Shown here piece by piece: positions 1 through 64,000 of a stretch of DNA of 64,000 bases. Position numbers and translations under genes: made by a program. A model generated the notes under the pieces. It saw only the letters and a program-made list of their open reading frames with translations, was not told where the DNA came from and ran no database searches. The DNA is taken from the IMG/VR virus record IMGVR_UViG_3300034170_000057. The stretch is one strand, 5' to 3'. This DNA comes from a virus. Its lineage: Duplodnaviria > Caudoviricetes. Numbering within the stretch: position 1 is the stretch's first letter; each line of letters opens with the position of its first letter.

Positions 1-143
1 GCGTTGCGGATTTTGTTCAGCAAGTCATACGACAATTCCTGTGTGTCGATGATCGGCCACGGGCTATCGGCGCCAAATTTCAATCCGAAAATGATTTGCG
101 GAATCTTGTCGGCCAGTGGAGCCTTGCATTGGTTATCAGTCAT
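1..143 (-). CDS. hypothetical protein, partial (runs off window start)
   Basis: ATG at 143 with GAGGTG RBS just after the stop of the SWIM gene; open to position 1 (MTDNQCKAPLADKIPQIIFG...). Confidence 0.6.
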   Translation of the reverse strand, partial: MTDNQCKAPLADKIPQIIFGLKFGADSPWPIIDTQELSYDLLNKIRN

Positions 144-151
144 GGATCACC

Positions 152-1843
152 TCAGAGATTTTCTTCAATGACAATTTTCGACAGGGCCACAAGATGCTTG
201 CACAGGCCTACCGACATGCCGGGGTTTGTCCACACGGGAGGTTCGCCGTTGGAATAAATCAGGTACGCAGCACCGCAACGGGCGTTCGCATATTCCCACC
301 AATACACATAGTTTTCACAGTTATGAGCAATTAAGCCATTGGCTGCAAAACGATGCGGGCCGGGTACGGTGATATCGTAAACATGCTGCACACCAGCAAA
401 GGAAATATCTACGATTTCAGCCCATGCTTTGCGCGGGCGCGGTGGAGCTGCGTCGATACGGTTACGATGGTATAGGGACAGGGCGATGTTTTTCAGCGTG
501 TCACTCTGATTGGAGATTCGCAGCGCCCACATTTCTTTCGTGGATTCTGCCACACCGTAATCGTCGTCAATCACGCAGGTTTTAACACCGGCTTCGCGCT
601 CACGATAAAACGTGGTTTGCACGATTCCATATTCCATCAGTTTCCAGTTCAACTGATCGAGGTATTCATGCGCGCCGCGAATCAGAATGTCACCGTTCCT
701 GTACGTCGTACCGTCCGTGGCAATCAGCCCCGAAAGGTAGCCCATGGTTTGCTCGAATGTATCGAGTTTTACAGAGCGTTTGTTGTCGAACTTGTAGCGG
801 TGACATAACTCAATTGCACGCTGTGTGAACTGCACGTTCAAACCGTTTTCGCGGCCCTTTATTTCCGACACATCTTTGACAAGGCCGAGGGGAGTCAACA
901 CTTTCAAAATCGAATGTTTGTGGCCGAACAATTTCAGGTTCGGATAGCCAGTGGCGAACAGCGTACCGTCACCCTGCATAACACCGATGAAAAACGCTTC
1001 CCAATAATCTTGCGTGCGCTCAATCTTGGGTTGCTCAAAGGCGTTGGTCAGCAGCTTATCACCGACATTTAAATCCTGAACCTCTTCCCACTTCTCAAGG
1101 AATTTACGGTTTCCTAACGACACATGTTTCAGGAACTGGTGATCGCGAGTTGCCGTGATCGTCTGCCCGTTACTCAACGTGAGTTTGTAAACCTTTTTCT
1201 TGCCGGTATAAAACGGCGTAGTGCCTGCGAAAAGTTCGCCCTTGATGTTGTAGTTAATCGGGAAGTGTTCCGGCGCGTGCGGCTGTGCCAATTCGAAAAT
1301 TGTTTTCCAACCATGATCGGTCAGCACTTTCGTATCACCGGTCAAACACGTGCATTGCACAAGTACGCGCTTGTGTTTGTACAGTGGTTTGTCTTCACCG
1401 TTTTTGTCGAGGCCCACGATGTATGTTTCGTGGTAGCGCCGGACTTTATCAGGGCGGAACGGGTCATTCGTCCACATGATCCCTTTAACGGCTTTGCGGC
1501 CTGCTTTGGTCTTCGCGCTGCGGTAACGATGCGCTTCAACGTCCACCGCATTGTTCAAGCAAATCGGGAACGTATTCCGGATAAGTTCCTTGAGACTTTT
1601 ACCCTGACGTGTGAAGAACGTTTCCGGCATTGGGCGAGCGCCCAAGTTTTCGAATTTACGCAGCTTGTACGGAATGCCACGCACCTTCACTTGACCAGCG
1701 GAGCGCACCGGGGCGGCAGTAGATTTCCGCTTTCGCTCAGTGGTCTTTTCTGCTTCACGCGTGGCCTGTGTTTTCTTGGGTTTTGTGATGATGCGTTTTT
1801 TCTTTACTGATTGCACCTTCACTTTTTTAGTCTTGACTGCCAT
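152..1843 (-). CDS. SWIM-type zinc-finger protein interrupted by an intein
   Basis: After removing the intein the extein reads VQCT-CENY...GLCKHLVAL (CxC...CxH); Lys-rich N-terminus. Confidence 0.8.
   Translation of the reverse strand: MAVKTKKVKVQSVKKKRIITKPKKTQATREAEKTTERKRKSTAAPVRSAGQVKVRGIPYKLRKFENLGARPMPETFFTRQGKSLKELIRNTFPICLNNAVDVEAHRYRSAKTKAGRKAVKGIMWTNDPFRPDKVRRYHETYIVGLDKNGEDKPLYKHKRVLVQCTCLTGDTKVLTDHGWKTIFELAQPHAPEHFPINYNIKGELFAGTTPFYTGKKKVYKLTLSNGQTITATRDHQFLKHVSLGNRKFLEKWEEVQDLNVGDKLLTNAFEQPKIERTQDYWEAFFIGVMQGDGTLFATGYPNLKLFGHKHSILKVLTPLGLVKDVSEIKGRENGLNVQFTQRAIELCHRYKFDNKRSVKLDTFEQTMGYLSGLIATDGTTYRNGDILIRGAHEYLDQLNWKLMEYGIVQTTFYREREAGVKTCVIDDDYGVAESTKEMWALRISNQSDTLKNIALSLYHRNRIDAAPPRPRKAWAEIVDISFAGVQHVYDITVPGPHRFAANGLIAHNCENYVYWWEYANARCGAAYLIYSNGEPPVWTNPGMSVGLCKHLVALSKIVIEENL
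320..1348 (-). mobile_element. intein (343 aa) with LAGLIDADG homing endonuclease
   Basis: Block A CLTGDTKVLT, block B TATRDH, endonuclease blocks FFIGVMQGDG and YLSGLIATDG, block F VYDITV, block G IAHN followed by Cys+1. Confidence 0.93.
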
Positions 1844-2523
1844 TAGGCGTCCTCTAGGCGCTTCGTTACCCTTTCAAAATGGTACGGGTGCCCGGTTAAA
1901 ACCAGTAATTTGTTTTCCTTCTTTCGCTTCAGAATGTGTGGCAGTTTCAACCCGCTCAGATCCAGAATGCGGCTGCCCTTTTTAGGGATTTTATCCCGGT
2001 ACTCGTTGTACACGATGATATGCACTTTCGCGTCAGCCAGAGAATAGGAAAGCGTGGCAGACGGTGACGGCTCAAATCGGTCGAGGACGCATTTGCGCAC
2101 GTCGATTTTCATTTTCAATTTGCTGACTTGGTACGTCACGGTATGCAGCACACTTGGATCGACAACGAACGAAATATATCCGCCCGGTTTCAGGATGCGT
2201 TTCAAGTGGGCCATCATTTCCATATCCGCATTCCGCCACGCTTCAGGCCGCAACCAATTCATGGGGCCTAGAGCGTTGAGTTCTGGATATGCGAAAATAT
2301 AGGAAAAGCATTCGTCTTTGATTTTGCGCAGGTTATGCAGCAACGTACCCTGCCAGACGTTAATGTCTTCGTCTTCGTTGGCCCAGCGACGGAACGGCAC
2401 ATTCTGATTGTGGAAGGCGACGATAGATCCGTCGTGTTCTTCACAGCGTGCGATGGATGGGATATCCCCAACCACCACGCAGCCACAATTAAAATGATTA
2501 ATCATCGTGTCTAAGTGACTCAT
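1843..2523 (-). CDS. degenerate beta-class N6/N4 DNA methyltransferase-like protein
   Basis: QGTLLHNLRKIKDECFSYIFAYPE and LKRILKPGGYISFV match the MTase scaffold; DPPY and FxGxG are not intact. Start placed at ATG 2523 (GGTG RBS); ORF track starts at 2583. Confidence 0.5.
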   Translation of the reverse strand: MSHLDTMINHFNCGCVVVGDIPSIARCEEHDGSIVAFHNQNVPFRRWANEDEDINVWQGTLLHNLRKIKDECFSYIFAYPELNALGPMNWLRPEAWRNADMEMMAHLKRILKPGGYISFVVDPSVLHTVTYQVSKLKMKIDVRKCVLDRFEPSPSATLSYSLADAKVHIIVYNEYRDKIPKKGSRILDLSGLKLPHILKRKKENKLLVLTGHPYHFERVTKRLEDA

Positions 2524-2818
2524 GCATTTCACCGCCGTTTTCCCAGTGCTGCACGCGGCTGATAAAAAGTCCGTAGTCCACAATCACCGAGAGCGGTAGT
2601 TCGTTCAACATGCGGACAGGTTCATTATTCACGGTCACGTCGTAAATAAGACGCGGGATATTTTCGGAGGTATCGAGGCTGGCGACGAACGCGTAATACT
2701 GTTCGTTAAGCTCGACCGTGTGGTATATCAACACCGAGTCTTTTACCAGTTGCAATTGGTTCAAGAGGTTGGCTGATTTCTGGAATAGTTCCGAGAAACA
2801 CGGGGTTATTGTTGGCAT
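2498..2818 (-). CDS. hypothetical protein
   Basis: 106-aa ORF filling the gap between co-oriented genes; start uncertain (overlaps upstream gene). Confidence 0.45.
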   Translation of the reverse strand: MPTITPCFSELFQKSANLLNQLQLVKDSVLIYHTVELNEQYYAFVASLDTSENIPRLIYDVTVNNEPVRMLNELPLSVIVDYGLFISRVQHWENGGEMHESLRHDD

Positions 2819-3464
2819 CGGTCAGCGCGTCCATGTAGGATTTAACGAGCGGCGATTTTTCGATTTGTTGCAGTGCCCCAACGTAGAACCATTCGAGTTC
2901 ATGCAGAGTCAGGGATTTGTAATCGCCCTTGTTGAACTCATGCAGGAAATTGTCGCGGGATTCAATTCCGTCGAATTTGGGCAGAGTGAGGCCACGTCCG
3001 AGAATTTCCGAGCGGGTATCGAAATTGATTTGGCCGTTGTAGGATCGCGTTTCGACAAACGCTTTCCAGTAGAGCGCGAGGGTGTTTTCTGTGCGCTGTA
3101 CGGCGATGAAATCGTAGGGGATGTTTTTCACGTCCGGTTCAACGAGACTCAGGATATGTTCAATTGCCATGAGTTCGATTTGAGCGGCAACAAAAGCCGG
3201 ACGCGTGATTAATACGCGGGCGCCGTCTTCGGTTATTGTGGCTTGTGCGCGCAGCCTATTTGCCTTGGTTTCTTGCGTGTCATCCAAAGCCACTTGGGCC
3301 GCTGTTTGACGGAAGGCGCTGCGATGGGATTCTGCAAAGGCGATTGCCATAGCATGCTTACGGTCTTCGCGAAGTTCGTATAATACGCGTGCGAATTCCG
3401 TATGGGTAAAGCATGAGGCCCCTAAGCGATAAACGATTTGATCCAGCGAGTGCAGCCAGTGCAT
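2706..3464 (-). CDS. hypothetical protein
   Basis: 252-aa ORF on the local coding strand. Confidence 0.65.
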   Translation of the reverse strand: MHWLHSLDQIVYRLGASCFTHTEFARVLYELREDRKHAMAIAFAESHRSAFRQTAAQVALDDTQETKANRLRAQATITEDGARVLITRPAFVAAQIELMAIEHILSLVEPDVKNIPYDFIAVQRTENTLALYWKAFVETRSYNGQINFDTRSEILGRGLTLPKFDGIESRDNFLHEFNKGDYKSLTLHELEWFYVGALQQIEKSPLVKSYMDALTDANNNPVFLGTIPEISQPLEPIATGKRLGVDIPHGRA

Positions 3465-3469
3465 ACGAG

Positions 3470-3491
3470 AAAAGGGGCCAGCGGCCCCTTT
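3470..3491 (-). terminator. intrinsic terminator
   Basis: GGGGCC-GCT-GGCCCC followed by TTTT on the minus strand, downstream of gene 3517-4116. Confidence 0.75.
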
Positions 3492-3516
3492 CCCTTAGCC
3501 TAGACGGCGGTTCGAA

Positions 3517-4116
3517 TTAGTCTTCGAATTCGTCGTAGTCTTTCTTGGCTTTTTTCTTGTCGCCTTTTTTCACTTTCTTGGCGTCAGCGTCTTTCGACTT
3601 TTTCTTTTTCTTCGGAGCGTCGGTTTCTACGTCCTTGGACTTGGTTTTCTTTTTCTTGGCCGGAGCTTCGTCGGAGTCTTTCGACTTCTTGGATTTCTTG
3701 GCTGGAGCTTCGTCGGCGTCTTTCGACTTCTTGGACTTCTTGGCCGGGGCTTCGTCCTTCACAGCCTTGGCGCCTTTCTTGGCTTTCTTGGCTGGGGCTT
3801 CGTCTTCAACCTTGGCGCCTTTCTTGGATTTCTTGGCTGGAGCTTCGTCGTCAGCTTTGGCGGCTTTCTTGCCACCTTTGGCTGGCTTGGCGTCGGCCTT
3901 GGCAGCAGCTTTCTTGCCGCCCTTGGCTGCTTTGATCGGCTCGCCGCTCATTTGTGCTTCGAGGGCAGCGATTTGATCGGCAACTTCGGTCGCTTGACCG
4001 TTGGTTACGTCCAGTGCTTTTTCTTGCGCTTTGCTGGATTGTTCCAGAGCGCGCTGCTGCTTGCGCAGACGACCGATTTCGGATTTGCCGTTAATGGTCA
4101 AGTCATTTTTAGCCAT
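3517..4116 (-). CDS. histone H1-like Lys/Ala-rich repeat protein with N-terminal coiled coil
   Basis: Five DEAPAKK repeats (~14-16 aa period), very Lys-rich, acidic C-terminal tip. Confidence 0.7.
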   Translation of the reverse strand: MAKNDLTINGKSEIGRLRKQQRALEQSSKAQEKALDVTNGQATEVADQIAALEAQMSGEPIKAAKGGKKAAAKADAKPAKGGKKAAKADDEAPAKKSKKGAKVEDEAPAKKAKKGAKAVKDEAPAKKSKKSKDADEAPAKKSKKSKDSDEAPAKKKKTKSKDVETDAPKKKKKSKDADAKKVKKGDKKKAKKDYDEFED

Positions 4117-4158
4117 GATGCGTGTTCCCTATTTTTTTGAAAAAGTCGTTTTTTGGCG

Positions 4159-4188
4159 AAAAGAAACCCGGCTGTTACACCGGGTTCC
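4159..4188 (-). terminator. intrinsic terminator
   Basis: GGAACCCGG-TGTAACAG-CCGGGTTTC then TTTT on the minus strand. Confidence 0.7.
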
Positions 4189-4254
4189 TAGAAATCTCAG
4201 GACGAAAGAAGTCGGAGAATTTCTTTGAATCAGATCAGAAGATCAGGTGACGAT

Positions 4255-4662
4255 TTATTCGTCGTCTTCTTCCTCTTCTTCCTCTTCTTCCTCTTCTTCC
4301 TCTTCTTCCTCTTCTTCCTCTTCTTCCTCTTCTTCCTCTTCTTCCTCTTCTTCCTCTTCTTCCTCTTCCTCCTCTTCCTCCTCTTCTTCCTCTTCCTCTT
4401 CTTCCTCTTCCTCTTCTTCCTCTTCCTCTTCTTCCTCTTCCTCTTCTTCCTCTTCCTCATCGCCTTCGATCAGCTGTTGCAGCGCGCCCACCACGTCGTC
4501 GATGGTTTCCAGACCTTTGTCTTGGAACGCCAACAGGATTTGCGTGAGAATATCGAGGTTCAGCAGGTTGAGGTCTTCAGCAGTGATTTCCACTGCTTTT
4601 TTCTTTTTCGGTGCTGCTTTGGCTTTGGACTTGGCAGGGGATTTTTTTGCTGGCTTAGCCAT
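4255..4662 (-). CDS. basic-N-terminus / poly-glutamate protein
   Basis: MAKPAKKSPAKSKAKAAPKKKK, a helical middle, then 64 consecutive Glu; GGAG RBS; motif copy 42 nt upstream. Confidence 0.8.
   Translation of the reverse strand: MAKPAKKSPAKSKAKAAPKKKKAVEITAEDLNLLNLDILTQILLAFQDKGLETIDDVVGALQQLIEGDEEEEEEEEEEEEEEEEEEEEEEEEEEEEEEEEEEEEEEEEEEEEEEEEEEEEEEEEEEEEEEEEDDE
4267..4458. repeat. purine-only GAA/GAG tandem repeat (9-nt then 15-nt periods) encoding poly-Glu
   Basis: (TCTTCTTCC)n then (CTCTTCTTCCTCTTC)n on the plus strand. Confidence 0.95.
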
Positions 4663-4703
4663 GGGTAACTCCGATATGTGATTTGATGTTTATTGCTGAT
4701 AGA

Positions 4704-4713
4704 TATTTACAGT
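4704..4713 (-). promoter_or_regulatory. ACTGTAAATA motif (putative phage promoter)
   Basis: Exact intergenic copy 42 nt before ATG 4662; near copy ACTGTAAATT at 4744-4753. Confidence 0.65.
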
Positions 4714-4809
4714 TTTCTTGCACTGTACTTCCCTATGTAGAGAATTTACAGTTTTGTTCGGGGTGTCGCTGGCGCTCTCAGTCGAGGTCGCCAACGTACC
4801 GGGTGTCAG

Positions 4810-5367
4810 TTACTTTTTTACTTTCTTTTTGCCTTCGGTGATCGCGGTGACTTTGGCTTTCTTTTTCTTGCCATCGTCAGACGCTGCTTTCACGCCACGG
4901 CCCGAAGCCTGCGAGCCTTCGGTATCGGCTGCTTTGATTTCGTAGTCGCCAGCGGACAGATCGAAAGTGGCAACGCCGCCGTTTACGTCGGTAACGATTA
5001 CAGCATTACCTTCGAACTTCAGGGTGCCGGTGGCGCTGGTGAAAGCCTTGCGGCGCAGTACGGTAATGCTCCCGCCTTTGTCGTCGCCCAGCAGTTGCAG
5101 AACGGCGCTGTTTGCGAACACGGACACGACCATTTTCTTCGAGGCGCTGGTGGCCTTGTGGCGGAACACGGTGGTGGTCGCGGAACGGTTCATCAGGTAG
5201 CCCGGAACTTCGTCGGGAACTTCGCTGTAACCGGTCACGGTGAACAGGCCGGTCTTCATGCTGAACGGGGTTTTAGCGCTGGTGCCGGACAGCTTGCGAA
5301 TGGCTTTGTCCAAACGCGAAACTTTGGTGCGTGCTTTTGCTTTAACGTTTTTTTCTGGCTTAGCCAT
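4810..5367 (-). CDS. hypothetical protein with Lys-rich termini
   Basis: 185-aa ORF with strong codon bias. Confidence 0.75.
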   Translation of the reverse strand: MAKPEKNVKAKARTKVSRLDKAIRKLSGTSAKTPFSMKTGLFTVTGYSEVPDEVPGYLMNRSATTTVFRHKATSASKKMVVSVFANSAVLQLLGDDKGGSITVLRRKAFTSATGTLKFEGNAVIVTDVNGGVATFDLSAGDYEIKAADTEGSQASGRGVKAASDDGKKKKAKVTAITEGKKKVKK

Positions 5368-5372
5368 GGTTT

Positions 5373-6314
5373 TTAACTGCCTTTATGCTTGAGCTTGGAC
5401 GGCCCGGCCTTTTTCGTCGGGGCGGTGCGCGTCTTTGCGTTTGGGTTTGTCAGCCCGACGGAAACAATTACGTTCGCGTCGATATGATCGTCTTTGTTAA
5501 CAGCGTCGGCTTCGGCACCCGGCTCGGCACATAGTGCGGAGAAGAGAACCAGAAGGTTAGGCCGTACAGTGAAATTAGAAACATCAAATGCAACGGCAAT
5601 CTGCGTCTGAATCTTAGTAGCAGATGCAAAGTTTTTGATTACCTGCCGATACCCCAGTTCAAAGGTATTCAGCAATTCAGCAGGATCGGAAGTCTGACTG
5701 GTCAAGCTGGCTGCGTGGATATGTACGCGGATAACCAGATGAATAATATTTACAGTTTTCGATTTCTCTGCGGTGTACTGCGTGACGCTGGTAGAGAAAT
5801 AATCACCGCGTGCAATGGAAAAATCGAGGCCTTGTTGTTCGAACGCAACGCCGCCGAACGCATCCTGCAATTGAACGTGCAGTGTGTCGATCAAACCGGT
5901 GATACGTTGCTGCAATACTGCGTCTTCGCAAACGATCAGGTACTGTTCCAGTTCGAGGCCCTGAAGGAATTCGTAAAGCGATTCAAGCGGTTGGATTGCT
6001 GCGCCGTTGAACTTGCGGGTCAGTGGACGATAAAGCGAGATTTCGTTATCGGCCTCTTCGAAGTTTCCGGCTTCATAGGCAATCACAGGTGTGAATGACT
6101 TATGTGCCTCTACTACTTCATTTACAGTATTCAGCACAGCGCCGAACACTACTTCCACGCGGGGCACGATACGCACCGGAAATTCACCAGTGGTTTCAGC
6201 CGGGATATTCGCTTTATTGCGAGTTACGTTTTCCGGTTCGGCAGCGGTGCCCAACTGGCGTTCGCTCGATTGCAATTGTTGCTTTTGTTTATCCTGATAG
6301 GAAATGTCAGTCAC
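5373..6314 (-). CDS. hypothetical protein
   Basis: 313-aa ORF; ATGA overlap with upstream gene. Confidence 0.75.
   Translation of the reverse strand: MTDISYQDKQKQQLQSSERQLGTAAEPENVTRNKANIPAETTGEFPVRIVPRVEVVFGAVLNTVNEVVEAHKSFTPVIAYEAGNFEEADNEISLYRPLTRKFNGAAIQPLESLYEFLQGLELEQYLIVCEDAVLQQRITGLIDTLHVQLQDAFGGVAFEQQGLDFSIARGDYFSTSVTQYTAEKSKTVNIIHLVIRVHIHAASLTSQTSDPAELLNTFELGYRQVIKNFASATKIQTQIAVAFDVSNFTVRPNLLVLFSALCAEPGAEADAVNKDDHIDANVIVSVGLTNPNAKTRTAPTKKAGPSKLKHKGS
5747..5756 (-). promoter_or_regulatory. ACTGTAAATA motif, intragenic
   Basis: Exact copy read as ACT-GTA-AAT (TVN). Confidence 0.5.
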
Positions 6315-7597
6315 AGGTCAATCCTCGTAACGTCTACAAACCGCACCGTCGATTCGGGGCCGGGTTGAATGATTAAAGCGGATACCTTCGCATCCATTGC
6401 TTTCTCAAATTTATTTACAGTTTCACGCACGTCGGTTGTATCCGCGACGTACCCAACGAATTCGAGTGCAGGATGCGTAAGGCTACGGAAGCCCATCGAC
6501 GACATGAGCAAATGTGGCTGTCGCCCCATTGGAACGGTTTTAAGGCCGTCACGGTTCCACCGGTACATTTCGGAAGCAACGAAGCGCAGGCGAGCTTCTG
6601 GACGCGTTTGAAGGTATGCAGCGTATTCGGCTTCGGGGTCGGAGTTCTTAACCCGTTCCGTTAGCTCTTCCAATCGCTTGTTAGCCTTTCGCAACAGTTG
6701 CAGCGAATCCAATGGAATAGACTTCCCTTGTTCCGCCAACCGACTCTGTGACCGTGTAAGAGTATTTACAGTTTTCTGCGCTTCCTGCTGTGTTGCAATG
6801 TCATCCTCCACGTTGAAATGCATTCGCGTAAGCGCTGGCGTTTCATCCGTGATGAATTGTTTGAATACAGTGCTGGTCTTGTCGCCGTTTCGTTTCGATT
6901 CGGGAACATAGATTGTGCCTGCAATCACATACATTGCGTTATGGCCGAACGGCGTGTATTCAGGCATGGTCACGCGCCCGCGAATTTCACCGAAGTAACG
7001 CGGGGCACCCAAAGCAATCAGCTTATCCACCGATAGGAAATAATTCTCCTTGTCGCGATAGAAGCCTGCATACAGATGCGGTGTTACACCGGGCTGCGTG
7101 CGATAAATCAAATACACGCGCACGCCTTTGAATCTAGGCAGCACCGAACAACCCTTGCGAATGGTGCCCGTGTTTTTGTGGTCGTGAATCTTGCGAACGA
7201 TATCAAGGCACGGATAAACCAGCGAGTCCGGATAGGAAATGTCCGGGGCGTCCTCGGCGCAGCTAAGCGCATATTCACACTCGGCGTCGAACTGGCTCGT
7301 GGCCTCGACTAGCGAATATTTCATCCATACCACGGAACGCTCTCGATCAAACGGCAAACCAAAGCCGACGTTGAAAAGCATAGCTACCGTCGCCATGTCT
7401 TCCAAACTACCGTCGCACGCACCGCGCACGATATTTAATAGGTCTGATTTTTTCATGCGCGTACTTACCGTAACGGGCTGCTTAACGAGACGGCCCATAT
7501 ACTCATACGAATATGACTCAAACGTATGCGTAGGCTCACACGTTTTGAGAATTCCTTTTTCGTACAGGTGATGGATTGTGCTAGTCAGTAGCTGCAT
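6311..7597 (-). CDS. Sel1-like repeat plus degenerate NAD-dependent DNA ligase adenylation-like domain
   Basis: MATVAMLFNVGFGLPFDRERSVVW (Sel1-like); LPRFKGVRVYLIY at the KxDG position; EIRGRVTMP; MSSMGF; KVSALIIQ at the DGxVxK position. Confidence 0.55.
   Translation of the reverse strand: MQLLTSTIHHLYEKGILKTCEPTHTFESYSYEYMGRLVKQPVTVSTRMKKSDLLNIVRGACDGSLEDMATVAMLFNVGFGLPFDRERSVVWMKYSLVEATSQFDAECEYALSCAEDAPDISYPDSLVYPCLDIVRKIHDHKNTGTIRKGCSVLPRFKGVRVYLIYRTQPGVTPHLYAGFYRDKENYFLSVDKLIALGAPRYFGEIRGRVTMPEYTPFGHNAMYVIAGTIYVPESKRNGDKTSTVFKQFITDETPALTRMHFNVEDDIATQQEAQKTVNTLTRSQSRLAEQGKSIPLDSLQLLRKANKRLEELTERVKNSDPEAEYAAYLQTRPEARLRFVASEMYRWNRDGLKTVPMGRQPHLLMSSMGFRSLTHPALEFVGYVADTTDVRETVNKFEKAMDAKVSALIIQPGPESTVRFVDVTRIDL
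6412..6421 (-). promoter_or_regulatory. ACTGTAAATA motif, intragenic
   Basis: Exact copy ~100 nt upstream of gene 5373-6314. Confidence 0.55.
6763..6772 (-). promoter_or_regulatory. ACTGTAAATA motif, intragenic
   Basis: Exact copy (KTVNT codons). Confidence 0.5.
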
Positions 7598-7883
7598 TGT
7601 TTAGGCGCTCGCAGATTTCGTTGATTTCTTCGATGTGTCGGCGGTCGCATCCGAACTCAATGGATTCGCGATACTCCGGAATCGCTGACACTCGCACGAT
7701 AATAATTGTGTCGCCAGTGGTGCCAAAAACTTTTATAGAATCACCACCGGGGAAAAGGGTTAATGCATTGTTGAGGGCGATAGCCGCTTCGAAGGCGTGC
7801 ATATCAAGAGGATGGTTCGAAATCGCAATGGGTTGATGTTCTGCAAAGTTAATCACATGCAAAACAAATTCTGCCGGTTCCAT
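7581..7883 (-). CDS. hypothetical protein
   Basis: 100-aa ORF with GAGGG RBS. Confidence 0.65.
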   Translation of the reverse strand: MEPAEFVLHVINFAEHQPIAISNHPLDMHAFEAAIALNNALTLFPGGDSIKVFGTTGDTIIIVRVSAIPEYRESIEFGCDRRHIEEINEICERLNNAATD

Positions 7884-7901
7884 CGTTTATCCCTCGGTCA
7901 A

Positions 7902-8351
7902 TCAGCCCAGCACCATCGCGATATCGTCGTGCGACATGCTCATTTTTTGGTTGTTGTAGCGTACCTCGAATTCGCCCTTGTCTTCAACGCAGGTATAGAT
8001 CACGCCACGGCGCTCAAAGACAACCGAGTTACCCACGCGCACACCATCGGGAATCAGCGCGGCTAGGGTGACGGTGGCAGGGCGTGGCGGCTCCATAGAG
8101 TGACGGAAGAAATCGAGGAACGCGCCCGGTTCGGCAAAGCGCTGTTTGCTACCGTTGATTTCATAAACGACTACAGGGCCTTCAAACGGAACGGTGATCG
8201 TCGCGCTGTATTGGTCGGGAATACTCACCAGAATGTGCGGGCCGATCAGGGAGGTCAGGACCATTTCACAATCGAATTCATCCCGGTTTTCAAGCAGACC
8301 GAGGGCCATGTAAATGTTTTGGATTTTATCGGTGCGTGTGCGGTGCGTCAT
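7902..8351 (-). CDS. hypothetical protein
   Basis: ATG 8351 with GGAG RBS; the ORF-track start (8405) lies across a terminator. Confidence 0.65.
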   Translation of the reverse strand: MTHRTRTDKIQNIYMALGLLENRDEFDCEMVLTSLIGPHILVSIPDQYSATITVPFEGPVVVYEINGSKQRFAEPGAFLDFFRHSMEPPRPATVTLAALIPDGVRVGNSVVFERRGVIYTCVEDKGEFEVRYNNQKMSMSHDDIAMVLG

Positions 8352-8371
8352 GTGTGCAGGCTCCAGAAATG

Positions 8372-8403
8372 AAAAAAGGAAGGGCCACCGAAGCAGCCCT
8401 TCC
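8372..8403 (-). terminator. intrinsic terminator
   Basis: GGAAGGGCTGC-TTCG-GTGGCCCTTCC then TTTTTT. Confidence 0.85.
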
Positions 8404-8425
8404 ATTCTGATTTACAGTTTCACAG

Positions 8426-9550
8426 TTACGCGTTCAGATTATCCAAGTTCTGGATAATGCTTTGTGCGCTAGACGTGCGATGCAGCACGACGCCTACTTC
8501 GTTCTCAACATAGAAAACGTCCACGTAACGAATGTTCTGGAAGTTTTCGTTTACAAGGCGAACGGTGCGAATGTAATCAACGTTTGCACCGTTCACTTCA
8601 CGACTGTACATCAGGGACAGCACGCCGGTTGCCTCATCGACTTCCGACATAGTGTCGGATGGAAGCATGTCTTTCAGGCTCTGCATTTTTTCCGAATGAA
8701 TGGCCGCGATAATTTCCGGCGATTCTTTTACCGGCCCAGTGTCTGCCACGTCGTCAATCGGCGCGGCGGGTTGCTGGTCATTCCGGTCGGCAATAACTGC
8801 CACGGTTTCTGCTTCGGTCAGCGGTTCCTGTGCATGCACGGGCTCGCCATTCAACGCACCGGCCAGTGCATCAGATTGCGCTTCGCTTGCGGTCAGTGCT
8901 GGGGCGGCCTGTGCTTCGTTTACAGGCTCTTCCTCTGGCAAAGGCTCTTCCTCTACCAGTGGAGCGTCTGCAATCTCTTCAGCGGGGGCCTGTTGCGCTA
9001 CAGCGGCGACCGGTGCCGACTCTTCAGCGGGGAAATCCTCTTCAGCGGGGAAATCCTCTTCCTTTACAACCGGGGGCGTTTGTCGGGCGTTGCCGATTTG
9101 AGGAACGATAGAAAGGACGCGACCGCTTTCCGGTGCAGTGCTTGCGCCGCCGTCCACTTCGATTGTGTCGTCTTCCTCTTCGTCGCTTTCGATATCGTCG
9201 AAAGCCACGCGCAGGTCGTCGAGTTCCGCTTCCACGTTCGTGAGGTAAACCACGAATTCAGAATCGCCCGTGTAACTGCAAATATGCATGTCGTGACGGC
9301 TTGCGAAATCCATCATCAGCTCGCTAGCGATTTCAGACGCGTAATCAGGATCTACCAGATCCCAAATCGGCAACGAAATACGTTTCGCCAGAACTTCAAC
9401 GTCATCCGGCAGTTGCAATTCAACCGGGTCGAGTTTGTACCAGTCGGCCAGTTCGTCAGCCGTGACGCTGAACGCTTGAGAAAACAGGCTCAGATAAAAG
9501 GCGTGGATTGCGTTATGCGCGGCAGCCTTCAGGTTATTGAAAAATTGCAT
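8426..9550 (-). CDS. acidic low-complexity hypothetical protein
   Basis: 374-aa ORF with E/A/P-rich linker, GAGG RBS, 18-nt tandem duplication (EEDFPA x2). Confidence 0.75.
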   Translation of the reverse strand: MQFFNNLKAAAHNAIHAFYLSLFSQAFSVTADELADWYKLDPVELQLPDDVEVLAKRISLPIWDLVDPDYASEIASELMMDFASRHDMHICSYTGDSEFVVYLTNVEAELDDLRVAFDDIESDEEEDDTIEVDGGASTAPESGRVLSIVPQIGNARQTPPVVKEEDFPAEEDFPAEESAPVAAVAQQAPAEEIADAPLVEEEPLPEEEPVNEAQAAPALTASEAQSDALAGALNGEPVHAQEPLTEAETVAVIADRNDQQPAAPIDDVADTGPVKESPEIIAAIHSEKMQSLKDMLPSDTMSEVDEATGVLSLMYSREVNGANVDYIRTVRLVNENFQNIRYVDVFYVENEVGVVLHRTSSAQSIIQNLDNLNA

Positions 9551-9616
9551 GGCATGTACCTCGGAATTAAATTTGCGGGGGATTCTTATTGCTCCCCCGC
9601 GTGGGAACAGGAACGA

Positions 9617-11512
9617 TTAGATTTCGATGCCGTTGGCTTCGCAAATTGCGACGAAACCATCGAAGTCTACAGAACGGACAGTTTGAGTTGCCACGTTGAT
9701 CAGGCCGACAACTTCATTGCCTTGTTGATCATGACGCAGGCCGATGAACAGGTAGCTATTGCCGTTGTCATCGACGGTCGAACCCGGCTCGATGCTGTAG
9801 CAGAAAGTGGTGTACGCATCTTGCGATTCATACCACGCCACGGCTGCGTTGCGCATTGCACCTTGGTATTTCGGGGTGCTGATAATGCGGGCCATACGAG
9901 ACGACGCGTCGGCAACCAATTGCGAGATATCGAGGGGGAAAGAGGTTTCGGCGTCTTGGTCGAAAGTTTGGCTTTCAGGGAAGTCCGATTGTTCCTCTTC
10001 CTCTTCCTGCTCTTCCTCTTCTTGTTCCTCTTCCTCTTCCTGCTCTTCCTCTTCTTGTTCCTCTTCCTCTTCCTGCTCTTCCTCTTCTTGTTCCTCTTCC
10101 TCTTCCTGCTCTTCCTCCTCTTCAGGAATGTCGGAATCCGCACCGGTCAATTGGTGCGCGTCGAGGTCGCTACCTTCGTCGTCAGCGAAGTTTTCACGGC
10201 GCTGGCGTTCGATTTGTGCAGCAACGAATTCGGGATCAGCGTCGGCAACCGCGAAGCTAAACGCAACGGTACACATGGCAGTACCGCGACCGGCGAACGA
10301 GGAAACCAAGTTCACGTCGTATTCCGCGCCCATGATTTTGCGGATTTGTTCTTCCAGCAAATCGCGAATGTCTTCGGCGGTATCGTCGTCGAATTCGGCA
10401 ACATGGATAATCTTTTTCTCAAACGGTGGAACTTCACGGGTTTTCGGAAGCGCGCCGCCCGATTTCTGATTGGCACCAGCAGCGCCGCCATAAACCAGTT
10501 TTGCGCCGACTTGTTGAATGTCCGCGATAGCGATACGCACGCCCGAGTCGAGTTCGATTGTGCCGCTGGTAAATACGCGTTCAACGGTTTGCAATTTCTT
10601 GCCGACCAGAATCTGCGTTACGCCTTTCTTGAAACTGCGCGAGGTCAAAGGCTTCGGTGTGTCTTTGGCCTTTTGGATTGCCTTGGCGCGGGTGTTCGCT
10701 TGTTCGTGCAGTTCTTTCAGTTCTGCAATGTAATCGTCGGAGTACACGCAGAATTTGCCGCTGACGGTTTTGCGAACTTCGTCGATTTGGAAAGTCACGC
10801 CGTCTTCCAGTTGGCATTTGCCAGACGGGAAAGTTTTCACGACTTTCAGGTCGTCGCCGTCGAAGTCGATCACCTTGTTGCGAACGTCGCCGGTTTCGTA
10901 TTGACCGGCTGGGCCATACAGCGCGCCTTCGTCGAATGCCATGTCATCATCGCCGGTAGCGGCCTTGGCTTTCTTCACAGCGCCACCTTTTGCAGCAGGT
11001 TTTGCAACGGCTGCTTTTACAGGGGCTTTTTCAGCAGCAGGTTTTGCAGCGACGGTTTTCGGTGCCTTACCTGCTTTCGGTGCTGGGGTCACAACATCGG
11101 CGCCGTAGCCTTTACCCTTGCGGGTAATGTCAGCGATTGCAACGGTGGAACCATCGGCCAGAACTACAATGCCTTCTTTACGTTTCAGGCTTTCGATTTC
11201 GACGCCGTTGATCTTGCGCGCCTTTTCGTCCAGTTCTTTGAACGTGACGGAAGCCGGGGCCGGACGTTCTGCTTTTGCAGCAGGCGCAGGGGCAGCAGCG
11301 GCAACGGTGGATTTCTTGGCAACGCCGCCTTTCAGGTCAACGAATTTGCCTTTGCCCTTGTTGTACATGTCCGAGACATTGAACTCGGAACCTTCGACGG
11401 TACGAATGGTGCCGTTCTTCAGGTGGGTTTTCACCACCTCTTTGATAATGCCTTTCTTGCCGTGGTTTACGTTTACGGTGGCGCCTTTCAAGTTCACGGT
11501 AGTCATTTCCAA
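9617..11512 (-). CDS. repeat protein: four ~40-aa beta-rich modules, K/A linkers, (E4-5Q)n tract, C-terminal domain
   Basis: Modules such as VERVFTSGTIELDSGVRIAIADI; GGAG RBS; highly expressed codon bias. Confidence 0.8.
   Translation of the reverse strand: MEMTTVNLKGATVNVNHGKKGIIKEVVKTHLKNGTIRTVEGSEFNVSDMYNKGKGKFVDLKGGVAKKSTVAAAAPAPAAKAERPAPASVTFKELDEKARKINGVEIESLKRKEGIVVLADGSTVAIADITRKGKGYGADVVTPAPKAGKAPKTVAAKPAAEKAPVKAAVAKPAAKGGAVKKAKAATGDDDMAFDEGALYGPAGQYETGDVRNKVIDFDGDDLKVVKTFPSGKCQLEDGVTFQIDEVRKTVSGKFCVYSDDYIAELKELHEQANTRAKAIQKAKDTPKPLTSRSFKKGVTQILVGKKLQTVERVFTSGTIELDSGVRIAIADIQQVGAKLVYGGAAGANQKSGGALPKTREVPPFEKKIIHVAEFDDDTAEDIRDLLEEQIRKIMGAEYDVNLVSSFAGRGTAMCTVAFSFAVADADPEFVAAQIERQRRENFADDEGSDLDAHQLTGADSDIPEEEEEQEEEEEQEEEEQEEEEEQEEEEQEEEEEQEEEEQEEEEEQSDFPESQTFDQDAETSFPLDISQLVADASSRMARIISTPKYQGAMRNAAVAWYESQDAYTTFCYSIEPGSTVDDNGNSYLFIGLRHDQQGNEVVGLINVATQTVRSVDFDGFVAICEANGIEI
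9989..10123. repeat. 33-nt tandem repeat (~4 copies) encoding EEEEQEEEEEQ
   Basis: TTGTTCCTCTTCCTCTTCCTGCTCTTCCTCTTC units on the plus strand. Confidence 0.9.
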
Positions 11513-11726
11513 ATCTCCAACTTTCCAAATTTCGTTAGTGTCGTTTATCGACTGTGCATTTGCCGAGGGCGGCGAACTACCAACGGCAAACGCTCATCGC
11601 AGAACAGGCGGTGGCGCATGCCTATATAAGGCAGCAACATCAAACTTCCCTTATTCCGTGAGCGCTAATGCATCAGGCACAAAACGTTACGGAAGGCCCC
11701 CACGGTATCAAAGGGCCTTCATTAGG

Positions 11727-12527
11727 TCAAGCCACGTTATGGCTTTGGCCCTTTGGTTCATTGTGAACGTTGCCCATGCCCGCCTGAATGGCCTTTGCAT
11801 TGCGCTTGCGGGTATCCAGCAAGGTACGCAGCATGCAGCCTTGATCATAGGTAAGGGTGTTCGGTTGCTGGTAGTCAGCGCGCAATGCCTGCAATGCCTG
11901 CTCAGCCTCGGCCATTGCTTGCAGCGGGTCATGGTTGTGATTCAGTTGCGCCGTACAGGCTTGAATGCGTTTGCGGGCGTGATGGCCGACGATGGTGCAA
12001 GCGCCACCATTCAAGAAGGCCGCCGAACTCTTAACGAAACTGAAAAATGACATGCGGGCCAGTTTGACCTTGCCGTCATTCAAACTCATAACCGGGAAGC
12101 CAACCATTTGCGATGGAACGCGGCGCCCCTGATTAGCAAATGCGTTTTGCATATTCAGGACTTCGCGGTAAGCGATCACCAACAGCGTTTCGGTTTTGCC
12201 GGGTAGCATTACTTCGACGCGTGCATAAAGATCCTGCCAGTTAGGCAGCAGAACGAACGGCTCGGTTTTGATGAACGGGAGGTCATTCCCAGCCGCACGC
12301 ATATGATTTGGGGTTGAAACTGTAACGGTGGCGTTAAACGGAACAGTGATAAGTTTTTCACCGTCGAGAGAAAGACGGCAGCCGAGAGCGGCCAGCATGT
12401 TGACAATGTAATCTGCACCGATGGCATTCGAACTCATTTGCTGCACAGTGGCGATATCACGCAGCAATTCAGAATAGGTGAGGCTGCCACTCAGAATGTT
12501 TTGAACAATTCCGCTAGCGTTGAACAT
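11727..12527 (-). CDS. hypothetical protein
   Basis: 266-aa ORF with GGGAG RBS. Confidence 0.7.
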   Translation of the reverse strand: MFNASGIVQNILSGSLTYSELLRDIATVQQMSSNAIGADYIVNMLAALGCRLSLDGEKLITVPFNATVTVSTPNHMRAAGNDLPFIKTEPFVLLPNWQDLYARVEVMLPGKTETLLVIAYREVLNMQNAFANQGRRVPSQMVGFPVMSLNDGKVKLARMSFFSFVKSSAAFLNGGACTIVGHHARKRIQACTAQLNHNHDPLQAMAEAEQALQALRADYQQPNTLTYDQGCMLRTLLDTRKRNAKAIQAGMGNVHNEPKGQSHNVA

Positions 12528-12547
12528 GTTTTTCTCCCGCAGAAAGT

Positions 12548-12576
12548 AAAAAAGCGACCTATTTCTAGGCCGCTTT
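12548..12576 (-). terminator. intrinsic terminator
   Basis: AAAGCGGCCT-AGAAAT-AGGTCGCTTT then TTT. Confidence 0.75.
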
Positions 12577-12606
12577 CGGTATTGCTACATCAGACCGCGA
12601 TGGATC

Positions 12607-13167
12607 TTAGGCTTTGGCTTTAGCGGCAGGCTTTGCAGCTTTGGCTTTCGGCGCTTTGGCTTTTGGAGCTTTGGCAGGCGCGGCAGCTTTGGCAGCTTTC
12701 ACTTTCGGTGCGCCGGTTTTGGTCACACCTACAGCAACAGCGGTAGCTTTCGGAGCTTTTGCAGCTTTCGGCGCAGCGGCGGCAACGGGTGCGGTTGCGG
12801 CTTTCAGTTTGGCAGCGGCTGCTTTGTCAGCTTCGCGCTGTTTGGCTTTGGCGTCTTTGGCTTTCTGCGCGGCGTCGGCTTTCTCGGTCGAACGCACGAG
12901 GGTCAGCGCTGCTTTTGCGTCGGTCAGTTCTGCGGTCGCGGCCAGTACAGCCTGTTGCAGAGTATCGACGGTGGAACCGGCGTTCTTTTGCAGGTTGGCG
13001 ACGATTTTCGGCGCAGTGGTCAGGGCCAGTTTGGAATTCGTGCGAACAACGCCCTGCGCCAGTTTCAGATCAGCTTTCAGACCGTCGAGGGTCTTGGCAG
13101 CGGTGGCGACCAGCTTAACGGCGGCGGTTTCGTTCTTCGACAGTTTTACTACGGCTACTTCAGTCAT
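12607..13167 (-). CDS. AlgP/histone H1-like Ala/Lys-rich protein
   Basis: Helical N-domain plus AAPKAAKAPKA...KPAAKAKA tail; ATG 13167 has an AGAGAG RBS (ORF-track start 13194). Confidence 0.7.
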   Translation of the reverse strand: MTEVAVVKLSKNETAAVKLVATAAKTLDGLKADLKLAQGVVRTNSKLALTTAPKIVANLQKNAGSTVDTLQQAVLAATAELTDAKAALTLVRSTEKADAAQKAKDAKAKQREADKAAAAKLKAATAPVAAAAPKAAKAPKATAVAVGVTKTGAPKVKAAKAAAPAKAPKAKAPKAKAAKPAAKAKA

Positions 13168-13238
13168 GGTTTTGCTCTCTTTACTTTCCAGCATGGTCGG
13201 CGTTATTGCCGGGTGATTTGCAGGTATGGTTCCCGCGT

Positions 13239-14075
13239 TTACTTCAGGAAGGACTTTTTCAATCCGTCCAATCCGTATTTATCACAAATGCGCGTGAATG
13301 CCTTCACGTTCACTTTAGAAATTGATAAGTCCAATTCCGCATTCGCATCGTACAGGTCTTGCCGTATGGTTACAAGCTGACGATTGAGTTTCAGAATCTC
13401 TTTTATATTTACAGTTTCTCGTGCCTTCTTGGGGAATCGGTCGAAAGGAATATTTTCAGCCTTTCCGAACGCGTCGATCAGTTTGATTGCGGTCTTTCCG
13501 CCCACACCGGGAACGCCCGGAATGTTATCAATGCTGTCACCGTCGAGCATAAGGAAATCAATCATCCTTTTTGCTTCAACCCCGTATATTTCTTTACAGT
13601 TTTTTCGACTAACGGTTACTTTCTTGTTCGGGTTAATCAATCGCACATGACGATCAATCAATTCCTGTGCAAAATCTTTATCCCCTGAAAGGATATAGGC
13701 CAGACCGCCCGTATATTTGCGTGCGGTCGAACCGATTACGTCGTCAGCCTCGACGCCATACTTCCCGTATACGGCAAAACCCATCGCATCCAGCAATTCC
13801 ACAATGACCGGCAATTGTTTTGCCAGTGCTTTGCTTTTCTCCGGATCTTTTACGCGAGTGCCTTTGTATTCCGGGTGCAGACGGTGCCGGAAGTTTTCGC
13901 CCGGTCGGTCAAAGCAATTCAGGCAATGGGTTGCGCCTGAAATCTTGAGATTAGAACGCAGAATCGAAAAGTATCCGCTAATTACGTTCGTTGGGAAGCC
14001 ACGGTAACTCAAGGGCCGTACTGCGTGATACGCACGGTGCATCGTGTTCGTGCCATCCACTGATAAAAGAGTCAT
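13239..14075 (-). CDS. 5'-3' exonuclease / flap endonuclease (PolA N-terminal / T4 RNase H family)
   Basis: LLSVDG, FDRPGENFRH..YKGTR, EADDVIG, SGDKDFAQ, GDSIDNIPGVPGVGGKTA (H3TH). Confidence 0.92.
   Translation of the reverse strand: MTLLSVDGTNTMHRAYHAVRPLSYRGFPTNVISGYFSILRSNLKISGATHCLNCFDRPGENFRHRLHPEYKGTRVKDPEKSKALAKQLPVIVELLDAMGFAVYGKYGVEADDVIGSTARKYTGGLAYILSGDKDFAQELIDRHVRLINPNKKVTVSRKNCKEIYGVEAKRMIDFLMLDGDSIDNIPGVPGVGGKTAIKLIDAFGKAENIPFDRFPKKARETVNIKEILKLNRQLVTIRQDLYDANAELDLSISKVNVKAFTRICDKYGLDGLKKSFLK
13406..13415 (-). promoter_or_regulatory. ACTGTAAATA motif, intragenic
   Basis: Exact copy ~240 nt upstream of the AlgP-like gene. Confidence 0.55.
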
Positions 14076-14077
14076 GG

Positions 14078-14506
14078 TTAATCCTTGAAGCGGGGATCGC
14101 TTGGCAATTCCGCATGTGAATTCAGCAAGTCGCTCACGTTGTCAATTATCCGCACAGGTTTGCGCACCATGCGGAAAGCGCGAGCGCTTCGAATTAACGC
14201 ATTGATCAACCGTTCTTTTCCGTAAGGCACTGCAACAAATGGCAGCGTACCGACTTCGGCTTCCACGATCAGTTCACCTACGGCGGCCTTTCCCTTCGGT
14301 ACACGGGCGCAGATGGTGGGAATCGAATCGACTAGCTCTGAATTATGAAAAACAAAAAGGTCTTTGTGGTGCGTGATCATCATACGGCCACGATCCGAAA
14401 ACAGACGGATCAGCAGAGGCTGTGCGCCGGGGCCTTCCATAGTCACAGATTCCAAAAACGTTTCGCCTTTGTGAACCCGGTTGGTCGTCGCCAGAATGAT
14501 TTTCAT
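14078..14506 (-). CDS. hypothetical protein
   Basis: 142-aa ORF abutting the exonuclease gene. Confidence 0.7.
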   Translation of the reverse strand: MKIILATTNRVHKGETFLESVTMEGPGAQPLLIRLFSDRGRMMITHHKDLFVFHNSELVDSIPTICARVPKGKAAVGELIVEAEVGTLPFVAVPYGKERLINALIRSARAFRMVRKPVRIIDNVSDLLNSHAELPSDPRFKD

Positions 14507-14760
14507 ACGATACCCGCATAAAACGGATTTGGTTGAAACAGACGCCGCGCATTACGCAGGCAGCATTGTGGATCGTCAGCCTGCATAAACATTTCCGCGT
14601 AAAGAAATGTTTCACGGGGGATATGCCCATTCATAATGGAACACTTCGCAGCGTGTCGCATTTTGTTTACTATAGCCTCTTCCGGTTCGTCGTAGGCTTT
14701 CGCCATTTCGGAGGCCAGCTCAACCTGATCAAGTAATCGAAGCAAGCTATAATTATCCAC
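14503..14760 (-). CDS. hypothetical protein
   Basis: GTG 14760 preceded by GAGGTG; ATGA-type overlap downstream. Confidence 0.55.
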   Translation of the reverse strand: MDNYSLLRLLDQVELASEMAKAYDEPEEAIVNKMRHAAKCSIMNGHIPRETFLYAEMFMQADDPQCCLRNARRLFQPNPFYAGIV

Positions 14761-14775
14761 TACGCACCTCATGGA

Positions 14776-14813
14776 ATATATGGCAGGCAATAATCTGTTG
14801 TCCTGCCATATAT
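14776..14813. other. perfect 12-bp inverted repeat (hairpin)
   Basis: ATATATGGCAGG ... CCTGCCATATAT, overlapping a motif copy. Confidence 0.8.
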
Positions 14814-14820
14814 TTACAGT
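14811..14820 (-). promoter_or_regulatory. ACTGTAAATA motif
   Basis: Exact intergenic copy 51 nt before GTG 14760. Confidence 0.65.
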
Positions 14821-14823
14821 TTG

Positions 14824-15309
14824 TTATCGCGACGTGCGTTTGACAATGGCCCAATAGCCGGTCAACGGTGGAACGTACAGGGAATTATCGAACGATTTGA
14901 AGCTATCGCCCAGCGGTTCCCGGCTAAACACCACATCATGTCCGAAACCAATGCTGGTTTGACGCGGGATGTTGTAGTGGTAGCTGATATGTTCCATGTA
15001 CCGGATCAAGAAGCGTTTGTCTGCGGGATGTTCCTGCACCAGCATGCGTTCGATGAAATTACAAATCGCAGTTCCATCTTCGTAGCATTTGTTTGCGTGG
15101 TCTTCGCCTATGATATGGTCGGCGTTCGGCATTTCGCCGTGTACCAATTGCGGCAGCGTCAAATGCACGCGAGCCACAACCATATTCGGCACAGAAACAC
15201 TCATGAATTTCTCATGCAGCGCGCCGAAGGTAATCTCACGGGAATTCAGTTCACGGCACAGGACGCCGTATGCCGAAGTTTCCTCGTAATTGTTTTGAGC
15301 GGTGTTCAT
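14824..15309 (-). CDS. hypothetical protein
   Basis: ATG 15309 overlaps the TGA of the upstream gene (ORF-track start 15498 overlaps that gene). Confidence 0.6.
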   Translation of the reverse strand: MNTAQNNYEETSAYGVLCRELNSREITFGALHEKFMSVSVPNMVVARVHLTLPQLVHGEMPNADHIIGEDHANKCYEDGTAICNFIERMLVQEHPADKRFLIRYMEHISYHYNIPRQTSIGFGHDVVFSREPLGDSFKSFDNSLYVPPLTGYWAIVKRTSR

Positions 15310-15839
15310 CGTTTGCCCCCACAAGTAGTGCATGGGCGTGGCTGCACTTTCTTGCGAATTGTCTGGTAGGTAATGTTGCTGGATTCGATGTTCATCGCAG
15401 TCGCAGGCGTGGCGCCTGTCGCTTTGAATCGTTCGGCTACGGCAGTCTTTTCGAACATGGAATCGTAGGGGAAACTTTCCTGCTGCGTCTTTTCCCACAG
15501 GGGGATATCGAACATTTCTTTCTGGATTTCAGCCAGTTCGAATTCGCTCAACGCTGGCGCAATGTTCGGGTTAACCCGTGCGGCTTTCACCACGTGGCCC
15601 GCACTGTCGATCATCATGAGCGCGGTGAACTCGATGTTTGGATTCACCAGATGGATAATCGGCCCGTGCTTCACAGCAGGGACCGCGAACCACGTATCTT
15701 TTAGCGGCAGATCCTGACCTTCCAAAGTCGGCAGGTGGTAGGCGCGCATGAAACAATAGATCAGCGTGTTAAACGCGATATCCGATCCATGCACGTAGAT
15801 TTTTTCGTCTGCTTTATTTTCCATTGCAACCTCACTCAA
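15306..15839 (-). CDS. hypothetical protein with C-terminal CxxC
   Basis: 177 aa ending RPCTTCGGKR. Confidence 0.65.
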   Translation of the reverse strand: MSEVAMENKADEKIYVHGSDIAFNTLIYCFMRAYHLPTLEGQDLPLKDTWFAVPAVKHGPIIHLVNPNIEFTALMMIDSAGHVVKAARVNPNIAPALSEFELAEIQKEMFDIPLWEKTQQESFPYDSMFEKTAVAERFKATGATPATAMNIESSNITYQTIRKKVQPRPCTTCGGKR

Positions 15840-17430
15840 CCTTGAGGCCCGATACAGTCGGGTCAGGTTTCTTCAGGTAGGTTTTCACGCGCTCGGCAGT
15901 ATCAATTGCAGCACGCTTGCCCGGTTCTTTTGCGTCGGTTTTCAGAACTTTGATTTCTGCTTTGATGCCCTTGATTTTCTTTTCAAGGTCGTCAGCTTCC
16001 AGCGCGGCCAGTTGTTTCACTTTCCGCTCAAGGATGATTTCTGCGTCTTCGACCGGCATAGTCAACGCCTTCGCCAGAACGGCAGCCGGGGTTTTCGACG
16101 CCAGAACTTTTGGCAGAGCTTTCAGCAGTTTTTCGCGATTCTTCACGGCGTACAAATACACTTCGTTCAAGTGCAATTCATGCGCAGCCTTCGCCAGCAG
16201 GAAAGCGATCAGGCGTTCTTCGAGCTTGATGCGATACTTGACCCACGCGACAAAGTATTCGACGTAGTTCACGTATTTAAATTTGTTGGTTTCGTCACCG
16301 AGACGACGGATCGTGATACCGAGGCGATAGCTGACAGAACTTTTAACCAGCTTGTCCACTTTCGCACACACTTCGTCGAAGGTTTCTTCGTCCATGTTTT
16401 TCGGACAAGCTACTTCCAACGAGGCGCCGTATGGCCCAGCGTGCTTGTTCTTTTTGCCTGACGTGTTCGATGCGTTTTTCACGCCGTCGATATTCGCCAG
16501 TTTTTGCAGCGCCTTGTCCAAACCCTCTTCGCCAGACAGCGTGCCCGGACAGAAAGAACGAATACGAATTACGCGATTATCCACGTCGTATTCCATGAGC
16601 GGCATGTACTGCACAGAACCTTTGCCGGTCGCCATCAGTTCTTCGATTGCTGCGTCAGATGAAACGTCGATGCAGCCATACGGGTGGACAATTTTCAACG
16701 TATCCGACAATTTCTTCGCCGTGTACGATTTGCCGTTTAGCATATCAACCACGACTTTCGAAACGGTGCCGACCGAAAACGCAGGGTTGCCGACTTTCAC
16801 GCCGTAGGCCGGGGGCGGCGTCGATGTGAGGAAGAACAAAGTCGGCAGTAGTGCAGGCAGATACAGCGGCAGTTCTTCGTCGTTGGAAAAGTTCATCCCC
16901 ATCGGCACGACTTTCAGATACTGCGAATCCAGCAAAAACATATCTGCGAATTTCGATTTCTTCGCTTCGGTATAACGATATGCGGATGCGGACGTGCCAT
17001 CCGGTTTACCCCAACCACCTTGGCCCCACACCAGCGGCGGGTTGCTGTTTGCAATCGTCACCATTGCGCCGTAACAGGCGCTGTCACCGTGTGGGTGATA
17101 TTTACCGATTGCATCACCAACGGCGCGTGCTGCTTTTTTGAAGCCTTTCGTGTGGTGCAGGTTCAAACCTTGCAGTGCCCACAAAACAGCGCGGTGAACT
17201 GGTTTCAAGCCGTCGCGGAAATCCGGAACGGCCCGGTCTTCCACCACGTAGGAACCGTACACGTGCAGAGCGTGATCAGAAAATTCGTTGATCGTCTGAT
17301 CTTTGGTTTCGAGTGCATGCGTGGTGAATTTCAGAATCGGCGTCTGTGCGACTGCCTTGCTCATTTTCGTGAGCGACGATGGTTTTTTCACCTTCGCCAC
17401 TTCTTTGGTTTTCGTTTTAACCTTTGCCAT
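15832..17430 (-). CDS. type IIA DNA topoisomerase subunit A (GyrA/ParC/T4 gp52-like), no C-terminal pinwheel
   Basis: DRAVPDFRDGLKPVHR, KYHPHGDS, catalytic AYRYTEA. Confidence 0.93.
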   Translation of the reverse strand: MAKVKTKTKEVAKVKKPSSLTKMSKAVAQTPILKFTTHALETKDQTINEFSDHALHVYGSYVVEDRAVPDFRDGLKPVHRAVLWALQGLNLHHTKGFKKAARAVGDAIGKYHPHGDSACYGAMVTIANSNPPLVWGQGGWGKPDGTSASAYRYTEAKKSKFADMFLLDSQYLKVVPMGMNFSNDEELPLYLPALLPTLFFLTSTPPPAYGVKVGNPAFSVGTVSKVVVDMLNGKSYTAKKLSDTLKIVHPYGCIDVSSDAAIEELMATGKGSVQYMPLMEYDVDNRVIRIRSFCPGTLSGEEGLDKALQKLANIDGVKNASNTSGKKNKHAGPYGASLEVACPKNMDEETFDEVCAKVDKLVKSSVSYRLGITIRRLGDETNKFKYVNYVEYFVAWVKYRIKLEERLIAFLLAKAAHELHLNEVYLYAVKNREKLLKALPKVLASKTPAAVLAKALTMPVEDAEIILERKVKQLAALEADDLEKKIKGIKAEIKVLKTDAKEPGKRAAIDTAERVKTYLKKPDPTVSGLKVE

Positions 17431-19538
17431 CAGTCTTCAAGCCCCAGCAATTTGCGACGGTTAACCGCGTCTTCAGAAACCACGGCGCGGAACCACTGCT
17501 CATCAGCGGCAGACGCGAATGGGTTGATGCGAATCAATTTGCGGTATTTTGGATCGAAGGCAATCGGGCCGATATATTCCGGGCCAACTTCCCCCCAACC
17601 TTTGATACGCACAATGTCCTGATCCTTGATGGATTTTGGCGCCTTGTCGCGACACTCTTTGTGGGTCATACCACCGTAAAGCGCACCTTTGGAATCCAGC
17701 GCAGCGTAGAGCGGCGCCTGTACGCAGAACACGCGACCTTCTTTGAAAAGATCCGGAAGCAAACGATAAATCACGGCCAGATAAAGAACCGCGATGTGGC
17801 CGCCGTCCGGGTCCGGGTCAACCAGCAACAGGATGGATTTGACGCGCAGTTTTTCGGTGCTGAGTTTCGGACGTTCTGCTTTAGGATCGAGCGATTTCAA
17901 ATCGACGCCGATAGCAATCAGGAATGCCGAAATATCTTTGTGCGTGATGATTTTCGCAATCGGAGCTTTCAGGGCGTTAAGTGGTTTACCACCGGCTGCC
18001 AGAACTTCCTGATAATAAACTTCGCGAGCGTCAACCGATGGGCCTTTTGCAGAATCCCCTTCCACCACAAACAATTCACGTTCCCACGCTTTGCAGTGCG
18101 GGCTTTGTGCGAGTTTGATCGGCAGTGTTCCCTTGCCCTGCTTTTTCACGTCAGCCATGGAGCGCACGACAGCAGCCAATTCTTCACGGCCCTTGTTCAT
18201 GATTTGGGCGCGCTTGATAATGTCCTTCGCGACCTTCGGGTTATCCGTGAAGTATTTGTCGAAAGCCGGGAACATAATGTCTTCGACTTCTTTGTCCACT
18301 TTCGAACTGAGTTTATCTTTTACCTGCGACGTGTAGGCGGCGCCGTGCATACGCCAGTCGAACATGCCCGTCAGGCCGATCAGCAGGTCGGAACCGGTGT
18401 AACCTTGCGTCTTGCCTTTTCCTTTCGCTGGTTTCTTTTCAGGCACGTGTTTTTTCACGGCCTTGGAAAGTGCAGCGGTGAAACCCGTTACGTGCCAGCC
18501 ACCGTCAACGGTTGGCGAAGTGTTCACGAATGTCAGGAAGTTATCGGCGTCAGTGTGATCAGACCAGACCAGCGCGCAGGTGATGTTGTCGCTTTTGAAA
18601 ATAAACGTCTTGCCTTGCGGTGTGAGGTCGCGCAGGTCGCACATGTTTTTCGGAACGAACGCCAAATCCTTTTTGTTCAGATAGAGTTCGTCTTTGCGCT
18701 TGCCCTTGCGAATTGTCGAGAAACGAATTTCCAGACCGGGGTTCAACATCGCAACGTTATTCAGCCACAATCCGACTTCAGTCGCGTTCGGTTCGGCTGC
18801 TTCAAAAGTCTTCGGAAGTTTACCGGCTTTCGCGTTGATCGAAACGACGGTCTGATCCAGTTCGATTGCGACAATCGTACCGTATTTTTTCGTCTTATCT
18901 TTCAGGTGGCCCAACACATCCTTATCCACCGCTTTCACGATGTACGGGTGCATGTCTTTTTTCGGCCCCGGAACAATTTCGCCTTTGCTGTACGTTTGTG
19001 TCGCCAGCTTGCCGTTATACGTTGTCCACACGCGCATGCGCTCGGACACGGCGTTAACTGCTGACATACCGATACCGTGAGTACCTGCCGAAGTTTTGTA
19101 GGCCTTGTCGTTGAATTTTGCGCCTGCGTGCGTTTTGGTATACGCGGCAGTCATGATCGAAATTTTCTCGCCAGATTTCAGCTTCATGAAATCGGTGGGA
19201 ATGCCGCCAGCTTGGTCGGCCACGATGTAGCAACCGGTGTCGTAATCCAAAATAACTTCGATTACTTTGTTGCGACCGGCAATGTGTTCGTCGTAGCAGT
19301 TATCCACGCCTTCTTTCAGGCAGCGATAGGCCATTGGTGCGCCTTGCTCGCCAAGGTACATGCTGGGTTTCGCACGGATACCCGCCAGCCCTTCGTGGAT
19401 CGTGAAGTCTTCCTGTGACGCTGATTTCTTTTTCTTGGTGGTTTTCTCCACACCTTCCGCGACTTTAGTTTTCTTCAACTTCTTGCCTTCGACGGCGGGG
19501 TCAGCCTTCGCCTTCGGTTTAACTTTCTTTTCAGCCAT
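17430..19538 (-). CDS. type IIA DNA topoisomerase subunit B (GyrB/ParE-like)
   Basis: GHKL motifs EGVDNCYDE, GGIP, HAGAKF, GTHGIGMSAVNA; Toprim VEGDSA and DPDPDG. Confidence 0.94.
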   Translation of the reverse strand: MAEKKVKPKAKADPAVEGKKLKKTKVAEGVEKTTKKKKSASQEDFTIHEGLAGIRAKPSMYLGEQGAPMAYRCLKEGVDNCYDEHIAGRNKVIEVILDYDTGCYIVADQAGGIPTDFMKLKSGEKISIMTAAYTKTHAGAKFNDKAYKTSAGTHGIGMSAVNAVSERMRVWTTYNGKLATQTYSKGEIVPGPKKDMHPYIVKAVDKDVLGHLKDKTKKYGTIVAIELDQTVVSINAKAGKLPKTFEAAEPNATEVGLWLNNVAMLNPGLEIRFSTIRKGKRKDELYLNKKDLAFVPKNMCDLRDLTPQGKTFIFKSDNITCALVWSDHTDADNFLTFVNTSPTVDGGWHVTGFTAALSKAVKKHVPEKKPAKGKGKTQGYTGSDLLIGLTGMFDWRMHGAAYTSQVKDKLSSKVDKEVEDIMFPAFDKYFTDNPKVAKDIIKRAQIMNKGREELAAVVRSMADVKKQGKGTLPIKLAQSPHCKAWERELFVVEGDSAKGPSVDAREVYYQEVLAAGGKPLNALKAPIAKIITHKDISAFLIAIGVDLKSLDPKAERPKLSTEKLRVKSILLLVDPDPDGGHIAVLYLAVIYRLLPDLFKEGRVFCVQAPLYAALDSKGALYGGMTHKECRDKAPKSIKDQDIVRIKGWGEVGPEYIGPIAFDPKYRKLIRINPFASAADEQWFRAVVSEDAVNRRKLLGLED

Positions 19539-19550
19539 TGCGGTTGATAC

Positions 19551-19850
19551 CTAATTGAGGAATTCTTCTTCTGTTGCGGTAATCACGATTTGCATTTCAG
19601 TCAGCCACTCGACGCTGAAATCTTTCCATTCGTGATAACCACGTGAAAATTTGTAGTGATCGTATGCAGAGCGAGGCATGCTGTTATGCAGGCTCGCACG
19701 GTCGGGCACAGTGTAAGGAGCATCACTGCCCAGCTTTTCAAATTCTTCACGGGATAGCGGCGCAATTTTGAATTCACGACCGCACGGCGACTTCAATAGC
19801 GTCCGCATAATGGGCATCCACTTTGAGACAGATTTCGGCCAGCTGCTCAC
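19551..19850 (-). CDS. hypothetical protein
   Basis: 99-aa ORF; start uncertain. Confidence 0.55.
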   Translation of the reverse strand: MSSWPKSVSKWMPIMRTLLKSPCGREFKIAPLSREEFEKLGSDAPYTVPDRASLHNSMPRSAYDHYKFSRGYHEWKDFSVEWLTEMQIVITATEEEFLN

Positions 19851-20211
19851 GGGTCAGGATTGGACCGGACGGTGCGCGCTTGCCCCACTTTTTCGTTTTG
19901 TGGTTATAGCCGATGGCTGCGTAGAAATCCCACAACGAAGAATGATAAAAATGAGGATCGTTGCGCCAGCTGTACACGTGGTCCGGATGCTGTTGGCGCA
20001 TGGATTCCATACGATTCGTGAATATCAGGTTTTCGAACAGCACAGAAGTATCAGCAGGAAATTCCCGATGGTGAAACCATCCGATACTGGTCAGCGCTGT
20101 ATAATTGCTGCGCCTTGGATCGGCGTCGAGTGTGAAATGATGCACTTCAACTTTATTGCCGCTGAAATACAAAGCCTCATACCACGTAAAACCAACCTTG
20201 CCGCGCCTCAC
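19774..20211 (-). CDS. hypothetical protein
   Basis: 145-aa ORF; ATGA overlap. Confidence 0.6.
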   Translation of the reverse strand: MRRGKVGFTWYEALYFSGNKVEVHHFTLDADPRRSNYTALTSIGWFHHREFPADTSVLFENLIFTNRMESMRQQHPDHVYSWRNDPHFYHSSLWDFYAAIGYNHKTKKWGKRAPSGPILTREQLAEICLKVDAHYADAIEVAVRS

Positions 20212-20582
20212 GCTGATTTCGCCTTTTTCTTTTTGCGGGCCGCTGCATCACGCTTGCGCTTGTCACGTGCAGCGATGTGGCAACGCAACCGGGCGCGGGC
20301 TTCGTTTAGCATGCCGGTGTATTCTTTGTAATTACCATCGGCAACTACGAATTCTTTTGTGCCGTCTGCCAGCGCTTCGAAAAGCAGTGCGTCACCGCTT
20401 GCATCCTTCACGCAAACCAGCCAACGCGAACCGTGCAGCTCGACTACGTTGTGGTGCTGGTGATGAAAGCCCGTTACGGTTTTGCCCGTGTCGAGTTTGA
20501 ATTCTGCTACGGTATTCTGGAATTTCCGGCGTGTGTGGTTGTTGCCCAGCAGGTCGTCACCGCTAATCAAATCAGCCAGCAT
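20208..20582 (-). CDS. hypothetical protein
   Basis: 124-aa ORF with basic C-terminus. Confidence 0.65.
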   Translation of the reverse strand: MLADLISGDDLLGNNHTRRKFQNTVAEFKLDTGKTVTGFHHQHHNVVELHGSRWLVCVKDASGDALLFEALADGTKEFVVADGNYKEYTGMLNEARARLRCHIAARDKRKRDAAARKKKKAKSA

Positions 20583-21096
20583 AAATAATCCCCTTGCCTA
20601 CTTCATAATCGAAATTGAGATATTCCATCCACTGGTCGAAATAACGCAGCAACTGGTCAGAGCGTGCGTGCTGGCCGTGATGGTAAAGCATGAAATCTTT
20701 TTTGTTCTGCACCTTGTCAGCGGTCAGCATAAAACGCATGTCTTCAAAAAGAACCCCGACCGCGTTGTGAATGTCTTCCTGCGTCCAATCGTCGGTTGAC
20801 GGTTTACACAGGTAGGCGTTCGCACGCTGGCGGTATTCAATCGCCGTCGTTAATGCTGCACTACCCGCAGTCAGATATGCGTGCGCACAAAGGCTTTCAA
20901 TGTTCGCTTTATAATCTGCGTCGGCTTGCAGCATCGGATGCAAACAGAAAGCGCCTTTGATGTAATCAGCTGCGCCTAACCAATCGAGAATTTTCAAACC
21001 TTCGTCGATATGCTGGATCAATGGGAGCCCGCTGCGTTCGGCACAGCGTTTGCCGTAGAACCCTTTTATCAAATTGTATTCAGCTTGATAGGACAT
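20572..21096 (-). CDS. HD-superfamily-like protein (Mesh1/SpoT-HD-like scaffold, degenerate)
   Basis: PLIQHIDEGLKIL ... AFCLHPMLQAD ... ADKVQN. Confidence 0.45.
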   Translation of the reverse strand: MSYQAEYNLIKGFYGKRCAERSGLPLIQHIDEGLKILDWLGAADYIKGAFCLHPMLQADADYKANIESLCAHAYLTAGSAALTTAIEYRQRANAYLCKPSTDDWTQEDIHNAVGVLFEDMRFMLTADKVQNKKDFMLYHHGQHARSDQLLRYFDQWMEYLNFDYEVGKGIIYAG

Positions 21097-21129
21097 GTGC
21101 GCACCGTGTACGTGTAGGTATATGCCCTA

Positions 21130-21139
21130 TATTTACAGT
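21130..21139 (-). promoter_or_regulatory. ACTGTAAATA motif
   Basis: Exact copy just downstream of a terminator and 34 nt before ATG 21096. Confidence 0.7.
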
Positions 21140-21153
21140 TTTACCCACAAACG

Positions 21154-21187
21154 AAAAAGCCGCGAACAGGGAATCCCATTCACGGCT
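21154..21187 (-). terminator. intrinsic terminator
   Basis: AGCCGTGAA ... TTCGCGGCT then TTTT on the minus strand. Confidence 0.7.
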
Positions 21188-21194
21188 ATTTCAT

Positions 21195-21878
21195 TTAACG
21201 ATTGCGGAGTTTCACATCAGGGTAAGGCATAGCAGAATGCCCAATGGAAGCGGCGGTCGCCACCAAGGTATTCCCGTTGTCTTTATCCAGCTTTTTGTTT
21301 CCGTTGGATTTATTGTTTGGATCATCCTTGCTCAAAGGACGGGCCTTCGCGGCTTCGGTTTCTTTCTTTTCGTCCAGTTCCTTTTGTACTTCAGGATCGA
21401 CCACGGTTTCGTTGGTTTCAGCTGGAATCAAATCGGAGTCTTTGCGATTCGATTGTGCTTCCGGGTACGGGAGTTTCGAAGCGGCGGTGGCCTCTTCGTC
21501 GCCTTCGTCTTCCTCTTCGGTATCGTCGGAATCATCGCCCGCGTCGGAATCGTCTTCCTCTTCGTCGCCCTCAGAATCCGAATCGTCTTCCTCTTCAGAA
21601 TCATCCTCGGAATCGGAATCATCGCCCGATTTATCGCCTGCGTCTTCGCCACTTTCTTTCGGAGTTTGCGGAGCTTTGGCAGCGTCTTTCTTTTGTTTCT
21701 CGGCAGCTTTTTTCCGATCCTCTTCGGCCTGCACTTCCTGTCGCGCTTGCTCTTCCTTGTCGCGCTCGGCCAGTTCTTCGTCAGAGTATTGCATCTGTTC
21801 GGCTGCGCCCATATCCGGCGCGCTGTAGGTGCTGGCGGTGGCCTTCACTTTCGGTTTCAAGCTAATGGAAATTTTCAT
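21195..21878 (-). CDS. acidic D/E/S-rich disordered protein
   Basis: 227 aa with SDSEDDSEEEDDSDSEGDEEEDD tract. Confidence 0.75.
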   Translation of the reverse strand: MKISISLKPKVKATASTYSAPDMGAAEQMQYSDEELAERDKEEQARQEVQAEEDRKKAAEKQKKDAAKAPQTPKESGEDAGDKSGDDSDSEDDSEEEDDSDSEGDEEEDDSDAGDDSDDTEEEDEGDEEATAASKLPYPEAQSNRKDSDLIPAETNETVVDPEVQKELDEKKETEAAKARPLSKDDPNNKSNGNKKLDKDNGNTLVATAASIGHSAMPYPDVKLRNR

Positions 21879-23038
21879 TTCTTAGACAACCTCAAAGGTT
21901 TCGTAGTCTTGGTCTTTTTCGCCTTAGCCGACGGCAGTTTGAGGTCGGTGGACGTGCTGGATTTCTTTTTCAGTTTCTTCGGTTTGTCACAGAGTTTTTT
22001 CAGCACGTCCAACACCTCTTCTTCAACATAGTTTTCCATGTTGTTGGTGATGTTGAGTACCTTGATCAGCTGTTCCGGTTGCAGCGCATGCAGCATGTTA
22101 TCTTTCAGGTCGTTTTTACTGAAACAAACCTTTTCCATCGGGCACGGCTCATACGCGGGCATCAGGCGAGCGTAATCGTCTGGCGCTTTGCACGGTTTGC
22201 ACTTGATCGCAATTTCCGGTTTGTTCTGGATGAAACTATTCACAGCAGAGCGGTAGATTTTCTTCTGCTGTATGATCAGAGCTTTCGTTTCGTTGCGACG
22301 TCGCTCGCCCCAGCGTTCGGCTTTCTCTTTGAACTCATACGGATTGTCGCGGCTCAGGTACAACAATGAGAATCCGGAGATTTTCATTTTGTATTTCTTT
22401 TCCAGTACGTAGCAGTACGTCGGAACCTGCATCAAGTGTTCACGCTTTGGAAGTTTATTCCCGCTCATCAGACCTTTGGTGGTCGTCTTGTAATCGAGAA
22501 CCCAGTACGTGCCATCGGGCATTTCATAAATGCAGTCGATGTGCCCTTTCAGGCCGAAGTAATCAATGCACTTTTCCACATACTCACAAGCAATGCCGCA
22601 ATCCGGGCACAGGTTGTTCGTGGTGTTTTGCGTTGTCAGTTTTCCCTTGCGATACATCACGCCTTTTTCGTCGTAAAGATCGCGGGCGTCGTGGTGCTTC
22701 TGACACTTGTTGTTTCGGCATTTCCAATCACCGAAAACTTTCCGTGTCTGGCCCATGTAATACTGAATGTTTTCGTGCGCAGCGGTTCCGACAGTTGTGA
22801 AATAACCACCGCCTGCCGCCATGTTCGATTGATAGAACCCTTTTTCTGCCGCCTGCAAAAATTGCATGTGAACCAGAATAGGGCAGATTGGAAAGGAAGA
22901 CGGTCGGTATTCAGGTCCACGTCCGTTCGGCGTGATAATGGTGCTATCCATTACCTTCGCATAGACTTCACCTAAGTGCGATTCGATATGCACTAACCGC
23001 CGATCCTTCTTGATACGGCTTGCTATATCCTTAAACAC
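21875..23038 (-). CDS. Cas4/AddB-like PD-(D/E)xK exonuclease
   Basis: RPSSFPICP, GTAAHE, GHIDC..VLDYKT, QVPTY, C-terminal Cys cluster. Confidence 0.8.
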   Translation of the reverse strand: MFKDIASRIKKDRRLVHIESHLGEVYAKVMDSTIITPNGRGPEYRPSSFPICPILVHMQFLQAAEKGFYQSNMAAGGGYFTTVGTAAHENIQYYMGQTRKVFGDWKCRNNKCQKHHDARDLYDEKGVMYRKGKLTTQNTTNNLCPDCGIACEYVEKCIDYFGLKGHIDCIYEMPDGTYWVLDYKTTTKGLMSGNKLPKREHLMQVPTYCYVLEKKYKMKISGFSLLYLSRDNPYEFKEKAERWGERRRNETKALIIQQKKIYRSAVNSFIQNKPEIAIKCKPCKAPDDYARLMPAYEPCPMEKVCFSKNDLKDNMLHALQPEQLIKVLNITNNMENYVEEEVLDVLKKLCDKPKKLKKKSSTSTDLKLPSAKAKKTKTTKPLRLSKK

Positions 23039-23095
23039 AGGCGCCCCAGTAACTGTAAATGATACTATTAAATTGGTATTCTTGAGGTCGTTTAA

Positions 23096-24238
23096 ATGAA
23101 ACTCGATGATGCTTATACGGTCATCATGGCTGAACTAGAAAAAGTACAAGGCCCGACCAGATACAAAGCGACCACGTTCGAAATCGTTTGCCCGTTCCAC
23201 GAAGACAGCAATCCATCGCTCGGCATTAACATCAGCCTCGAAGCTAAGGTGCCCGTAGGAACGTTTAACTGCTGGTCGTGCCAAACGTCAGGGCCTTGGA
23301 ATAAACTCGCTGAAAAACTGGGCCTACAACAAATCAAGCAATGGCAGTTCTTTGAAGGTACAACTGCTGGCGACCGTGCAAGATTCAATCGGAAAAAGAA
23401 AGAAAGAGAAAATACGAATAACCGTTCCATCGGGAGACTCTACGAAGAATTGGGCGGCTCGGTAATTCCGTGGCCCAAGGAAAAGGAATGGCGTGGCTAT
23501 CCCGGCACAATGATTGAACGCGTTAATGGTCATATGTTTAGTGAGGATACGCGGGACGATGTGATGCTTGCCCTACCTATTTACATTAATGGGCGGTATA
23601 AGGGCGGCGTGAAAGCGTTGATGGAAAAACAGGAAACCGGATTGTCCTATATCAACACCAAAGGTGACTGGGTAATGGACTACGGTTTGCTCGGTTACGA
23701 TTTTATTCGCAAGCATGATTTGTTCGGATGCAAATGTGTGGTGCTGTGTGAAGGCCCGCGTGACTGGCTGCGTCTGGTGCTAAATAAAATCCCGGCCTGT
23801 GCAATCCTCGGTGCCAAGATGTTTGGCCCACGTAAATTGATGCTGCTGCAAGGCCTCGGCATTGAAAAGGTCTACACGCTCACGGACAACGACAAAGCCG
23901 GTCGGGAAATGGCACGGCTAGTCGAACGCTGGTGCGATGGGCACTTAGATTTCGAAGAACTGAAATTGCCGTGCAAGTATGACAAAGACGACAAGCTAAT
24001 TAAACTCGACCCGGACGCCGCACCTCAGAACATTATCGAGAAGGTGAAGACAATCGTTTACGAGTACGGGCAAGATAGTACGCCCAAGAAGAAAAAAGCG
24101 AAGGCTGCTGTAGAGGCACCGAAAAAGAAAAAGGCTATCGAGAAAACCACACAGGAATTCCCGAAGTTATCCATAGAAAAGAAACCGAAGAGGATCACAA
24201 AAAGTGTCGAACCAACCAAACGAAAAGTACGCGGATAG
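23096..24238 (+). CDS. DnaG-type DNA primase (zinc-binding plus Toprim)
   Basis: CPFHEDSNPSL..FNCWSC; VLCEGPRD; TDNDKAG; near-motif ACTGTAAATG at 23052. Confidence 0.87.
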   Translation: MKLDDAYTVIMAELEKVQGPTRYKATTFEIVCPFHEDSNPSLGINISLEAKVPVGTFNCWSCQTSGPWNKLAEKLGLQQIKQWQFFEGTTAGDRARFNRKKKERENTNNRSIGRLYEELGGSVIPWPKEKEWRGYPGTMIERVNGHMFSEDTRDDVMLALPIYINGRYKGGVKALMEKQETGLSYINTKGDWVMDYGLLGYDFIRKHDLFGCKCVVLCEGPRDWLRLVLNKIPACAILGAKMFGPRKLMLLQGLGIEKVYTLTDNDKAGREMARLVERWCDGHLDFEELKLPCKYDKDDKLIKLDPDAAPQNIIEKVKTIVYEYGQDSTPKKKKAKAAVEAPKKKKAIEKTTQEFPKLSIEKKPKRITKSVEPTKRKVRG

Positions 24239-24518
24239 CGATACGCTAGATGCACTGAATGCGCTCGGTAATGTCGAAGAAAAACTCGACAAAACACTGT
24301 ACGAGGAATTCGGCGTAGGTGAATGGGGCGCAGGTGTGCGGGGCCGCTGTGGTGGTCGTGTAACGCTGGTAAATGCGCTCATGTGGGCCAACGGTTACGA
24401 AAAGCGTATCAACGAAAAGGGCGAATTGCTGACGACTCTGCGCAAGGGCACGTGCAATTTGAAATTGAGCGTACAAACAATTGTCAAACGTGTGGCAGCT
24501 GCTGACTGGGGTGTGTAA
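24204..24518 (+). CDS. hypothetical protein
   Basis: 104-aa ORF containing LYEEFG; start uncertain. Confidence 0.55.
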   Translation: MSNQPNEKYADSDTLDALNALGNVEEKLDKTLYEEFGVGEWGAGVRGRCGGRVTLVNALMWANGYEKRINEKGELLTTLRKGTCNLKLSVQTIVKRVAAADWGV

Positions 24519-24814
24519 TGAGCGACAAAATGAAACTGGTCAGTACCGAAGTCAAAGCGCAGTTGGTCAAGGCCATGCAAAAACACACGGTCGTACAACG
24601 TAAGCTGTACGAAGAATTCGGCTACGGGCATGCGCCTGCACAGTTCATCGGTTTTCAGGAAGACGTGACAGAATCGCTGGCACTCGACATGATCCAATCC
24701 ATCCGTGACGGGCTGGTGCGTAATATCGAATTGATGGAGGCGCTGCGCAACGGAACAGTCACGGCGCAGGTGCTGAATATCTGCCAAGAAATCAGCGAGA
24801 TTAAAATCCCGTAA
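24518..24814 (+). CDS. hypothetical protein
   Basis: 98-aa ORF with TAATG overlap; contains LYEEFG. Confidence 0.7.
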   Translation: MSDKMKLVSTEVKAQLVKAMQKHTVVQRKLYEEFGYGHAPAQFIGFQEDVTESLALDMIQSIRDGLVRNIELMEALRNGTVTAQVLNICQEISEIKIP

Positions 24815-24832
24815 CAGACCTGCAAAAGAACC

Positions 24833-24862
24833 AAAAAAAAGGCCGCTCTCCATTTCGGATTG
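24833..24862. terminator. bidirectional intrinsic terminator
   Basis: A8-GGCCGC ... GCGGCC-T6 between convergent genes. Confidence 0.85.
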
Positions 24863-24893
24863 CGGCCTTTTTTATTGCCTGAAATCCGTAAAA

Positions 24894-25529
24894 TTACGGA
24901 ATCAGATCAGCGATGAATTGCTTCAGCGTCTGATCTTCGACGTTGTTGGCGATGTAGGTCAAGTCTTCGAAATTCAATTCGTCTTGACGCATGTTGATAT
25001 CGTCCATCAGGTCGGCCATGTCTTCGCCTTCCAGCAACGCACGGTTGACGATACCGGCCACGAACGGCGACGGCTGATAGGTTTCTTCGTTGTGGATCGG
25101 CGCCTGCTGCTGAATTTGCGGCACGATATCGGTGCGCATTTCCAACATTTCCGGAGTGTGGCCGGAATCGGAACCGGCGTTCATGGTCAGAACGCGCTGG
25201 ATTTCTTGCTTCGCTTTCGGGCTGGCCTGAATTGCCGCTTCGGCGTCGTCCGGGTGCGCGATGGCGATTTCGCCCAGTTGGCACAGCTGACGGAAATATT
25301 TGTTTTTCAGCAGATTGTCACGCGGTGCGAAAAGCGTCATGTCGATAGGCACGAAGGTTTTCGGAATCACGATGGATTGCAGGGTGCCGTCTTCGCCCAG
25401 CACGGTCAGGTTGATGTTACCTGCTGGTTTGGTACGGTTCACGACGTACAGCGAAATGTGATCCATTGCCAAGGCTTGGGTGATGGTCAGTGGACGCATC
25501 AGGGCTTTCGATTGTGGCTTAACGCTCAT
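24894..25529 (-). CDS. hypothetical protein
   Basis: 211-aa ORF with strong codon bias and GGAG RBS. Confidence 0.75.
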   Translation of the reverse strand: MSVKPQSKALMRPLTITQALAMDHISLYVVNRTKPAGNINLTVLGEDGTLQSIVIPKTFVPIDMTLFAPRDNLLKNKYFRQLCQLGEIAIAHPDDAEAAIQASPKAKQEIQRVLTMNAGSDSGHTPEMLEMRTDIVPQIQQQAPIHNEETYQPSPFVAGIVNRALLEGEDMADLMDDINMRQDELNFEDLTYIANNVEDQTLKQFIADLIP

Positions 25530-26065
25530 TGATTTGTATCTCCGTTGCTAGGGTAGGTTTGTTCTAGTTCCTTTTCGGATACGTCGAACAACAGGTGAAT
25601 TTTTGGACTGCCGTATTTCGACATATGCTCTTTGTCCAACAGCATCGGAATCATCCATGGTTCCAGTTTCAAATCTGGATCTTGAAACAAAGGATGTTCC
25701 GCAATTTTTTTGGTGACGGGTGTTTCTTCCGCGAAGTCGTCACTGTGGTAGCTGGCGGCATCCAGTGCTGCGTGGTACAGGGCCACGACGGCCCACACAC
25801 GTTCGCAAGAGGCTTTGCGGGCAATCAACACATCACGCTTTGACAGATGCGGCAATTTCAACAATCGCAATTCCACATCCGACAGACCTTTTGGCTGGTC
25901 TTTCTTTTTCTTTTTCTTTCCTTGTTCCTGATCGCCTTTCGTTGAGGCGAACACGGCGTCGAGGGCCATACAGCGACGTTGCGTTTGTTCCGTGTGATAT
26001 TTACAAGTGGTCACACGGCATTTCGTTTTAAACGCATAGTGGCTCAGCGGGCATTCGTTAACCAT
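25526..26065 (-). CDS. Cys-rich hypothetical protein with poly-Lys patch
   Basis: ATG 26065; ECP..KCRVTTCKYH..RRC, QGKKKKKKD. Confidence 0.65.
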   Translation of the reverse strand: MVNECPLSHYAFKTKCRVTTCKYHTEQTQRRCMALDAVFASTKGDQEQGKKKKKKDQPKGLSDVELRLLKLPHLSKRDVLIARKASCERVWAVVALYHAALDAASYHSDDFAEETPVTKKIAEHPLFQDPDLKLEPWMIPMLLDKEHMSKYGSPKIHLLFDVSEKELEQTYPSNGDTNQ

Positions 26066-26510
26066 TGATTTTTGGATATTCCGCGTCGTGCAGGAAGCAG
26101 CTGAAAACCAGACGGTGTACCAGCAGTTCACGTTCGCCGCCCGGCAAATTCGTATAGCTGGTATTGCTGCTGCGCATTTTGATATCGGTCAGGATGCGCT
26201 TTGCAACTACGCGGCCCGATTTCAATTCGCTGTACAACCAGATTTCTTTTGGCGGTTCGATCCGACCCAACACGAGGTCGTAAATGTATTGAACATTCAA
26301 CCCGCGTTCAGCAACACCGATTGCGATTTGGTGCGGACGGGTGCGGTCGTCTTCCTGCAAGCGGTCAACATCAAGGTGGACGTATTTCACGTTCTCGATA
26401 ACATTCGCAGGAAAAGCGTGTTTATCCGGATACGATCCGACGCTGAAACCAGCCCGAAACAGCTGGAAATCTACGCTCGCACAGATTGCGTTTGTTGGTT
26501 CAGTTTTCAT
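26058..26510 (-). CDS. hypothetical protein
   Basis: 150-aa ORF; TGTAAATA core 39 nt upstream (26549). Confidence 0.65.
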   Translation of the reverse strand: MKTEPTNAICASVDFQLFRAGFSVGSYPDKHAFPANVIENVKYVHLDVDRLQEDDRTRPHQIAIGVAERGLNVQYIYDLVLGRIEPPKEIWLYSELKSGRVVAKRILTDIKMRSSNTSYTNLPGGERELLVHRLVFSCFLHDAEYPKING

Positions 26511-26560
26511 TGCCCATTCCCTTTATTGGATATCAAATTCATACCCTGTATTTACATTAT

Positions 26561-27196
26561 TTAAAGGGATGGAGCCTTTGCCAACACATTAAAAAGTCGG
26601 CTTTCATCGGTATGGGAATGAATGAAATCATACGGTTTTACACGCAATAATTTCGCTGCGTGATACAACGCGATAAGGAACGAATCCAGTTGGTGAATCA
26701 CGATTCCTTGGCCTTTGTATTTGACCTTCAGGTCTTCGTACATTTCTTTCAGGTCAGCAGGCGTGCGGTTAAATTCGTTCTTCCACGTTGCCGCTGTAAG
26801 GAATTCAGTCGGGATATCCGGGCGCAGAATCATCATTACGCCAAGCATCATGGAAATGGCCTCGACCGTCGTACCAGCACCGCGACCGGGCCGCGCTTGG
26901 AAACGTTCCGCTGCAATGTAATCAACGGCAGGCAACTGTTTATATTCGTCAACGAACGCACCGCATTCAATCTGTGCAATCTTTACGTCGTGGATCATGT
27001 GTTCCATCATCTTTGTACCGATGATTTTAAAGCACATGCGACGTTTGCCGTCCTCTTCCTTTACCCACGCTTCGATTTGCGTAACAGCGTAGTTTTTTGT
27101 GCCCATGTCTTCGCCCATTACGCGAATACGTTTCTTTGTAGGCACTGGCAATTCTATTTTAATCGGCTTGGCTTTCGCCTTACGCTTACGTGCCAT
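26561..27196 (-). CDS. RuvC-superfamily Holliday junction resolvase
   Basis: VMGEDMGTKNYA, AAERFQ, TAATWK, HQLDSFLIA. Confidence 0.75.
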   Translation of the reverse strand: MARKRKAKAKPIKIELPVPTKKRIRVMGEDMGTKNYAVTQIEAWVKEEDGKRRMCFKIIGTKMMEHMIHDVKIAQIECGAFVDEYKQLPAVDYIAAERFQARPGRGAGTTVEAISMMLGVMMILRPDIPTEFLTAATWKNEFNRTPADLKEMYEDLKVKYKGQGIVIHQLDSFLIALYHAAKLLRVKPYDFIHSHTDESRLFNVLAKAPSL

Positions 27197-27282
27197 TGGA
27201 TAGCTCCTTTCTCATACTACTGAATTACAATTCGTGTCGTCGGTTTTTAAGCCAGTAATTTAGTAGGAATGGAGGATCAATC

Positions 27283-28371
27283 ATGATCAAACGTGGGCCA
27301 TCAAATGTGCGTCGTAATAACGCACGAAACTTCATTCAGAAACAGGCGCAAGCCCGAATGGATGAAACAGTTGCAGCATACAATAATCAGGTTTCGAACT
27401 CGTTGGCCGTTAACGCGGTGCAAATTGTTCTTTACCAAATCGACCGGCAGGTTGGGCGGCCTTGTTCCTGCTGCAAAACCAATATTGCGGCGCCCACTAG
27501 TTCCAATGTGACGCCAACAATCCCACAACGCGACCGCTCTTCTGAAAATATCGGGATCGAATTCCAAGACGACGGCGATGTGTTCGGTACGGATATGGAT
27601 CGCATGTTTAACGACGTGGAAGTCCGCGACGTATCCGGGATGCAGGAAGACGAATCGAATAACGGTCTACGCGGAATCGAAACGGAAAACTTTGAGGATT
27701 CTGTAGGGCAAGGCTCGGTGAATTGCGGTATCTGTTACCGTGCCATGCGCCAGCCCGGATACAAGGCCTACGGCACACAGCGCAAGGTCTACACGCATTA
27801 CGATTATGCAGCGATTGACGGCGTTCACATGGACTCCACCAGCGCGCCGCATGCATTCCAACGTGAAGAGCAAGACGGCTACGTCATGTTCAAAGTTTTG
27901 GTGCCGAAGTATTTTGTTTCTGTGGTCTACAGCATTCGCGAAGACACATATGTTTTGCGTGAGCGTCCACAACGCAAAGACGGCAAAGCAATCACCGTCG
28001 AGGATTTGCGTCGGCACGAAGGTCACACCATTGATATTTTCGTGCGTGTTAAGCGGTTCACGCATGTGGCCTTCGAATTCGATATGGGCATTCCAAAAGT
28101 AAACGCGAACATCGGCGGGGAAACAACCGTACTCGATTACGACCGGCTGCAAACCATGGGCGATATTCCAATCGTCATGGGGCCAGAAGTCAGCGACGTA
28201 AACGAAGGTGATATCGTCTGCATTCCAGAACGAAATCTGTTTCTGAAAATCCGCGATAAGGAACGCAAAATCATGCAGGATCAGGCACGCCTTGAATGGG
28301 TATGCTCTGCGCGTGTGCTGCAACCTACAGAACCCCTCCGCACAATTGCCAAAGGATACAAACTGCGATGA
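27283..28371 (+). CDS. putative head-closure/neck protein with Zn-finger-like Cys motifs
   Basis: GGAGG RBS; RPCSCC and CGICY; C-terminal DVNEGDIVCI beta region. Function is inferred. Confidence 0.45.
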   Translation: MIKRGPSNVRRNNARNFIQKQAQARMDETVAAYNNQVSNSLAVNAVQIVLYQIDRQVGRPCSCCKTNIAAPTSSNVTPTIPQRDRSSENIGIEFQDDGDVFGTDMDRMFNDVEVRDVSGMQEDESNNGLRGIETENFEDSVGQGSVNCGICYRAMRQPGYKAYGTQRKVYTHYDYAAIDGVHMDSTSAPHAFQREEQDGYVMFKVLVPKYFVSVVYSIREDTYVLRERPQRKDGKAITVEDLRRHEGHTIDIFVRVKRFTHVAFEFDMGIPKVNANIGGETTVLDYDRLQTMGDIPIVMGPEVSDVNEGDIVCIPERNLFLKIRDKERKIMQDQARLEWVCSARVLQPTEPLRTIAKGYKLR

Positions 28372-28841
28372 AATATGTTCACCTGATTATCACGGACGAT
28401 ACCACCAACGTGCAGGCCATTGACGGCCAGCTGATCGTCAAAAACGACGACGATGCACACCACGCGTTACGCGGGCACTCGGTCGGGCAAATCACCAACA
28501 GTTCGAACAATTTCATCGAAGGGGAATTGCAGGACGCGATAATCGCTGCGACCGCTAGTATCCGCGCAGAAATCCACAAACAATTTCTGTCGTTGAGCGC
28601 GTGGAAACCGTGGACTGTTTACCCGGACCTGTTGAAAATTGCCATGGCCTCGGAATCCGTGTTTCTGGTATTCGACCGCCCGGACAATTGCGCACGCCTG
28701 ACCTTCAACCAAACGCAAATCGCTGAAGAGTGGACGCAGATTATCAACCGGGCTCAAGACGTTTTCGAATTGCGTGGCGGTTACGTGAGCCATGGCGAGC
28801 CTAACGGTGGTTCTATCCACTACGGTTTCCGTCTGAAATAA
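28368..28841 (+). CDS. hypothetical protein
   Basis: ATG 28368 overlaps upstream TGA. Confidence 0.7.
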   Translation: MKYVHLIITDDTTNVQAIDGQLIVKNDDDAHHALRGHSVGQITNSSNNFIEGELQDAIIAATASIRAEIHKQFLSLSAWKPWTVYPDLLKIAMASESVFLVFDRPDNCARLTFNQTQIAEEWTQIINRAQDVFELRGGYVSHGEPNGGSIHYGFRLK

Positions 28842-28869
28842 ATCCAAGCCGTCTACATATCCTGACTAC

Positions 28870-29727
28870 ATGGGAAACACAATGAATTATCCAGTCTATA
28901 AATGCCACAAACAAGTCGAAGCATTTCAAATCGCACACATCACTGCGCAGCCGATGGGCACGCACGCCGACACGGTGCCAGAACAGCGCTTCGTTTCGGT
29001 TCCACGTGAAGACGGCACCGTTGAATTGTTGCCCACTGCATCCCACACAGAATACGTTTTGGTTGATAAAACCGGTGAATTCGTGGCTGTAGTCGGTGAT
29101 GATTACATGGGCCGTACCTCAGTTCATACGGGCGGTTATTTCGTGCAGTACGCGGACGGTTATCAATCGTTTAGCCCGCAGGAAGCATTTGAGGAAGGTT
29201 ACACACTAAACGAGATGCGGCGCACGCTGCACGTGAAAATGGGTAATACCAATTGGGCGCCAACCATCGAAGACATGCAGGGCGTAATGGATTTGTTTAT
29301 GTCGGTACAGGACGGCCCGACCGGCGCTGTAATCGTCACGAATCCGTGGATCACTGCGACCGTCGAAGAGACGTTGGTGACTGAAGACGCTGAAATTGTT
29401 GTGGTGAATTTGCGCAACAAAAAAGAAACGCTGACCGCACTGCAAAAACGCGACGGTGAAATCCTGTGGCATGCCACGCACGTATGGCCGGAAGGTCACG
29501 CACTGGTGGATAATCTGCGCCTCAGTCTGGACGGCCCTGAAATCCACGTGACTAATAGGAAAAAGGATGCGCACAAAGCACGCGGGCGCTCTGTCAATCG
29601 TGTGGTGCTGCATGGCGGTCTGAAATACAACGATATCGACCTCGATTTGGCCTCGGCCATCGGCTGTTCGATCCTGACTCACGAATACAAATTCAACAAA
29701 CGCGTTTTGTGGGAGGAAGTCGAGTGA
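28870..29727 (+). CDS. modular hypothetical protein (HKxVxA...GYxVxYxDGYxSxSP domain plus further modules)
   Basis: KCHKQVEAFQI ... GGYFVQYADGYQSFSPQEAFEEGY. Confidence 0.65.
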   Translation: MGNTMNYPVYKCHKQVEAFQIAHITAQPMGTHADTVPEQRFVSVPREDGTVELLPTASHTEYVLVDKTGEFVAVVGDDYMGRTSVHTGGYFVQYADGYQSFSPQEAFEEGYTLNEMRRTLHVKMGNTNWAPTIEDMQGVMDLFMSVQDGPTGAVIVTNPWITATVEETLVTEDAEIVVVNLRNKKETLTALQKRDGEILWHATHVWPEGHALVDNLRLSLDGPEIHVTNRKKDAHKARGRSVNRVVLHGGLKYNDIDLDLASAIGCSILTHEYKFNKRVLWEEVE

Positions 29728-30578
29728 AAGAGTTAGCGATTGCCAGCAACATGATCGTGATGGCACGCAACGCAAAAACGCTGAAGCAAAAGCGTAGCCT
29801 CATGCTGCAAATGGTCATGCCGCTGTTTTCCAAAGCGTCGGCTGATAAATTGGCTGATTGTATCGAGACGCATAACTCCCGTGAGTTCAGTACGTTGTGG
29901 CAGAGTTTGAAACCTGAAATCGCAGCCACGCTGGAAAAGAAACGGGATAAACCGGACTGGATTCCAAACGAAAAGAATATGGCGCTCGCCTCAATGGGCG
30001 ATATTACCCGTAGCGAGTGGAACGCTATGCACAACATCAGCACCGAGGAATCCAAGCCTGCCGAAATGAAAGAGACTTACGCCGACGTGACCACGTTCCA
30101 GCGCGACGGTGATACAGCGGTTTGCATCCAGACTTACGGCCCTCGGAAAATCCGCATTTCTGTTAACGGAAAAACCGTTATGGAAGGCGTTCCGGAAGAG
30201 GGAACGTTTGTTCCTGCAAATCCGATTGAAATGTCGGAACAGCCAAACCCTGATCCCGGTTTTGATCCTGCGTCACACGTCGAAGAATGCGGCGTGGTCG
30301 AAGAGCCACAAGCAACGGTGCAAATCAGCACTGGTCAAACCGGTGAAAACTACGTGCTAACCGGTGAACAAATGGTCAAGGTTGTTAAGCTGGTTTGCGA
30401 ACGTCTTTTGATGGACGCAGATCCGTGTCCACTCCCGCCGCGCATGATGGCAATGCCGACCAATTGTGCCGAACATGATTGGCCTGATTGCAAAGTTTGT
30501 TTGCATGGCCTCAAAGGGTTTGATTTCAGCGCCAATATCCTCGAACTCTACGACAAGCTGACTGCATCCAGCATTTAA
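29724..30578 (+). CDS. hypothetical protein
   Basis: GTG 29724 with GGAGG RBS and GTGA overlap; CAEHDWPDCKVCLH near the C-terminus. Confidence 0.65.
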   Translation: MKELAIASNMIVMARNAKTLKQKRSLMLQMVMPLFSKASADKLADCIETHNSREFSTLWQSLKPEIAATLEKKRDKPDWIPNEKNMALASMGDITRSEWNAMHNISTEESKPAEMKETYADVTTFQRDGDTAVCIQTYGPRKIRISVNGKTVMEGVPEEGTFVPANPIEMSEQPNPDPGFDPASHVEECGVVEEPQATVQISTGQTGENYVLTGEQMVKVVKLVCERLLMDADPCPLPPRMMAMPTNCAEHDWPDCKVCLHGLKGFDFSANILELYDKLTASSI

Positions 30579-30596
30579 ATGTGATTGAAACACCCT

Positions 30597-30625
30597 AAAG
30601 GGGAGCCGAAAGGTTCCCCTTTTTT
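30597..30625 (+). terminator. intrinsic terminator
   Basis: GGGGAGCC-GAAA-GGTTCCCC-TTTTTT. Confidence 0.88.
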
Positions 30626-30639
30626 ATTGCCTTTTTATT

Positions 30640-31200
30640 CAAATGATTCGAATGGTATCCCGGCAATAGGCACCCGGTCGGTTCAATGGGTACAGGGAAC
30701 TGGTCAAAATTTGATCAATTCTAAAACTGTAAATAGTGGATTGAGTGTGGTTGTGAATAATTGAGTGACAGAACGAGTAATCGTTTGGAACGATGCGTAA
30801 CGCAGTGGAGCCAGACGCAGAATCGCTTGAGTACCAGAACGTTTAATCGCACAGAACGTGCGAGAAAAACAAACAGGGAGCGAAGCGAACGATAGCGACT
30901 AACGCGTAGCGTTGGGAGCGGGAACCGTAGGTTCCCCGTAATAGAAAAGCTGACGCCAAATCCCCTCACCCAGCATCCCGAGCGAAAGCAGAGAGCAGGG
31001 CGTGTGTGAATGATAGAGCTTTTAAGGATAGGTCTGCCTGCGTTGTATTGATCTTGCGACAATACAATAGGCCTTCGGTTTAATGCTCGTTATGGTTCCC
31101 ATAACTGCGCCGAAGGCGGCCCATCCCCCATTCCGCAGCCCCCCTTCCCACCAGCCGCCGCCCGGCCACCTAACCGAAACAAACCGTTAAAAGGGAATAC
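30640..31200. other. long non-coding, hairpin-rich element (origin or structured-DNA/RNA candidate)
   Basis: Largest gene-free gap; multiple short inverted repeats; C-tracts at 31120-31163. Confidence 0.5.
30726..30735 (+). promoter_or_regulatory. ACTGTAAATA motif
   Basis: Exact copy at the 5' side of the non-coding element. Confidence 0.6.
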
Positions 31201-31204
31201 CTAA

Positions 31205-32209
31205 ATGCCTAACGTTTACCTACCCGAATTTGGCCTATCCGATTCGAGACGCGGGCTGTGCGATGCTGTTCAATTAATGGGCCTGCATACCATGCTCATT
31301 ATGCAATGCCTTGAGCTGCGCGTGATCACCAACGACAAAGGCTCGATGCACCAGATACCCACGGAAACTACTAAAGGAATTCCGGATAAATATATTGAAC
31401 CCTGCTTCGAATTGGCAGGGGAAATCATCGAACGTTTCGCCATTAAATCCTACCCGGACTTTTTGCAAATCCGCCCGATGTTAGAGTTACTCTACTCAAA
31501 AGTCGCAGTCATTAATGGCACCGAATATATTTTGAGCGGGGATCGCTGGTACAGTCGCGAATGGAAGAAAACAAAACTCAAAGTGCCTAAGCATGATTTC
31601 GGTATCCTGCTTTATCTTGAAAACGTAAGCGGTGATTCCGGTATCGCAGTGGCTGGGGGCGGCACCGAATTTAAAATGCTGAAATACGGCACGGTCATGC
31701 AGCGCAATACGAACCGCATGAAAATGGAAGTCGGCAAAAACCTGAAAGCCTACACGGAACAGGATCGCGTAGAAGCCAAACTGAACCTGCTGAAAATATA
31801 CAGCAAATTCGACCTGTTCAATATGGCGGAGCGTTCGCGGGCCGTGTCATTGTGCGCAGTCGAGGCTATGGAAATGGCACGGCAAATGATTTACCAGAAG
31901 CCATGTAAAACCGGCGACCTGACTTTTCACCAACGCAACGGAATAAACGAACTGCTGCACACGATAGAAATCGCCGTGATGCAATTGCGCCACGTCGAGG
32001 CGAGTAAGCGCGCGTTTCTCACGGAAGCCACGACGTTCGGTTTGGATGAAAAATGTGATAGCGGAAAAGTCAGCGCTGAAATAGCTGCAATGCTGACGCA
32101 ATTCCACTTCGGACCTGCACCGAAAGCGAAGCGCGCCAAAAAGCCTGCTGCCACAAAGGTTCCCGTGAAATTGCTCAAATCAAATACTGTAAAATCTAAT
32201 AAGAAGTAA
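31205..32209 (+). CDS. hypothetical protein with basic C-terminal tail
   Basis: 334-aa ORF with AAGGG RBS. Confidence 0.75.
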   Translation: MPNVYLPEFGLSDSRRGLCDAVQLMGLHTMLIMQCLELRVITNDKGSMHQIPTETTKGIPDKYIEPCFELAGEIIERFAIKSYPDFLQIRPMLELLYSKVAVINGTEYILSGDRWYSREWKKTKLKVPKHDFGILLYLENVSGDSGIAVAGGGTEFKMLKYGTVMQRNTNRMKMEVGKNLKAYTEQDRVEAKLNLLKIYSKFDLFNMAERSRAVSLCAVEAMEMARQMIYQKPCKTGDLTFHQRNGINELLHTIEIAVMQLRHVEASKRAFLTEATTFGLDEKCDSGKVSAEIAAMLTQFHFGPAPKAKRAKKPAATKVPVKLLKSNTVKSNKK

Positions 32210-32231
32210 AACATTTCTTAGGAACCGCATC

Positions 32232-32858
32232 ATGCTTGAGGTCAGTATCTTTGATAGACCGTTTGTAAACTCGTGCCGCGCTATTGCCGATGGTTTTTGC
32301 CTTCACGATAACAGTCTCTACTATTTTGAAAACGGCACCGCAATCGGCTTTAATGAAAAGCGCCCCGGCACGACGCAGACCGATCAAGGGTACTGGCGTT
32401 ACACTGGTGTGCGGGCATTAGGCGCCAAGGCCGCGAAAGTGGAATTGGATAAGGTCAATGCACAAAGCAAATTGATCAACTATGTGCGCAACAATTTCGA
32501 TACCTACGTTGAGTCCGTAATGATCAGCGGTGATACCAGTGATATCTGGAAAAAGGTATTGGTATTGGTTGCGAATGATCGTGTGTACGTTCAATTCCCG
32601 GACGTGCGCGGGCGTATCAGCCTGAAAGATCCGATCCTGCGTTTGCATACGAAAATGCAGCCGCTACCGATTACGGTCATGCCCGAGCTGATTGAAAAGC
32701 TAATGGGGATTTGTGAAGCAGCAGATTTGCCGCTCGACTTTGACCCTGTGGAAGTAATCTGCAATGCGTATCGTGGAACCTGCAATTCCGGCCAGCATAT
32801 TGCGGCCCACGGGTACGCGATGGTTCTCCTACTGCAAAACAAAATTCAAGGTATGTAA
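32232..32858 (+). CDS. hypothetical protein
   Basis: 208 aa; near-motif ACTGTAAAAT at 32186. Confidence 0.7.
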   Translation: MLEVSIFDRPFVNSCRAIADGFCLHDNSLYYFENGTAIGFNEKRPGTTQTDQGYWRYTGVRALGAKAAKVELDKVNAQSKLINYVRNNFDTYVESVMISGDTSDIWKKVLVLVANDRVYVQFPDVRGRISLKDPILRLHTKMQPLPITVMPELIEKLMGICEAADLPLDFDPVEVICNAYRGTCNSGQHIAAHGYAMVLLLQNKIQGM

Positions 32859-32861
32859 AAC

Positions 32862-33551
32862 GTGACCTATTCCGAATCGCAAGTAAACGATTTCCTAGAG
32901 CAGTTGCTGGCCCTGCGTAGTAGTGGGCCGGTCTACAATCCGCACGTGAAAAACGGCCAGCTTCGTTACCGTTCGTGCATTCCCGGCAAACATCAAATCG
33001 TCGATCATCACAACGGCACCTACAACGTCACCGCCAGCGACGACACGGTTATGGTTGGCGTGCATGTTACGACCGGCGAAACCAAACTGTTTTATCCGCA
33101 TGAACTGGGCCACCTGAATATCATCGACAAGCCTGTGCAGGAAGTCAGCCCTTCGACGATTGATACCCATTCGAAATGGCTCCAGCATTACGCAGCCACC
33201 AACGTGCTGCCGGGCCTCGGTGGTATTTATTCCCACCACACAAACCATTTCCCGTATTTGGTTTTGGGCTACGCAAACGAAAGCGCACGCGACAGCAAAC
33301 GCGACGACTACCCGATCATCGTTGTGTACGTCGGCCAGAACGGAAAAGTTTGGGCGAAAACGTTGGATAACTTCAACGCAACCATGAATCCGGGCGGCAA
33401 TTTCCAGTTCGCAAATGACGCCGGGTTTAAATACTTGGGCGTTATCGAAAACAACCAAATCGCCAATGGCTGGATGACCAAGGAATTGGAAGCCGCCGTC
33501 AAAGAAGCCACGACCTCCAAGGACTCGGACAATGACCAGCAAAACGACTGA
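32862..33551 (+). CDS. hypothetical protein with DUF1653-like SH3-fold domain
   Basis: GGIYSHH..YLVLGYAN..VVY..NGKVWAKTLDNF. Confidence 0.55.
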   Translation: MTYSESQVNDFLEQLLALRSSGPVYNPHVKNGQLRYRSCIPGKHQIVDHHNGTYNVTASDDTVMVGVHVTTGETKLFYPHELGHLNIIDKPVQEVSPSTIDTHSKWLQHYAATNVLPGLGGIYSHHTNHFPYLVLGYANESARDSKRDDYPIIVVYVGQNGKVWAKTLDNFNATMNPGGNFQFANDAGFKYLGVIENNQIANGWMTKELEAAVKEATTSKDSDNDQQND

Positions 33552-34083
33552 TGTTTTCTATTCGTACCGTTACCGTTCGTGGGACTCCAATGTCTACTAC
33601 GGCAACGGCAGCCGGGAATTCTCCGACGTTCAAATACAAAGCGGCTGGGGCGAGTGGGAAACCATCGACGAAAAGAAATATAACGAAATCCTGACGTACC
33701 TCGAAGGTAAACATCCTTCGCATTATCAGGTACAGCGTCTCCAGTGCGAAATCCACGACAATGCCGCATTCGATCCGCGCCAGTGGATTGCAAAACAGTA
33801 TGCCGATCAGGATCGCGACCGTAAGCACTTGAAGGGGCAATCGCGTACACCGGTTTATCTGGTCAAGCGTCCGGAACCAGACGGCGGCGTTAGCCCGTGG
33901 CTGATGCTCACTGCAAAGGAATACGAAAACATTTCGCATCACAATTATAAAGATGCGAACGTGATCGAAACCCTTGTGGGCCAAGCGCACTACGGCACGA
34001 TCAGTGAATACCAGTACAACGGCACAACGCAAGCTGCGTTTGAATTCCACCCTGATTTCGCACACATGGAACCGAAGTCATGA
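33532..34083 (+). CDS. hypothetical protein
   Basis: 183-aa ORF in a coupled gene run. Confidence 0.7.
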   Translation: MTSKTTDVFYSYRYRSWDSNVYYGNGSREFSDVQIQSGWGEWETIDEKKYNEILTYLEGKHPSHYQVQRLQCEIHDNAAFDPRQWIAKQYADQDRDRKHLKGQSRTPVYLVKRPEPDGGVSPWLMLTAKEYENISHHNYKDANVIETLVGQAHYGTISEYQYNGTTQAAFEFHPDFAHMEPKS

Positions 34084-34403
34084 GTAAACCACTGCCACCC
34101 CTGAAAGTCTGGCGCAATTCGTATCAGGCACCCGGCAAAGAACCAACGTTTAGCGGTGGTTGGGTCATGGGCGACGATTGGCGCAAAAAGAAATGGTCTG
34201 GCCGGGATACGGTTATCGAATGCCGCACAATTCCCGGCACGGCATTTCACAGCGCCTCGTTTGCAGGCGGTGACGTGTATTTGGAATCGCACAAATTGTC
34301 CACGCGGAAATCCTACGAAAGCGCACAGTTCTTTTATGCCCTGACGCAGGAACCGTATGACGGCCCGGTCAATTACAAAGAGCAGCCACGCGATGACGAC
34401 TAA
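34080..34403 (+). CDS. hypothetical protein
   Basis: 107 aa; ATGA overlap. Confidence 0.65.
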   Translation: MSKPLPPLKVWRNSYQAPGKEPTFSGGWVMGDDWRKKKWSGRDTVIECRTIPGTAFHSASFAGGDVYLESHKLSTRKSYESAQFFYALTQEPYDGPVNYKEQPRDDD

Positions 34404-34692
34404 TACTCTGATCAAATTGCTCGACGCGGATTCTGGCGTACTGACGCAGTATGGTTTTAAGTCCGTAGCGGTCTACACCGATTCGAAAGACATTGAATTT
34501 ATGTTCAAGCATAAAGACTTGAAACCTTTCGATTTGGTGCCGACGCACAACGAAGTTTTGAGTAGTGACCAGTTCGGCCACCGTCTCACTATCACCGATA
34601 TGGCAGACGGCTCGCAGCTGTTTTCTATCAGTGAAGAGCGCGACGAAAAGTGGTTCAATATTCACAAGGCAAAGCACTGGTTAATGCCATGA
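34393..34692 (+). CDS. hypothetical protein
   Basis: ATG 34393 (GGAG-like RBS); in frame with track ORF 34357. Confidence 0.6.
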   Translation: MTTNTLIKLLDADSGVLTQYGFKSVAVYTDSKDIEFMFKHKDLKPFDLVPTHNEVLSSDQFGHRLTITDMADGSQLFSISEERDEKWFNIHKAKHWLMP

Positions 34693-34901
34693 CAGAAATT
34701 CTACAACCTGCGCACCCGGATATTGTTCGGTTGCTGGATAAAACGCGTGGCAAAATGCCGACTCACGTCAACCTGATCGACAGTGAGTTTTACGGCTTCC
34801 CAATTATTTTAAAAGACGTGCAAGGCACCAGTGTTTACGCTATCGGTGAATCGGTAGATATGCAGTGGGTTATGCACCAACAGGAGACAGTAAATGTCTG
34901 A
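34689..34901 (+). CDS. hypothetical protein
   Basis: ATG 34689; ATGA overlap. Confidence 0.6.
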   Translation: MTEILQPAHPDIVRLLDKTRGKMPTHVNLIDSEFYGFPIILKDVQGTSVYAIGESVDMQWVMHQQETVNV

Positions 34902-36141
34902 TGACATGAAGAAAAAGAAAAAGAAAGTTGCTACGGAAGACGTGGCACCGAAAAAGAAAAAGAAAAAAGTAGTGGCCGAGGAAGAAACGACCACGAAAAA
35001 GAAAAAGAAAAAGGGTTTGGTAGCAAGCAAGGGCCTCGACCTCAAGCCGAAGAAAAAAGTCATGAAAGACTTGGGCCGTGATGTGTCGGGTACGCTCGCT
35101 GGCGACGACAAGCCGAAGAAAAAGAAAAAGGAAGTGGCGGCCCCTGAAATCACCCGCGTGCAACTTCCGGTCGAACAGGACGATTACATCATTGTCCAAG
35201 TCGGCAAGAAAAATAAACTGGTGTTCGCGCATAGCCCGAAACGCAACACAGGCTATCTGGAAGAGTCGCTGAATACCGATGAGCCCGTAGCCATTGAGTA
35301 CGACGGCAATACCCTGATCGCCAACCTCGGCAAAGATCCAAAGCCGGGTAAAGTTTTCGGCGTGGAAATCATGCCGCACCTCGGTGAAATCGACACGCCG
35401 ATTGGCCCTATGCACTTCTACCGTAAAGTGACCGACGCCGAGAAAGAAGCGCTCCGTATCGGTATCAAAAAAGCGCACAAGAAAATCGCTGATATTGATT
35501 TGGAAAAAGTCTTCCCGATCAGCCGTATCGAAGTACACAACCCGAAAGGTAAGTGGGCAGGCACCTACAGCGTCAACTTCAAGTCGGGCGAAGCGGTTGA
35601 CCTGATCAAACTCTTCCCGAAAATTCTGGAAGATCAAATCTACAACCAATACGTCATGGTTCACGAAATCGGCCACGGCATTTGGTATCGCTTCGTGCCT
35701 GAAAAGATCCGTGCGTTGTGGCTGGAACAGTACAACACAATGACCAAAGTCTCCAAGGCGAAAAAAGCCGATATGGAATCGTTGTGTCAGTCGCTGGTCA
35801 ATTCTCAAATGAGCATTCGCGAATTCCAACGCGACCTCGAAGAGGATGAACTGGCCCTGTTCAAAGAGGCGCTTTCGTACCTGAAGAAAGTTCACAAAAT
35901 GTCGCCAGAAGACGCGAACGTTCTGTTGAACCAAAACAGCAAAGTGCTGGCTGAAATCTGGCCGACTACCGCTTCGTTCTCCAACACGGATTCCGTGACG
36001 GCGCTCATGGGCGAATACGCGGGCACCAACGTACAGGAAATGTTCGCTGAAGCCTTCGCGCTTTCGCTGACCGGGAAACAAATCCCGAAAACTGTTCAGA
36101 AACTTCTGGATAAAACTCTCAAGGCGGCAATTGCCGAATAA
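34894..36141 (+). CDS. zincin-like metallopeptidase with poly-Lys N-terminus
   Basis: VHEIGHGIWY (HExxH) plus downstream EMFAEAF; five K4-K6 runs at the N-terminus. Confidence 0.7.
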   Translation: MSDDMKKKKKKVATEDVAPKKKKKKVVAEEETTTKKKKKKGLVASKGLDLKPKKKVMKDLGRDVSGTLAGDDKPKKKKKEVAAPEITRVQLPVEQDDYIIVQVGKKNKLVFAHSPKRNTGYLEESLNTDEPVAIEYDGNTLIANLGKDPKPGKVFGVEIMPHLGEIDTPIGPMHFYRKVTDAEKEALRIGIKKAHKKIADIDLEKVFPISRIEVHNPKGKWAGTYSVNFKSGEAVDLIKLFPKILEDQIYNQYVMVHEIGHGIWYRFVPEKIRALWLEQYNTMTKVSKAKKADMESLCQSLVNSQMSIREFQRDLEEDELALFKEALSYLKKVHKMSPEDANVLLNQNSKVLAEIWPTTASFSNTDSVTALMGEYAGTNVQEMFAEAFALSLTGKQIPKTVQKLLDKTLKAAIAE

Positions 36142-36150
36142 GGTTGAGAA

Positions 36151-36405
36151 ATGGATACCGAAAACGCGATGTTTTTCGGTGGGCCAGCGGACGGCGAGTG
36201 GCGGGAAGTTTTGAGTGAGGCGCCGCAGGTATTGGTGCGCAATGAATTCACAGCTGACCCCGATCCACTCGCCCAAAACGCGTGGGTCTACAAACGGCAC
36301 TTGCTGAAAGGGCCTAATGGTCGGGATTATCCGATCTACTGCACAGGCGCAATTGATCCGATCTACGCGATGTTTAAATCCTATCCTGTAGGTAAAAATA
36401 AATGA
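36151..36405 (+). CDS. hypothetical protein (GGPxDG small phage protein)
   Basis: MFFGGPADG. Confidence 0.65.
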   Translation: MDTENAMFFGGPADGEWREVLSEAPQVLVRNEFTADPDPLAQNAWVYKRHLLKGPNGRDYPIYCTGAIDPIYAMFKSYPVGKNK

Positions 36406-36656
36406 CGGCCTACCAATGGTTTGAAGTTCTTTACCAGCCGGTGGCTGCTGTACTTTTGTTCTTCGCGTTTACGACGGTTATCTACTGGCCTTCGCCACCA
36501 CCAAGGCAAACAAAGACGGCCAAGAAAAAGAAGAGCCGACGCCAGCGTAAAATGGAGCGTGAGATTTTCCGTCGTGCGATTGATGCGGGGGCATCGGACC
36601 ACGAAGCACGGAAAGCCGTTAGCCTGTACGTGGCACGCAGGCCCAAGATACTGTAA
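36402..36656 (+). CDS. small single-pass membrane protein
   Basis: VAAVLLFFAFTTVIYW hydrophobic stretch followed by a basic tail. Confidence 0.6.
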   Translation: MTAYQWFEVLYQPVAAVLLFFAFTTVIYWPSPPPRQTKTAKKKKSRRQRKMEREIFRRAIDAGASDHEARKAVSLYVARRPKIL

Positions 36657-36659
36657 ATA
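36650..36659 (+). promoter_or_regulatory. ACTGTAAATA motif
   Basis: Exact copy supplying the TAA of the upstream gene; 32 nt before the clamp-loader ATG. Confidence 0.7.
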
Positions 36660-36690
36660 TAACCTATACCCTCTGACTAAAGGCCGTGAC

Positions 36691-37878
36691 ATGGCAACCG
36701 ATAAAGTGAAGAAAAAGAAAACATTCAAATCCGATACCGAAGAGAATGTGAAAAAGGCCAAGAAGAAAACCAGCGAAAAGTCTGGTGAAAAGCTGACGCT
36801 GGAAACTTCGCAATTGGCGAACCTGTACCGCCCGCACAAGCTGGAAGACGTGGTGGGCCAAGACCACGTGCTGTCTGCAATCGAGGGCATGTTCAAACGT
36901 CAAAAGGTTCCGTCGTCGCTGATGTTTAGCGGCCAATACGGTTGCGGTAAAACAACGTTCGCTCTGATTTTCAGTCGGCAAGTGAACTGCGAAAAACTGA
37001 ACCTGTGTGGCAAGTGCTTTAGCTGCAAATTCAGCAAGCACCCGGACGTTTCCTATTACGATTGCGCGGTCGATGGTTCGATTGCCAGTATCCGGAATTT
37101 GATTTCGGCTGCGAACAATGCCCCGGCTACCCGTAAGCGCGTTCTGATCCTCGACGAAGTACACGCCCTGCGCGGCCCGTCTGAAAAGGCGCTGCTGACC
37201 GCAACTGAAAACCCATCACCGAATACAATCTGGATTTTGTGTACCACGAATCCGGAAGCTGTCCACAAAACGTTGGTCAGCCGTTGCACGCATTTTCGTC
37301 TCAAGCAAATCGACATTCCGACGCTGGTTGATCGGATGAAAGTGATCGCTGAAGCGGAAGGCCAGAAGATCAAAAAGGACGCTGTAAAAGCGTTGACCAC
37401 AATTGCAGAATCCAGTAACGGCTCTATGCGTGAAGCAGTGTCGAAGCTGGATATTTTTCTTTCTATCCTCGCTTCGGGCAAGAAATATAATCCAGACGAC
37501 CTTAGTTCGTTCGTGGATATCGAAGCAGATTTGGACGAAACCTCTGCGCACTTCTTGGCTGCTGTATTCCAGCGCGATTACGTCAAGATGGTGCAGGCTG
37601 CCAAGGTGTGTGGTGGCGTGCGTGGCCTGCTGAATAAAACCCGCTGGCTGATCGAATACCGCATTGGCATTCACACCGGCATGAACAAGTACGCGCCGTA
37701 TAACGGCAAGCTGTTCGACGCACTGGCAAAGCAGCACAAAATCAAAACCGGTATCAAGGGTTTGGTTCAACTGCAAAATTTGCTGTGTGAAATCGAACTT
37801 AAACTGAACACCGCGACCCTTGATGAAACGGTTGTGTTCTATTCCGGCGTTGGTGCATTTTTATCCGAGAATGAGTGA
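36691..37878 (+). CDS. dnaX: clamp-loader AAA+ subunit, DNA polymerase III gamma/tau-like
   Basis: LYRPHKLEDVVGQ, GQYGCGKTT, CEKLNLCGKCFSC Zn module, ILDEVHAL, LVSRC; ATG 36691. Confidence 0.85.
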   Translation: MATDKVKKKKTFKSDTEENVKKAKKKTSEKSGEKLTLETSQLANLYRPHKLEDVVGQDHVLSAIEGMFKRQKVPSSLMFSGQYGCGKTTFALIFSRQVNCEKLNLCGKCFSCKFSKHPDVSYYDCAVDGSIASIRNLISAANNAPATRKRVLILDEVHALRGPSEKALLTATENPSPNTIWILCTTNPEAVHKTLVSRCTHFRLKQIDIPTLVDRMKVIAEAEGQKIKKDAVKALTTIAESSNGSMREAVSKLDIFLSILASGKKYNPDDLSSFVDIEADLDETSAHFLAAVFQRDYVKMVQAAKVCGGVRGLLNKTRWLIEYRIGIHTGMNKYAPYNGKLFDALAKQHKIKTGIKGLVQLQNLLCEIELKLNTATLDETVVFYSGVGAFLSENE

Positions 37879-40058
37879 TGACAGACCTGTCCGCAAATGA
37901 GGTAGAACTGCTGTACGCAATCAAGAATGATCAAGGACGCACCCTGACATTTTACGGGGATGAACTGCGTAAGCACCATACCCAACTGGGGCGGGCACTT
38001 GAACGTCTGAAACTCGTAGGTTATGTGCGGGCGACTGAAAATAATCGCCTGTTCATTTCTGATGCTTTCCAACAGCGTCAAAAGGCCGAACCGGAACCGG
38101 AATCTATCGAAGAAACCGAGGAAGAACTGGCGCCGCTTGTTGACGTACCTGAAGACCAACCGGTTTTGAAAAAAGAACCGGAAACTTCACCCGTTTATGA
38201 GGCTGGTATGAAAGTCACGCCTGAAATGATCGCAGAATATATGGCCGATGGTGTTGACCGTACCGCCGCCGTAATCGCGCAGCACTTCGGCCACGCCAAA
38301 GGCACTACGCTGATCAATCCGCTGCGTAGGCTGGTTACTGACGGCACGCTGGTGAAAACTGGCACCGTTTATTCGCTTCCTGCCTCGATGATTGTCACCG
38401 TTGCGGAAGTTGAAGCTATTGCGGAAATCGCGAAAGAAGTCGAGCCCGCAGCTGAAGCCGAGGTCGAGGAAACTGACGACGAACTGGCGGCCAGACTGAT
38501 TGCGGTTCTGGAAAAGGACATACCAGCAGTTGAACCAGCTGCCGAAGAAATTCCTGCGCGGATGGTGGAATACCACAACGAAACATTGGCCGAAGACCGC
38601 GAAGCCGCCAAGGCTCATGCAGAAAAACCACGCGGCAATCTGCCTACGCTTTTCAATGGCGAACTTCAGAATCACATTCTGAAAAAGCGAGATAGTTTCA
38701 CCGCTGCTGAAGTCATGCTGGATTTCGCAGAAACGCACTACATCGACAAAGAACGCTTTATGGAAATCTTTGAAGACGTGGTAGGTAGCGGCGACCTGCT
38801 GTGCTGGGATGGCGCCGAGTTTATCGACCCTACGCTGGAATACGTGCCGGGTAGCCAGTACATTGTGTTGCGCAAAACCGATCCGACCGACGCAATCGGA
38901 ATCATGGATGAATATTGCGAAAACATCCATGAACCCTACAAACTTTTCGATATCGTAGAAACGACGCATATTCATCACGGCGATGTGCTGCGTTATTTGG
39001 CTGATTTCGATTACGACGTGACTGATCCGGAACACATCGTAAAAGGCCCGCACACGTCTGACGTTTCATACTCGCAAAAGACGGCGGTTAGCGCAGGCCC
39101 CCGCGCCGGGATGCATGCACCGAAGTCCGGAACTGGGCCGTGGCCGGTGACATTCAAATCGGATTTCCGCACAAAGGAATTTACTGCACGTCCTAAAGTG
39201 GATCGCGATGCACCGCTGATTAGCTACGCGATGATCGAAAGCCTCAAGCCTCAAGACATTACCGATTTCCTCGACGGTGGTGTGAAGCTCGAAGTTTTCA
39301 TCCGTAAATTTAATCTGCATCCAGACGACGAAGCGCATATCGTCGAAGTTTTGCTGCTGACCGGCGTTGCAGAACTTACTTCTGTTGAGGGTGTGGATTG
39401 GCTGTTTCTGAAAGGCTGCAATGCTGCACCGGCCAGCCCGAAAGAAGACCGGTTAATTACTGCGCGTGACCTCGATCCGACGTTGCCTGAAAATGGCCCG
39501 TCCGCTTTTGCGTTGCAGCAGAAAACTGGTGATATCGGTGACTTGTCCGCGCTGATGAAAGATGCTCTGCACAGCATCACCAGTTCTGAAGAGGATCGGT
39601 TGACCCGAGAGAAAATCGGCATACTGCGTAATCAAATTCTCGACGCATCTATTGGCGCACCGTCCACCATTTTCATGAGTCGCGAACTGGCGGAGGAACT
39701 GGGTGTTCCTATCACTGAATGCACTTGTGAACATCGCATTTTTGGTGATGAACTGCACGAAGACTTGTGCCCGGTTGCAGAACTGGAAAACGATTTGCTC
39801 GCTAAAGCCCCTTTGGAAAGCGGGGAACGCGGAAACACCGGTCCTACAGGCCCCGTCAACCACGATGGCCCTACAGGCCCCCAAGGGACGCCGGGTTATT
39901 ACTCTATGGGGATGTGTCACAAAGTATTCTGTAAAGATAAACAGCCGGACAAGCAATGGTCGCTGACCCTGAAAATGTTGGAAGAACGCCTGCGCTTTGA
40001 ATACCAAGGCAGCGCTGCTGACCAACTCCACGAAATCCGAAAATATCTGGAACCGTAA
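37875..40058 (+). CDS. large acidic protein with tandem winged-helix-like modules
   Basis: QLGRALERLKLVGYV and TAAVIAQHFG..LRRLVTDGTLVKTG resemble wHTH recognition helices and wings. Confidence 0.6.
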   Translation: MMTDLSANEVELLYAIKNDQGRTLTFYGDELRKHHTQLGRALERLKLVGYVRATENNRLFISDAFQQRQKAEPEPESIEETEEELAPLVDVPEDQPVLKKEPETSPVYEAGMKVTPEMIAEYMADGVDRTAAVIAQHFGHAKGTTLINPLRRLVTDGTLVKTGTVYSLPASMIVTVAEVEAIAEIAKEVEPAAEAEVEETDDELAARLIAVLEKDIPAVEPAAEEIPARMVEYHNETLAEDREAAKAHAEKPRGNLPTLFNGELQNHILKKRDSFTAAEVMLDFAETHYIDKERFMEIFEDVVGSGDLLCWDGAEFIDPTLEYVPGSQYIVLRKTDPTDAIGIMDEYCENIHEPYKLFDIVETTHIHHGDVLRYLADFDYDVTDPEHIVKGPHTSDVSYSQKTAVSAGPRAGMHAPKSGTGPWPVTFKSDFRTKEFTARPKVDRDAPLISYAMIESLKPQDITDFLDGGVKLEVFIRKFNLHPDDEAHIVEVLLLTGVAELTSVEGVDWLFLKGCNAAPASPKEDRLITARDLDPTLPENGPSAFALQQKTGDIGDLSALMKDALHSITSSEEDRLTREKIGILRNQILDASIGAPSTIFMSRELAEELGVPITECTCEHRIFGDELHEDLCPVAELENDLLAKAPLESGERGNTGPTGPVNHDGPTGPQGTPGYYSMGMCHKVFCKDKQPDKQWSLTLKMLEERLRFEYQGSAADQLHEIRKYLEP

Positions 40059-42364
40059 TGATCGAGATTACCGGTAGCCGTTTTGGCGGTATCGTTTCGT
40101 ACAAAAAGGGTGAATTCGATTTCACTAACAACTGTGGCCTGACCACGGTTAGCGGGCACAACCGCGACTCGCAAATCTCCAAAGACCAAAACAACGGCGC
40201 CGGTAAATCTCTGCTGTTTTCTATGCTGCCTAACGTGCGTTTTGAACAGATGCCGTTGGCAGATACGAAAAAGAAAAACCGCATCCATTCGAAAGGCTCG
40301 TTCATCGAGTTCGACGTTAACAACCTCGGACATAAGTGGACGATCCGCCAGCAGGCCGGTGGCTATCAAATCTGGCGCGACGGCGAAGACCTGAAAGTTC
40401 GGGGCCAATCTAGTCAGCGTGCGCAAATTGAAGAAATCATTCCGATTACCCAAGACGAATGGTATTCCTATGTGCATCTGCAATCGCAAAAGAGATTGGA
40501 ATTCCTGTACGGCACACCACGTGCGCGAATGACCTATATCAGTGAGGTGTGGCGCCTCGATCAGTTCGACGTGCTGCGTCGGTTCTTTGAAAAGAAGATC
40601 GACGAAGTAAAAGTCGCACAGAACAAGTCGGATGCATTCAGCCACCAGCTGATGAATATCAACGATGCGCTGAATAAAAACGGCTGGAATAAGCAGCTGG
40701 AAAAGGAACTTAACGAAGCCAACGAAATCGTTAAAACCCAATCCAAGAAAGTCACGAAGTTGCAGACGCAGCGGCAGGAACTGAAAAGCCTGTCGAAGCA
40801 GGTCGAGTTCTATACGACCACGCGTGACAAGCTGAAAAAGTTGCAGGGTAAAATCCGATTCGATAAACCTACGCTGAAAGAGCAGTATCAACTGCACGAA
40901 GCGCTGGAGAAATTCGAAGAGGATAACGCCGAGTATGATCGCCGCTGTAAAAAGCTGGTGAAGAAACTCGACGAACTGGGCGACGGCGGTGATAGTAAAA
41001 CGCTGAAGAAACGTATCAAGGAAATCCGGAAAGAACTGGAAGGCCTCGAAACGGAAGACAAGCGTCTTGAGAAAGTCCGCGACAAGCACGACGCAGCTGT
41101 ACGCGAACTGGAAAACTTGGACGATCACGTCGATCCGGATTTGCGTAAATACTTGACGCAATGCAACAAAGAAAAAGTCGATCCAATGGAGGCGCTGAAA
41201 GAGGAATACAGCACCGCCAAAACGACGATGAAACTGGCTGACCTGCTACACGATCACGACGACGGCGCATGCCCGACGTGTATGCAGAAAATCAACCTGA
41301 AGGATTTGGAAAAGACCATTGCGAACGCCAAGAAGCGCAAAGGTAAAGCACACTCGATGATCCACGCGCTGGAACTGCGAATCACAAAGCAGGACAACAC
41401 GGATATCATCAAGGCCCTGAAGTTCGACGAACGTTCGTTCTACGCGGCTCGCAAGAAAATCAAGGCGCTCCGGGCTGAACTGGAAAAGCTCGAAGACCAA
41501 ATCGAAAACTCTGTGCGCTTCGATGAAATCACCGGGCAAATGGCTGACCTGAAAAAGCCTAAGCGGCCTAAGCAGGAACCGATTATCTCGGTTGAGAAAA
41601 TCGAACAGCAAGTGGAAATGATCGACGAAGCACGTCGCCTGAAAGCGCGGCTGTCTGAATTCGACGAAGCACCAGAAGACGACAATATCCTCAAGCGTCT
41701 GGCCGAAGTCGAAGCCAAGCTGGAAAAGGTCGAGAAAAAGTATTCCAAAGCTCACAAAGTAACCGTGCGCTATAGCTCGCTGCGTGCCGAATGGAAACTG
41801 CTGAAGAAACAGCGCGAAGAGGCCAGCGTCAAGGTCGAGGAATTTAAACCTCTGATCAAGAAAATGCAGCGCTTCAAAGTTCTGGTGAAAGCCTACAGCA
41901 ACAAAGGGCTGAAGCTGCACGCCATGCACGAAATCGTCTATGGCCTAGAGCAGAACTACAACAAATATGCACAGCTGATTTTCGCAGAGAATTTCAAGTT
42001 CAAAGTGGAAGCCAAAGAAGACGGCGTGCATATCATCGTAGACCGGGGCCAAGGCAACGTCAGCGATGTACGTTCGTTGTCCGGGGCCGAGTCCGATAGT
42101 TTCCGTCTGCTGCATTTCCTTGCGTGTGTGATCATGGCTAAGGACGCACGCCGGGTAAACTTGGCAATCCTCGACGAACCGGATGCACACATGGATGACG
42201 CGACTACCAGCCTATTCGTGGAGCGTTACATTCCGTTCCTGCGCAAGCTGGTGCCACAAGTGTTTATCATCACGCAAAAAGGTAAGCACCTGCACCCGAA
42301 TTGTTCTTACGTCACCGTTGAAAAACATAAGGGGGTTTCGAATGTCCGTTATGACGCGGCCTAG
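40058..42364 (+). CDS. sbcC: SbcC/Rad50-like (T4 gp46-like) SMC ATPase
   Basis: NGAGKS, Q-loop HLQSQ, coiled coils, Zn hook CPTC, LSGAE signature, ILDEPDAHMD. Confidence 0.9.
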   Translation: MIEITGSRFGGIVSYKKGEFDFTNNCGLTTVSGHNRDSQISKDQNNGAGKSLLFSMLPNVRFEQMPLADTKKKNRIHSKGSFIEFDVNNLGHKWTIRQQAGGYQIWRDGEDLKVRGQSSQRAQIEEIIPITQDEWYSYVHLQSQKRLEFLYGTPRARMTYISEVWRLDQFDVLRRFFEKKIDEVKVAQNKSDAFSHQLMNINDALNKNGWNKQLEKELNEANEIVKTQSKKVTKLQTQRQELKSLSKQVEFYTTTRDKLKKLQGKIRFDKPTLKEQYQLHEALEKFEEDNAEYDRRCKKLVKKLDELGDGGDSKTLKKRIKEIRKELEGLETEDKRLEKVRDKHDAAVRELENLDDHVDPDLRKYLTQCNKEKVDPMEALKEEYSTAKTTMKLADLLHDHDDGACPTCMQKINLKDLEKTIANAKKRKGKAHSMIHALELRITKQDNTDIIKALKFDERSFYAARKKIKALRAELEKLEDQIENSVRFDEITGQMADLKKPKRPKQEPIISVEKIEQQVEMIDEARRLKARLSEFDEAPEDDNILKRLAEVEAKLEKVEKKYSKAHKVTVRYSSLRAEWKLLKKQREEASVKVEEFKPLIKKMQRFKVLVKAYSNKGLKLHAMHEIVYGLEQNYNKYAQLIFAENFKFKVEAKEDGVHIIVDRGQGNVSDVRSLSGAESDSFRLLHFLACVIMAKDARRVNLAILDEPDAHMDDATTSLFVERYIPFLRKLVPQVFIITQKGKHLHPNCSYVTVEKHKGVSNVRYDAA

Positions 42365-42638
42365 TCAGAAAACGCATTGGATGTGCATTCCGCATCCGAC
42401 GCACTGGTGGATTCAAGCGTTGCAAATGGTTCACGGTTTCCACGTTCGTTGTGAAGTGGATTTGCCCAAGCAAGAATACTCGATGGCGATGCTGCCTACC
42501 ATTATCCGTCAAATGACCGAAGCCGTGGAAGTGGAAAAAGCACGCGTAATGCAACTGATCGAAGAGAATCACAAAGATGCACTCGAAGAAACCGAAACTG
42601 AAGTCGAGAAAAGCGGAGAAGTTCCAACGCGGCATTGA
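42342..42638 (+). CDS. hypothetical protein
   Basis: ATG 42342 (or 42351) near the sbcC stop. Confidence 0.5.
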   Translation: MSVMTRPSQKTHWMCIPHPTHWWIQALQMVHGFHVRCEVDLPKQEYSMAMLPTIIRQMTEAVEVEKARVMQLIEENHKDALEETETEVEKSGEVPTRH

Positions 42639-42744
42639 GCGTATGGAACGATACGCCGAAGCAACACGGGAACAGTTTGCACAGGCACTCGCACTGGGCA
42701 AAACCTTTGATCATACTGGGCCAATGGCCGGGAGAAACAAATGA
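42577..42744 (+). CDS. small hypothetical protein (55 aa), not in ORF track
   Basis: MHSKKPKLKSRKAEKFQRG...; stop overlaps next ATG. Confidence 0.35.
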   Translation: MHSKKPKLKSRKAEKFQRGIERMERYAEATREQFAQALALGKTFDHTGPMAGRNK

Positions 42745-42878
42745 ACAACAACGACCTGCGTATTCTGAAATTCCAGAACACCCTGACCTTTCATGCGGCC
42801 GCCGCGAACTTCCATTCCAAGGCCAACGGCATGACCAACTCCCTGAAAAAACAATTGAACAAAAAGCTCGGAAAATGA
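42741..42878 (+). CDS. small basic hypothetical protein (45 aa), not in ORF track
   Basis: GGGAG RBS; MNNNDLRILKFQNTL...KKLGK; ATGA overlap with next gene. Confidence 0.55.
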   Translation: MNNNDLRILKFQNTLTFHAAAANFHSKANGMTNSLKKQLNKKLGK

Positions 42879-43600
42879 TCGTCTACGGCTTCGCGCATAC
42901 AGCGCCGGATAAAGTTTTGGTGCATCTTCGTGGACTCGGAGTGCCCCGCGCACAAATCGCGATGCTAGGTCACGATTTCGAAGCTCGTAAGCACCTGATT
43001 TTTATTGATGCTGCGAGTTTCGAAGCCGGTCGCGATCTTGCTGAAGTAGCGAACTGCATTTGCTACGTGTGCGACGATCCAATTTCCCTTGCGCCCTACG
43101 ATTTAATTCCTGCTGATTACAAGGCGGCTGAAGACTTTCACGTGGACGGCTACACGCTCACGGAATTTAAAACGCTGCCGGTATTCAAACAGGTCACGGG
43201 CGCCCGGAAGAAATTCGATATGATTCAGGTAGCCAAGAAGCACGCTTCTAGCCAGCTAACATTCTTCACAAATTTCATGACGTTTATCTACAGCATGCCG
43301 ATGCAAACGCACCAACTCCCGGTGCGACAACTCGCGTGTAAATGGTTGGCCTCTACCGAGACTTATCGGCAACTCACAAACCGAATCGAGAAGCTGCGCA
43401 AAGGCGTTTTCCTGACTGACAAACAGGTCGAACGTTTGGTGGCTCTGCTTAGTTCGGATGTTGTCGCGATTTATCGTGAAGGTCTGCAAATGGAAGGCGA
43501 CGAAGACGAAGTGGCGATGAAATTGAAAATCAGCGCCTACGAAATGCGTTACATCCGTGCAATCAATCGGGGCGCTGCTGAAGCGTTGATAGACCCATGA
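42875..43600 (+). CDS. hypothetical protein with C-terminal HTH-like segment (possible clamp-loader delta-like subunit)
   Basis: ATG 42875; EDEVAMKLKISAYEMRYI. Confidence 0.55.
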   Translation: MIVYGFAHTAPDKVLVHLRGLGVPRAQIAMLGHDFEARKHLIFIDAASFEAGRDLAEVANCICYVCDDPISLAPYDLIPADYKAAEDFHVDGYTLTEFKTLPVFKQVTGARKKFDMIQVAKKHASSQLTFFTNFMTFIYSMPMQTHQLPVRQLACKWLASTETYRQLTNRIEKLRKGVFLTDKQVERLVALLSSDVVAIYREGLQMEGDEDEVAMKLKISAYEMRYIRAINRGAAEALIDP

Positions 43601-43749
43601 AAAACGTTGACGCCGAGAAACAAAAATTCAAGTTGCTGTGCCTGATAAAACACCGCTGGGCCAATTCGTCCGACCGTTGCAAGTGGGCGTGCTGGCGGTG
43701 TAAGCGCTGCAATAAAATCATTCACGTATTGGGAAGCGCACCGGAATGA
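43597..43749 (+). CDS. small Zn-ribbon-like protein (50 aa), not in ORF track
   Basis: LCLIKHRW...CKRCNK; ATGA overlaps at both ends. Confidence 0.6.
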   Translation: MKNVDAEKQKFKLLCLIKHRWANSSDRCKWACWRCKRCNKIIHVLGSAPE

Positions 43750-44264
43750 CCGATCAAAAATTCAATGTTGAAATCGAACGTGAACCTGAAACGGATTACG
43801 TTGGCGAAGCTCGGTGGTCGCCGTGTGCTGGTTTGGAACGCGGAACAATCGAAAATATTGGTTATGTCAAAGTGGATGATAGCGAGGCTCCGACTACCGA
43901 CGACTGGGAACGTATCACGAAACTCAAAATGGAAGCGATGGGAATTTCTGAAGAATTCCTGACGGGTGACGTACAGCTTATTCCTTTCTTTGATGGGGGT
44001 TTTGATAACCGTGTCACCGTATCACCAGCACGCAAGACATTCATAGACGAAACATTCCGCCGTGTAGTCAAGCGTACTATGCGCCCCAGCACGCACTGTA
44101 TCGCGACCCGCAACGGCGTCATGGCGTTAGGTAAGCGTTTCCGTTCTCTGCGACTGGCCCGCGTGTGGTACAAAAACATGATGGGCAATATCGAAATCAA
44201 ATTCGCGGATAAACCCGTGGTGCCTGATGAATCTTGGGTGCCGTTGGCAGAATATGGGAAATAA
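43746..44264 (+). CDS. modular hypothetical protein
   Basis: 172 aa; KMEAMGISEEFLTGD and FRSLRLARV modules. Confidence 0.7.
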   Translation: MTDQKFNVEIEREPETDYVGEARWSPCAGLERGTIENIGYVKVDDSEAPTTDDWERITKLKMEAMGISEEFLTGDVQLIPFFDGGFDNRVTVSPARKTFIDETFRRVVKRTMRPSTHCIATRNGVMALGKRFRSLRLARVWYKNMMGNIEIKFADKPVVPDESWVPLAEYGK

Positions 44265-44754
44265 ACTCGACACACGAGGTTGGGCTATGGTCGATCTTTC
44301 CGACAAGATCCTTTCGATTTCCACGCCACGTAAAGAAACACCGTGTCCGTTCGGCGGGCTTCTACCGAAGGTTAACCGGCGTTGGACAATGTGGAGTTTT
44401 CCGCCCACGTACCCGATGGATTTGCCGCAGCGGAAATGTGTGAAAGTTTCGGACGGTGAAGAAGAAATCATCGAGAAACAGCCGGTCGATGTGAGCGGGC
44501 TGGCAATCACCGGGCGAATCGGTTACATGACCGGGATGGTAATCCACTGTGATGCGTTCAGCGAACCTACGCCGCAATCCAAATACTATTTCATGCACAA
44601 GCACACGCCGAAGGGCGTTGAAGTGATCGTGTTTGAACGTGGTGTGGATAATGTGCATCACATGTACGAGTACCGAAGCGCCCGCGCCGCACGCGTCGAA
44701 ATGAAACGCTGCCGCATTCCTGAATACGCTTTCTATCGGACAAAAAGAAAATGA
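44254..44754 (+). CDS. hypothetical protein
   Basis: ATG 44254; YRSARAARV module. Confidence 0.65.
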   Translation: MGNKLDTRGWAMVDLSDKILSISTPRKETPCPFGGLLPKVNRRWTMWSFPPTYPMDLPQRKCVKVSDGEEEIIEKQPVDVSGLAITGRIGYMTGMVIHCDAFSEPTPQSKYYFMHKHTPKGVEVIVFERGVDNVHHMYEYRSARAARVEMKRCRIPEYAFYRTKRK

Positions 44755-45143
44755 AACGGCACGAATACATTACCATCTGCGACGAAACGAATAACCCGCC
44801 GCAAATGGTCGAAGAAAACAATCTGGCACTCGACTTTGTGATCACTACGCCGGAACCAGAACGTGCCCGCTATGAGTGCGTGTGTGACGCGATTTGCGAT
44901 AACCCGGACGAGGCACTCGCCATGCGTATTCGTTCTTACCTGTTGCGCGCACTCGGTCGCGAAATCAAACGCCTCGGACAAAATCCCGAAGTGATTTGCC
45001 AGCAGCTGAATATTTCGAACAATCGCCTTGACGATATTTTGCAGGGCCGCATAGAACGTCTGAGCCGCGACCAGTTGACCGGCATGTGCAAACGTATCGG
45101 CCTGAGCGTTGATCGCCTCATGATGGAGGTGATGGAAAAATGA
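44751..45143 (+). CDS. XRE-family HTH protein with tail-sheath-like N-terminal peptide
   Basis: ICDETNNPPQMVEENNL; ICQQLNISNNRLDDILQGRIERLSRDQL. Confidence 0.65.
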   Translation: MKRHEYITICDETNNPPQMVEENNLALDFVITTPEPERARYECVCDAICDNPDEALAMRIRSYLLRALGREIKRLGQNPEVICQQLNISNNRLDDILQGRIERLSRDQLTGMCKRIGLSVDRLMMEVMEK

Positions 45144-45556
45144 TCGGAAATATCGCACCGGAAGGCCTGCACAAATGGCAGCTGAAATTCGAGAATGTTC
45201 CGGCAGGACTCGACCTTCCTGAAATGGAAGTGCTAGCGAATGGTGCGCCGGGTATGCAGGGTATTTGTATCCAGATGAACCCACCGAACGACTGGCCGCG
45301 CACCACACAAAAAACAATCATGTCCATTACAGAAAGCAGTGTGCCGGTCGGTGCATTTCTTTCGCGCTGGCATGCGGCTGTCAAAGCCTCACACGAGGCA
45401 CCTTATCGGATCTACTCCACACGTCGTGGGGCATTCGTGGAATATCGTTACCCTTCCTTCCGATTACAATTCCGTTCGTTGCGGCTAGCTCAAGTGTTTG
45501 CGAAAAGCCACGCCATCGACTGGAACATCGAAACACTTGAGTATAAAAATGACTGA
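45140..45556 (+). CDS. modular hypothetical protein
   Basis: 138 aa; GGAGG RBS; FRSLRLAQV module. Confidence 0.7.
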   Translation: MIGNIAPEGLHKWQLKFENVPAGLDLPEMEVLANGAPGMQGICIQMNPPNDWPRTTQKTIMSITESSVPVGAFLSRWHAAVKASHEAPYRIYSTRRGAFVEYRYPSFRLQFRSLRLAQVFAKSHAIDWNIETLEYKND

Positions 45557-45926
45557 GCAAACTTACAGCAAAATGTACATTGCCGTTCTCGACGAAGCGC
45601 CTGATTACATGGTGCCTACGTTGGTTGCGCATTCCGTCCTGACCGCGCACGTCAAATTCGCAGAACCTAAACGCCTCGAATTTGGGCAACCCTCGAACAA
45701 GGAAATATATCTCGACTGGATGCAACACTCTTTTCGCAAGGTAACGTTGCGTGTGAACCGGCGTGAATTCGACAAAATCCGTGAGACGCTGACCTGTCAC
45801 CAAGGCCACGAAAACACCATCTGCAACGGCGAACCTTCGTGCCTTGTGGTGCTGCCTGTCCGAAGCGACAACGTGCCGAATGTTTTGAAATACGCAAAAC
45901 TTTGGAAACCAATCACCGGGGAATAA
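45549..45926 (+). CDS. Pth2-like peptidyl-tRNA hydrolase family protein
   Basis: KMYIAVLDEAP..LVAHSVL..YLDWMQHSFRKVTLRV..HENT. Confidence 0.6.
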   Translation: MTEQTYSKMYIAVLDEAPDYMVPTLVAHSVLTAHVKFAEPKRLEFGQPSNKEIYLDWMQHSFRKVTLRVNRREFDKIRETLTCHQGHENTICNGEPSCLVVLPVRSDNVPNVLKYAKLWKPITGE

Positions 45927-45927
45927 C

Positions 45928-46173
45928 ATGGCCCGCAAAGATGTGACCGATCGTATGGTAGTTGACGCTTACGTGTGGTGCAGCGAATTGCAGTTGCGCC
46001 CGCTGGAGTACCTGACTATCACGACTGGCGAGCCTGAAAAGGTTTGCTGGCGCGCAATGGAACGCTCTTACGACCACGGCTACATCGAGTGCGGCGTCGG
46101 CCTTAACAGTGGTTGGGCTACCGAAAAAGGTATGGGATTACTCAAGCGAGAAAAACATAATGTCGATGCATGA
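45928..46173 (+). CDS. hypothetical protein
   Basis: 81 aa; GGGGA RBS. Confidence 0.6.
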   Translation: MARKDVTDRMVVDAYVWCSELQLRPLEYLTITTGEPEKVCWRAMERSYDHGYIECGVGLNSGWATEKGMGLLKREKHNVDA

Positions 46174-46513
46174 ACTGTTGAAGCTGAAAATATCGTTTGA
46201 AGAAATCCGTATTCGTGGGCAGGAACCTATGGTCTACGTGGTCCGTGCCGAAGAGGATTCCGCGTGGATATTCGTCACCGAAATGATTGAGGGTGAATCA
46301 TGGGACGAAATCACACAGAAATATCCGACACTGATTGACCTACTGGCCTCTTTCTTCGTGTGTGAAGTTTGGGAAGCCGGGAGTCGCGGTGGTAATCGCA
46401 CTATCACTATTTCCAGCATTGAAGGTCACGAAGGTCTGTACGAATTCGATCCGGAAAATCCCCCGTCTTTGGATTGGGAAGCCACCCACAATCTTTCCGA
46501 GGTTTCAGCATGA
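46160..46513 (+). CDS. hypothetical protein
   Basis: ATG 46160. Confidence 0.6.
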   Translation: MSMHELLKLKISFEEIRIRGQEPMVYVVRAEEDSAWIFVTEMIEGESWDEITQKYPTLIDLLASFFVCEVWEAGSRGGNRTITISSIEGHEGLYEFDPENPPSLDWEATHNLSEVSA

Positions 46514-46821
46514 ATGCAGTTGTCGAAATGGACCGTGACGAACAAATCGAAATGCTGGCCGACCGCCTGAATCCACTGGATGTTCCGATGTTCCGGAAGC
46601 GTAGCGTGTACACCCCGCCCGCTGAAGCCTTCGACGAAATTCAGTACGAACGGAATCTCGGTGATGATTTCAATATTTACCACATCAAAACAAACGATAC
46701 GCTGGCAGAGATTGCCCCGCGTTTTGGTGTGGATGTTGATCGGCTCGCATTTATCAATAATATCGCTGATCCGAAAATCATTTACTTCGGTTCGTGTCTG
46801 CGCCTGAGACACAAATCATGA
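46510..46821 (+). CDS. LysM-domain protein
   Basis: YHIKTNDTLAEIAPRFGVDVDRLAFINNIADPKIIYFGSCLRL. Confidence 0.88.
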   Translation: MNAVVEMDRDEQIEMLADRLNPLDVPMFRKRSVYTPPAEAFDEIQYERNLGDDFNIYHIKTNDTLAEIAPRFGVDVDRLAFINNIADPKIIYFGSCLRLRHKS

Positions 46822-47204
46822 CTTCACTCGAAAACATGAACGCGCGCCACCTACTGGGGCAAATTCAGAAGCATATTGAAGCCGTCATTTCAGCACCACG
46901 TGACGTAAAGCTGGAACGTGAAGAATTCGGCAAGAGCGTTGACGAATATATGGAAGACCTCAAGGATCGCCGTGTTATCCACGATCCTTTTACGGCGCAG
47001 GTTGTGACCTACACAATCCACGATATTAAAAATCGCTGCGTTGTACGCCTCAACGATGCAGACGGCAGAAAGATAAAAGACCTCACGTTGTATGGGCGCC
47101 GTCGCGCACACTGGGTTGGGCGCCAGCAACTCGGCAACGTCTACACGGAATTTCAGATGTGTATGCCTTCTAAGCGCATTCAGTTCACAATCAGGCTGGA
47201 TTAA
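46818..47204 (+). CDS. tail-sheath C-terminal-domain-like protein
   Basis: FGKSVDEYMEDLKDRRVIHD and YTEFQMCMPSKRIQFTI pattern. Confidence 0.5.
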   Translation: MTSLENMNARHLLGQIQKHIEAVISAPRDVKLEREEFGKSVDEYMEDLKDRRVIHDPFTAQVVTYTIHDIKNRCVVRLNDADGRKIKDLTLYGRRRAHWVGRQQLGNVYTEFQMCMPSKRIQFTIRLD

Positions 47205-47210
47205 TCGACC

Positions 47211-47516
47211 ATGCACCATACTGTAAATAAGATGAAACGCGAACTGTGCGCAATTATTCTCAACGAATTAGAGCGTCAGGCACGGCCCATGCTGAAGGGT
47301 ATTCCACACTACCAGAAGCAGGCACGCATTCAATTATTTGTGCAGGGTCAATACCTGCGCATGGGCGGCCCGCTTAATCGCGAACTCACTCCATATTTCC
47401 ACGAATCAGTACCAGCCAACGAATGCGAAAAGCTGGTTGATGCAGACCTCGACGTGCTGATTGCCATCGCGGCTAAACTCGGCTACGCGCTGGAACTGAC
47501 GTGGCAACGCAAATAG
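47211..47516 (+). CDS. hypothetical protein with XRE-like C-terminal helices
   Basis: DLDVLIAIAAKLGYALEL. Confidence 0.55.
   Translation: MHHTVNKMKRELCAIILNELERQARPMLKGIPHYQKQARIQLFVQGQYLRMGGPLNRELTPYFHESVPANECEKLVDADLDVLIAIAAKLGYALELTWQRK
47220..47229 (+). promoter_or_regulatory. ACTGTAAATA motif, intragenic
   Basis: Exact copy ~300 nt upstream of sbcD. Confidence 0.5.
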
Positions 47517-47525
47517 GAACCCACC

Positions 47526-48575
47526 GTGGCAAACCCTTCGTTCGAAGCAGTATTCACCAGCGACTGGCATTTGACCGGCCTGAATAAACATTTCTCGGAT
47601 GGCGATGATCGCATTCTGGCCGAGGGTGAAAAGATCCTGCAATACGCGCTGAATAACGGTATTAAATACGTGATTATTCCGGGTGATATTTCTGATCACC
47701 CGAACCTGCCATTCGACACATACACCAAACTGTTTAACCTGCTCTACAAATACGACAAGCTGCTGACCATCATTTACGTGGCAGGCAATCACGACTTCGA
47801 AAACGTCGAGAAAATGTCGATGAATTTCATGTACCGTTTGAGCAAGACGCGTGCATTCAAAAACCTCAAAATCGTATTGAAACCGGAACGCGTGGAAATC
47901 GAAGGCGTGCCGGTAAACCTGTTGCCGTACCCGTGCCTGAAAACCCTGTCGAAAAAACAAGGTGCATTGAACGTCGCGCACGTGGAATACACCGGGGCAG
48001 TTGGTGACAATGGTCGCACGCTGAAAACAAAGCATGAATTGAAATCACATAAAAACGATTTCACAGTTAGCGGGCATATCCACCAATACCAGTACATGAA
48101 AGCGAAGCGCGCTCTGTATTGCGGGAATCCATTCCAAAAGAACTTTGGTGAGGCATTGCCTAAAGGGTTCGTGCATTTGCGTGCCACGTTGAACGGCGAC
48201 CGGATGGATGTGGAGCATAAATTCGTGGAGAATAAACCGGGGTTTACCCTGATTAATCTCCCTATTAATGACCTCAACGACCTGAAGAAACTGAAGCACG
48301 ATTCGAATATTCGTTACAAGCTGCATTTCGATCCTGAAGTGCCAATGCCTGCGGATCTAATGCTGCAATACCCGAACATTACCGGTGGTATTCATTGGTC
48401 TGGCGGTAAAGCAATTGATAGCTCGGAAATAGAAACAATTAAAATTGAACGGGCAGATATTGATCCTGAATTCGGATTGGAAGCATTCCTCGGTGCGGAA
48501 GGTTTGGATTTAAAAGAAATCAAATGGACGATGAAAGAGGTTAAGGCAGCCAAAAATGTCCTTGGGTTTTCCTGA
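47526..48575 (+). CDS. sbcD: SbcD/Mre11-like (T4 gp47-like) nuclease
   Basis: TSDWHL, PGDISD, AGNHD, SGHIH metallophosphoesterase motifs. Confidence 0.9.
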   Translation: MANPSFEAVFTSDWHLTGLNKHFSDGDDRILAEGEKILQYALNNGIKYVIIPGDISDHPNLPFDTYTKLFNLLYKYDKLLTIIYVAGNHDFENVEKMSMNFMYRLSKTRAFKNLKIVLKPERVEIEGVPVNLLPYPCLKTLSKKQGALNVAHVEYTGAVGDNGRTLKTKHELKSHKNDFTVSGHIHQYQYMKAKRALYCGNPFQKNFGEALPKGFVHLRATLNGDRMDVEHKFVENKPGFTLINLPINDLNDLKKLKHDSNIRYKLHFDPEVPMPADLMLQYPNITGGIHWSGGKAIDSSEIETIKIERADIDPEFGLEAFLGAEGLDLKEIKWTMKEVKAAKNVLGFS

Positions 48576-48687
48576 CCTGTACCGGAACTTTTAATTAATT
48601 CGGATAATACTAATTTATTATTAGTTGGTACGCATCGTGGCGCTACGATTAAGCCAACTACACACACCTTAATCGAGGAATGCAACG

Positions 48688-50133
48688 ATGGTAATGAAAG
48701 CCGTCCAAAAGAAAAAGGGCGCGGTGGCCATTAAAGAGGCCAAAAAAGGTAAAGTTTACCGCCGCAAAAACAAATCCAAGCTGAATAAGCTGGCCAAGCA
48801 GCGCTACAAGACCATGACCCCAGCTGAAAAGCTGAAGTTTCATGCGCGTCAGGTATTCACCAAGGCCATGCGCCACGGTGCTACCGAAGCTGAAGCGAAA
48901 AAAGTCGTAATGGCTTGGAAAAAACGCCGCAAGCACCGCGCCGCTGGTACTCATGCTGCTGGTCAAAAGCGTGAAGTGACTGCTGCACAGCGTCAAATCC
49001 GTGAACAAATCCGGAAAAAATCGCTGGGCCTGCAAAGCGCCCACCAGAAAGCACTGAGCAAAATTCGTTCTGCCAAAGTGCCGCCTGCAAAACGCGCCGC
49101 GATGCGTCAAGCCGAAAAAGCCAGCTACGCCAACGCACGTAAAACCCTCGCGGGCGAACGTACCAAGGCCGCTGCCAGCCACCGTCAGGCCATGAAGAAA
49201 ATCAAACCGAAGGGTAAATTCTCCCTGAAGTCCCTGATCAGTAACTACAAGGCCAAGCCGATCAGCACCCAAGGTAAACGTCTGGTTGATATCGGCGCGA
49301 AAGCGGCGAAAGACGGCGTTGCACGAATCGCTGCAAAGCATTTCGGTAATGCAAAACCAGCAGCCAAAAAAGCAGCTGGCGGCGTTACCAAAAAAGCGCC
49401 TAAAAGCGCTGCTGCCTCACCGGCTGCTGCACCGAAGAAAGTAGGCCGTCCGAAAAACGTCGGCACTACCCTTGGCGAAGGTGAAAAACCAACCCGCCGC
49501 GCACTCGGTAGCCCTACCAAAGCAAAACCAGCCGCCGCTGCTCCAGCAGCTGAAAAGCGTAAACCGGGCCGTCCGAAGAAAGTAGCCGCCGCTCCGGCTG
49601 CCGCTGCTGAAGCGAAACCGAAACGCAAATACACCAAGAAAGCCGTAGCCGCTCCAGCCGCTGCCCCAGCAGCTGAGAAACGCAAACCGGGCCGTCCGAA
49701 GAAAGTAGCTGCTGCCGCTCCGGCTGCCGCACCTGCCGCCGAAAAACGCAAACCGGGTCGTCCGAAAAAAGTCGCCGCTGAAGCTGCAAAACCTGCTGCT
49801 AAAGCTCCGGCCAAAAAGCCGACTAAATCCGCTGCTGCCAAGAAACCTGCCGCTGCCGCCCCAGCCGCTGAAAAGCGTAAACCGGGCCGTCCGAAAAAGG
49901 TAACTGAAGCCGCTGCCCCAGCAGCTGAGAAACGCAAACCGGGCCGTCCGAAGAAAGTAGCCGCTGCCGCTCCGGCTGCAAAGCCAGCAGCAAAAGCCAA
50001 AGCCAAGGAAAAAGCAGCAGCCAAAGCTCCGGCCAAAAAGCCGACTAAAGCCGCTGCCGCTAAACCGGCTGCCAAAGCAGCACCTGCCAAGAAAAAAGTT
50101 GGTGGCGCCGTTCCAAAAGCTAAATTCGGTTAA
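48688..50133 (+). CDS. AT-hook / histone H1-like DNA-binding protein
   Basis: Five exact EKRKPGRPKKV repeats plus KKVGRPKN, in A/K/P-rich spacers; GAGG RBS. Confidence 0.85.
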   Translation: MVMKAVQKKKGAVAIKEAKKGKVYRRKNKSKLNKLAKQRYKTMTPAEKLKFHARQVFTKAMRHGATEAEAKKVVMAWKKRRKHRAAGTHAAGQKREVTAAQRQIREQIRKKSLGLQSAHQKALSKIRSAKVPPAKRAAMRQAEKASYANARKTLAGERTKAAASHRQAMKKIKPKGKFSLKSLISNYKAKPISTQGKRLVDIGAKAAKDGVARIAAKHFGNAKPAAKKAAGGVTKKAPKSAAASPAAAPKKVGRPKNVGTTLGEGEKPTRRALGSPTKAKPAAAAPAAEKRKPGRPKKVAAAPAAAAEAKPKRKYTKKAVAAPAAAPAAEKRKPGRPKKVAAAAPAAAPAAEKRKPGRPKKVAAEAAKPAAKAPAKKPTKSAAAKKPAAAAPAAEKRKPGRPKKVTEAAAPAAEKRKPGRPKKVAAAAPAAKPAAKAKAKEKAAAKAPAKKPTKAAAAKPAAKAAPAKKKVGGAVPKAKFG

Positions 50134-50158
50134 TAGCTGAATAGGCTTTGATTCAAAC

Positions 50159-50198
50159 AAAAAACCCGTCTCTCTGTAAAAGGAGTGGCGGGTTTTTT
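50159..50198 (+). terminator. intrinsic terminator
   Basis: AAAACCCGTC ... GGCGGG-TTTTTT. Confidence 0.8.
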
Positions 50199-50250
50199 GC
50201 TATCTAGACCATAATTTAATTGTATATCCACACATTCGGGTGTACGTGCA

Positions 50251-51249
50251 TTGCAAATACAATCAAAATACATTGATGATAATCCAAATATCATTGATTT
50301 GAAAAATGCCCGAAACGCAAACGAAGTCGTAACGGTATTAACCCGGATCAACACGGCTACCAGCGTTTTGGTTTCGAAATTCAACCAAAAGAAGCTGTCA
50401 TTTCTCAAAGTATCCGATGGTGTGGAAGCTCTGACATTCTGCGTCGATTCATTGGTAGAACTCCGTTGTGCGCGTGCTGCTGCGCAAGAGTTTAGCGATT
50501 CGAAACGTGATCGCTGTTTCCAAATGATTGCCGCACAAATGCAGACCATTCGCGCTTTCCAGAAAACTCTTATGGATTTGATTGACAGTGTTTGTTCTCC
50601 GCGAATGGACGAACACCTGAACTACCTTTCGGAAATTGTTTATAGTTTCCTATCAAAGATCAGCCACACCACGCAGCTGCATATTCGTTTACCGGGCTAT
50701 CAAATGATTTGCTTCCGAACCGATAGCGGCATACAGGATAAAAACGGATTCGTTAGCGGGCCAGTCACCGTCAAAGTGACGTTGTACGGCGGGCAGTACC
50801 GCATTGCAATCCCGGATACCCCGTTTGTATTGTCCGAAGAAACCGCCGTCGATACGGCAACGGATGTGCAGACGTATATCAAGGGCAACCTTTCCGATTT
50901 CGAATACATCGACAAACCGGTGCCGAAAGACGACAAATTGCTCGCTTCCAAACTGGTGAAAAGCGTCGATGTAACTGACGACCGTCTTAACGTTGTGTTG
51001 AAACCGTTTGTGAAGCCGGAAGATATCAATAAGTTTCTGACGCAGGTTCTGCCGTATCTCAAGCGTGCGGTAGATTTGCCGAATACTGATATCATCCATC
51101 GCGTGTCGCAGTACGGAAACAATTTCATGATTTCCTTTATCGTAGGTAAGCGGAAAATCTACGATGTGCGATCCCTGAACAAGCTGACGAAACTGCTGAA
51201 CGTCGGCAAAACAGAAAAAGACAAACTCAACACAATCATGGAATCCTAA
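50251..51249 (+). CDS. hypothetical protein
   Basis: 332 aa; TTG start. Confidence 0.7.
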   Translation: MQIQSKYIDDNPNIIDLKNARNANEVVTVLTRINTATSVLVSKFNQKKLSFLKVSDGVEALTFCVDSLVELRCARAAAQEFSDSKRDRCFQMIAAQMQTIRAFQKTLMDLIDSVCSPRMDEHLNYLSEIVYSFLSKISHTTQLHIRLPGYQMICFRTDSGIQDKNGFVSGPVTVKVTLYGGQYRIAIPDTPFVLSEETAVDTATDVQTYIKGNLSDFEYIDKPVPKDDKLLASKLVKSVDVTDDRLNVVLKPFVKPEDINKFLTQVLPYLKRAVDLPNTDIIHRVSQYGNNFMISFIVGKRKIYDVRSLNKLTKLLNVGKTEKDKLNTIMES

Positions 51250-52434
51250 ATGAAACAAGACCTGAGTTTCATCCAGCGTATGACGCCGGAACAGGCTGCG
51301 AAATACTACAACAAACGGAAAAGTTCGTACCGCCGTCTGCTGTCGAAATTTACCAGCCTGTTGCGCATTTTCTTCGGCAAGTCTTCCCGTTCGAATATCG
51401 CCACTGCATCCTCGGTTAAAGTCCGTGAAGTGCGCGGCGGTGCGGATAGCAAAGGCGGTGCCGGTGGCTTTGGGCTGTCCGTTCAAAAGGTCAAGATGCC
51501 CGGCCCGCGCCAACTGCAAAAGAGCCTCGACGCATTGGAAATGCGCGAATCCATTGACGAACTCGACGCCATTATCGACAAGTGCAATGCCACCGAAAAT
51601 GAGGGCATGAAAGCACTGGTCAAAGACATGATCAAAAACCGCAATGCTCTGGTGGAAGTTTACACCGAAGCGCTGCACGCCATGTCCGAAATGTCCGATA
51701 GTGCAATCCCTGACGAAGTGGGCGACCTGTTCAAACGCATTCAAAAGTATTTCGATGGTGTGGAAAAAACCCACATCGCGGGACGCAAGAAAGAGCATGC
51801 GGAAGCGGTGAAAGCTGCTAAAGACGCGGGCCTGTCGGAACCCACGGAACCCGATGAGGATGAACTCGCGTACTACCTCAACATCGGCACCAAAGACGGC
51901 GGCGTTGATTTCGTATTGAACTGCGACGTAACGCACTGGCGCAATTTCAGCGAAGGTTTCCACAAGGCGCTGACCGTCGTGGTCACTGCGCGTCTGGAGC
52001 CAACCGAAACCGCGTTCGCCATTCGCACCTACGTGAACATTCTTGATCGTGTGGCGCTGCCGTATCTGTACAACCTCGGCACCGAAATCAAAGGCGAAAA
52101 CACGGCGGCAATCGCGAAAAACTTCGTGAGTAATATCGACCGTGAAATTGCCCGTCATGACGTGGTGATGTTCGCTGCAAAAGCCGACCTCGCTGGTCTG
52201 GACGCAACCGAAGTCACAACCCGCCTGTCTGCAATCAAAGGCGTGTCCGGCGTCACCGTCGAAGCGAACGAAGTTATTCTGGAATTCCCGGATAATGATC
52301 GCAATGTTCAAGAAGCAGTTTTGAGCGTTTTCCGTGGCTTGCCAGTAATCAAAGCGCTGATCAAGAAAGGTTATACGCAGGCTCTGACCACTATTGATCA
52401 GAACGTTCATTCCTACAGCCTGACGCTGAAGTAA
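51250..52434 (+). CDS. hypothetical protein (possible virion protein)
   Basis: 394 aa; abuts neighbouring genes. Confidence 0.75.
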   Translation: MKQDLSFIQRMTPEQAAKYYNKRKSSYRRLLSKFTSLLRIFFGKSSRSNIATASSVKVREVRGGADSKGGAGGFGLSVQKVKMPGPRQLQKSLDALEMRESIDELDAIIDKCNATENEGMKALVKDMIKNRNALVEVYTEALHAMSEMSDSAIPDEVGDLFKRIQKYFDGVEKTHIAGRKKEHAEAVKAAKDAGLSEPTEPDEDELAYYLNIGTKDGGVDFVLNCDVTHWRNFSEGFHKALTVVVTARLEPTETAFAIRTYVNILDRVALPYLYNLGTEIKGENTAAIAKNFVSNIDREIARHDVVMFAAKADLAGLDATEVTTRLSAIKGVSGVTVEANEVILEFPDNDRNVQEAVLSVFRGLPVIKALIKKGYTQALTTIDQNVHSYSLTLK

Positions 52435-53340
52435 TTGCACTACTTCATTTCCAAGCCGTTAGATTTTCGTCTTTCGGCTTGGCCCCGTGGCGGCGATAAC
52501 TACATCACCACCTATAACACCGACCGTTATTTGATCGACATTAAAATGGTTCTCGATTATGTCGAAGAATCATTGAAGAAAACGCCGATGGCGTTCATCT
52601 TTAAAACCACGTTTACGCTGGTGAACATCTGGTCGATGTACAACAACATGAGCGTGGGGCTTGTCGATATGCCCCCGAAAGAAGTCCGGCGCACAGGCCT
52701 TGTGTTTACGTTCGCCCGGACGCTACGGAATAATGCTGACGTTCCAACCGTCAAGCACCAAACGTGGATGCGTGGCTATACCGCCATATGGGGAACAGCC
52801 GATAATCAGTCCGCAGATTTCATTAGCATTTCGATTCCGTTGAACATTCTGACACGTGCGCGCATGCAGCAAATGATGGAACGTGATCAGCGGTATTTGT
52901 ACGACATTGCAGGCGGATACACGAAAGCGATTATCCGGCAAAAGATCGGTTACACCGGTGGCGTTGAATCCACTGCTGGAAAACTCCTTTACCAGAATAT
53001 CCCAAGAGCCATGTTCTATACGGCCATGGATGATTGGAAATATGTTCTGGATTTCTGGAAGCGTATGCCCGATTTGTTGCATGTAGAATGGACGCCGAAA
53101 TTCATTGAATATTACGTCCGCTTTATTGCACCGAATCTGCCAATGCGCCGACGCAGTAAGTATTATGCACAGTACGAAGGTGAAGCGCAGGACAGCATTC
53201 GCGAATTCATTCTGCGTTTTGTGCAAAACCAAATCGAACCCGAGGAAGCTGGCCTAGCCGCGCTGCTGCCTTTGGAAGAATCCGCATTGCAAGATATTGA
53301 GACGCTAGTTGTTCAACTGTCTCAAGGGGTTGTGGAATGA
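52435..53340 (+). CDS. hypothetical protein
   Basis: 301 aa; TTG start. Confidence 0.7.
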   Translation: MHYFISKPLDFRLSAWPRGGDNYITTYNTDRYLIDIKMVLDYVEESLKKTPMAFIFKTTFTLVNIWSMYNNMSVGLVDMPPKEVRRTGLVFTFARTLRNNADVPTVKHQTWMRGYTAIWGTADNQSADFISISIPLNILTRARMQQMMERDQRYLYDIAGGYTKAIIRQKIGYTGGVESTAGKLLYQNIPRAMFYTAMDDWKYVLDFWKRMPDLLHVEWTPKFIEYYVRFIAPNLPMRRRSKYYAQYEGEAQDSIREFILRFVQNQIEPEEAGLAALLPLEESALQDIETLVVQLSQGVVE

Positions 53341-61100: not shown

Positions 61101-64000
61101 CACCGGGTGAAAAATTCCTGAGTGATCTTGCGGTTAACGCGCCACCGAACACGATTTTTATCAGTTCGATGACTTTCATTCAGGGCCGGAACACTCGCGT
61201 TTGTATCGGTAATGCGCAGGTTAACTTCTCGCAAAACCTTGAGCTGGTCCGTCGCCTCGGTTGCAACTATGTGGCAATCGACGAATCGCACAACCTGAAA
61301 TCTTTCAAATCTGCGCGTCACCGTGCGGTAAAAATTCTGACCTCCTCGACCACCGTCAAATGGCTGCGCCTGCTGACTGGTACGATCATGCCAGACCGTG
61401 CGAAAGATATCGAAGGGCAAATCGCGTTGAAAGCACCGCACGTTTTCCGTGCTGGTGATATCGCGAATATCAAGCCCGATCAGGAAGCGGAAAAAGACAG
61501 CGGCCAAGTGAAAATTGGTGATCGCATCATTACCACTTTTACACCGTTGAACGGTAAACGTGCGGTCGATAAACTCGGTCACTATATTTCGTTTATCGTG
61601 AAAGAGAAAAAAGACTGGGCCTACATGCTGCCGTCCGCAATCGAACGTTTTCACCCGGTTCCAATGGTGGACTATGAGGGTTCCGACGGTACGAGCGCGG
61701 TAGAAATCGAACAGCAAAAACTGCACGAACAGCTTTATCGTTTGGTACTCGACCGCACGTTGGAAGAAATGGAACCTTTGCTGCGCCAGAAAGCGAAAGC
61801 TGAAAAGCTCGCAGATAAAGGCGACGGCGACGACGAAGAGGACGAAGACGATAGCGACGGTAAAGGGCCGGATACCACCGATAACGACGCTGACTTTGCT
61901 GGCGACAAAATCAAACAGAAATTGTGGGAGAAAAACATCGCGCGTTTTGAACGCCTGATTATCTGCCCGCAGGAAGACGAAGCCTACGACGAAGTTTTCG
62001 GCTCGATGGGTGAAGGTTTTGTTTCGCGAAAAGCGAAGTACATCGCGAACCTGACTGCGCAACACTTTAACCCGCAGAAATGGAAACGTGGCGAGCGTTA
62101 TATCGAACTCGACCTCGTTGATTTCGAAGGTCAGCTGTACGTCGCACGAAAATATAATCCGGGCGAAACTCGTGTTGCAATTCCGGATGGTGCGAAGGGC
62201 AAAACCCCAGTCGAGGCTCCAGATTATTGGAAGCCGGAACCAAAGGGCAAGCTGATCATTATCACGCGTTACAACGCAAGCGCACGCGCAATTTACGAAG
62301 CGCTGCCGTCGAACTACCAGTCGATGGCTGTGAAATTCACCGGTGATGAACCGGATCGCGTGAAGGCTTTCAACGATTTCAAAACTGATGATCGCGTACA
62401 AATTCTGATCGCGAACGAACAAGGCATGTCCGAAGGCCATAACCTTCAATTGGCAAGCCGGATGATTCGTGCGGAAGCCCCGTGGGGGCCGGGTGCATTG
62501 GCTCAAACTGCTGCGCGTGTATGGCGTCCTGATGCGAAGGGTGCAATTGCAGCGGCGAAGGGTGAAGGCGGTCTGACCCGTGACGTGGTTTATCTGGATT
62601 GGGTACTCGCTGACAACACTATGGAAGTGCCGAAATTGGCGCGTGTTATTTCCAAGACTTTTGGTGTTGCACGAATCACCGAAGCATCGAATCCGTTGTA
62701 TCAGGAATTGTTGGCTTCCGTGGTTGTTCCAACGGAAAAAGAAGACGCACGTTTGTCGCTTAGCGTGGATATGCTCGCTTCCACTGCTGGCCTCGACGAC
62801 GAACCTTTTAACGAAATGGAAGACGCGTATCGTCGCCTCAACGCCGTCGAATCGAAAGAGTTCGCAGAAATGCGCAACACGATGAAAGCGGATATGTTGC
62901 CGATTGAAGGCGCTCCAAATCTGGAAGGCTCGGCGCGTATGGAACTTGTTCCTTTCGTTGCGAACCAGCCAATCCCCGACCAAAACAATTGGGGCCTGTT
63001 GAACGTCGAAGTTCTGATGCGTGACGCGGAACTGTTGAAAAACTATCGCGAAACTCTTCGCACTAAACCGGTTGTTACGGAATGGGGCACAGGGCGTATC
63101 GTTGGGTTCAACACTCGTGGCGGTAAGCTGTCGAGTTTGATTGTGAACTTGAAAAACCCACCATCCGGTATGGCTGGGCGTATCACCATTCAAACGAACA
63201 TGGCCTACATTGCACAACGCAATATCACGCCTGAGCAAGAAGCACGTTTCTTTGAAGTGTCGCTCGCTGGTACGGATACCGAAGAAAAACGCACAGCCTC
63301 TCGCCAAAAACGTTTGGAGGATCAGCAGAAGAAACAAGCTGAAGCCGAAGACCGTGAAGCACGGATCAAGAAAAGTCAGGAAACCGACAAGATCCGCGTT
63401 ATCAAGAAAGAGGCGAAAGACGGCGCGGTTCGCGAAGACAACGAGAAAAAAGGTCGCCCAATCAACGAGGGTATTTACGATACTGGCGGTACGGTGAAAA
63501 TCGGCGGGGGCAAGAAACTCAAAGCCACCGACAACCCGAAAGTCGGCGTCGTTGTGGAACAGGAAGAATTCCCGGAAGAGGCAGCAGAGGTTCCGGAAGT
63601 TTCGCTGTATCCTGCCTACTACCACGGGTTCGCAACACTGGAAGCAATTCCAGAAGGTGGCGATCCGCAGTTGAAGAAAGCTGGCTTCCAATTTACTCCG
63701 GCCTTCGCGTATATCAACGTTTCGAACAAGAAGAAATTCCACGCGATCTACGATTGGGTTTACGAAAACTTCGAAGTGAACGACAAATTGAACGACTTGT
63801 TTATGTCGATCAACAACGCGTTCGACGAAGGTCAGAAAAATACCCACAAGTTGTGGTATCGCTTGGAACTGGCACCGGTTTCTGAATTGCCAGCGTTCTT
63901 CAGCGTGCAGAAACGCATGAGCAGTAATCGTCGGGCCATTCGCGTGTTCCCGATCTTTACCGAAGAACACGTGATGTTGTGCGTGGACTTGCGGACTAAC
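58139..64000 (+). CDS. giant SNF2-family ATPase/helicase (at least 1954 aa, partial; runs off window end)
   Basis: Hand-translated open frame from ATG 58139; FPHQ, LAPGGGKT (60887), ICPNGLINTW, IDESH, LTGT, EGHNLQ, AQTAARVWR. Confidence 0.9.
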   Translation, partial: MNRAMWKQNPIADVLRKKRLELQQQDELAEQLAAYARANGEDDDENDDENDDGDDSSEFVKSIRTISLEPARNMEYESFFYPKKERNFLVPILESLSDVTANINLFFRFMRLCMQSANQLSQYSEEQVEARISSIFVQIFQSKRTSSSVEQDVVAFLRASRRTAHSFHNVYRSKRYNEGLDIVLMGAGADPEKEGLPAPYFGVEDFKLGRSEYLESNNTHPMTDFARRGKWQSPIGERIIAAAREIHMFLWGTVASSERMIHRGIPLNTKFSDIERIWVKNTGLKLPTAGELITDMVVSNPFAEQFLQIEVIKQPSQAVKTFTEKVRNTRPAFNEQQLSPTAINSKIEDALNGANPKISPESELLNVTLRASIRFTLESDVAHFVSQTPESARPSLTRTNSWFSLYIAQVLRAKVSGTGKAYKVTNTSAIRMEHIPRYATSASTLKRVPALREQFGYVVEKTKGNAENMFITPQGTMAVRPSIDALQKTTLAEDFEKTSEELLELLSRNEIPLAAFQDDYRAEKWPWVDAQDLERMQELVKALDNFAGCSLGFDWDFGINIQATSTPGRTITSTSVGSVTPDSLAIADWLGFNLANEGEKPMKRSFSQSMYTLSHGEHTAWAYKRAEELYGAADDHLKFAKSGLVTNLVNLYMRIAYVDNKAPQLPELLAGAMRALNYQKLPTEQGFDFSQDYTKYLTQEGTLIDRHKGNVRGIILGLLETAMDMASGAQGTHLWNETFENLRNGDKTPRASEVSLELENHPDYFNSTISTAAEFARLYRYFGGQVFKQILDAINSVEIEHFANAKGGEQIVELGEMPDSPGRQYSISLTLQPNATLYKDVLPFAVMLGKYAPNSETIFAEAAEQVESIKPDPSFSSDDIKFPGMIGEDRAIFPHQEDVQSSLRKKNPPNFAILALAPGGGKTGQGIIDIACLMADMKEAGLVVRPLVICPNGLINTWCEEMKYFQGANWNAFPISSDVLSRWTAKNAPGEKFLSDLAVNAPPNTIFISSMTFIQGRNTRVCIGNAQVNFSQNLELVRRLGCNYVAIDESHNLKSFKSARHRAVKILTSSTTVKWLRLLTGTIMPDRAKDIEGQIALKAPHVFRAGDIANIKPDQEAEKDSGQVKIGDRIITTFTPLNGKRAVDKLGHYISFIVKEKKDWAYMLPSAIERFHPVPMVDYEGSDGTSAVEIEQQKLHEQLYRLVLDRTLEEMEPLLRQKAKAEKLADKGDGDDEEDEDDSDGKGPDTTDNDADFAGDKIKQKLWEKNIARFERLIICPQEDEAYDEVFGSMGEGFVSRKAKYIANLTAQHFNPQKWKRGERYIELDLVDFEGQLYVARKYNPGETRVAIPDGAKGKTPVEAPDYWKPEPKGKLIIITRYNASARAIYEALPSNYQSMAVKFTGDEPDRVKAFNDFKTDDRVQILIANEQGMSEGHNLQLASRMIRAEAPWGPGALAQTAARVWRPDAKGAIAAAKGEGGLTRDVVYLDWVLADNTMEVPKLARVISKTFGVARITEASNPLYQELLASVVVPTEKEDARLSLSVDMLASTAGLDDEPFNEMEDAYRRLNAVESKEFAEMRNTMKADMLPIEGAPNLEGSARMELVPFVANQPIPDQNNWGLLNVEVLMRDAELLKNYRETLRTKPVVTEWGTGRIVGFNTRGGKLSSLIVNLKNPPSGMAGRITIQTNMAYIAQRNITPEQEARFFEVSLAGTDTEEKRTASRQKRLEDQQKKQAEAEDREARIKKSQETDKIRVIKKEAKDGAVREDNEKKGRPINEGIYDTGGTVKIGGGKKLKATDNPKVGVVVEQEEFPEEAAEVPEVSLYPAYYHGFATLEAIPEGGDPQLKKAGFQFTPAFAYINVSNKKKFHAIYDWVYENFEVNDKLNDLFMSINNAFDEGQKNTHKLWYRLELAPVSELPAFFSVQKRMSSNRRAIRVFPIFTEEHVMLCVDLRTN

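What the first reader, a model, noticed from the sequence alone, without database searches (positions are those of the whole stretch)
320..1348. Intein inserted between the two Cys of a SWIM zinc-finger CxC
Splicing joins VQCT to CENY...CKH, so the Cys+1 nucleophile is itself the second predicted Zn ligand. Inteins usually occupy conserved sites of replication enzymes, so one in a 220-aa stand-alone SWIM protein suggests an essential, conserved phage function. Splicing could also be metal- or redox-gated. Both LAGLIDADG blocks keep their acidic DG residues, so homing may be active.
Basis: partly seen in the sequence, partly recalled or inferred. Interest (0 to 1): 0.75.

Follow-up and report, generated by a model that had tools for sequence, protein, structure and literature searches.

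The report
Homing intein splitting a phage SWIM-like finger
A jumbo Pseudomonas phage gene for a small, conserved zinc-finger-like protein is interrupted by an ordinary but apparently still mobile self-splicing intein that sits directly before one of the predicted zinc-binding cysteines; this host protein and site were not found described in the literature I could search.

Summary
Window 152-1843 (minus strand) encodes a 563-aa precursor: a 165-aa N-extein, a 343-aa class-1 intein at exactly 320-1348, and a 55-aa C-extein.

- **Boundaries.** An intein-free allele 98% identical to the spliced product exists, and it differs by exactly 1029 nt.
- **Endonuclease.** The intein carries a LAGLIDADG homing endonuclease. 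The fold matches PI-SceI and TliVMA, both catalytic Asp are kept, and dN/dS is about 0.1.
- **Mobility.** Presence is scattered over the extein tree (at least 14 gains or losses in 71 sequences). Intein and extein trees conflict. One filled/empty pair differs by a single extein nucleotide. Homing is probably active or recent.
- **Extein.** It belongs to a large phage family of unknown function (phrog_18980) with an invariant CxC-x38-CKH. It is SWIM-like by motif and fold but fails Pfam's SWIM cut-off.
- **The +1 Cys** is the invariant second Cys of that motif.
- **New here.** Relatives carry a second intein site directly before the third Cys (CKH).
- **Untested.** Zinc or redox gating, and whether the protein is essential.

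First-stage notes of this scan describe similar SWIM inteins on other DNA. This is a new member of a known kind, of moderate interest.

The parts
152..1843 (-). Whole precursor gene (563 codons plus stop). The ATG overlaps the stop of the upstream gene (TAATG).
1349..1843 (-). N-extein, aa 1-165. It has a Lys/Arg-rich, low-confidence tail (aa 1-60) followed by a beta-sheet core, and ends ...VLVQCT.
   Evidence: phrog_18980 positions 2-164; AF2 model of the intein-free allele
1352..1354 (-). Cys164, the first Cys of CxC and predicted Zn ligand 1 (position -2 relative to the intein).
   Evidence: invariant
320..1348 (-). Intein, aa 166-508 (343 aa). It is class 1, with a HINT splicing domain and an inserted LAGLIDADG endonuclease domain.
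1346..1348 (-). Intein Cys1, the first nucleophile.
   Evidence: invariant in 23 inteins
1133..1156 (-). Intein block B (TATRDHQF, the TxxH motif).
   Evidence: T67 invariant and H70 at 90% or more in alignment A3
965..994 (-). LAGLIDADG motif 1 (FFIGVMQGDG), with catalytic Asp at aa 292.
710..742 (-). LAGLIDADG motif 2 (GYLSGLIATDG), with catalytic Asp at aa 377.
   Evidence: D212 invariant in A3
320..382 (-). Intein blocks F and G (VYDITVPGPHRFAANGLIAHN): block-F Asp, penultimate His, terminal Asn508.
155..319 (-). C-extein, aa 509-563. It begins CENYVYWW and contains the EYANA, NG, NP and CKH motifs.
317..319 (-). Cys+1 (aa 509). It is the second splicing nucleophile and the second Cys of CxC, so it is predicted Zn ligand 2.
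   Evidence: invariant C166 of intein-free homologues
194..202 (-). Cys548-Lys-His550, the CKH motif and predicted Zn ligands 3 and 4. In some relatives a second intein sits directly before this Cys.
1843..2583 (-). Context only: the upstream gene of unknown function, translationally coupled. It is conserved next to the SWIM-like gene in HRDY3, Lu11 and close metagenomic relatives.

Best explanation
The gene encodes a precursor of a small SWIM-like, probably zinc-binding protein from the replication/recombination gene block of a Lu11/HRDY3-like jumbo Pseudomonas phage. The precursor is interrupted by a canonical class-1 intein that carries a LAGLIDADG homing endonuclease.

**Inferred splicing steps (from the residues)**
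1. Cys166 makes the thioester.
2. Cys509 (+1) attacks it.
3. Asn508 cyclises.
4. An S-to-N shift gives the 220-aa protein reading ...QCT-CENY...

Only then do Cys164, Cys166', Cys205' and His207' lie in one chain segment able to form the CxC...CxH site. The mature fold therefore depends on splicing.

**Inferred homing.** The freed intein acts as a homing endonuclease. During co-infection it cuts intein-less alleles at the conserved ...CAATGCACG|TGTGAAAAC... site and is copied in by repair.

The site is a niche because the codons around the invariant Cys are the most conserved in the gene and supply the obligatory +1 nucleophile.

**Shown:** anatomy, boundaries, empty alleles, folds, selection, scattered distribution.
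**Inferred:** splicing, zinc binding, cleavage.
For: **Intein identity**
- Intein profiles are above their cut-offs.
- All class-1 catalytic residues are present and conserved across 23 inteins.
- There is an exact 1029-nt gap against an empty allele that is 98.2% identical in the extein.

**Endonuclease fold**
- The AF2 intein model has pLDDT 92.9.
- Foldseek top hits are TliVMA (E 3e-16), PI-SceI (TM 0.72-0.74), PI-PfuI and I-DmoI.

**Selection and mobility**
- HEN dN/dS is 0.085-0.12, equal to the splicing domain and extein core at about 0.09.
- Between the window and L007, dS is 0.74-0.93 in the intein against about 2.4 in the extein core.
- Intein presence needs at least 14 changes on a 71-row extein tree.
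- The filled/empty pair L007/L009 has 98-99% identical flanks and one extein nucleotide difference.
- The intein tree rejects a clade that the extein tree supports, p-AU 6e-51.

**Extein**
- C164, C166, C205, K206 and H207 are invariant.
- 123 of 124 family representatives have CxC-x38-40-CxH.
- AFDB top fold hits are SWIM-type proteins, E 5e-6 to 1e-3.
- The best PDB chain is ZSWIM8: Z 5.2, rmsd 2.5 over 82 residues.
- UniRef names the HRDY3 homologue as SWIM-type.

**Context**
- FEN, topoisomerase II A/B and a PD-(D/E)XK nuclease lie on the same strand.
- In PaBG, Erwinia Y3 and Yersinia Yen9-02 the gene lies between primase/exonuclease and sigma/SSB/RecA genes.
Against: - No experiment shows splicing, zinc binding or DNA cleavage.
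- Pfam SWIM is below its cut-off in every member tested.
- Pfam LAGLIDADG_3 is only E 0.52.
- The 38-residue spacer is long for a SWIM finger.
- PDB Foldseek gave nothing for the extein. The ZSWIM8 Z of 5.2 is within the range the tool warns can be a common arrangement.
- dS is saturated in several comparisons.
- The AU-tested clade was chosen after seeing pairwise identities.
- The scattered distribution could partly reflect precise loss by recombination with empty alleles rather than fresh invasion.
Confidence: 0.88

Rival explanations
1. The intein is a domesticated regulator. Zinc availability or oxidation holds the precursor unspliced, either by Zn binding to Cys+1 with the extein ligands or by a Cys164-Cys166 (C-x-C1) disulfide. 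Production of the active SWIM-like protein is then conditional.
For: - In the precursor the CxC spacing is kept as Cys(-2)-Thr-Cys1, and Cys+1 is a predicted Zn ligand.
- There are precedents. An N-extein Cys to Cys1 disulfide traps the P. abyssi MoaA precursor, and zinc inhibits splicing of RecA, Prp8 and M. smegmatis DnaB inteins (review PMC10663303, read; PMC7360933, listed).
- Two separate intein sites in this family both use a predicted Zn-ligand Cys as +1.
Against: - There is no direct evidence.
- Intein-free alleles are the majority and occur in near-identical phages, so the intein is dispensable.
- The pattern is fully explained by selfish homing into conserved codons that offer a Cys.
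- Zinc inhibits many inteins non-specifically.
Confidence: 0.15
2. The intein is real, but its endonuclease is dead or decaying. It persists only by vertical descent and occasional precise loss.
For: - Pfam LAGLIDADG_3 is only E 0.52.
- One relative (P0070) has Tyr in place of the motif-1 Asp.
- Mini-inteins without a HEN domain exist at the same site in relatives (P0089, P0109, P0165).
Against: - Both Asp are kept in the window copy and in nearly all relatives.
- HEN dN/dS is about 0.1.
- Intein synonymous divergence is lower than that of the extein.
- The intein and extein trees conflict.
- A near-isogenic filled/empty pair exists.
Confidence: 0.12
3. The extein is not a SWIM-family member. 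It is an unrelated phage fold that happens to carry a CxC...CxH metal site, or no metal at all.
For: - The Pfam SWIM score is 12.5-13.3 bits against a cut-off of 19.6, only 2 of 60 members reach E 0.01, and none pass in a six-frame search of three phage genomes.
- The spacer is 38-40 residues.
- Swiss-Prot and PDB Foldseek gave no significant hit.
Against: - SWIM is the top Pfam hit in all three phage homologues.
- AFDB cluster hits at E 5e-6 to 1e-3 are SWIM-type proteins, and weaker hits include the N-terminal modules of HepA-like helicases.
- ZSWIM8 is the single best PDB representative chain.
- The nearest ESM Atlas clusters carry PF04434 on 11-19% of members.
- UniRef gives a SWIM-type name.
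Confidence: 0.15

Closest known systems
PI-SceI (yeast VMA1 intein) and the TliVMA/PhoVMA inteins: class-1 inteins with an inserted double-motif LAGLIDADG homing endonuclease
   Same: - Cys1, TxxH, His-Asn and Cys+1 chemistry.
- A HINT domain with an inserted alpha-beta-beta-alpha-beta-beta-alpha x2 endonuclease domain.
- Best structural matches: E 3e-16, TM up to 0.74.
   Different: - Only 12-17% sequence identity.
- At 343 aa it is smaller than PI-SceI.
- The host is a phage SWIM-like protein, not an ATPase subunit.
- Cleavage activity is untested.
Mycobacteriophage inteins (TerL, portal, primase and others; Kelley et al. 2016, PMC5050341)
   Same: - Phage-borne.
- Scattered among close relatives.
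- Partner phages carry empty sites.
- The endonuclease cuts the intein-less allele of a related phage.
   Different: - That survey lists no SWIM or zinc-finger host.
- Here the hosts are Gram-negative jumbo phages.
- A related intein (31% identity) does sit in a portal protein, P0079.
Pyrococcus abyssi MoaA intein 'redox trap' and zinc-inhibited inteins (Mtu RecA, Msm DnaB, Cne Prp8), as reviewed in PMC10663303
   Same: - A Cys lies close upstream of Cys1 in the N-extein.
- Catalytic cysteines can be tied up by a disulfide or by zinc.
   Different: - Here the spacing is C-x-C1 rather than the MoaA arrangement.
- The +1 Cys would itself be a native structural metal ligand of the mature host protein.
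- No conditional splicing has been shown.
SWIM zinc finger (Pfam PF04434; CxCxnCxH), e.g. ZSWIM8 and the N-terminal modules of bacterial SNF2/HepA-like helicases
   Same: - An invariant CxC...CxH signature.
- A beta-sheet followed by a helical finger.
- Top fold matches.
   Different: - Below the Pfam cut-off.
- A 38-residue spacer with its own invariant EYAN, NG and NP motifs.
- Stand-alone, about 130-220 aa, and phage-specific (phrog_18980).
- Function unknown.

Membership tests
Class-1 intein (HINT; PF14890, TIGR01445/TIGR01443) | Profile matches above curated cut-offs | tested here: met
   PF14890 scores 54 bits against 35.8. TIGR01445 scores 39.9 against 24.5, and TIGR01443 scores 33 against 15.6.
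Class-1 intein (HINT; PF14890, TIGR01445/TIGR01443) | Catalytic residues: Cys/Ser1, block-B TxxH, block-F Asp, penultimate His, terminal Asn, and +1 Cys/Ser/Thr | tested here: met
   Cys166, T232..H235, the Asp of VYDIT, H507-N508 and Cys509 are all present. They are invariant or nearly so in 23 homologous inteins.
Class-1 intein (HINT; PF14890, TIGR01445/TIGR01443) | In-frame insertion that is absent from otherwise collinear homologues | tested here: met
   There is an exact 1029-nt gap against L004. The spliced P0057 product is identical to the intein-free P0011.
Class-1 intein (HINT; PF14890, TIGR01445/TIGR01443) | Protein splicing actually occurs | not testable with these tools
   This needs expression and gel or mass-spectrometry analysis.
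LAGLIDADG homing endonuclease (double-motif, intein-borne) | Two LAGLIDADG helices, each ending in an acidic residue | tested here: met
   The motifs are ..MQGDG and ..IATDG. D127 is at 90% or more and D212 is invariant in A3.
LAGLIDADG homing endonuclease (double-motif, intein-borne) | Pseudo-dimeric alpha-beta-beta-alpha-beta-beta-alpha fold | tested here: met
   The AF2 secondary-structure pattern fits. Foldseek matches PI-SceI, TliVMA, PI-PfuI and I-DmoI.
LAGLIDADG homing endonuclease (double-motif, intein-borne) | Pfam LAGLIDADG profile above cut-off | tested here: not met
   PF14528 gives E 0.52 and 11.1 bits against a cut-off of 22.5.
LAGLIDADG homing endonuclease (double-motif, intein-borne) | Site-specific cleavage of the intein-less allele | not testable with these tools
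   There is only indirect evolutionary support.
SWIM zinc finger (PF04434) | CxCxnCxH signature | tested here: met
   C164, C166, C205 and H207 are invariant. 123 of 124 representatives carry it, but with n = 38-40, which is long.
SWIM zinc finger (PF04434) | Pfam model above its gathering score | tested here: not met
   Scores are 12.5-13.3 bits against 19.6. None of 60 members is over the cut-off. None is over the cut-off in HRDY3, Lu11 or PaBG six-frame searches, while the same search scored over the cut-off in 13 of 14 control genomes.
SWIM zinc finger (PF04434) | SWIM-type fold | tested here: inconclusive
   AFDB cluster hits named SWIM-type reach E 5e-6 to 1e-3. ZSWIM8 gives Z 5.2, the best of 48,161 chains. 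PDB and Swiss-Prot Foldseek gave nothing significant.
SWIM zinc finger (PF04434) | Binds one zinc through the four residues | not testable with these tools

The most novel reading that the evidence does not exclude
The predicted zinc-ligand cysteines of phage SWIM-like fingers are a recurrent, preferred intein niche. In this family at least two independent sites have been colonised by several intein lineages. First-stage, untested notes of this scan describe similar cases on other DNA.

Assembly of the zinc site may be coupled to splicing. Zinc or oxidation acting on Cys164, Cys1 and Cys+1 would then gate maturation of a protein from the replication gene block during infection.
Probability: 0.15. 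Interest if true: 0.7.

Novelty: new member of a known kind. Interest (0 to 1): 0.45.

Why it matters
- **New host family.** It adds an uncharacterised but widespread phage protein family to the list of intein hosts: 947 representatives at 50% identity, found in jumbo phages of Pseudomonas, Erwinia, Dickeya, Yersinia and Salmonella.
- **Pointer to function.** Two separate intein sites each lie directly before an invariant, predicted zinc-binding cysteine. Inteins favour functionally critical residues, so this marks the CxC...CKH site as the functional heart of a protein nobody has studied.
- **Experimental material.** Natural near-isogenic filled and empty alleles, one pair differing by a single nucleotide next to the site, are ready material for homing and cleavage assays.
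- **A clean test case.** The arrangement, with a +1 nucleophile that is also a native metal ligand and a C-x-C1 in the precursor, allows a direct test of whether zinc or redox state can gate splicing. That remains speculation.

Tried and rejected
**Searches that gave nothing useful**
- Pfam and NCBIfam on the separate extein halves gave nothing.
- Pfam SWIM never passed its cut-off, neither on homologues nor in six-frame searches of HRDY3, Lu11 and PaBG.
- Foldseek of the extein model against PDB gave only NTF2-like noise at E above 0.06.
- Foldseek against Swiss-Prot models was non-significant, with FAR1-related 8, ZSWIM4 and ZSWIM5 only at E 0.2-0.3.
- An HMM of the extein family against PDB sequences gave nothing.
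- Megablast of the first 6 kb found only a 74.6% match, over 19% of the query, to phage HRDY3. The phage itself is not in the phage collection.
- No whole genome is held, so I could not count the inteins of this phage.
- PHROGs and Pfam on nine neighbouring genes gave no function.

**Literature**
- 'intein' with 'SWIM' returned only swimming-motility papers.
- 'intein' with 'SWIM zinc finger' returned none.
- A five-term search gave no relevant paper.
- The PaBG and MIJ3 papers mention only terminase and PolB inteins.

**Ideas considered and dropped**
- A co-conversion tract at the junction. The C-extein is somewhat more similar to the empty allele than the N-extein (10/168 against 53/495 mismatches), but there is no clear tract.
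- A bacterial intein-like (BIL) domain. This is rejected because the terminal Asn and +1 Cys are present and the empty alleles are precise.
- A conserved upstream partner across all jumbo phages. BLASTP links the upstream gene only within the Lu11/HRDY3 group.

**Not done**
- I could not read model coordinates to measure the geometry of the four ligands.
Full report
**1. What is there**

The minus strand of window 152-1843 holds one ORF of 563 codons. Its ATG overlaps the stop of the upstream gene (TAATG). The product reads N-extein aa 1-165 (...VLVQCT), then a 343-aa insert CLTGDTKV...GLIAHN, then C-extein aa 509-563 (CENYVYWW...GLCKHLVAL...).

The insert passes three intein models:
- Pfam Intein_splicing, 54 bits against 35.8.
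- TIGR01445 and TIGR01443, both above their cut-offs.

The two flanks together match one PHROG of 218 positions (phrog_18980, unknown function). The match has E 5e-82 and comes in two stretches that break at the junction.

**2. Empty-site alleles fix the boundaries**

The nearest isolates are three jumbo Pseudomonas phages. Each carries an uninterrupted gene of 218-220 aa reading ...QCTCEN/S...:
- HRDY3, 86% identity over the N-extein.
- Lu11, 73%.
- PaBG, 43%.

A metagenomic protein, P0005, is 98.2% identical to the spliced window product. Its contig L004 is collinear with the window except for a gap of exactly 1029 nt. The 26 bp around the insertion point are identical in the filled and empty alleles.

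A second pair is even closer. L007 (intein-bearing, P0057) and L009 (intein-free, P0011) share 99.1% and 97.8% identical flanks. Their extein coding sequences differ at one nucleotide in 660. That nucleotide is the base immediately 5' of the insertion point, ACG against ACT.

**3. The intein**

All class-1 residues are present: Cys1, block-B T..H, the block-F Asp, His-Asn at the end, and Cys+1. They are conserved across 23 homologous inteins.

Pfam's LAGLIDADG_3 model gives only E 0.52, so I folded the intein.
- The model has pLDDT 92.9 and pTM 0.89.
- It shows two alpha-beta-beta-alpha-beta-beta-alpha units inside a HINT domain.
- Its best PDB matches are the endonuclease-bearing inteins TliVMA (E 3e-16), PI-SceI (TM 0.72-0.74) and PI-PfuI. 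The free-standing I-DmoI follows.
- Both motif Asp residues are kept in the window copy and in all relatives but one. P0070 has Tyr in motif 1.

**4. Is it mobile?**

About 25 metagenomic homologues carry an intein at the same Cys-x|Cys site, with 98% down to 37% overall identity.

- **Scattered distribution.** On a tree of 71 exteins, intein presence needs at least 14 changes. Eleven are forced by well-supported branches, and the shuffled mean is 19. Several sister pairs are one filled and one empty.
- **Selection.** dN/dS of the endonuclease domain is 0.085-0.12. The splicing domain and the extein core are both about 0.09.
- **Synonymous divergence.** Between the window and L007, dS is 0.74-0.93 in the intein and about 2.4 (saturated) in the extein core. 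The intein is therefore younger than the divergence of its host genes.
- **Conflicting trees.** The intein tree has two deep lineages. It rejects a clade (P0066, P0067, P0072) that the extein tree supports, with p-AU 6e-51. The clade was chosen after I had seen pairwise identities.

Together these results favour repeated invasion and loss, that is, an active or recently active homing cycle. Cleavage itself is not shown. A related intein (31% identity over its whole length) sits in a phage portal protein, P0079.

**5. The extein**

*Conservation.* Forty-eight intein-free homologues have invariant C164, C166, C205, K206 and H207, plus the EYAN, NG and NP motifs. A profile search of 1.8 billion representatives finds 947 family members at E 1e-3 or better. 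Most are 130-190 aa. Of 124 short members, 123 have CxC-x38-40-CxH. The four residues stay invariant at 22% mean column identity.

*Evidence against a SWIM assignment.*
- Pfam SWIM is the top hit but below its cut-off: 12.5-13.3 bits against 19.6.
- Only 2 of 60 members reach E 0.01.
- None pass in six-frame searches of three phage genomes.

*Evidence for a SWIM assignment.*
- UniRef names the HRDY3 protein as SWIM-type.
- The AF2 model has pLDDT 79.9, and above 80 from residue 70 on.
- AFDB-cluster hits are SWIM-type proteins at E 5e-6 to 1e-3. Weaker hits include the N-terminal modules of HepA-like helicases.
- ZSWIM8 is the single best of 48,161 PDB representatives: Z 5.2, rmsd 2.5 A over 82 residues. 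The next hit has Z 3.4.
- The nearest ESM Atlas clusters are viral, with PF04434 on 11-19% of members.

I call it SWIM-like, a divergent long-spacer form. Zinc binding is inferred from invariance only.

*Function.* It is unknown.
- The gene lies at the end of a same-strand block holding a FEN-type exonuclease, topoisomerase II A and B, and a PD-(D/E)XK nuclease.
- In PaBG, Erwinia phage Y3 and Yersinia phage fHe-Yen9-02 it lies between primase/exonuclease genes and sigma-factor, SSB or RecA genes.
- The protein has a Lys/Arg-rich N-terminal tail that is modelled with low confidence.

A role in DNA transactions is the best guess, and it is inference.

**6. A second intein site, and a third**

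Some relatives carry another intein directly before the third invariant Cys, reading ...PGL | C[IV][AGS]...VVHN | CKH...:
- P0022 has a mini-intein of about 130 aa and no intein at the first site.
- P0073 has both sites filled (817 aa).
- P0078 and P0069 are further cases.
- About ten of the top 150 family representatives carry it.

About eleven of those 150 carry the first site, as full-length or mini-inteins. One protein (P0159) has an intein at a third place, before a Cys that precedes EYA. So in this family two predicted zinc-ligand cysteines each serve as the +1 nucleophile of an independent intein insertion.

First-stage notes of this scan describe similar inteins in SWIM CxC or CKH motifs in several other genomes. 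One followed-up case is an HNH intein in a phage ART-SWIM protein. I did not test those.

**7. How it most likely works**

The precursor splices by the standard four steps through Cys166, Cys509 and Asn508. Only the ligated chain can bring Cys164, the former +1 Cys, and the CKH Cys and His together. The free intein cuts empty alleles in co-infecting relatives and is copied in.

The site is favoured for two reasons. Its codons are the most conserved in the gene, and the invariant Cys supplies the required nucleophile.

- The precursor keeps a C-x-C spacing as Cys(-2)-Thr-Cys1.
- A disulfide between an N-extein Cys and Cys1 traps the P. abyssi MoaA precursor.
- Zinc inhibits several inteins (PMC10663303; PMC7360933).

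Nothing here tests that idea. The abundance of intein-free alleles in near-identical phages shows the intein is dispensable. I give adaptive gating about 15%.

**8. Novelty and score**

I found no paper linking inteins with SWIM domains. Neither the cross-domain intein survey (PMC4760082) nor the mycobacteriophage survey (PMC5050341) mentions such a host. The PaBG paper notes only terminase inteins in this phage group. InBase and InterPro could not be queried.

The intein itself is ordinary. The host family and its two sites at predicted metal-ligand cysteines appear undescribed. The verdict is a new member of a known kind, with interest 0.45.

Noticed in passing
homologues P0022, P0073, P0078, P0069, P0103, P0125, P0135, P0164, P0166, P0178, P0186, P0196, P0215 (not in the window): A second intein insertion site lies in the same protein family, directly before the Cys of the invariant CKH (...PGL|CIAKG...VVHN|CKH). 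It holds both mini-inteins and large inteins. P0073 carries inteins at both sites. P0118 and P0196 have Arg or Lys in place of the penultimate His.
   Followed up: partly
homologue P0159 (505 aa): A third insertion point lies in a divergent family member, ...CSCECDFFMYY|CLSGDT...VVHN|CEYAL. It sits before a Cys that is not one of the four invariant residues.
   Followed up: no
L007:2345-4033 versus L009:2047-2706: This near-isogenic filled/empty pair differs in the extein coding sequence only at the base immediately 5' of the insertion point (ACG filled, ACT empty). It could be a co-conversion mark or a target-site variant. The other empty allele, L004, has ACG.
   Followed up: partly
window 58139-64000 (+) and 60404-63970 (-): An open-ended ORF of more than 1953 aa has SNF2-related and Helicase_C domains, so it is a giant phage SNF2 helicase. 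A 1188-aa ORF with no Pfam hit lies antisense to it and is probably spurious. Bacterial SWIM modules are often fused to SNF2 helicases, so this helicase is a candidate partner of the SWIM-like protein. That link is speculation.
   Followed up: partly
L004:2503-3216: In the closest empty-allele contig, synteny with the window ends right after the stop codon of the SWIM-like gene. L004 has an alginate-lyase-like gene (PF08787) there, while the window has an unrelated small ORF starting at 143 on the minus strand.
   Followed up: no
L007:4882-5424, L008:4014-4238, L009:3549-4091: In relatives, a Tad2-like gene (PF11195, an anti-defence family) lies two or three genes downstream of the SWIM-like gene. 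In L007 and L009 it is followed by a gene whose product has a weak Sigma70_r2 hit.
   Followed up: no
P0079 (806 aa, Rhodospirillales MAG record): This phage portal protein (phrog_16240) is interrupted by an intein 31% identical over its full length to the window intein, with Ser as the +1 residue. The same intein lineage therefore occupies unrelated phage host proteins.
   Followed up: partly
window 8462-11629 (+): A 1055-aa ORF lies antisense to two minus-strand ORFs (8426-9550 and 9617-11512). The second of these gave only sub-threshold Pfam matches (Nop14, CDC45) in what may be a compositionally biased stretch. The long antisense frame is probably a by-product of that biased composition.
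   Followed up: no
window 1664-1843 (-), aa 1-60 of the precursor: This is a Lys/Arg-rich N-terminal tail with low model confidence, and it is absent from the 130-190-aa family members. First-stage notes report similar basic tails on many replication proteins of this phage.
   Followed up: no

What the first reader, a model, noticed from the sequence alone, without database searches (positions are those of the whole stretch)
44751..45143. Tail-sheath CDETNN peptide fused to an XRE helix-turn-helix
YITICDETNNPPQMVEENNLALDFVI closely follows the T4 gp18-type sheath C-terminal motif (recalled as VVCDTTNNTPSVIDRNEF). The rest of the 130-aa protein is an XRE/HigA-like HTH. I know of no described sheath-peptide/DNA-binding fusion; it could couple tail assembly to transcription or be a decoy.
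Basis: partly seen in the sequence, partly recalled or inferred. Interest (0 to 1): 0.7.

Follow-up and report, generated by a model that had tools for sequence, protein, structure and literature searches.

The report
Sheath "handshake" hairpin fused to HTH
A jumbo-phage DNA-binding protein starts with a conserved copy of the small beta-hairpin that tail-sheath subunits use to grip one another, which suggests, but does not show, a link between gene regulation and tail assembly.

Summary
ORF 44751-45143 (+) encodes a 130-aa protein. Residues 52-121 are an XRE-type HTH_37 domain. Residues ~3-33 are homologous to the conserved C-terminal hairpin of contractile-sheath proteins; T4 gp18 has it at about 604-635.

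A profile of the 36 N-terminal residues finds verified sheaths among 1.84 billion proteins at E down to 4e-6. The motif is invariant at the same key residues as in sheaths (C, D, N, N, D). It is kept in nine metagenomic homologues and in Pseudomonas phage Lu11.

In HRDY3-like relatives the same hairpin sits on a different protein of the same operon. It is therefore a portable, selected module, not a relic. In solved myophage tails this two-stranded sheet is the platform that accepts the N- and C-arms of the next sheath ring.

Best reading, inferred and not shown: a disordered N-terminal tag docks by beta-sheet augmentation onto free sheath arms or the tail terminator. This would tie the regulator to the state of tail assembly. 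No toxin partner, no defence-family hit and no published description were found.

The scan flagged the same fusion earlier on other DNA (e1-5377107). I rate it a new variant of a known kind, with function untested.

The parts
44751..45143 (+). CDS of the 130-aa hairpin-HTH protein (P0001)
   Evidence: ORF list and translation. Nine homologues of 71-93% identity. The ATG overlaps the upstream stop codon.
44757..44849 (+). Residues 3-33: sheath-derived beta-hairpin module (strand, CDETNNPP turn, strand)
   Evidence: Sheath hits. Residue-by-residue alignment with sheaths. It maps onto strands E491-497 and E513-521 of the AF2 sheath model. It is disordered in the monomer model, pLDDT below 50. Window versus L012: pN 0.27, pS 0.84, so conservation is at the protein level.
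44850..44903 (+). Variable linker, residues 34-51
   Evidence: Alignment A2/A3. For alignment columns 32-47 (P0001 residues 32-45) substitution is near neutral, pN 0.41 versus pS 0.51. The linker is about 50 aa longer in Lu11. A related strain's contig replaces 44801-44893 with 97 unlike letters.
44904..45113 (+). HTH_37 (XRE-type) DNA-binding domain, residues 52-121
   Evidence: Pfam PF13744 at E 9.5e-9, above the cut-off. AF2 helices at pLDDT 80-92. The best fold matches are XRE regulators such as 2a6c and ClgR. pN 0.05.
43746..44264 (+). Operon gene 2: 172-aa protein of the GISxEFL / FRSLRLARVW family. In HRDY3-like phages its orthologue carries the hairpin.
   Evidence: blastp to the C-terminal part of the HRDY3 182-aa protein (E 1.4e-7) and to P0074.
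44227..44754 (+). Operon gene 3: 175-aa paralogue-like protein (YRSARAARV). It is absent in a related strain.
   Evidence: Orthologues L012_9495 and L036_5425. The X2 contig skips 44277-44737.
45140..45556 (+). Operon gene 5: 138-aa protein with an FRSLRLAQVF motif
   Evidence: Orthologues in HRDY3, L012 and L036.
45498..45926 (+). Homologue of the N-terminal part of the Lu11/HRDY3 endolysin. It always lies just downstream of the hairpin/HTH genes.
   Evidence: blastp 67% identity to residues 3-115 of the endolysins. phrog_5822 at E 1e-58. Synteny.
40058..42364 (+). SbcC-like gene bounding the block upstream
   Evidence: phrog_77 at E 3.8e-66. Annotated as such in HRDY3 and Lu11.
47526..48575 (+). 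SbcD-like (Metallophos) gene bounding the block downstream
   Evidence: Pfam PF00149 at E 1.3e-10. HRDY3 and Lu11 annotation.

Best explanation
P0001 is a phage XRE-type (HTH_37) DNA-binding protein. Its first ~33 residues are a stand-alone copy of the two-stranded beta-sheet of sheath domain I. [quoted passage not shown] Two virion proteins work through the same interface: the sheath initiator offers an equivalent platform, and the tail terminator's hairpin binds the platform of the last ring. The tag is disordered on its own. It most likely folds on binding by beta-sheet augmentation, either to the free arms of unpolymerised sheath subunits or to the terminator hairpin. The regulator and its operon partners would then be titrated or relocated according to the sheath pool or the state of tail assembly. 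Shown here: homology to the sheath hairpin, its conservation, its portability within the operon, and the HTH domain. Inferred: binding to the sheath or terminator. Speculative: the regulatory output, for example timing of the adjacent lysis gene.
For: Homology to the sheath hairpin is statistically supported.

The residues invariant in the peptide (C10, D11, N14, N15, D28) are the ones invariant in 26 sheaths (C498, D499, N502, N503, D516). This points to the same structural constraints.

The AF2 sheath model shows two helices, then strand 491-497, a turn, strand 513-521, and then a floppy C-arm. The peptide covers exactly that hairpin.

The literature describes this domain-I two-stranded sheet as the acceptor of the N- and C-arms. 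The sheath initiator forms the same handshake with the arms of the first ring, and the terminator hairpin binds the domain-I sheet of the last ring (phi92 PMC13450770; XM1 PMC10457771; P1 PMC10304247).

The N-terminus is disordered in the monomer model.

The hairpin is more conserved between this protein and Lu11_0114 than the HTH is. Synonymous sites are saturated while pN is 0.27.

The hairpin sits on operon gene 4 (the HTH) here, in L012 and in Lu11. It sits on gene 2 in HRDY3, L013 and L036. It is therefore an autonomous, selected module.

Other non-sheath proteins also carry it, some twice.
Against: No binding has been shown. No cognate sheath could be paired with certainty, because the window holds no sheath gene. 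The hairpin modules resemble each other and the sheath-family consensus at least as much as they resemble the local sheath (13 of 27 identical to sheath 1, 10 of 27 to sheath 2; my hand count from the alignment). There is thus no sign of co-evolution with the phage's own sheath. The gene lies in a replication/recombination block, not among tail genes. No operator and no expression timing are known.
Confidence: 0.4

Rival explanations
1. The hairpin was exapted as a self-association or intra-operon interaction element. Two hairpins could form a four-stranded sheet that tetramerises HTH dimers, or the hairpin could bind the FRSLR-family paralogues. In this reading it no longer has anything to do with the sheath.
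For: The tag moves between gene 2 and gene 4 of one operon. This fits proteins that work together. Some proteins carry two copies (P0012, P0133, P0063). There is no detectable co-evolution with the local sheath.
Against: The residues kept are those kept in sheaths. Lu11 keeps the hairpin-HTH fusion although it lacks the FRSLR paralogues. The AF2 monomer model gives no packing of the tag.
Confidence: 0.22
2. Decoy or poison. The tag copies the most conserved epitope of contractile sheaths. It could occupy a host immune sensor that recognises sheath. Alternatively it could cap the arms of foreign sheaths (host R-type tailocin, T6SS, a co-infecting myophage) and block their polymerisation.
For: The tag matches the family consensus (CDETNNPP) rather than the phage's own sheath. 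It lies among non-structural genes. Many unrelated small proteins carry it.
Against: There is no PADLOC or anti-defence family hit. My literature search found no sheath-sensing defence. The search that found consensus-like copies is biased towards the query profile. A fusion to a DNA-binding domain is not explained.
Confidence: 0.13
3. Assembly chaperone or cap. The hairpin holds sheath arms to prevent premature polysheath formation of the two-component sheath, and the HTH is a passenger.
For: Relatives of this phage (Lu11, PaBG group) have two sheath proteins (PMC7412058). Recombinant sheaths polymerise spontaneously (PMC6357053 abstract). The tag works on different carriers.
Against: A regulator-type protein is unlikely to match sheath abundance. 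The HTH is under much stronger purifying selection than the tag (pN 0.05 versus 0.27).
Confidence: 0.12
4. A fragment of the sheath gene captured by illegitimate recombination with no present function, or a chance resemblance.
For: The block is a hot spot of gene gain and loss.
Against: The E-values argue against chance. The tag is kept across lineages whose HTH has fallen to about 27% identity, with saturated synonymous sites. It is retained after transfer to another carrier.
Confidence: 0.04

Closest known systems
HigA2-type antitoxins and other HTH_37 (PF13744) XRE regulators
   Same: A C-terminal HTH_37 domain preceded by a disordered N-terminal segment. In HigA2 (my own knowledge: Hadzi et al. 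2017, Vibrio cholerae HigBA2) that segment folds on binding a protein partner and modulates repression.
   Different: No RelE/HigB-like toxin or any conserved partner gene lies next to it. The neighbours differ between lineages. The N-terminal segment is sheath-derived.
Domain I two-stranded sheet of contractile sheath proteins (Pfam Phage_sheath_1C; T4 gp18 about 604-635)
   Same: Homologous sequence with the same invariant residues.
   Different: Only the hairpin is present. The two helices, the subtilisin-like domain and the N- and C-arms are missing, and Pfam Phage_sheath_1C does not score on P0001.
Sheath initiator (T4 gp25 / TssE / phi92 gp139) and tail terminator hairpins
   Same: These are non-sheath proteins that join the handshake sheet by beta-augmentation (PMC13450770, PMC10304247). 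This is the proposed way of working.
   Different: They are baseplate or neck structural proteins with full folds. The protein here is a DNA-binding protein with a bare hairpin, and no family hit to them was found.
T4 late-transcription factors gp33 and gp55, which carry the clamp-binding tail of the DNA polymerase (my own knowledge)
   Same: A short peptide copied from a component of a machine is attached to a transcription factor and couples transcription to that machine.
   Different: A different machine (sliding clamp) and a different peptide type. The coupling here is hypothetical.

Membership tests
XRE-type HTH_37 (PF13744) | Profile match above Pfam's gathering score | tested here: met
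   35.4 bits against a cut-off of 27, residues 52-121. phrog_2339 'HTH DNA binding protein' at E 8e-8.
XRE-type HTH_37 (PF13744) | Five-helix XRE fold | tested here: met
   AF2 helices from 54 to 129 at pLDDT 80-92. Top Foldseek matches are XRE regulators at probability 1.0, although E is only 0.07. PDB 2a6c at E 2e-5 by sequence profile.
HigA2-type antitoxin | Adjacent cognate RelE/HigB-family toxin gene | tested here: not met
   The neighbours have no Pfam, NCBIfam or PADLOC toxin hit and are not conserved between lineages.
HigA2-type antitoxin | Disordered N-terminal partner-binding segment before the HTH | tested here: inconclusive
   Residues 1-33 have pLDDT below 50. The partner is unknown.
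Contractile tail sheath (PF04984 / PF17482) | Complete domain I (helices, hairpin, arms) and the subtilisin-like domain | tested here: not met
   Only about 30 residues match. No Pfam sheath hit at E<=1. The protein has 130 aa.
Contractile tail sheath (PF04984 / PF17482) | Conserved hairpin signature (aromatic-x-V/I-x-C-D-x-x-N-N ... L-D-hydrophobic) | tested here: met
Sheath initiator gp25/TssE | Domain-I-like fold docked on baseplate wedges | tested here: not met
   No family hit. Only a bare hairpin is present. Virion location cannot be tested here.
Sheath-binding by beta-augmentation (way of working, not a family) | Physical binding to sheath arms or to the terminator | not testable with these tools
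   It needs biochemistry, or modelling with two sheath copies.

The most novel reading that the evidence does not exclude
The hairpin is a sensor of free sheath subunits and makes this operon a morphogenetic checkpoint. When sheath protein accumulates, or when tails are completed, the HTH regulator is sequestered or released. This would set the timing of late functions such as the endolysin gene that always lies just downstream. More broadly, the sheath handshake hairpin would be a portable 'sheath-docking tag' used by many phage proteins.
Probability: 0.15. Interest if true: 0.85.

Novelty: new variant of a known kind. Interest (0 to 1): 0.62.

Why it matters
I know of no phage transcription factor that reads the state of tail assembly. 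A regulator carrying the sheath's own polymerisation interface would be a directly testable candidate, because Lu11 and HRDY3 are cultured. Independently of function, the result defines a 30-residue sheath-derived module that recurs on unrelated non-structural proteins. Such a module could serve as a natural tag for docking cargo onto contractile sheaths.

Tried and rejected
Complex prediction: sheath P0168 (alignment A5) with residues 1-50 of P0001 (alignment A3) scored 0.00, which is no verdict and not evidence either way.

Sheath gene in the window: none found. No whole genome is held for the window, and the 311-kb relative contig could not be searched.

'Mini-sheath lacking the hairpin' (lead from e1-5377107): Lu11 and HRDY3 each hold only two complete sheath genes plus the peptide. 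The lead was therefore not reproduced there, and I could not test it on that other genome.

Portal-like hit: the 28-aa match of ORF 43746 (phrog_16240, E 4e-4) found no counterpart when the homologous HRDY3 protein was searched against the HRDY3 and Lu11 genomes. I treat it as unconfirmed.

Promoters and terminators: sigma-70 and terminator scans were at or below chance. The annotated Lu11 promoter word was not found nearby.

Family and literature searches: PADLOC and NCBIfam gave nothing. The Atlas look-up of ORF 43746 was uninformative. The literature has no occurrence of the motif and no sheath-sensing defence among the papers listed.

Expression: an RNA-labelled peat library holds the stretch as one 17-kb contig. 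It is probably the source sample, so it is no evidence of transcription.

Other carriers: contigs of P0158 and P0087 were too short to give context.

Spurious hits: matches of the HTH profile to designed LRR proteins are repeats of a short LNxSNNxL word.

Full report
**1. The observation**

The ORF at 44751-45143 (+) is real and encodes 130 aa. Its ATG overlaps the TGA of the upstream ORF (ATGA).

Pfam places an HTH_37 domain at residues 52-121 (E 9.5e-9, above the gathering score). An AF2 model built on ten homologues is confidently helical from residue 35 to 129. Residues 1-33 are left disordered at pLDDT below 50. Fold and sequence searches of the PDB return XRE-family regulators.

T4 gp18 carries it at about residues 604-635 of 659.

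**2. Is the sheath resemblance more than chance?**

Yes, on four grounds:

- PHROG tail-sheath family phrog_10581 hits residues 5-32 at E 0.002, at the C-terminal end of the profile.
- The same family, searched over whole genomes of the two nearest cultured relatives, finds their two sheath genes each. It also finds the N-terminus of Lu11_0114 (E 7.7e-8) and the N-terminus of an HRDY3 ORF next to the HTH gene (E 6.3e-5).
- A profile of the first 36 residues of ten homologues, scored against 1.84 billion proteins, gives 237 hits at E<=1e-3. The long hits are true sheaths by Pfam, with the match 25-55 residues before their C-terminus.
- About 96 of the 149 other listed hits (the 150 listed minus the family's own representative P0007) show sheath context around the motif by an ad hoc HMM test.

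**3. Conservation**

Nine metagenomic homologues of 71-93% identity keep I9, C10, D11, T13, N14, N15, P16, P17, L25, D28 and V30.

Lu11_0114 shares 17 of 24 residues in the motif, although its HTH is only about 27% identical and its linker is about 50 aa longer.

Between the window and the 311-kb relative contig, synonymous sites in the hairpin are saturated (pS 0.84) while pN is 0.27. The linker is nearly neutral. The HTH is strongly constrained at pN 0.05. Conservation is therefore at the protein level.

The invariant residues coincide with those invariant in an alignment of 26 sheaths: C498, D499, N502, N503 and D516.

**4. What the motif is in a sheath**

An AF2 model of a sheath from this phage group (pLDDT 85) shows two long helices, then strand 491-497. 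A turn follows, carrying CDxxNN and a short helix, then strand 513-521. The N-arm (1-25) and C-arm (524-539) are floppy. P0001 residues 3-33 map onto exactly this hairpin.

Cryo-EM papers describe the two-stranded sheet of domain I as the acceptor of the 'handshake'. [quoted passage not shown] The sheath initiator forms the same handshake with the arms of the first ring. The terminator's hairpin binds the domain-I sheet of the last ring (PMC13450770; PMC10457771; PMC10304247). That the motif equals that sheet is an inference from the model and these descriptions.

**5. Context**

The window is part of a jumbo phage of the Lu11/HRDY3 ('Lupandier') group. This group has a two-component sheath (PMC7412058).

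The gene lies in a co-directional string between an SbcC-like gene (40058-42364) and an SbcD-like gene (47526-48575), next to an endolysin homologue. The window holds no sheath gene.

Comparison of five relatives shows an orthologous block: a phrog_18876 protein, gene 2 (GISxEFL / FRSLRxARxW family), gene 3, gene 4 (HTH) and gene 5, followed by the endolysin.

The hairpin occupies different genes in different lineages:

| Lineage | Where the hairpin sits |
|---|---|
| Window and L012 clade | Gene 4, the HTH |
| Lu11, which lacks genes 2, 3 and 5 | Gene 4, the HTH |
| HRDY3 and IMG/VR contig L013 | Gene 2; a 93-96-aa HTH gene follows directly |
| 320-kb contig L036 | Gene 2, separated from the HTH by gene 3 |

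A related strain lacks gene 3 altogether. The hairpin is thus an autonomous module kept under selection on different carriers of one operon.

**6. Spread beyond this operon**

The profile search also returned non-sheath carriers:

- proteins with two copies (P0012, P0133, P0063);
- proteins with an internal copy (P0078, P0087);
- an 85-aa protein of Dickeya phage JA29 near primase and Dam genes;
- many 85-160-aa mini-proteins made of the preceding sheath helix plus the hairpin, some with Tat-like signals.

No paper with the motif was found.

**7. Mechanism**

These points are shown: the module is sheath-derived, selected and portable; it is disordered when alone; and it is attached here to a DNA-binding domain.

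This is inferred (confidence about 0.4): the module docks by beta-sheet augmentation on the ligands of the natural platform. Those are the free arms of unassembled sheath subunits or the terminator hairpin. The regulator would then respond to the sheath pool or to tail completion.

The regulatory target is speculative. The constant neighbourhood of the endolysin gene is the only hint.

Rivals are intra-operon or self-association, a decoy or poison of foreign sheaths or sensors, an anti-polysheath chaperone, and a relic. The relic reading is largely excluded by conservation.

The architecture resembles HigA2-type antitoxins, which combine a disordered partner-binding N-terminus with HTH_37. However, no toxin gene is present, so I do not file it there.

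**8. Verdict**

This is a new domain architecture built from two known parts, with an attractive but untested function. The same fusion was noted earlier in this scan on another genome (e1-5377107).

Noticed in passing
window 43746-44264, 44227-44754, 45140-45556: Three neighbouring ORFs share a C-terminal (F/Y)RSxRxA(R/Q)V motif, and two of them also a GISxEFL motif. This is a paralogous family with no Pfam, NCBIfam or PADLOC hit. Orthologues in HRDY3-like phages carry the sheath hairpin at their N-terminus.
   Followed up: partly
window 45498-45926 and 45928-46821: The endolysin homologue covers only the N-terminal ~115 residues of the 208-214-aa Lu11/HRDY3/L036 endolysins and lacks their LysM end. 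Two extra ORFs (45928-46173, 46109-46513) follow. Then comes a separate 115-aa LysM protein (46474-46821), orthologous to HRDY3's 108-aa LysM protein.
   Followed up: partly
window 44277-44737 and 44801-44893: A contig from a related strain (biofilm metagenome, 95-99% identical elsewhere) lacks 44277-44737, most of gene 3. It also replaces 44801-44893, the second half of the hairpin plus the linker, with 97 unlike letters. The block is a hot spot of indels.
   Followed up: partly
window 42635-43600: The listed TTG start gives 321 aa, but all orthologues (237-242 aa, phrog_18876) begin at residue 81. The true start is probably the ATG near 42875.
   Followed up: partly
proteins P0015, P0021, P0049, P0088: These mini-proteins of 130-170 aa have a twin-arginine-like signal (RRxFLK) followed by the sheath domain-I helix (ND..TR) and the hairpin. 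An exported sheath-like module is unexpected.
   Followed up: no
proteins P0012, P0133, P0063; L038:5001-6239: These non-sheath proteins carry two copies of the sheath hairpin. P0133 also has a C-terminal coiled coil.
   Followed up: no
L033:2357-2614 (Dickeya phage JA29_015): An 85-aa protein of a phage from the same group consists of a short helix, the hairpin and one more strand. It is encoded between primase-like and Dam methylase genes.
   Followed up: partly
window 37875-40058: This 727-aa ORF upstream of SbcC has a short collagen-like stretch (residues 649-675, hitting tail-fibre PHROGs weakly) and a faint MarR-like N-terminus. Its orthologues vary in length from 688 to 770 aa.
   Followed up: no
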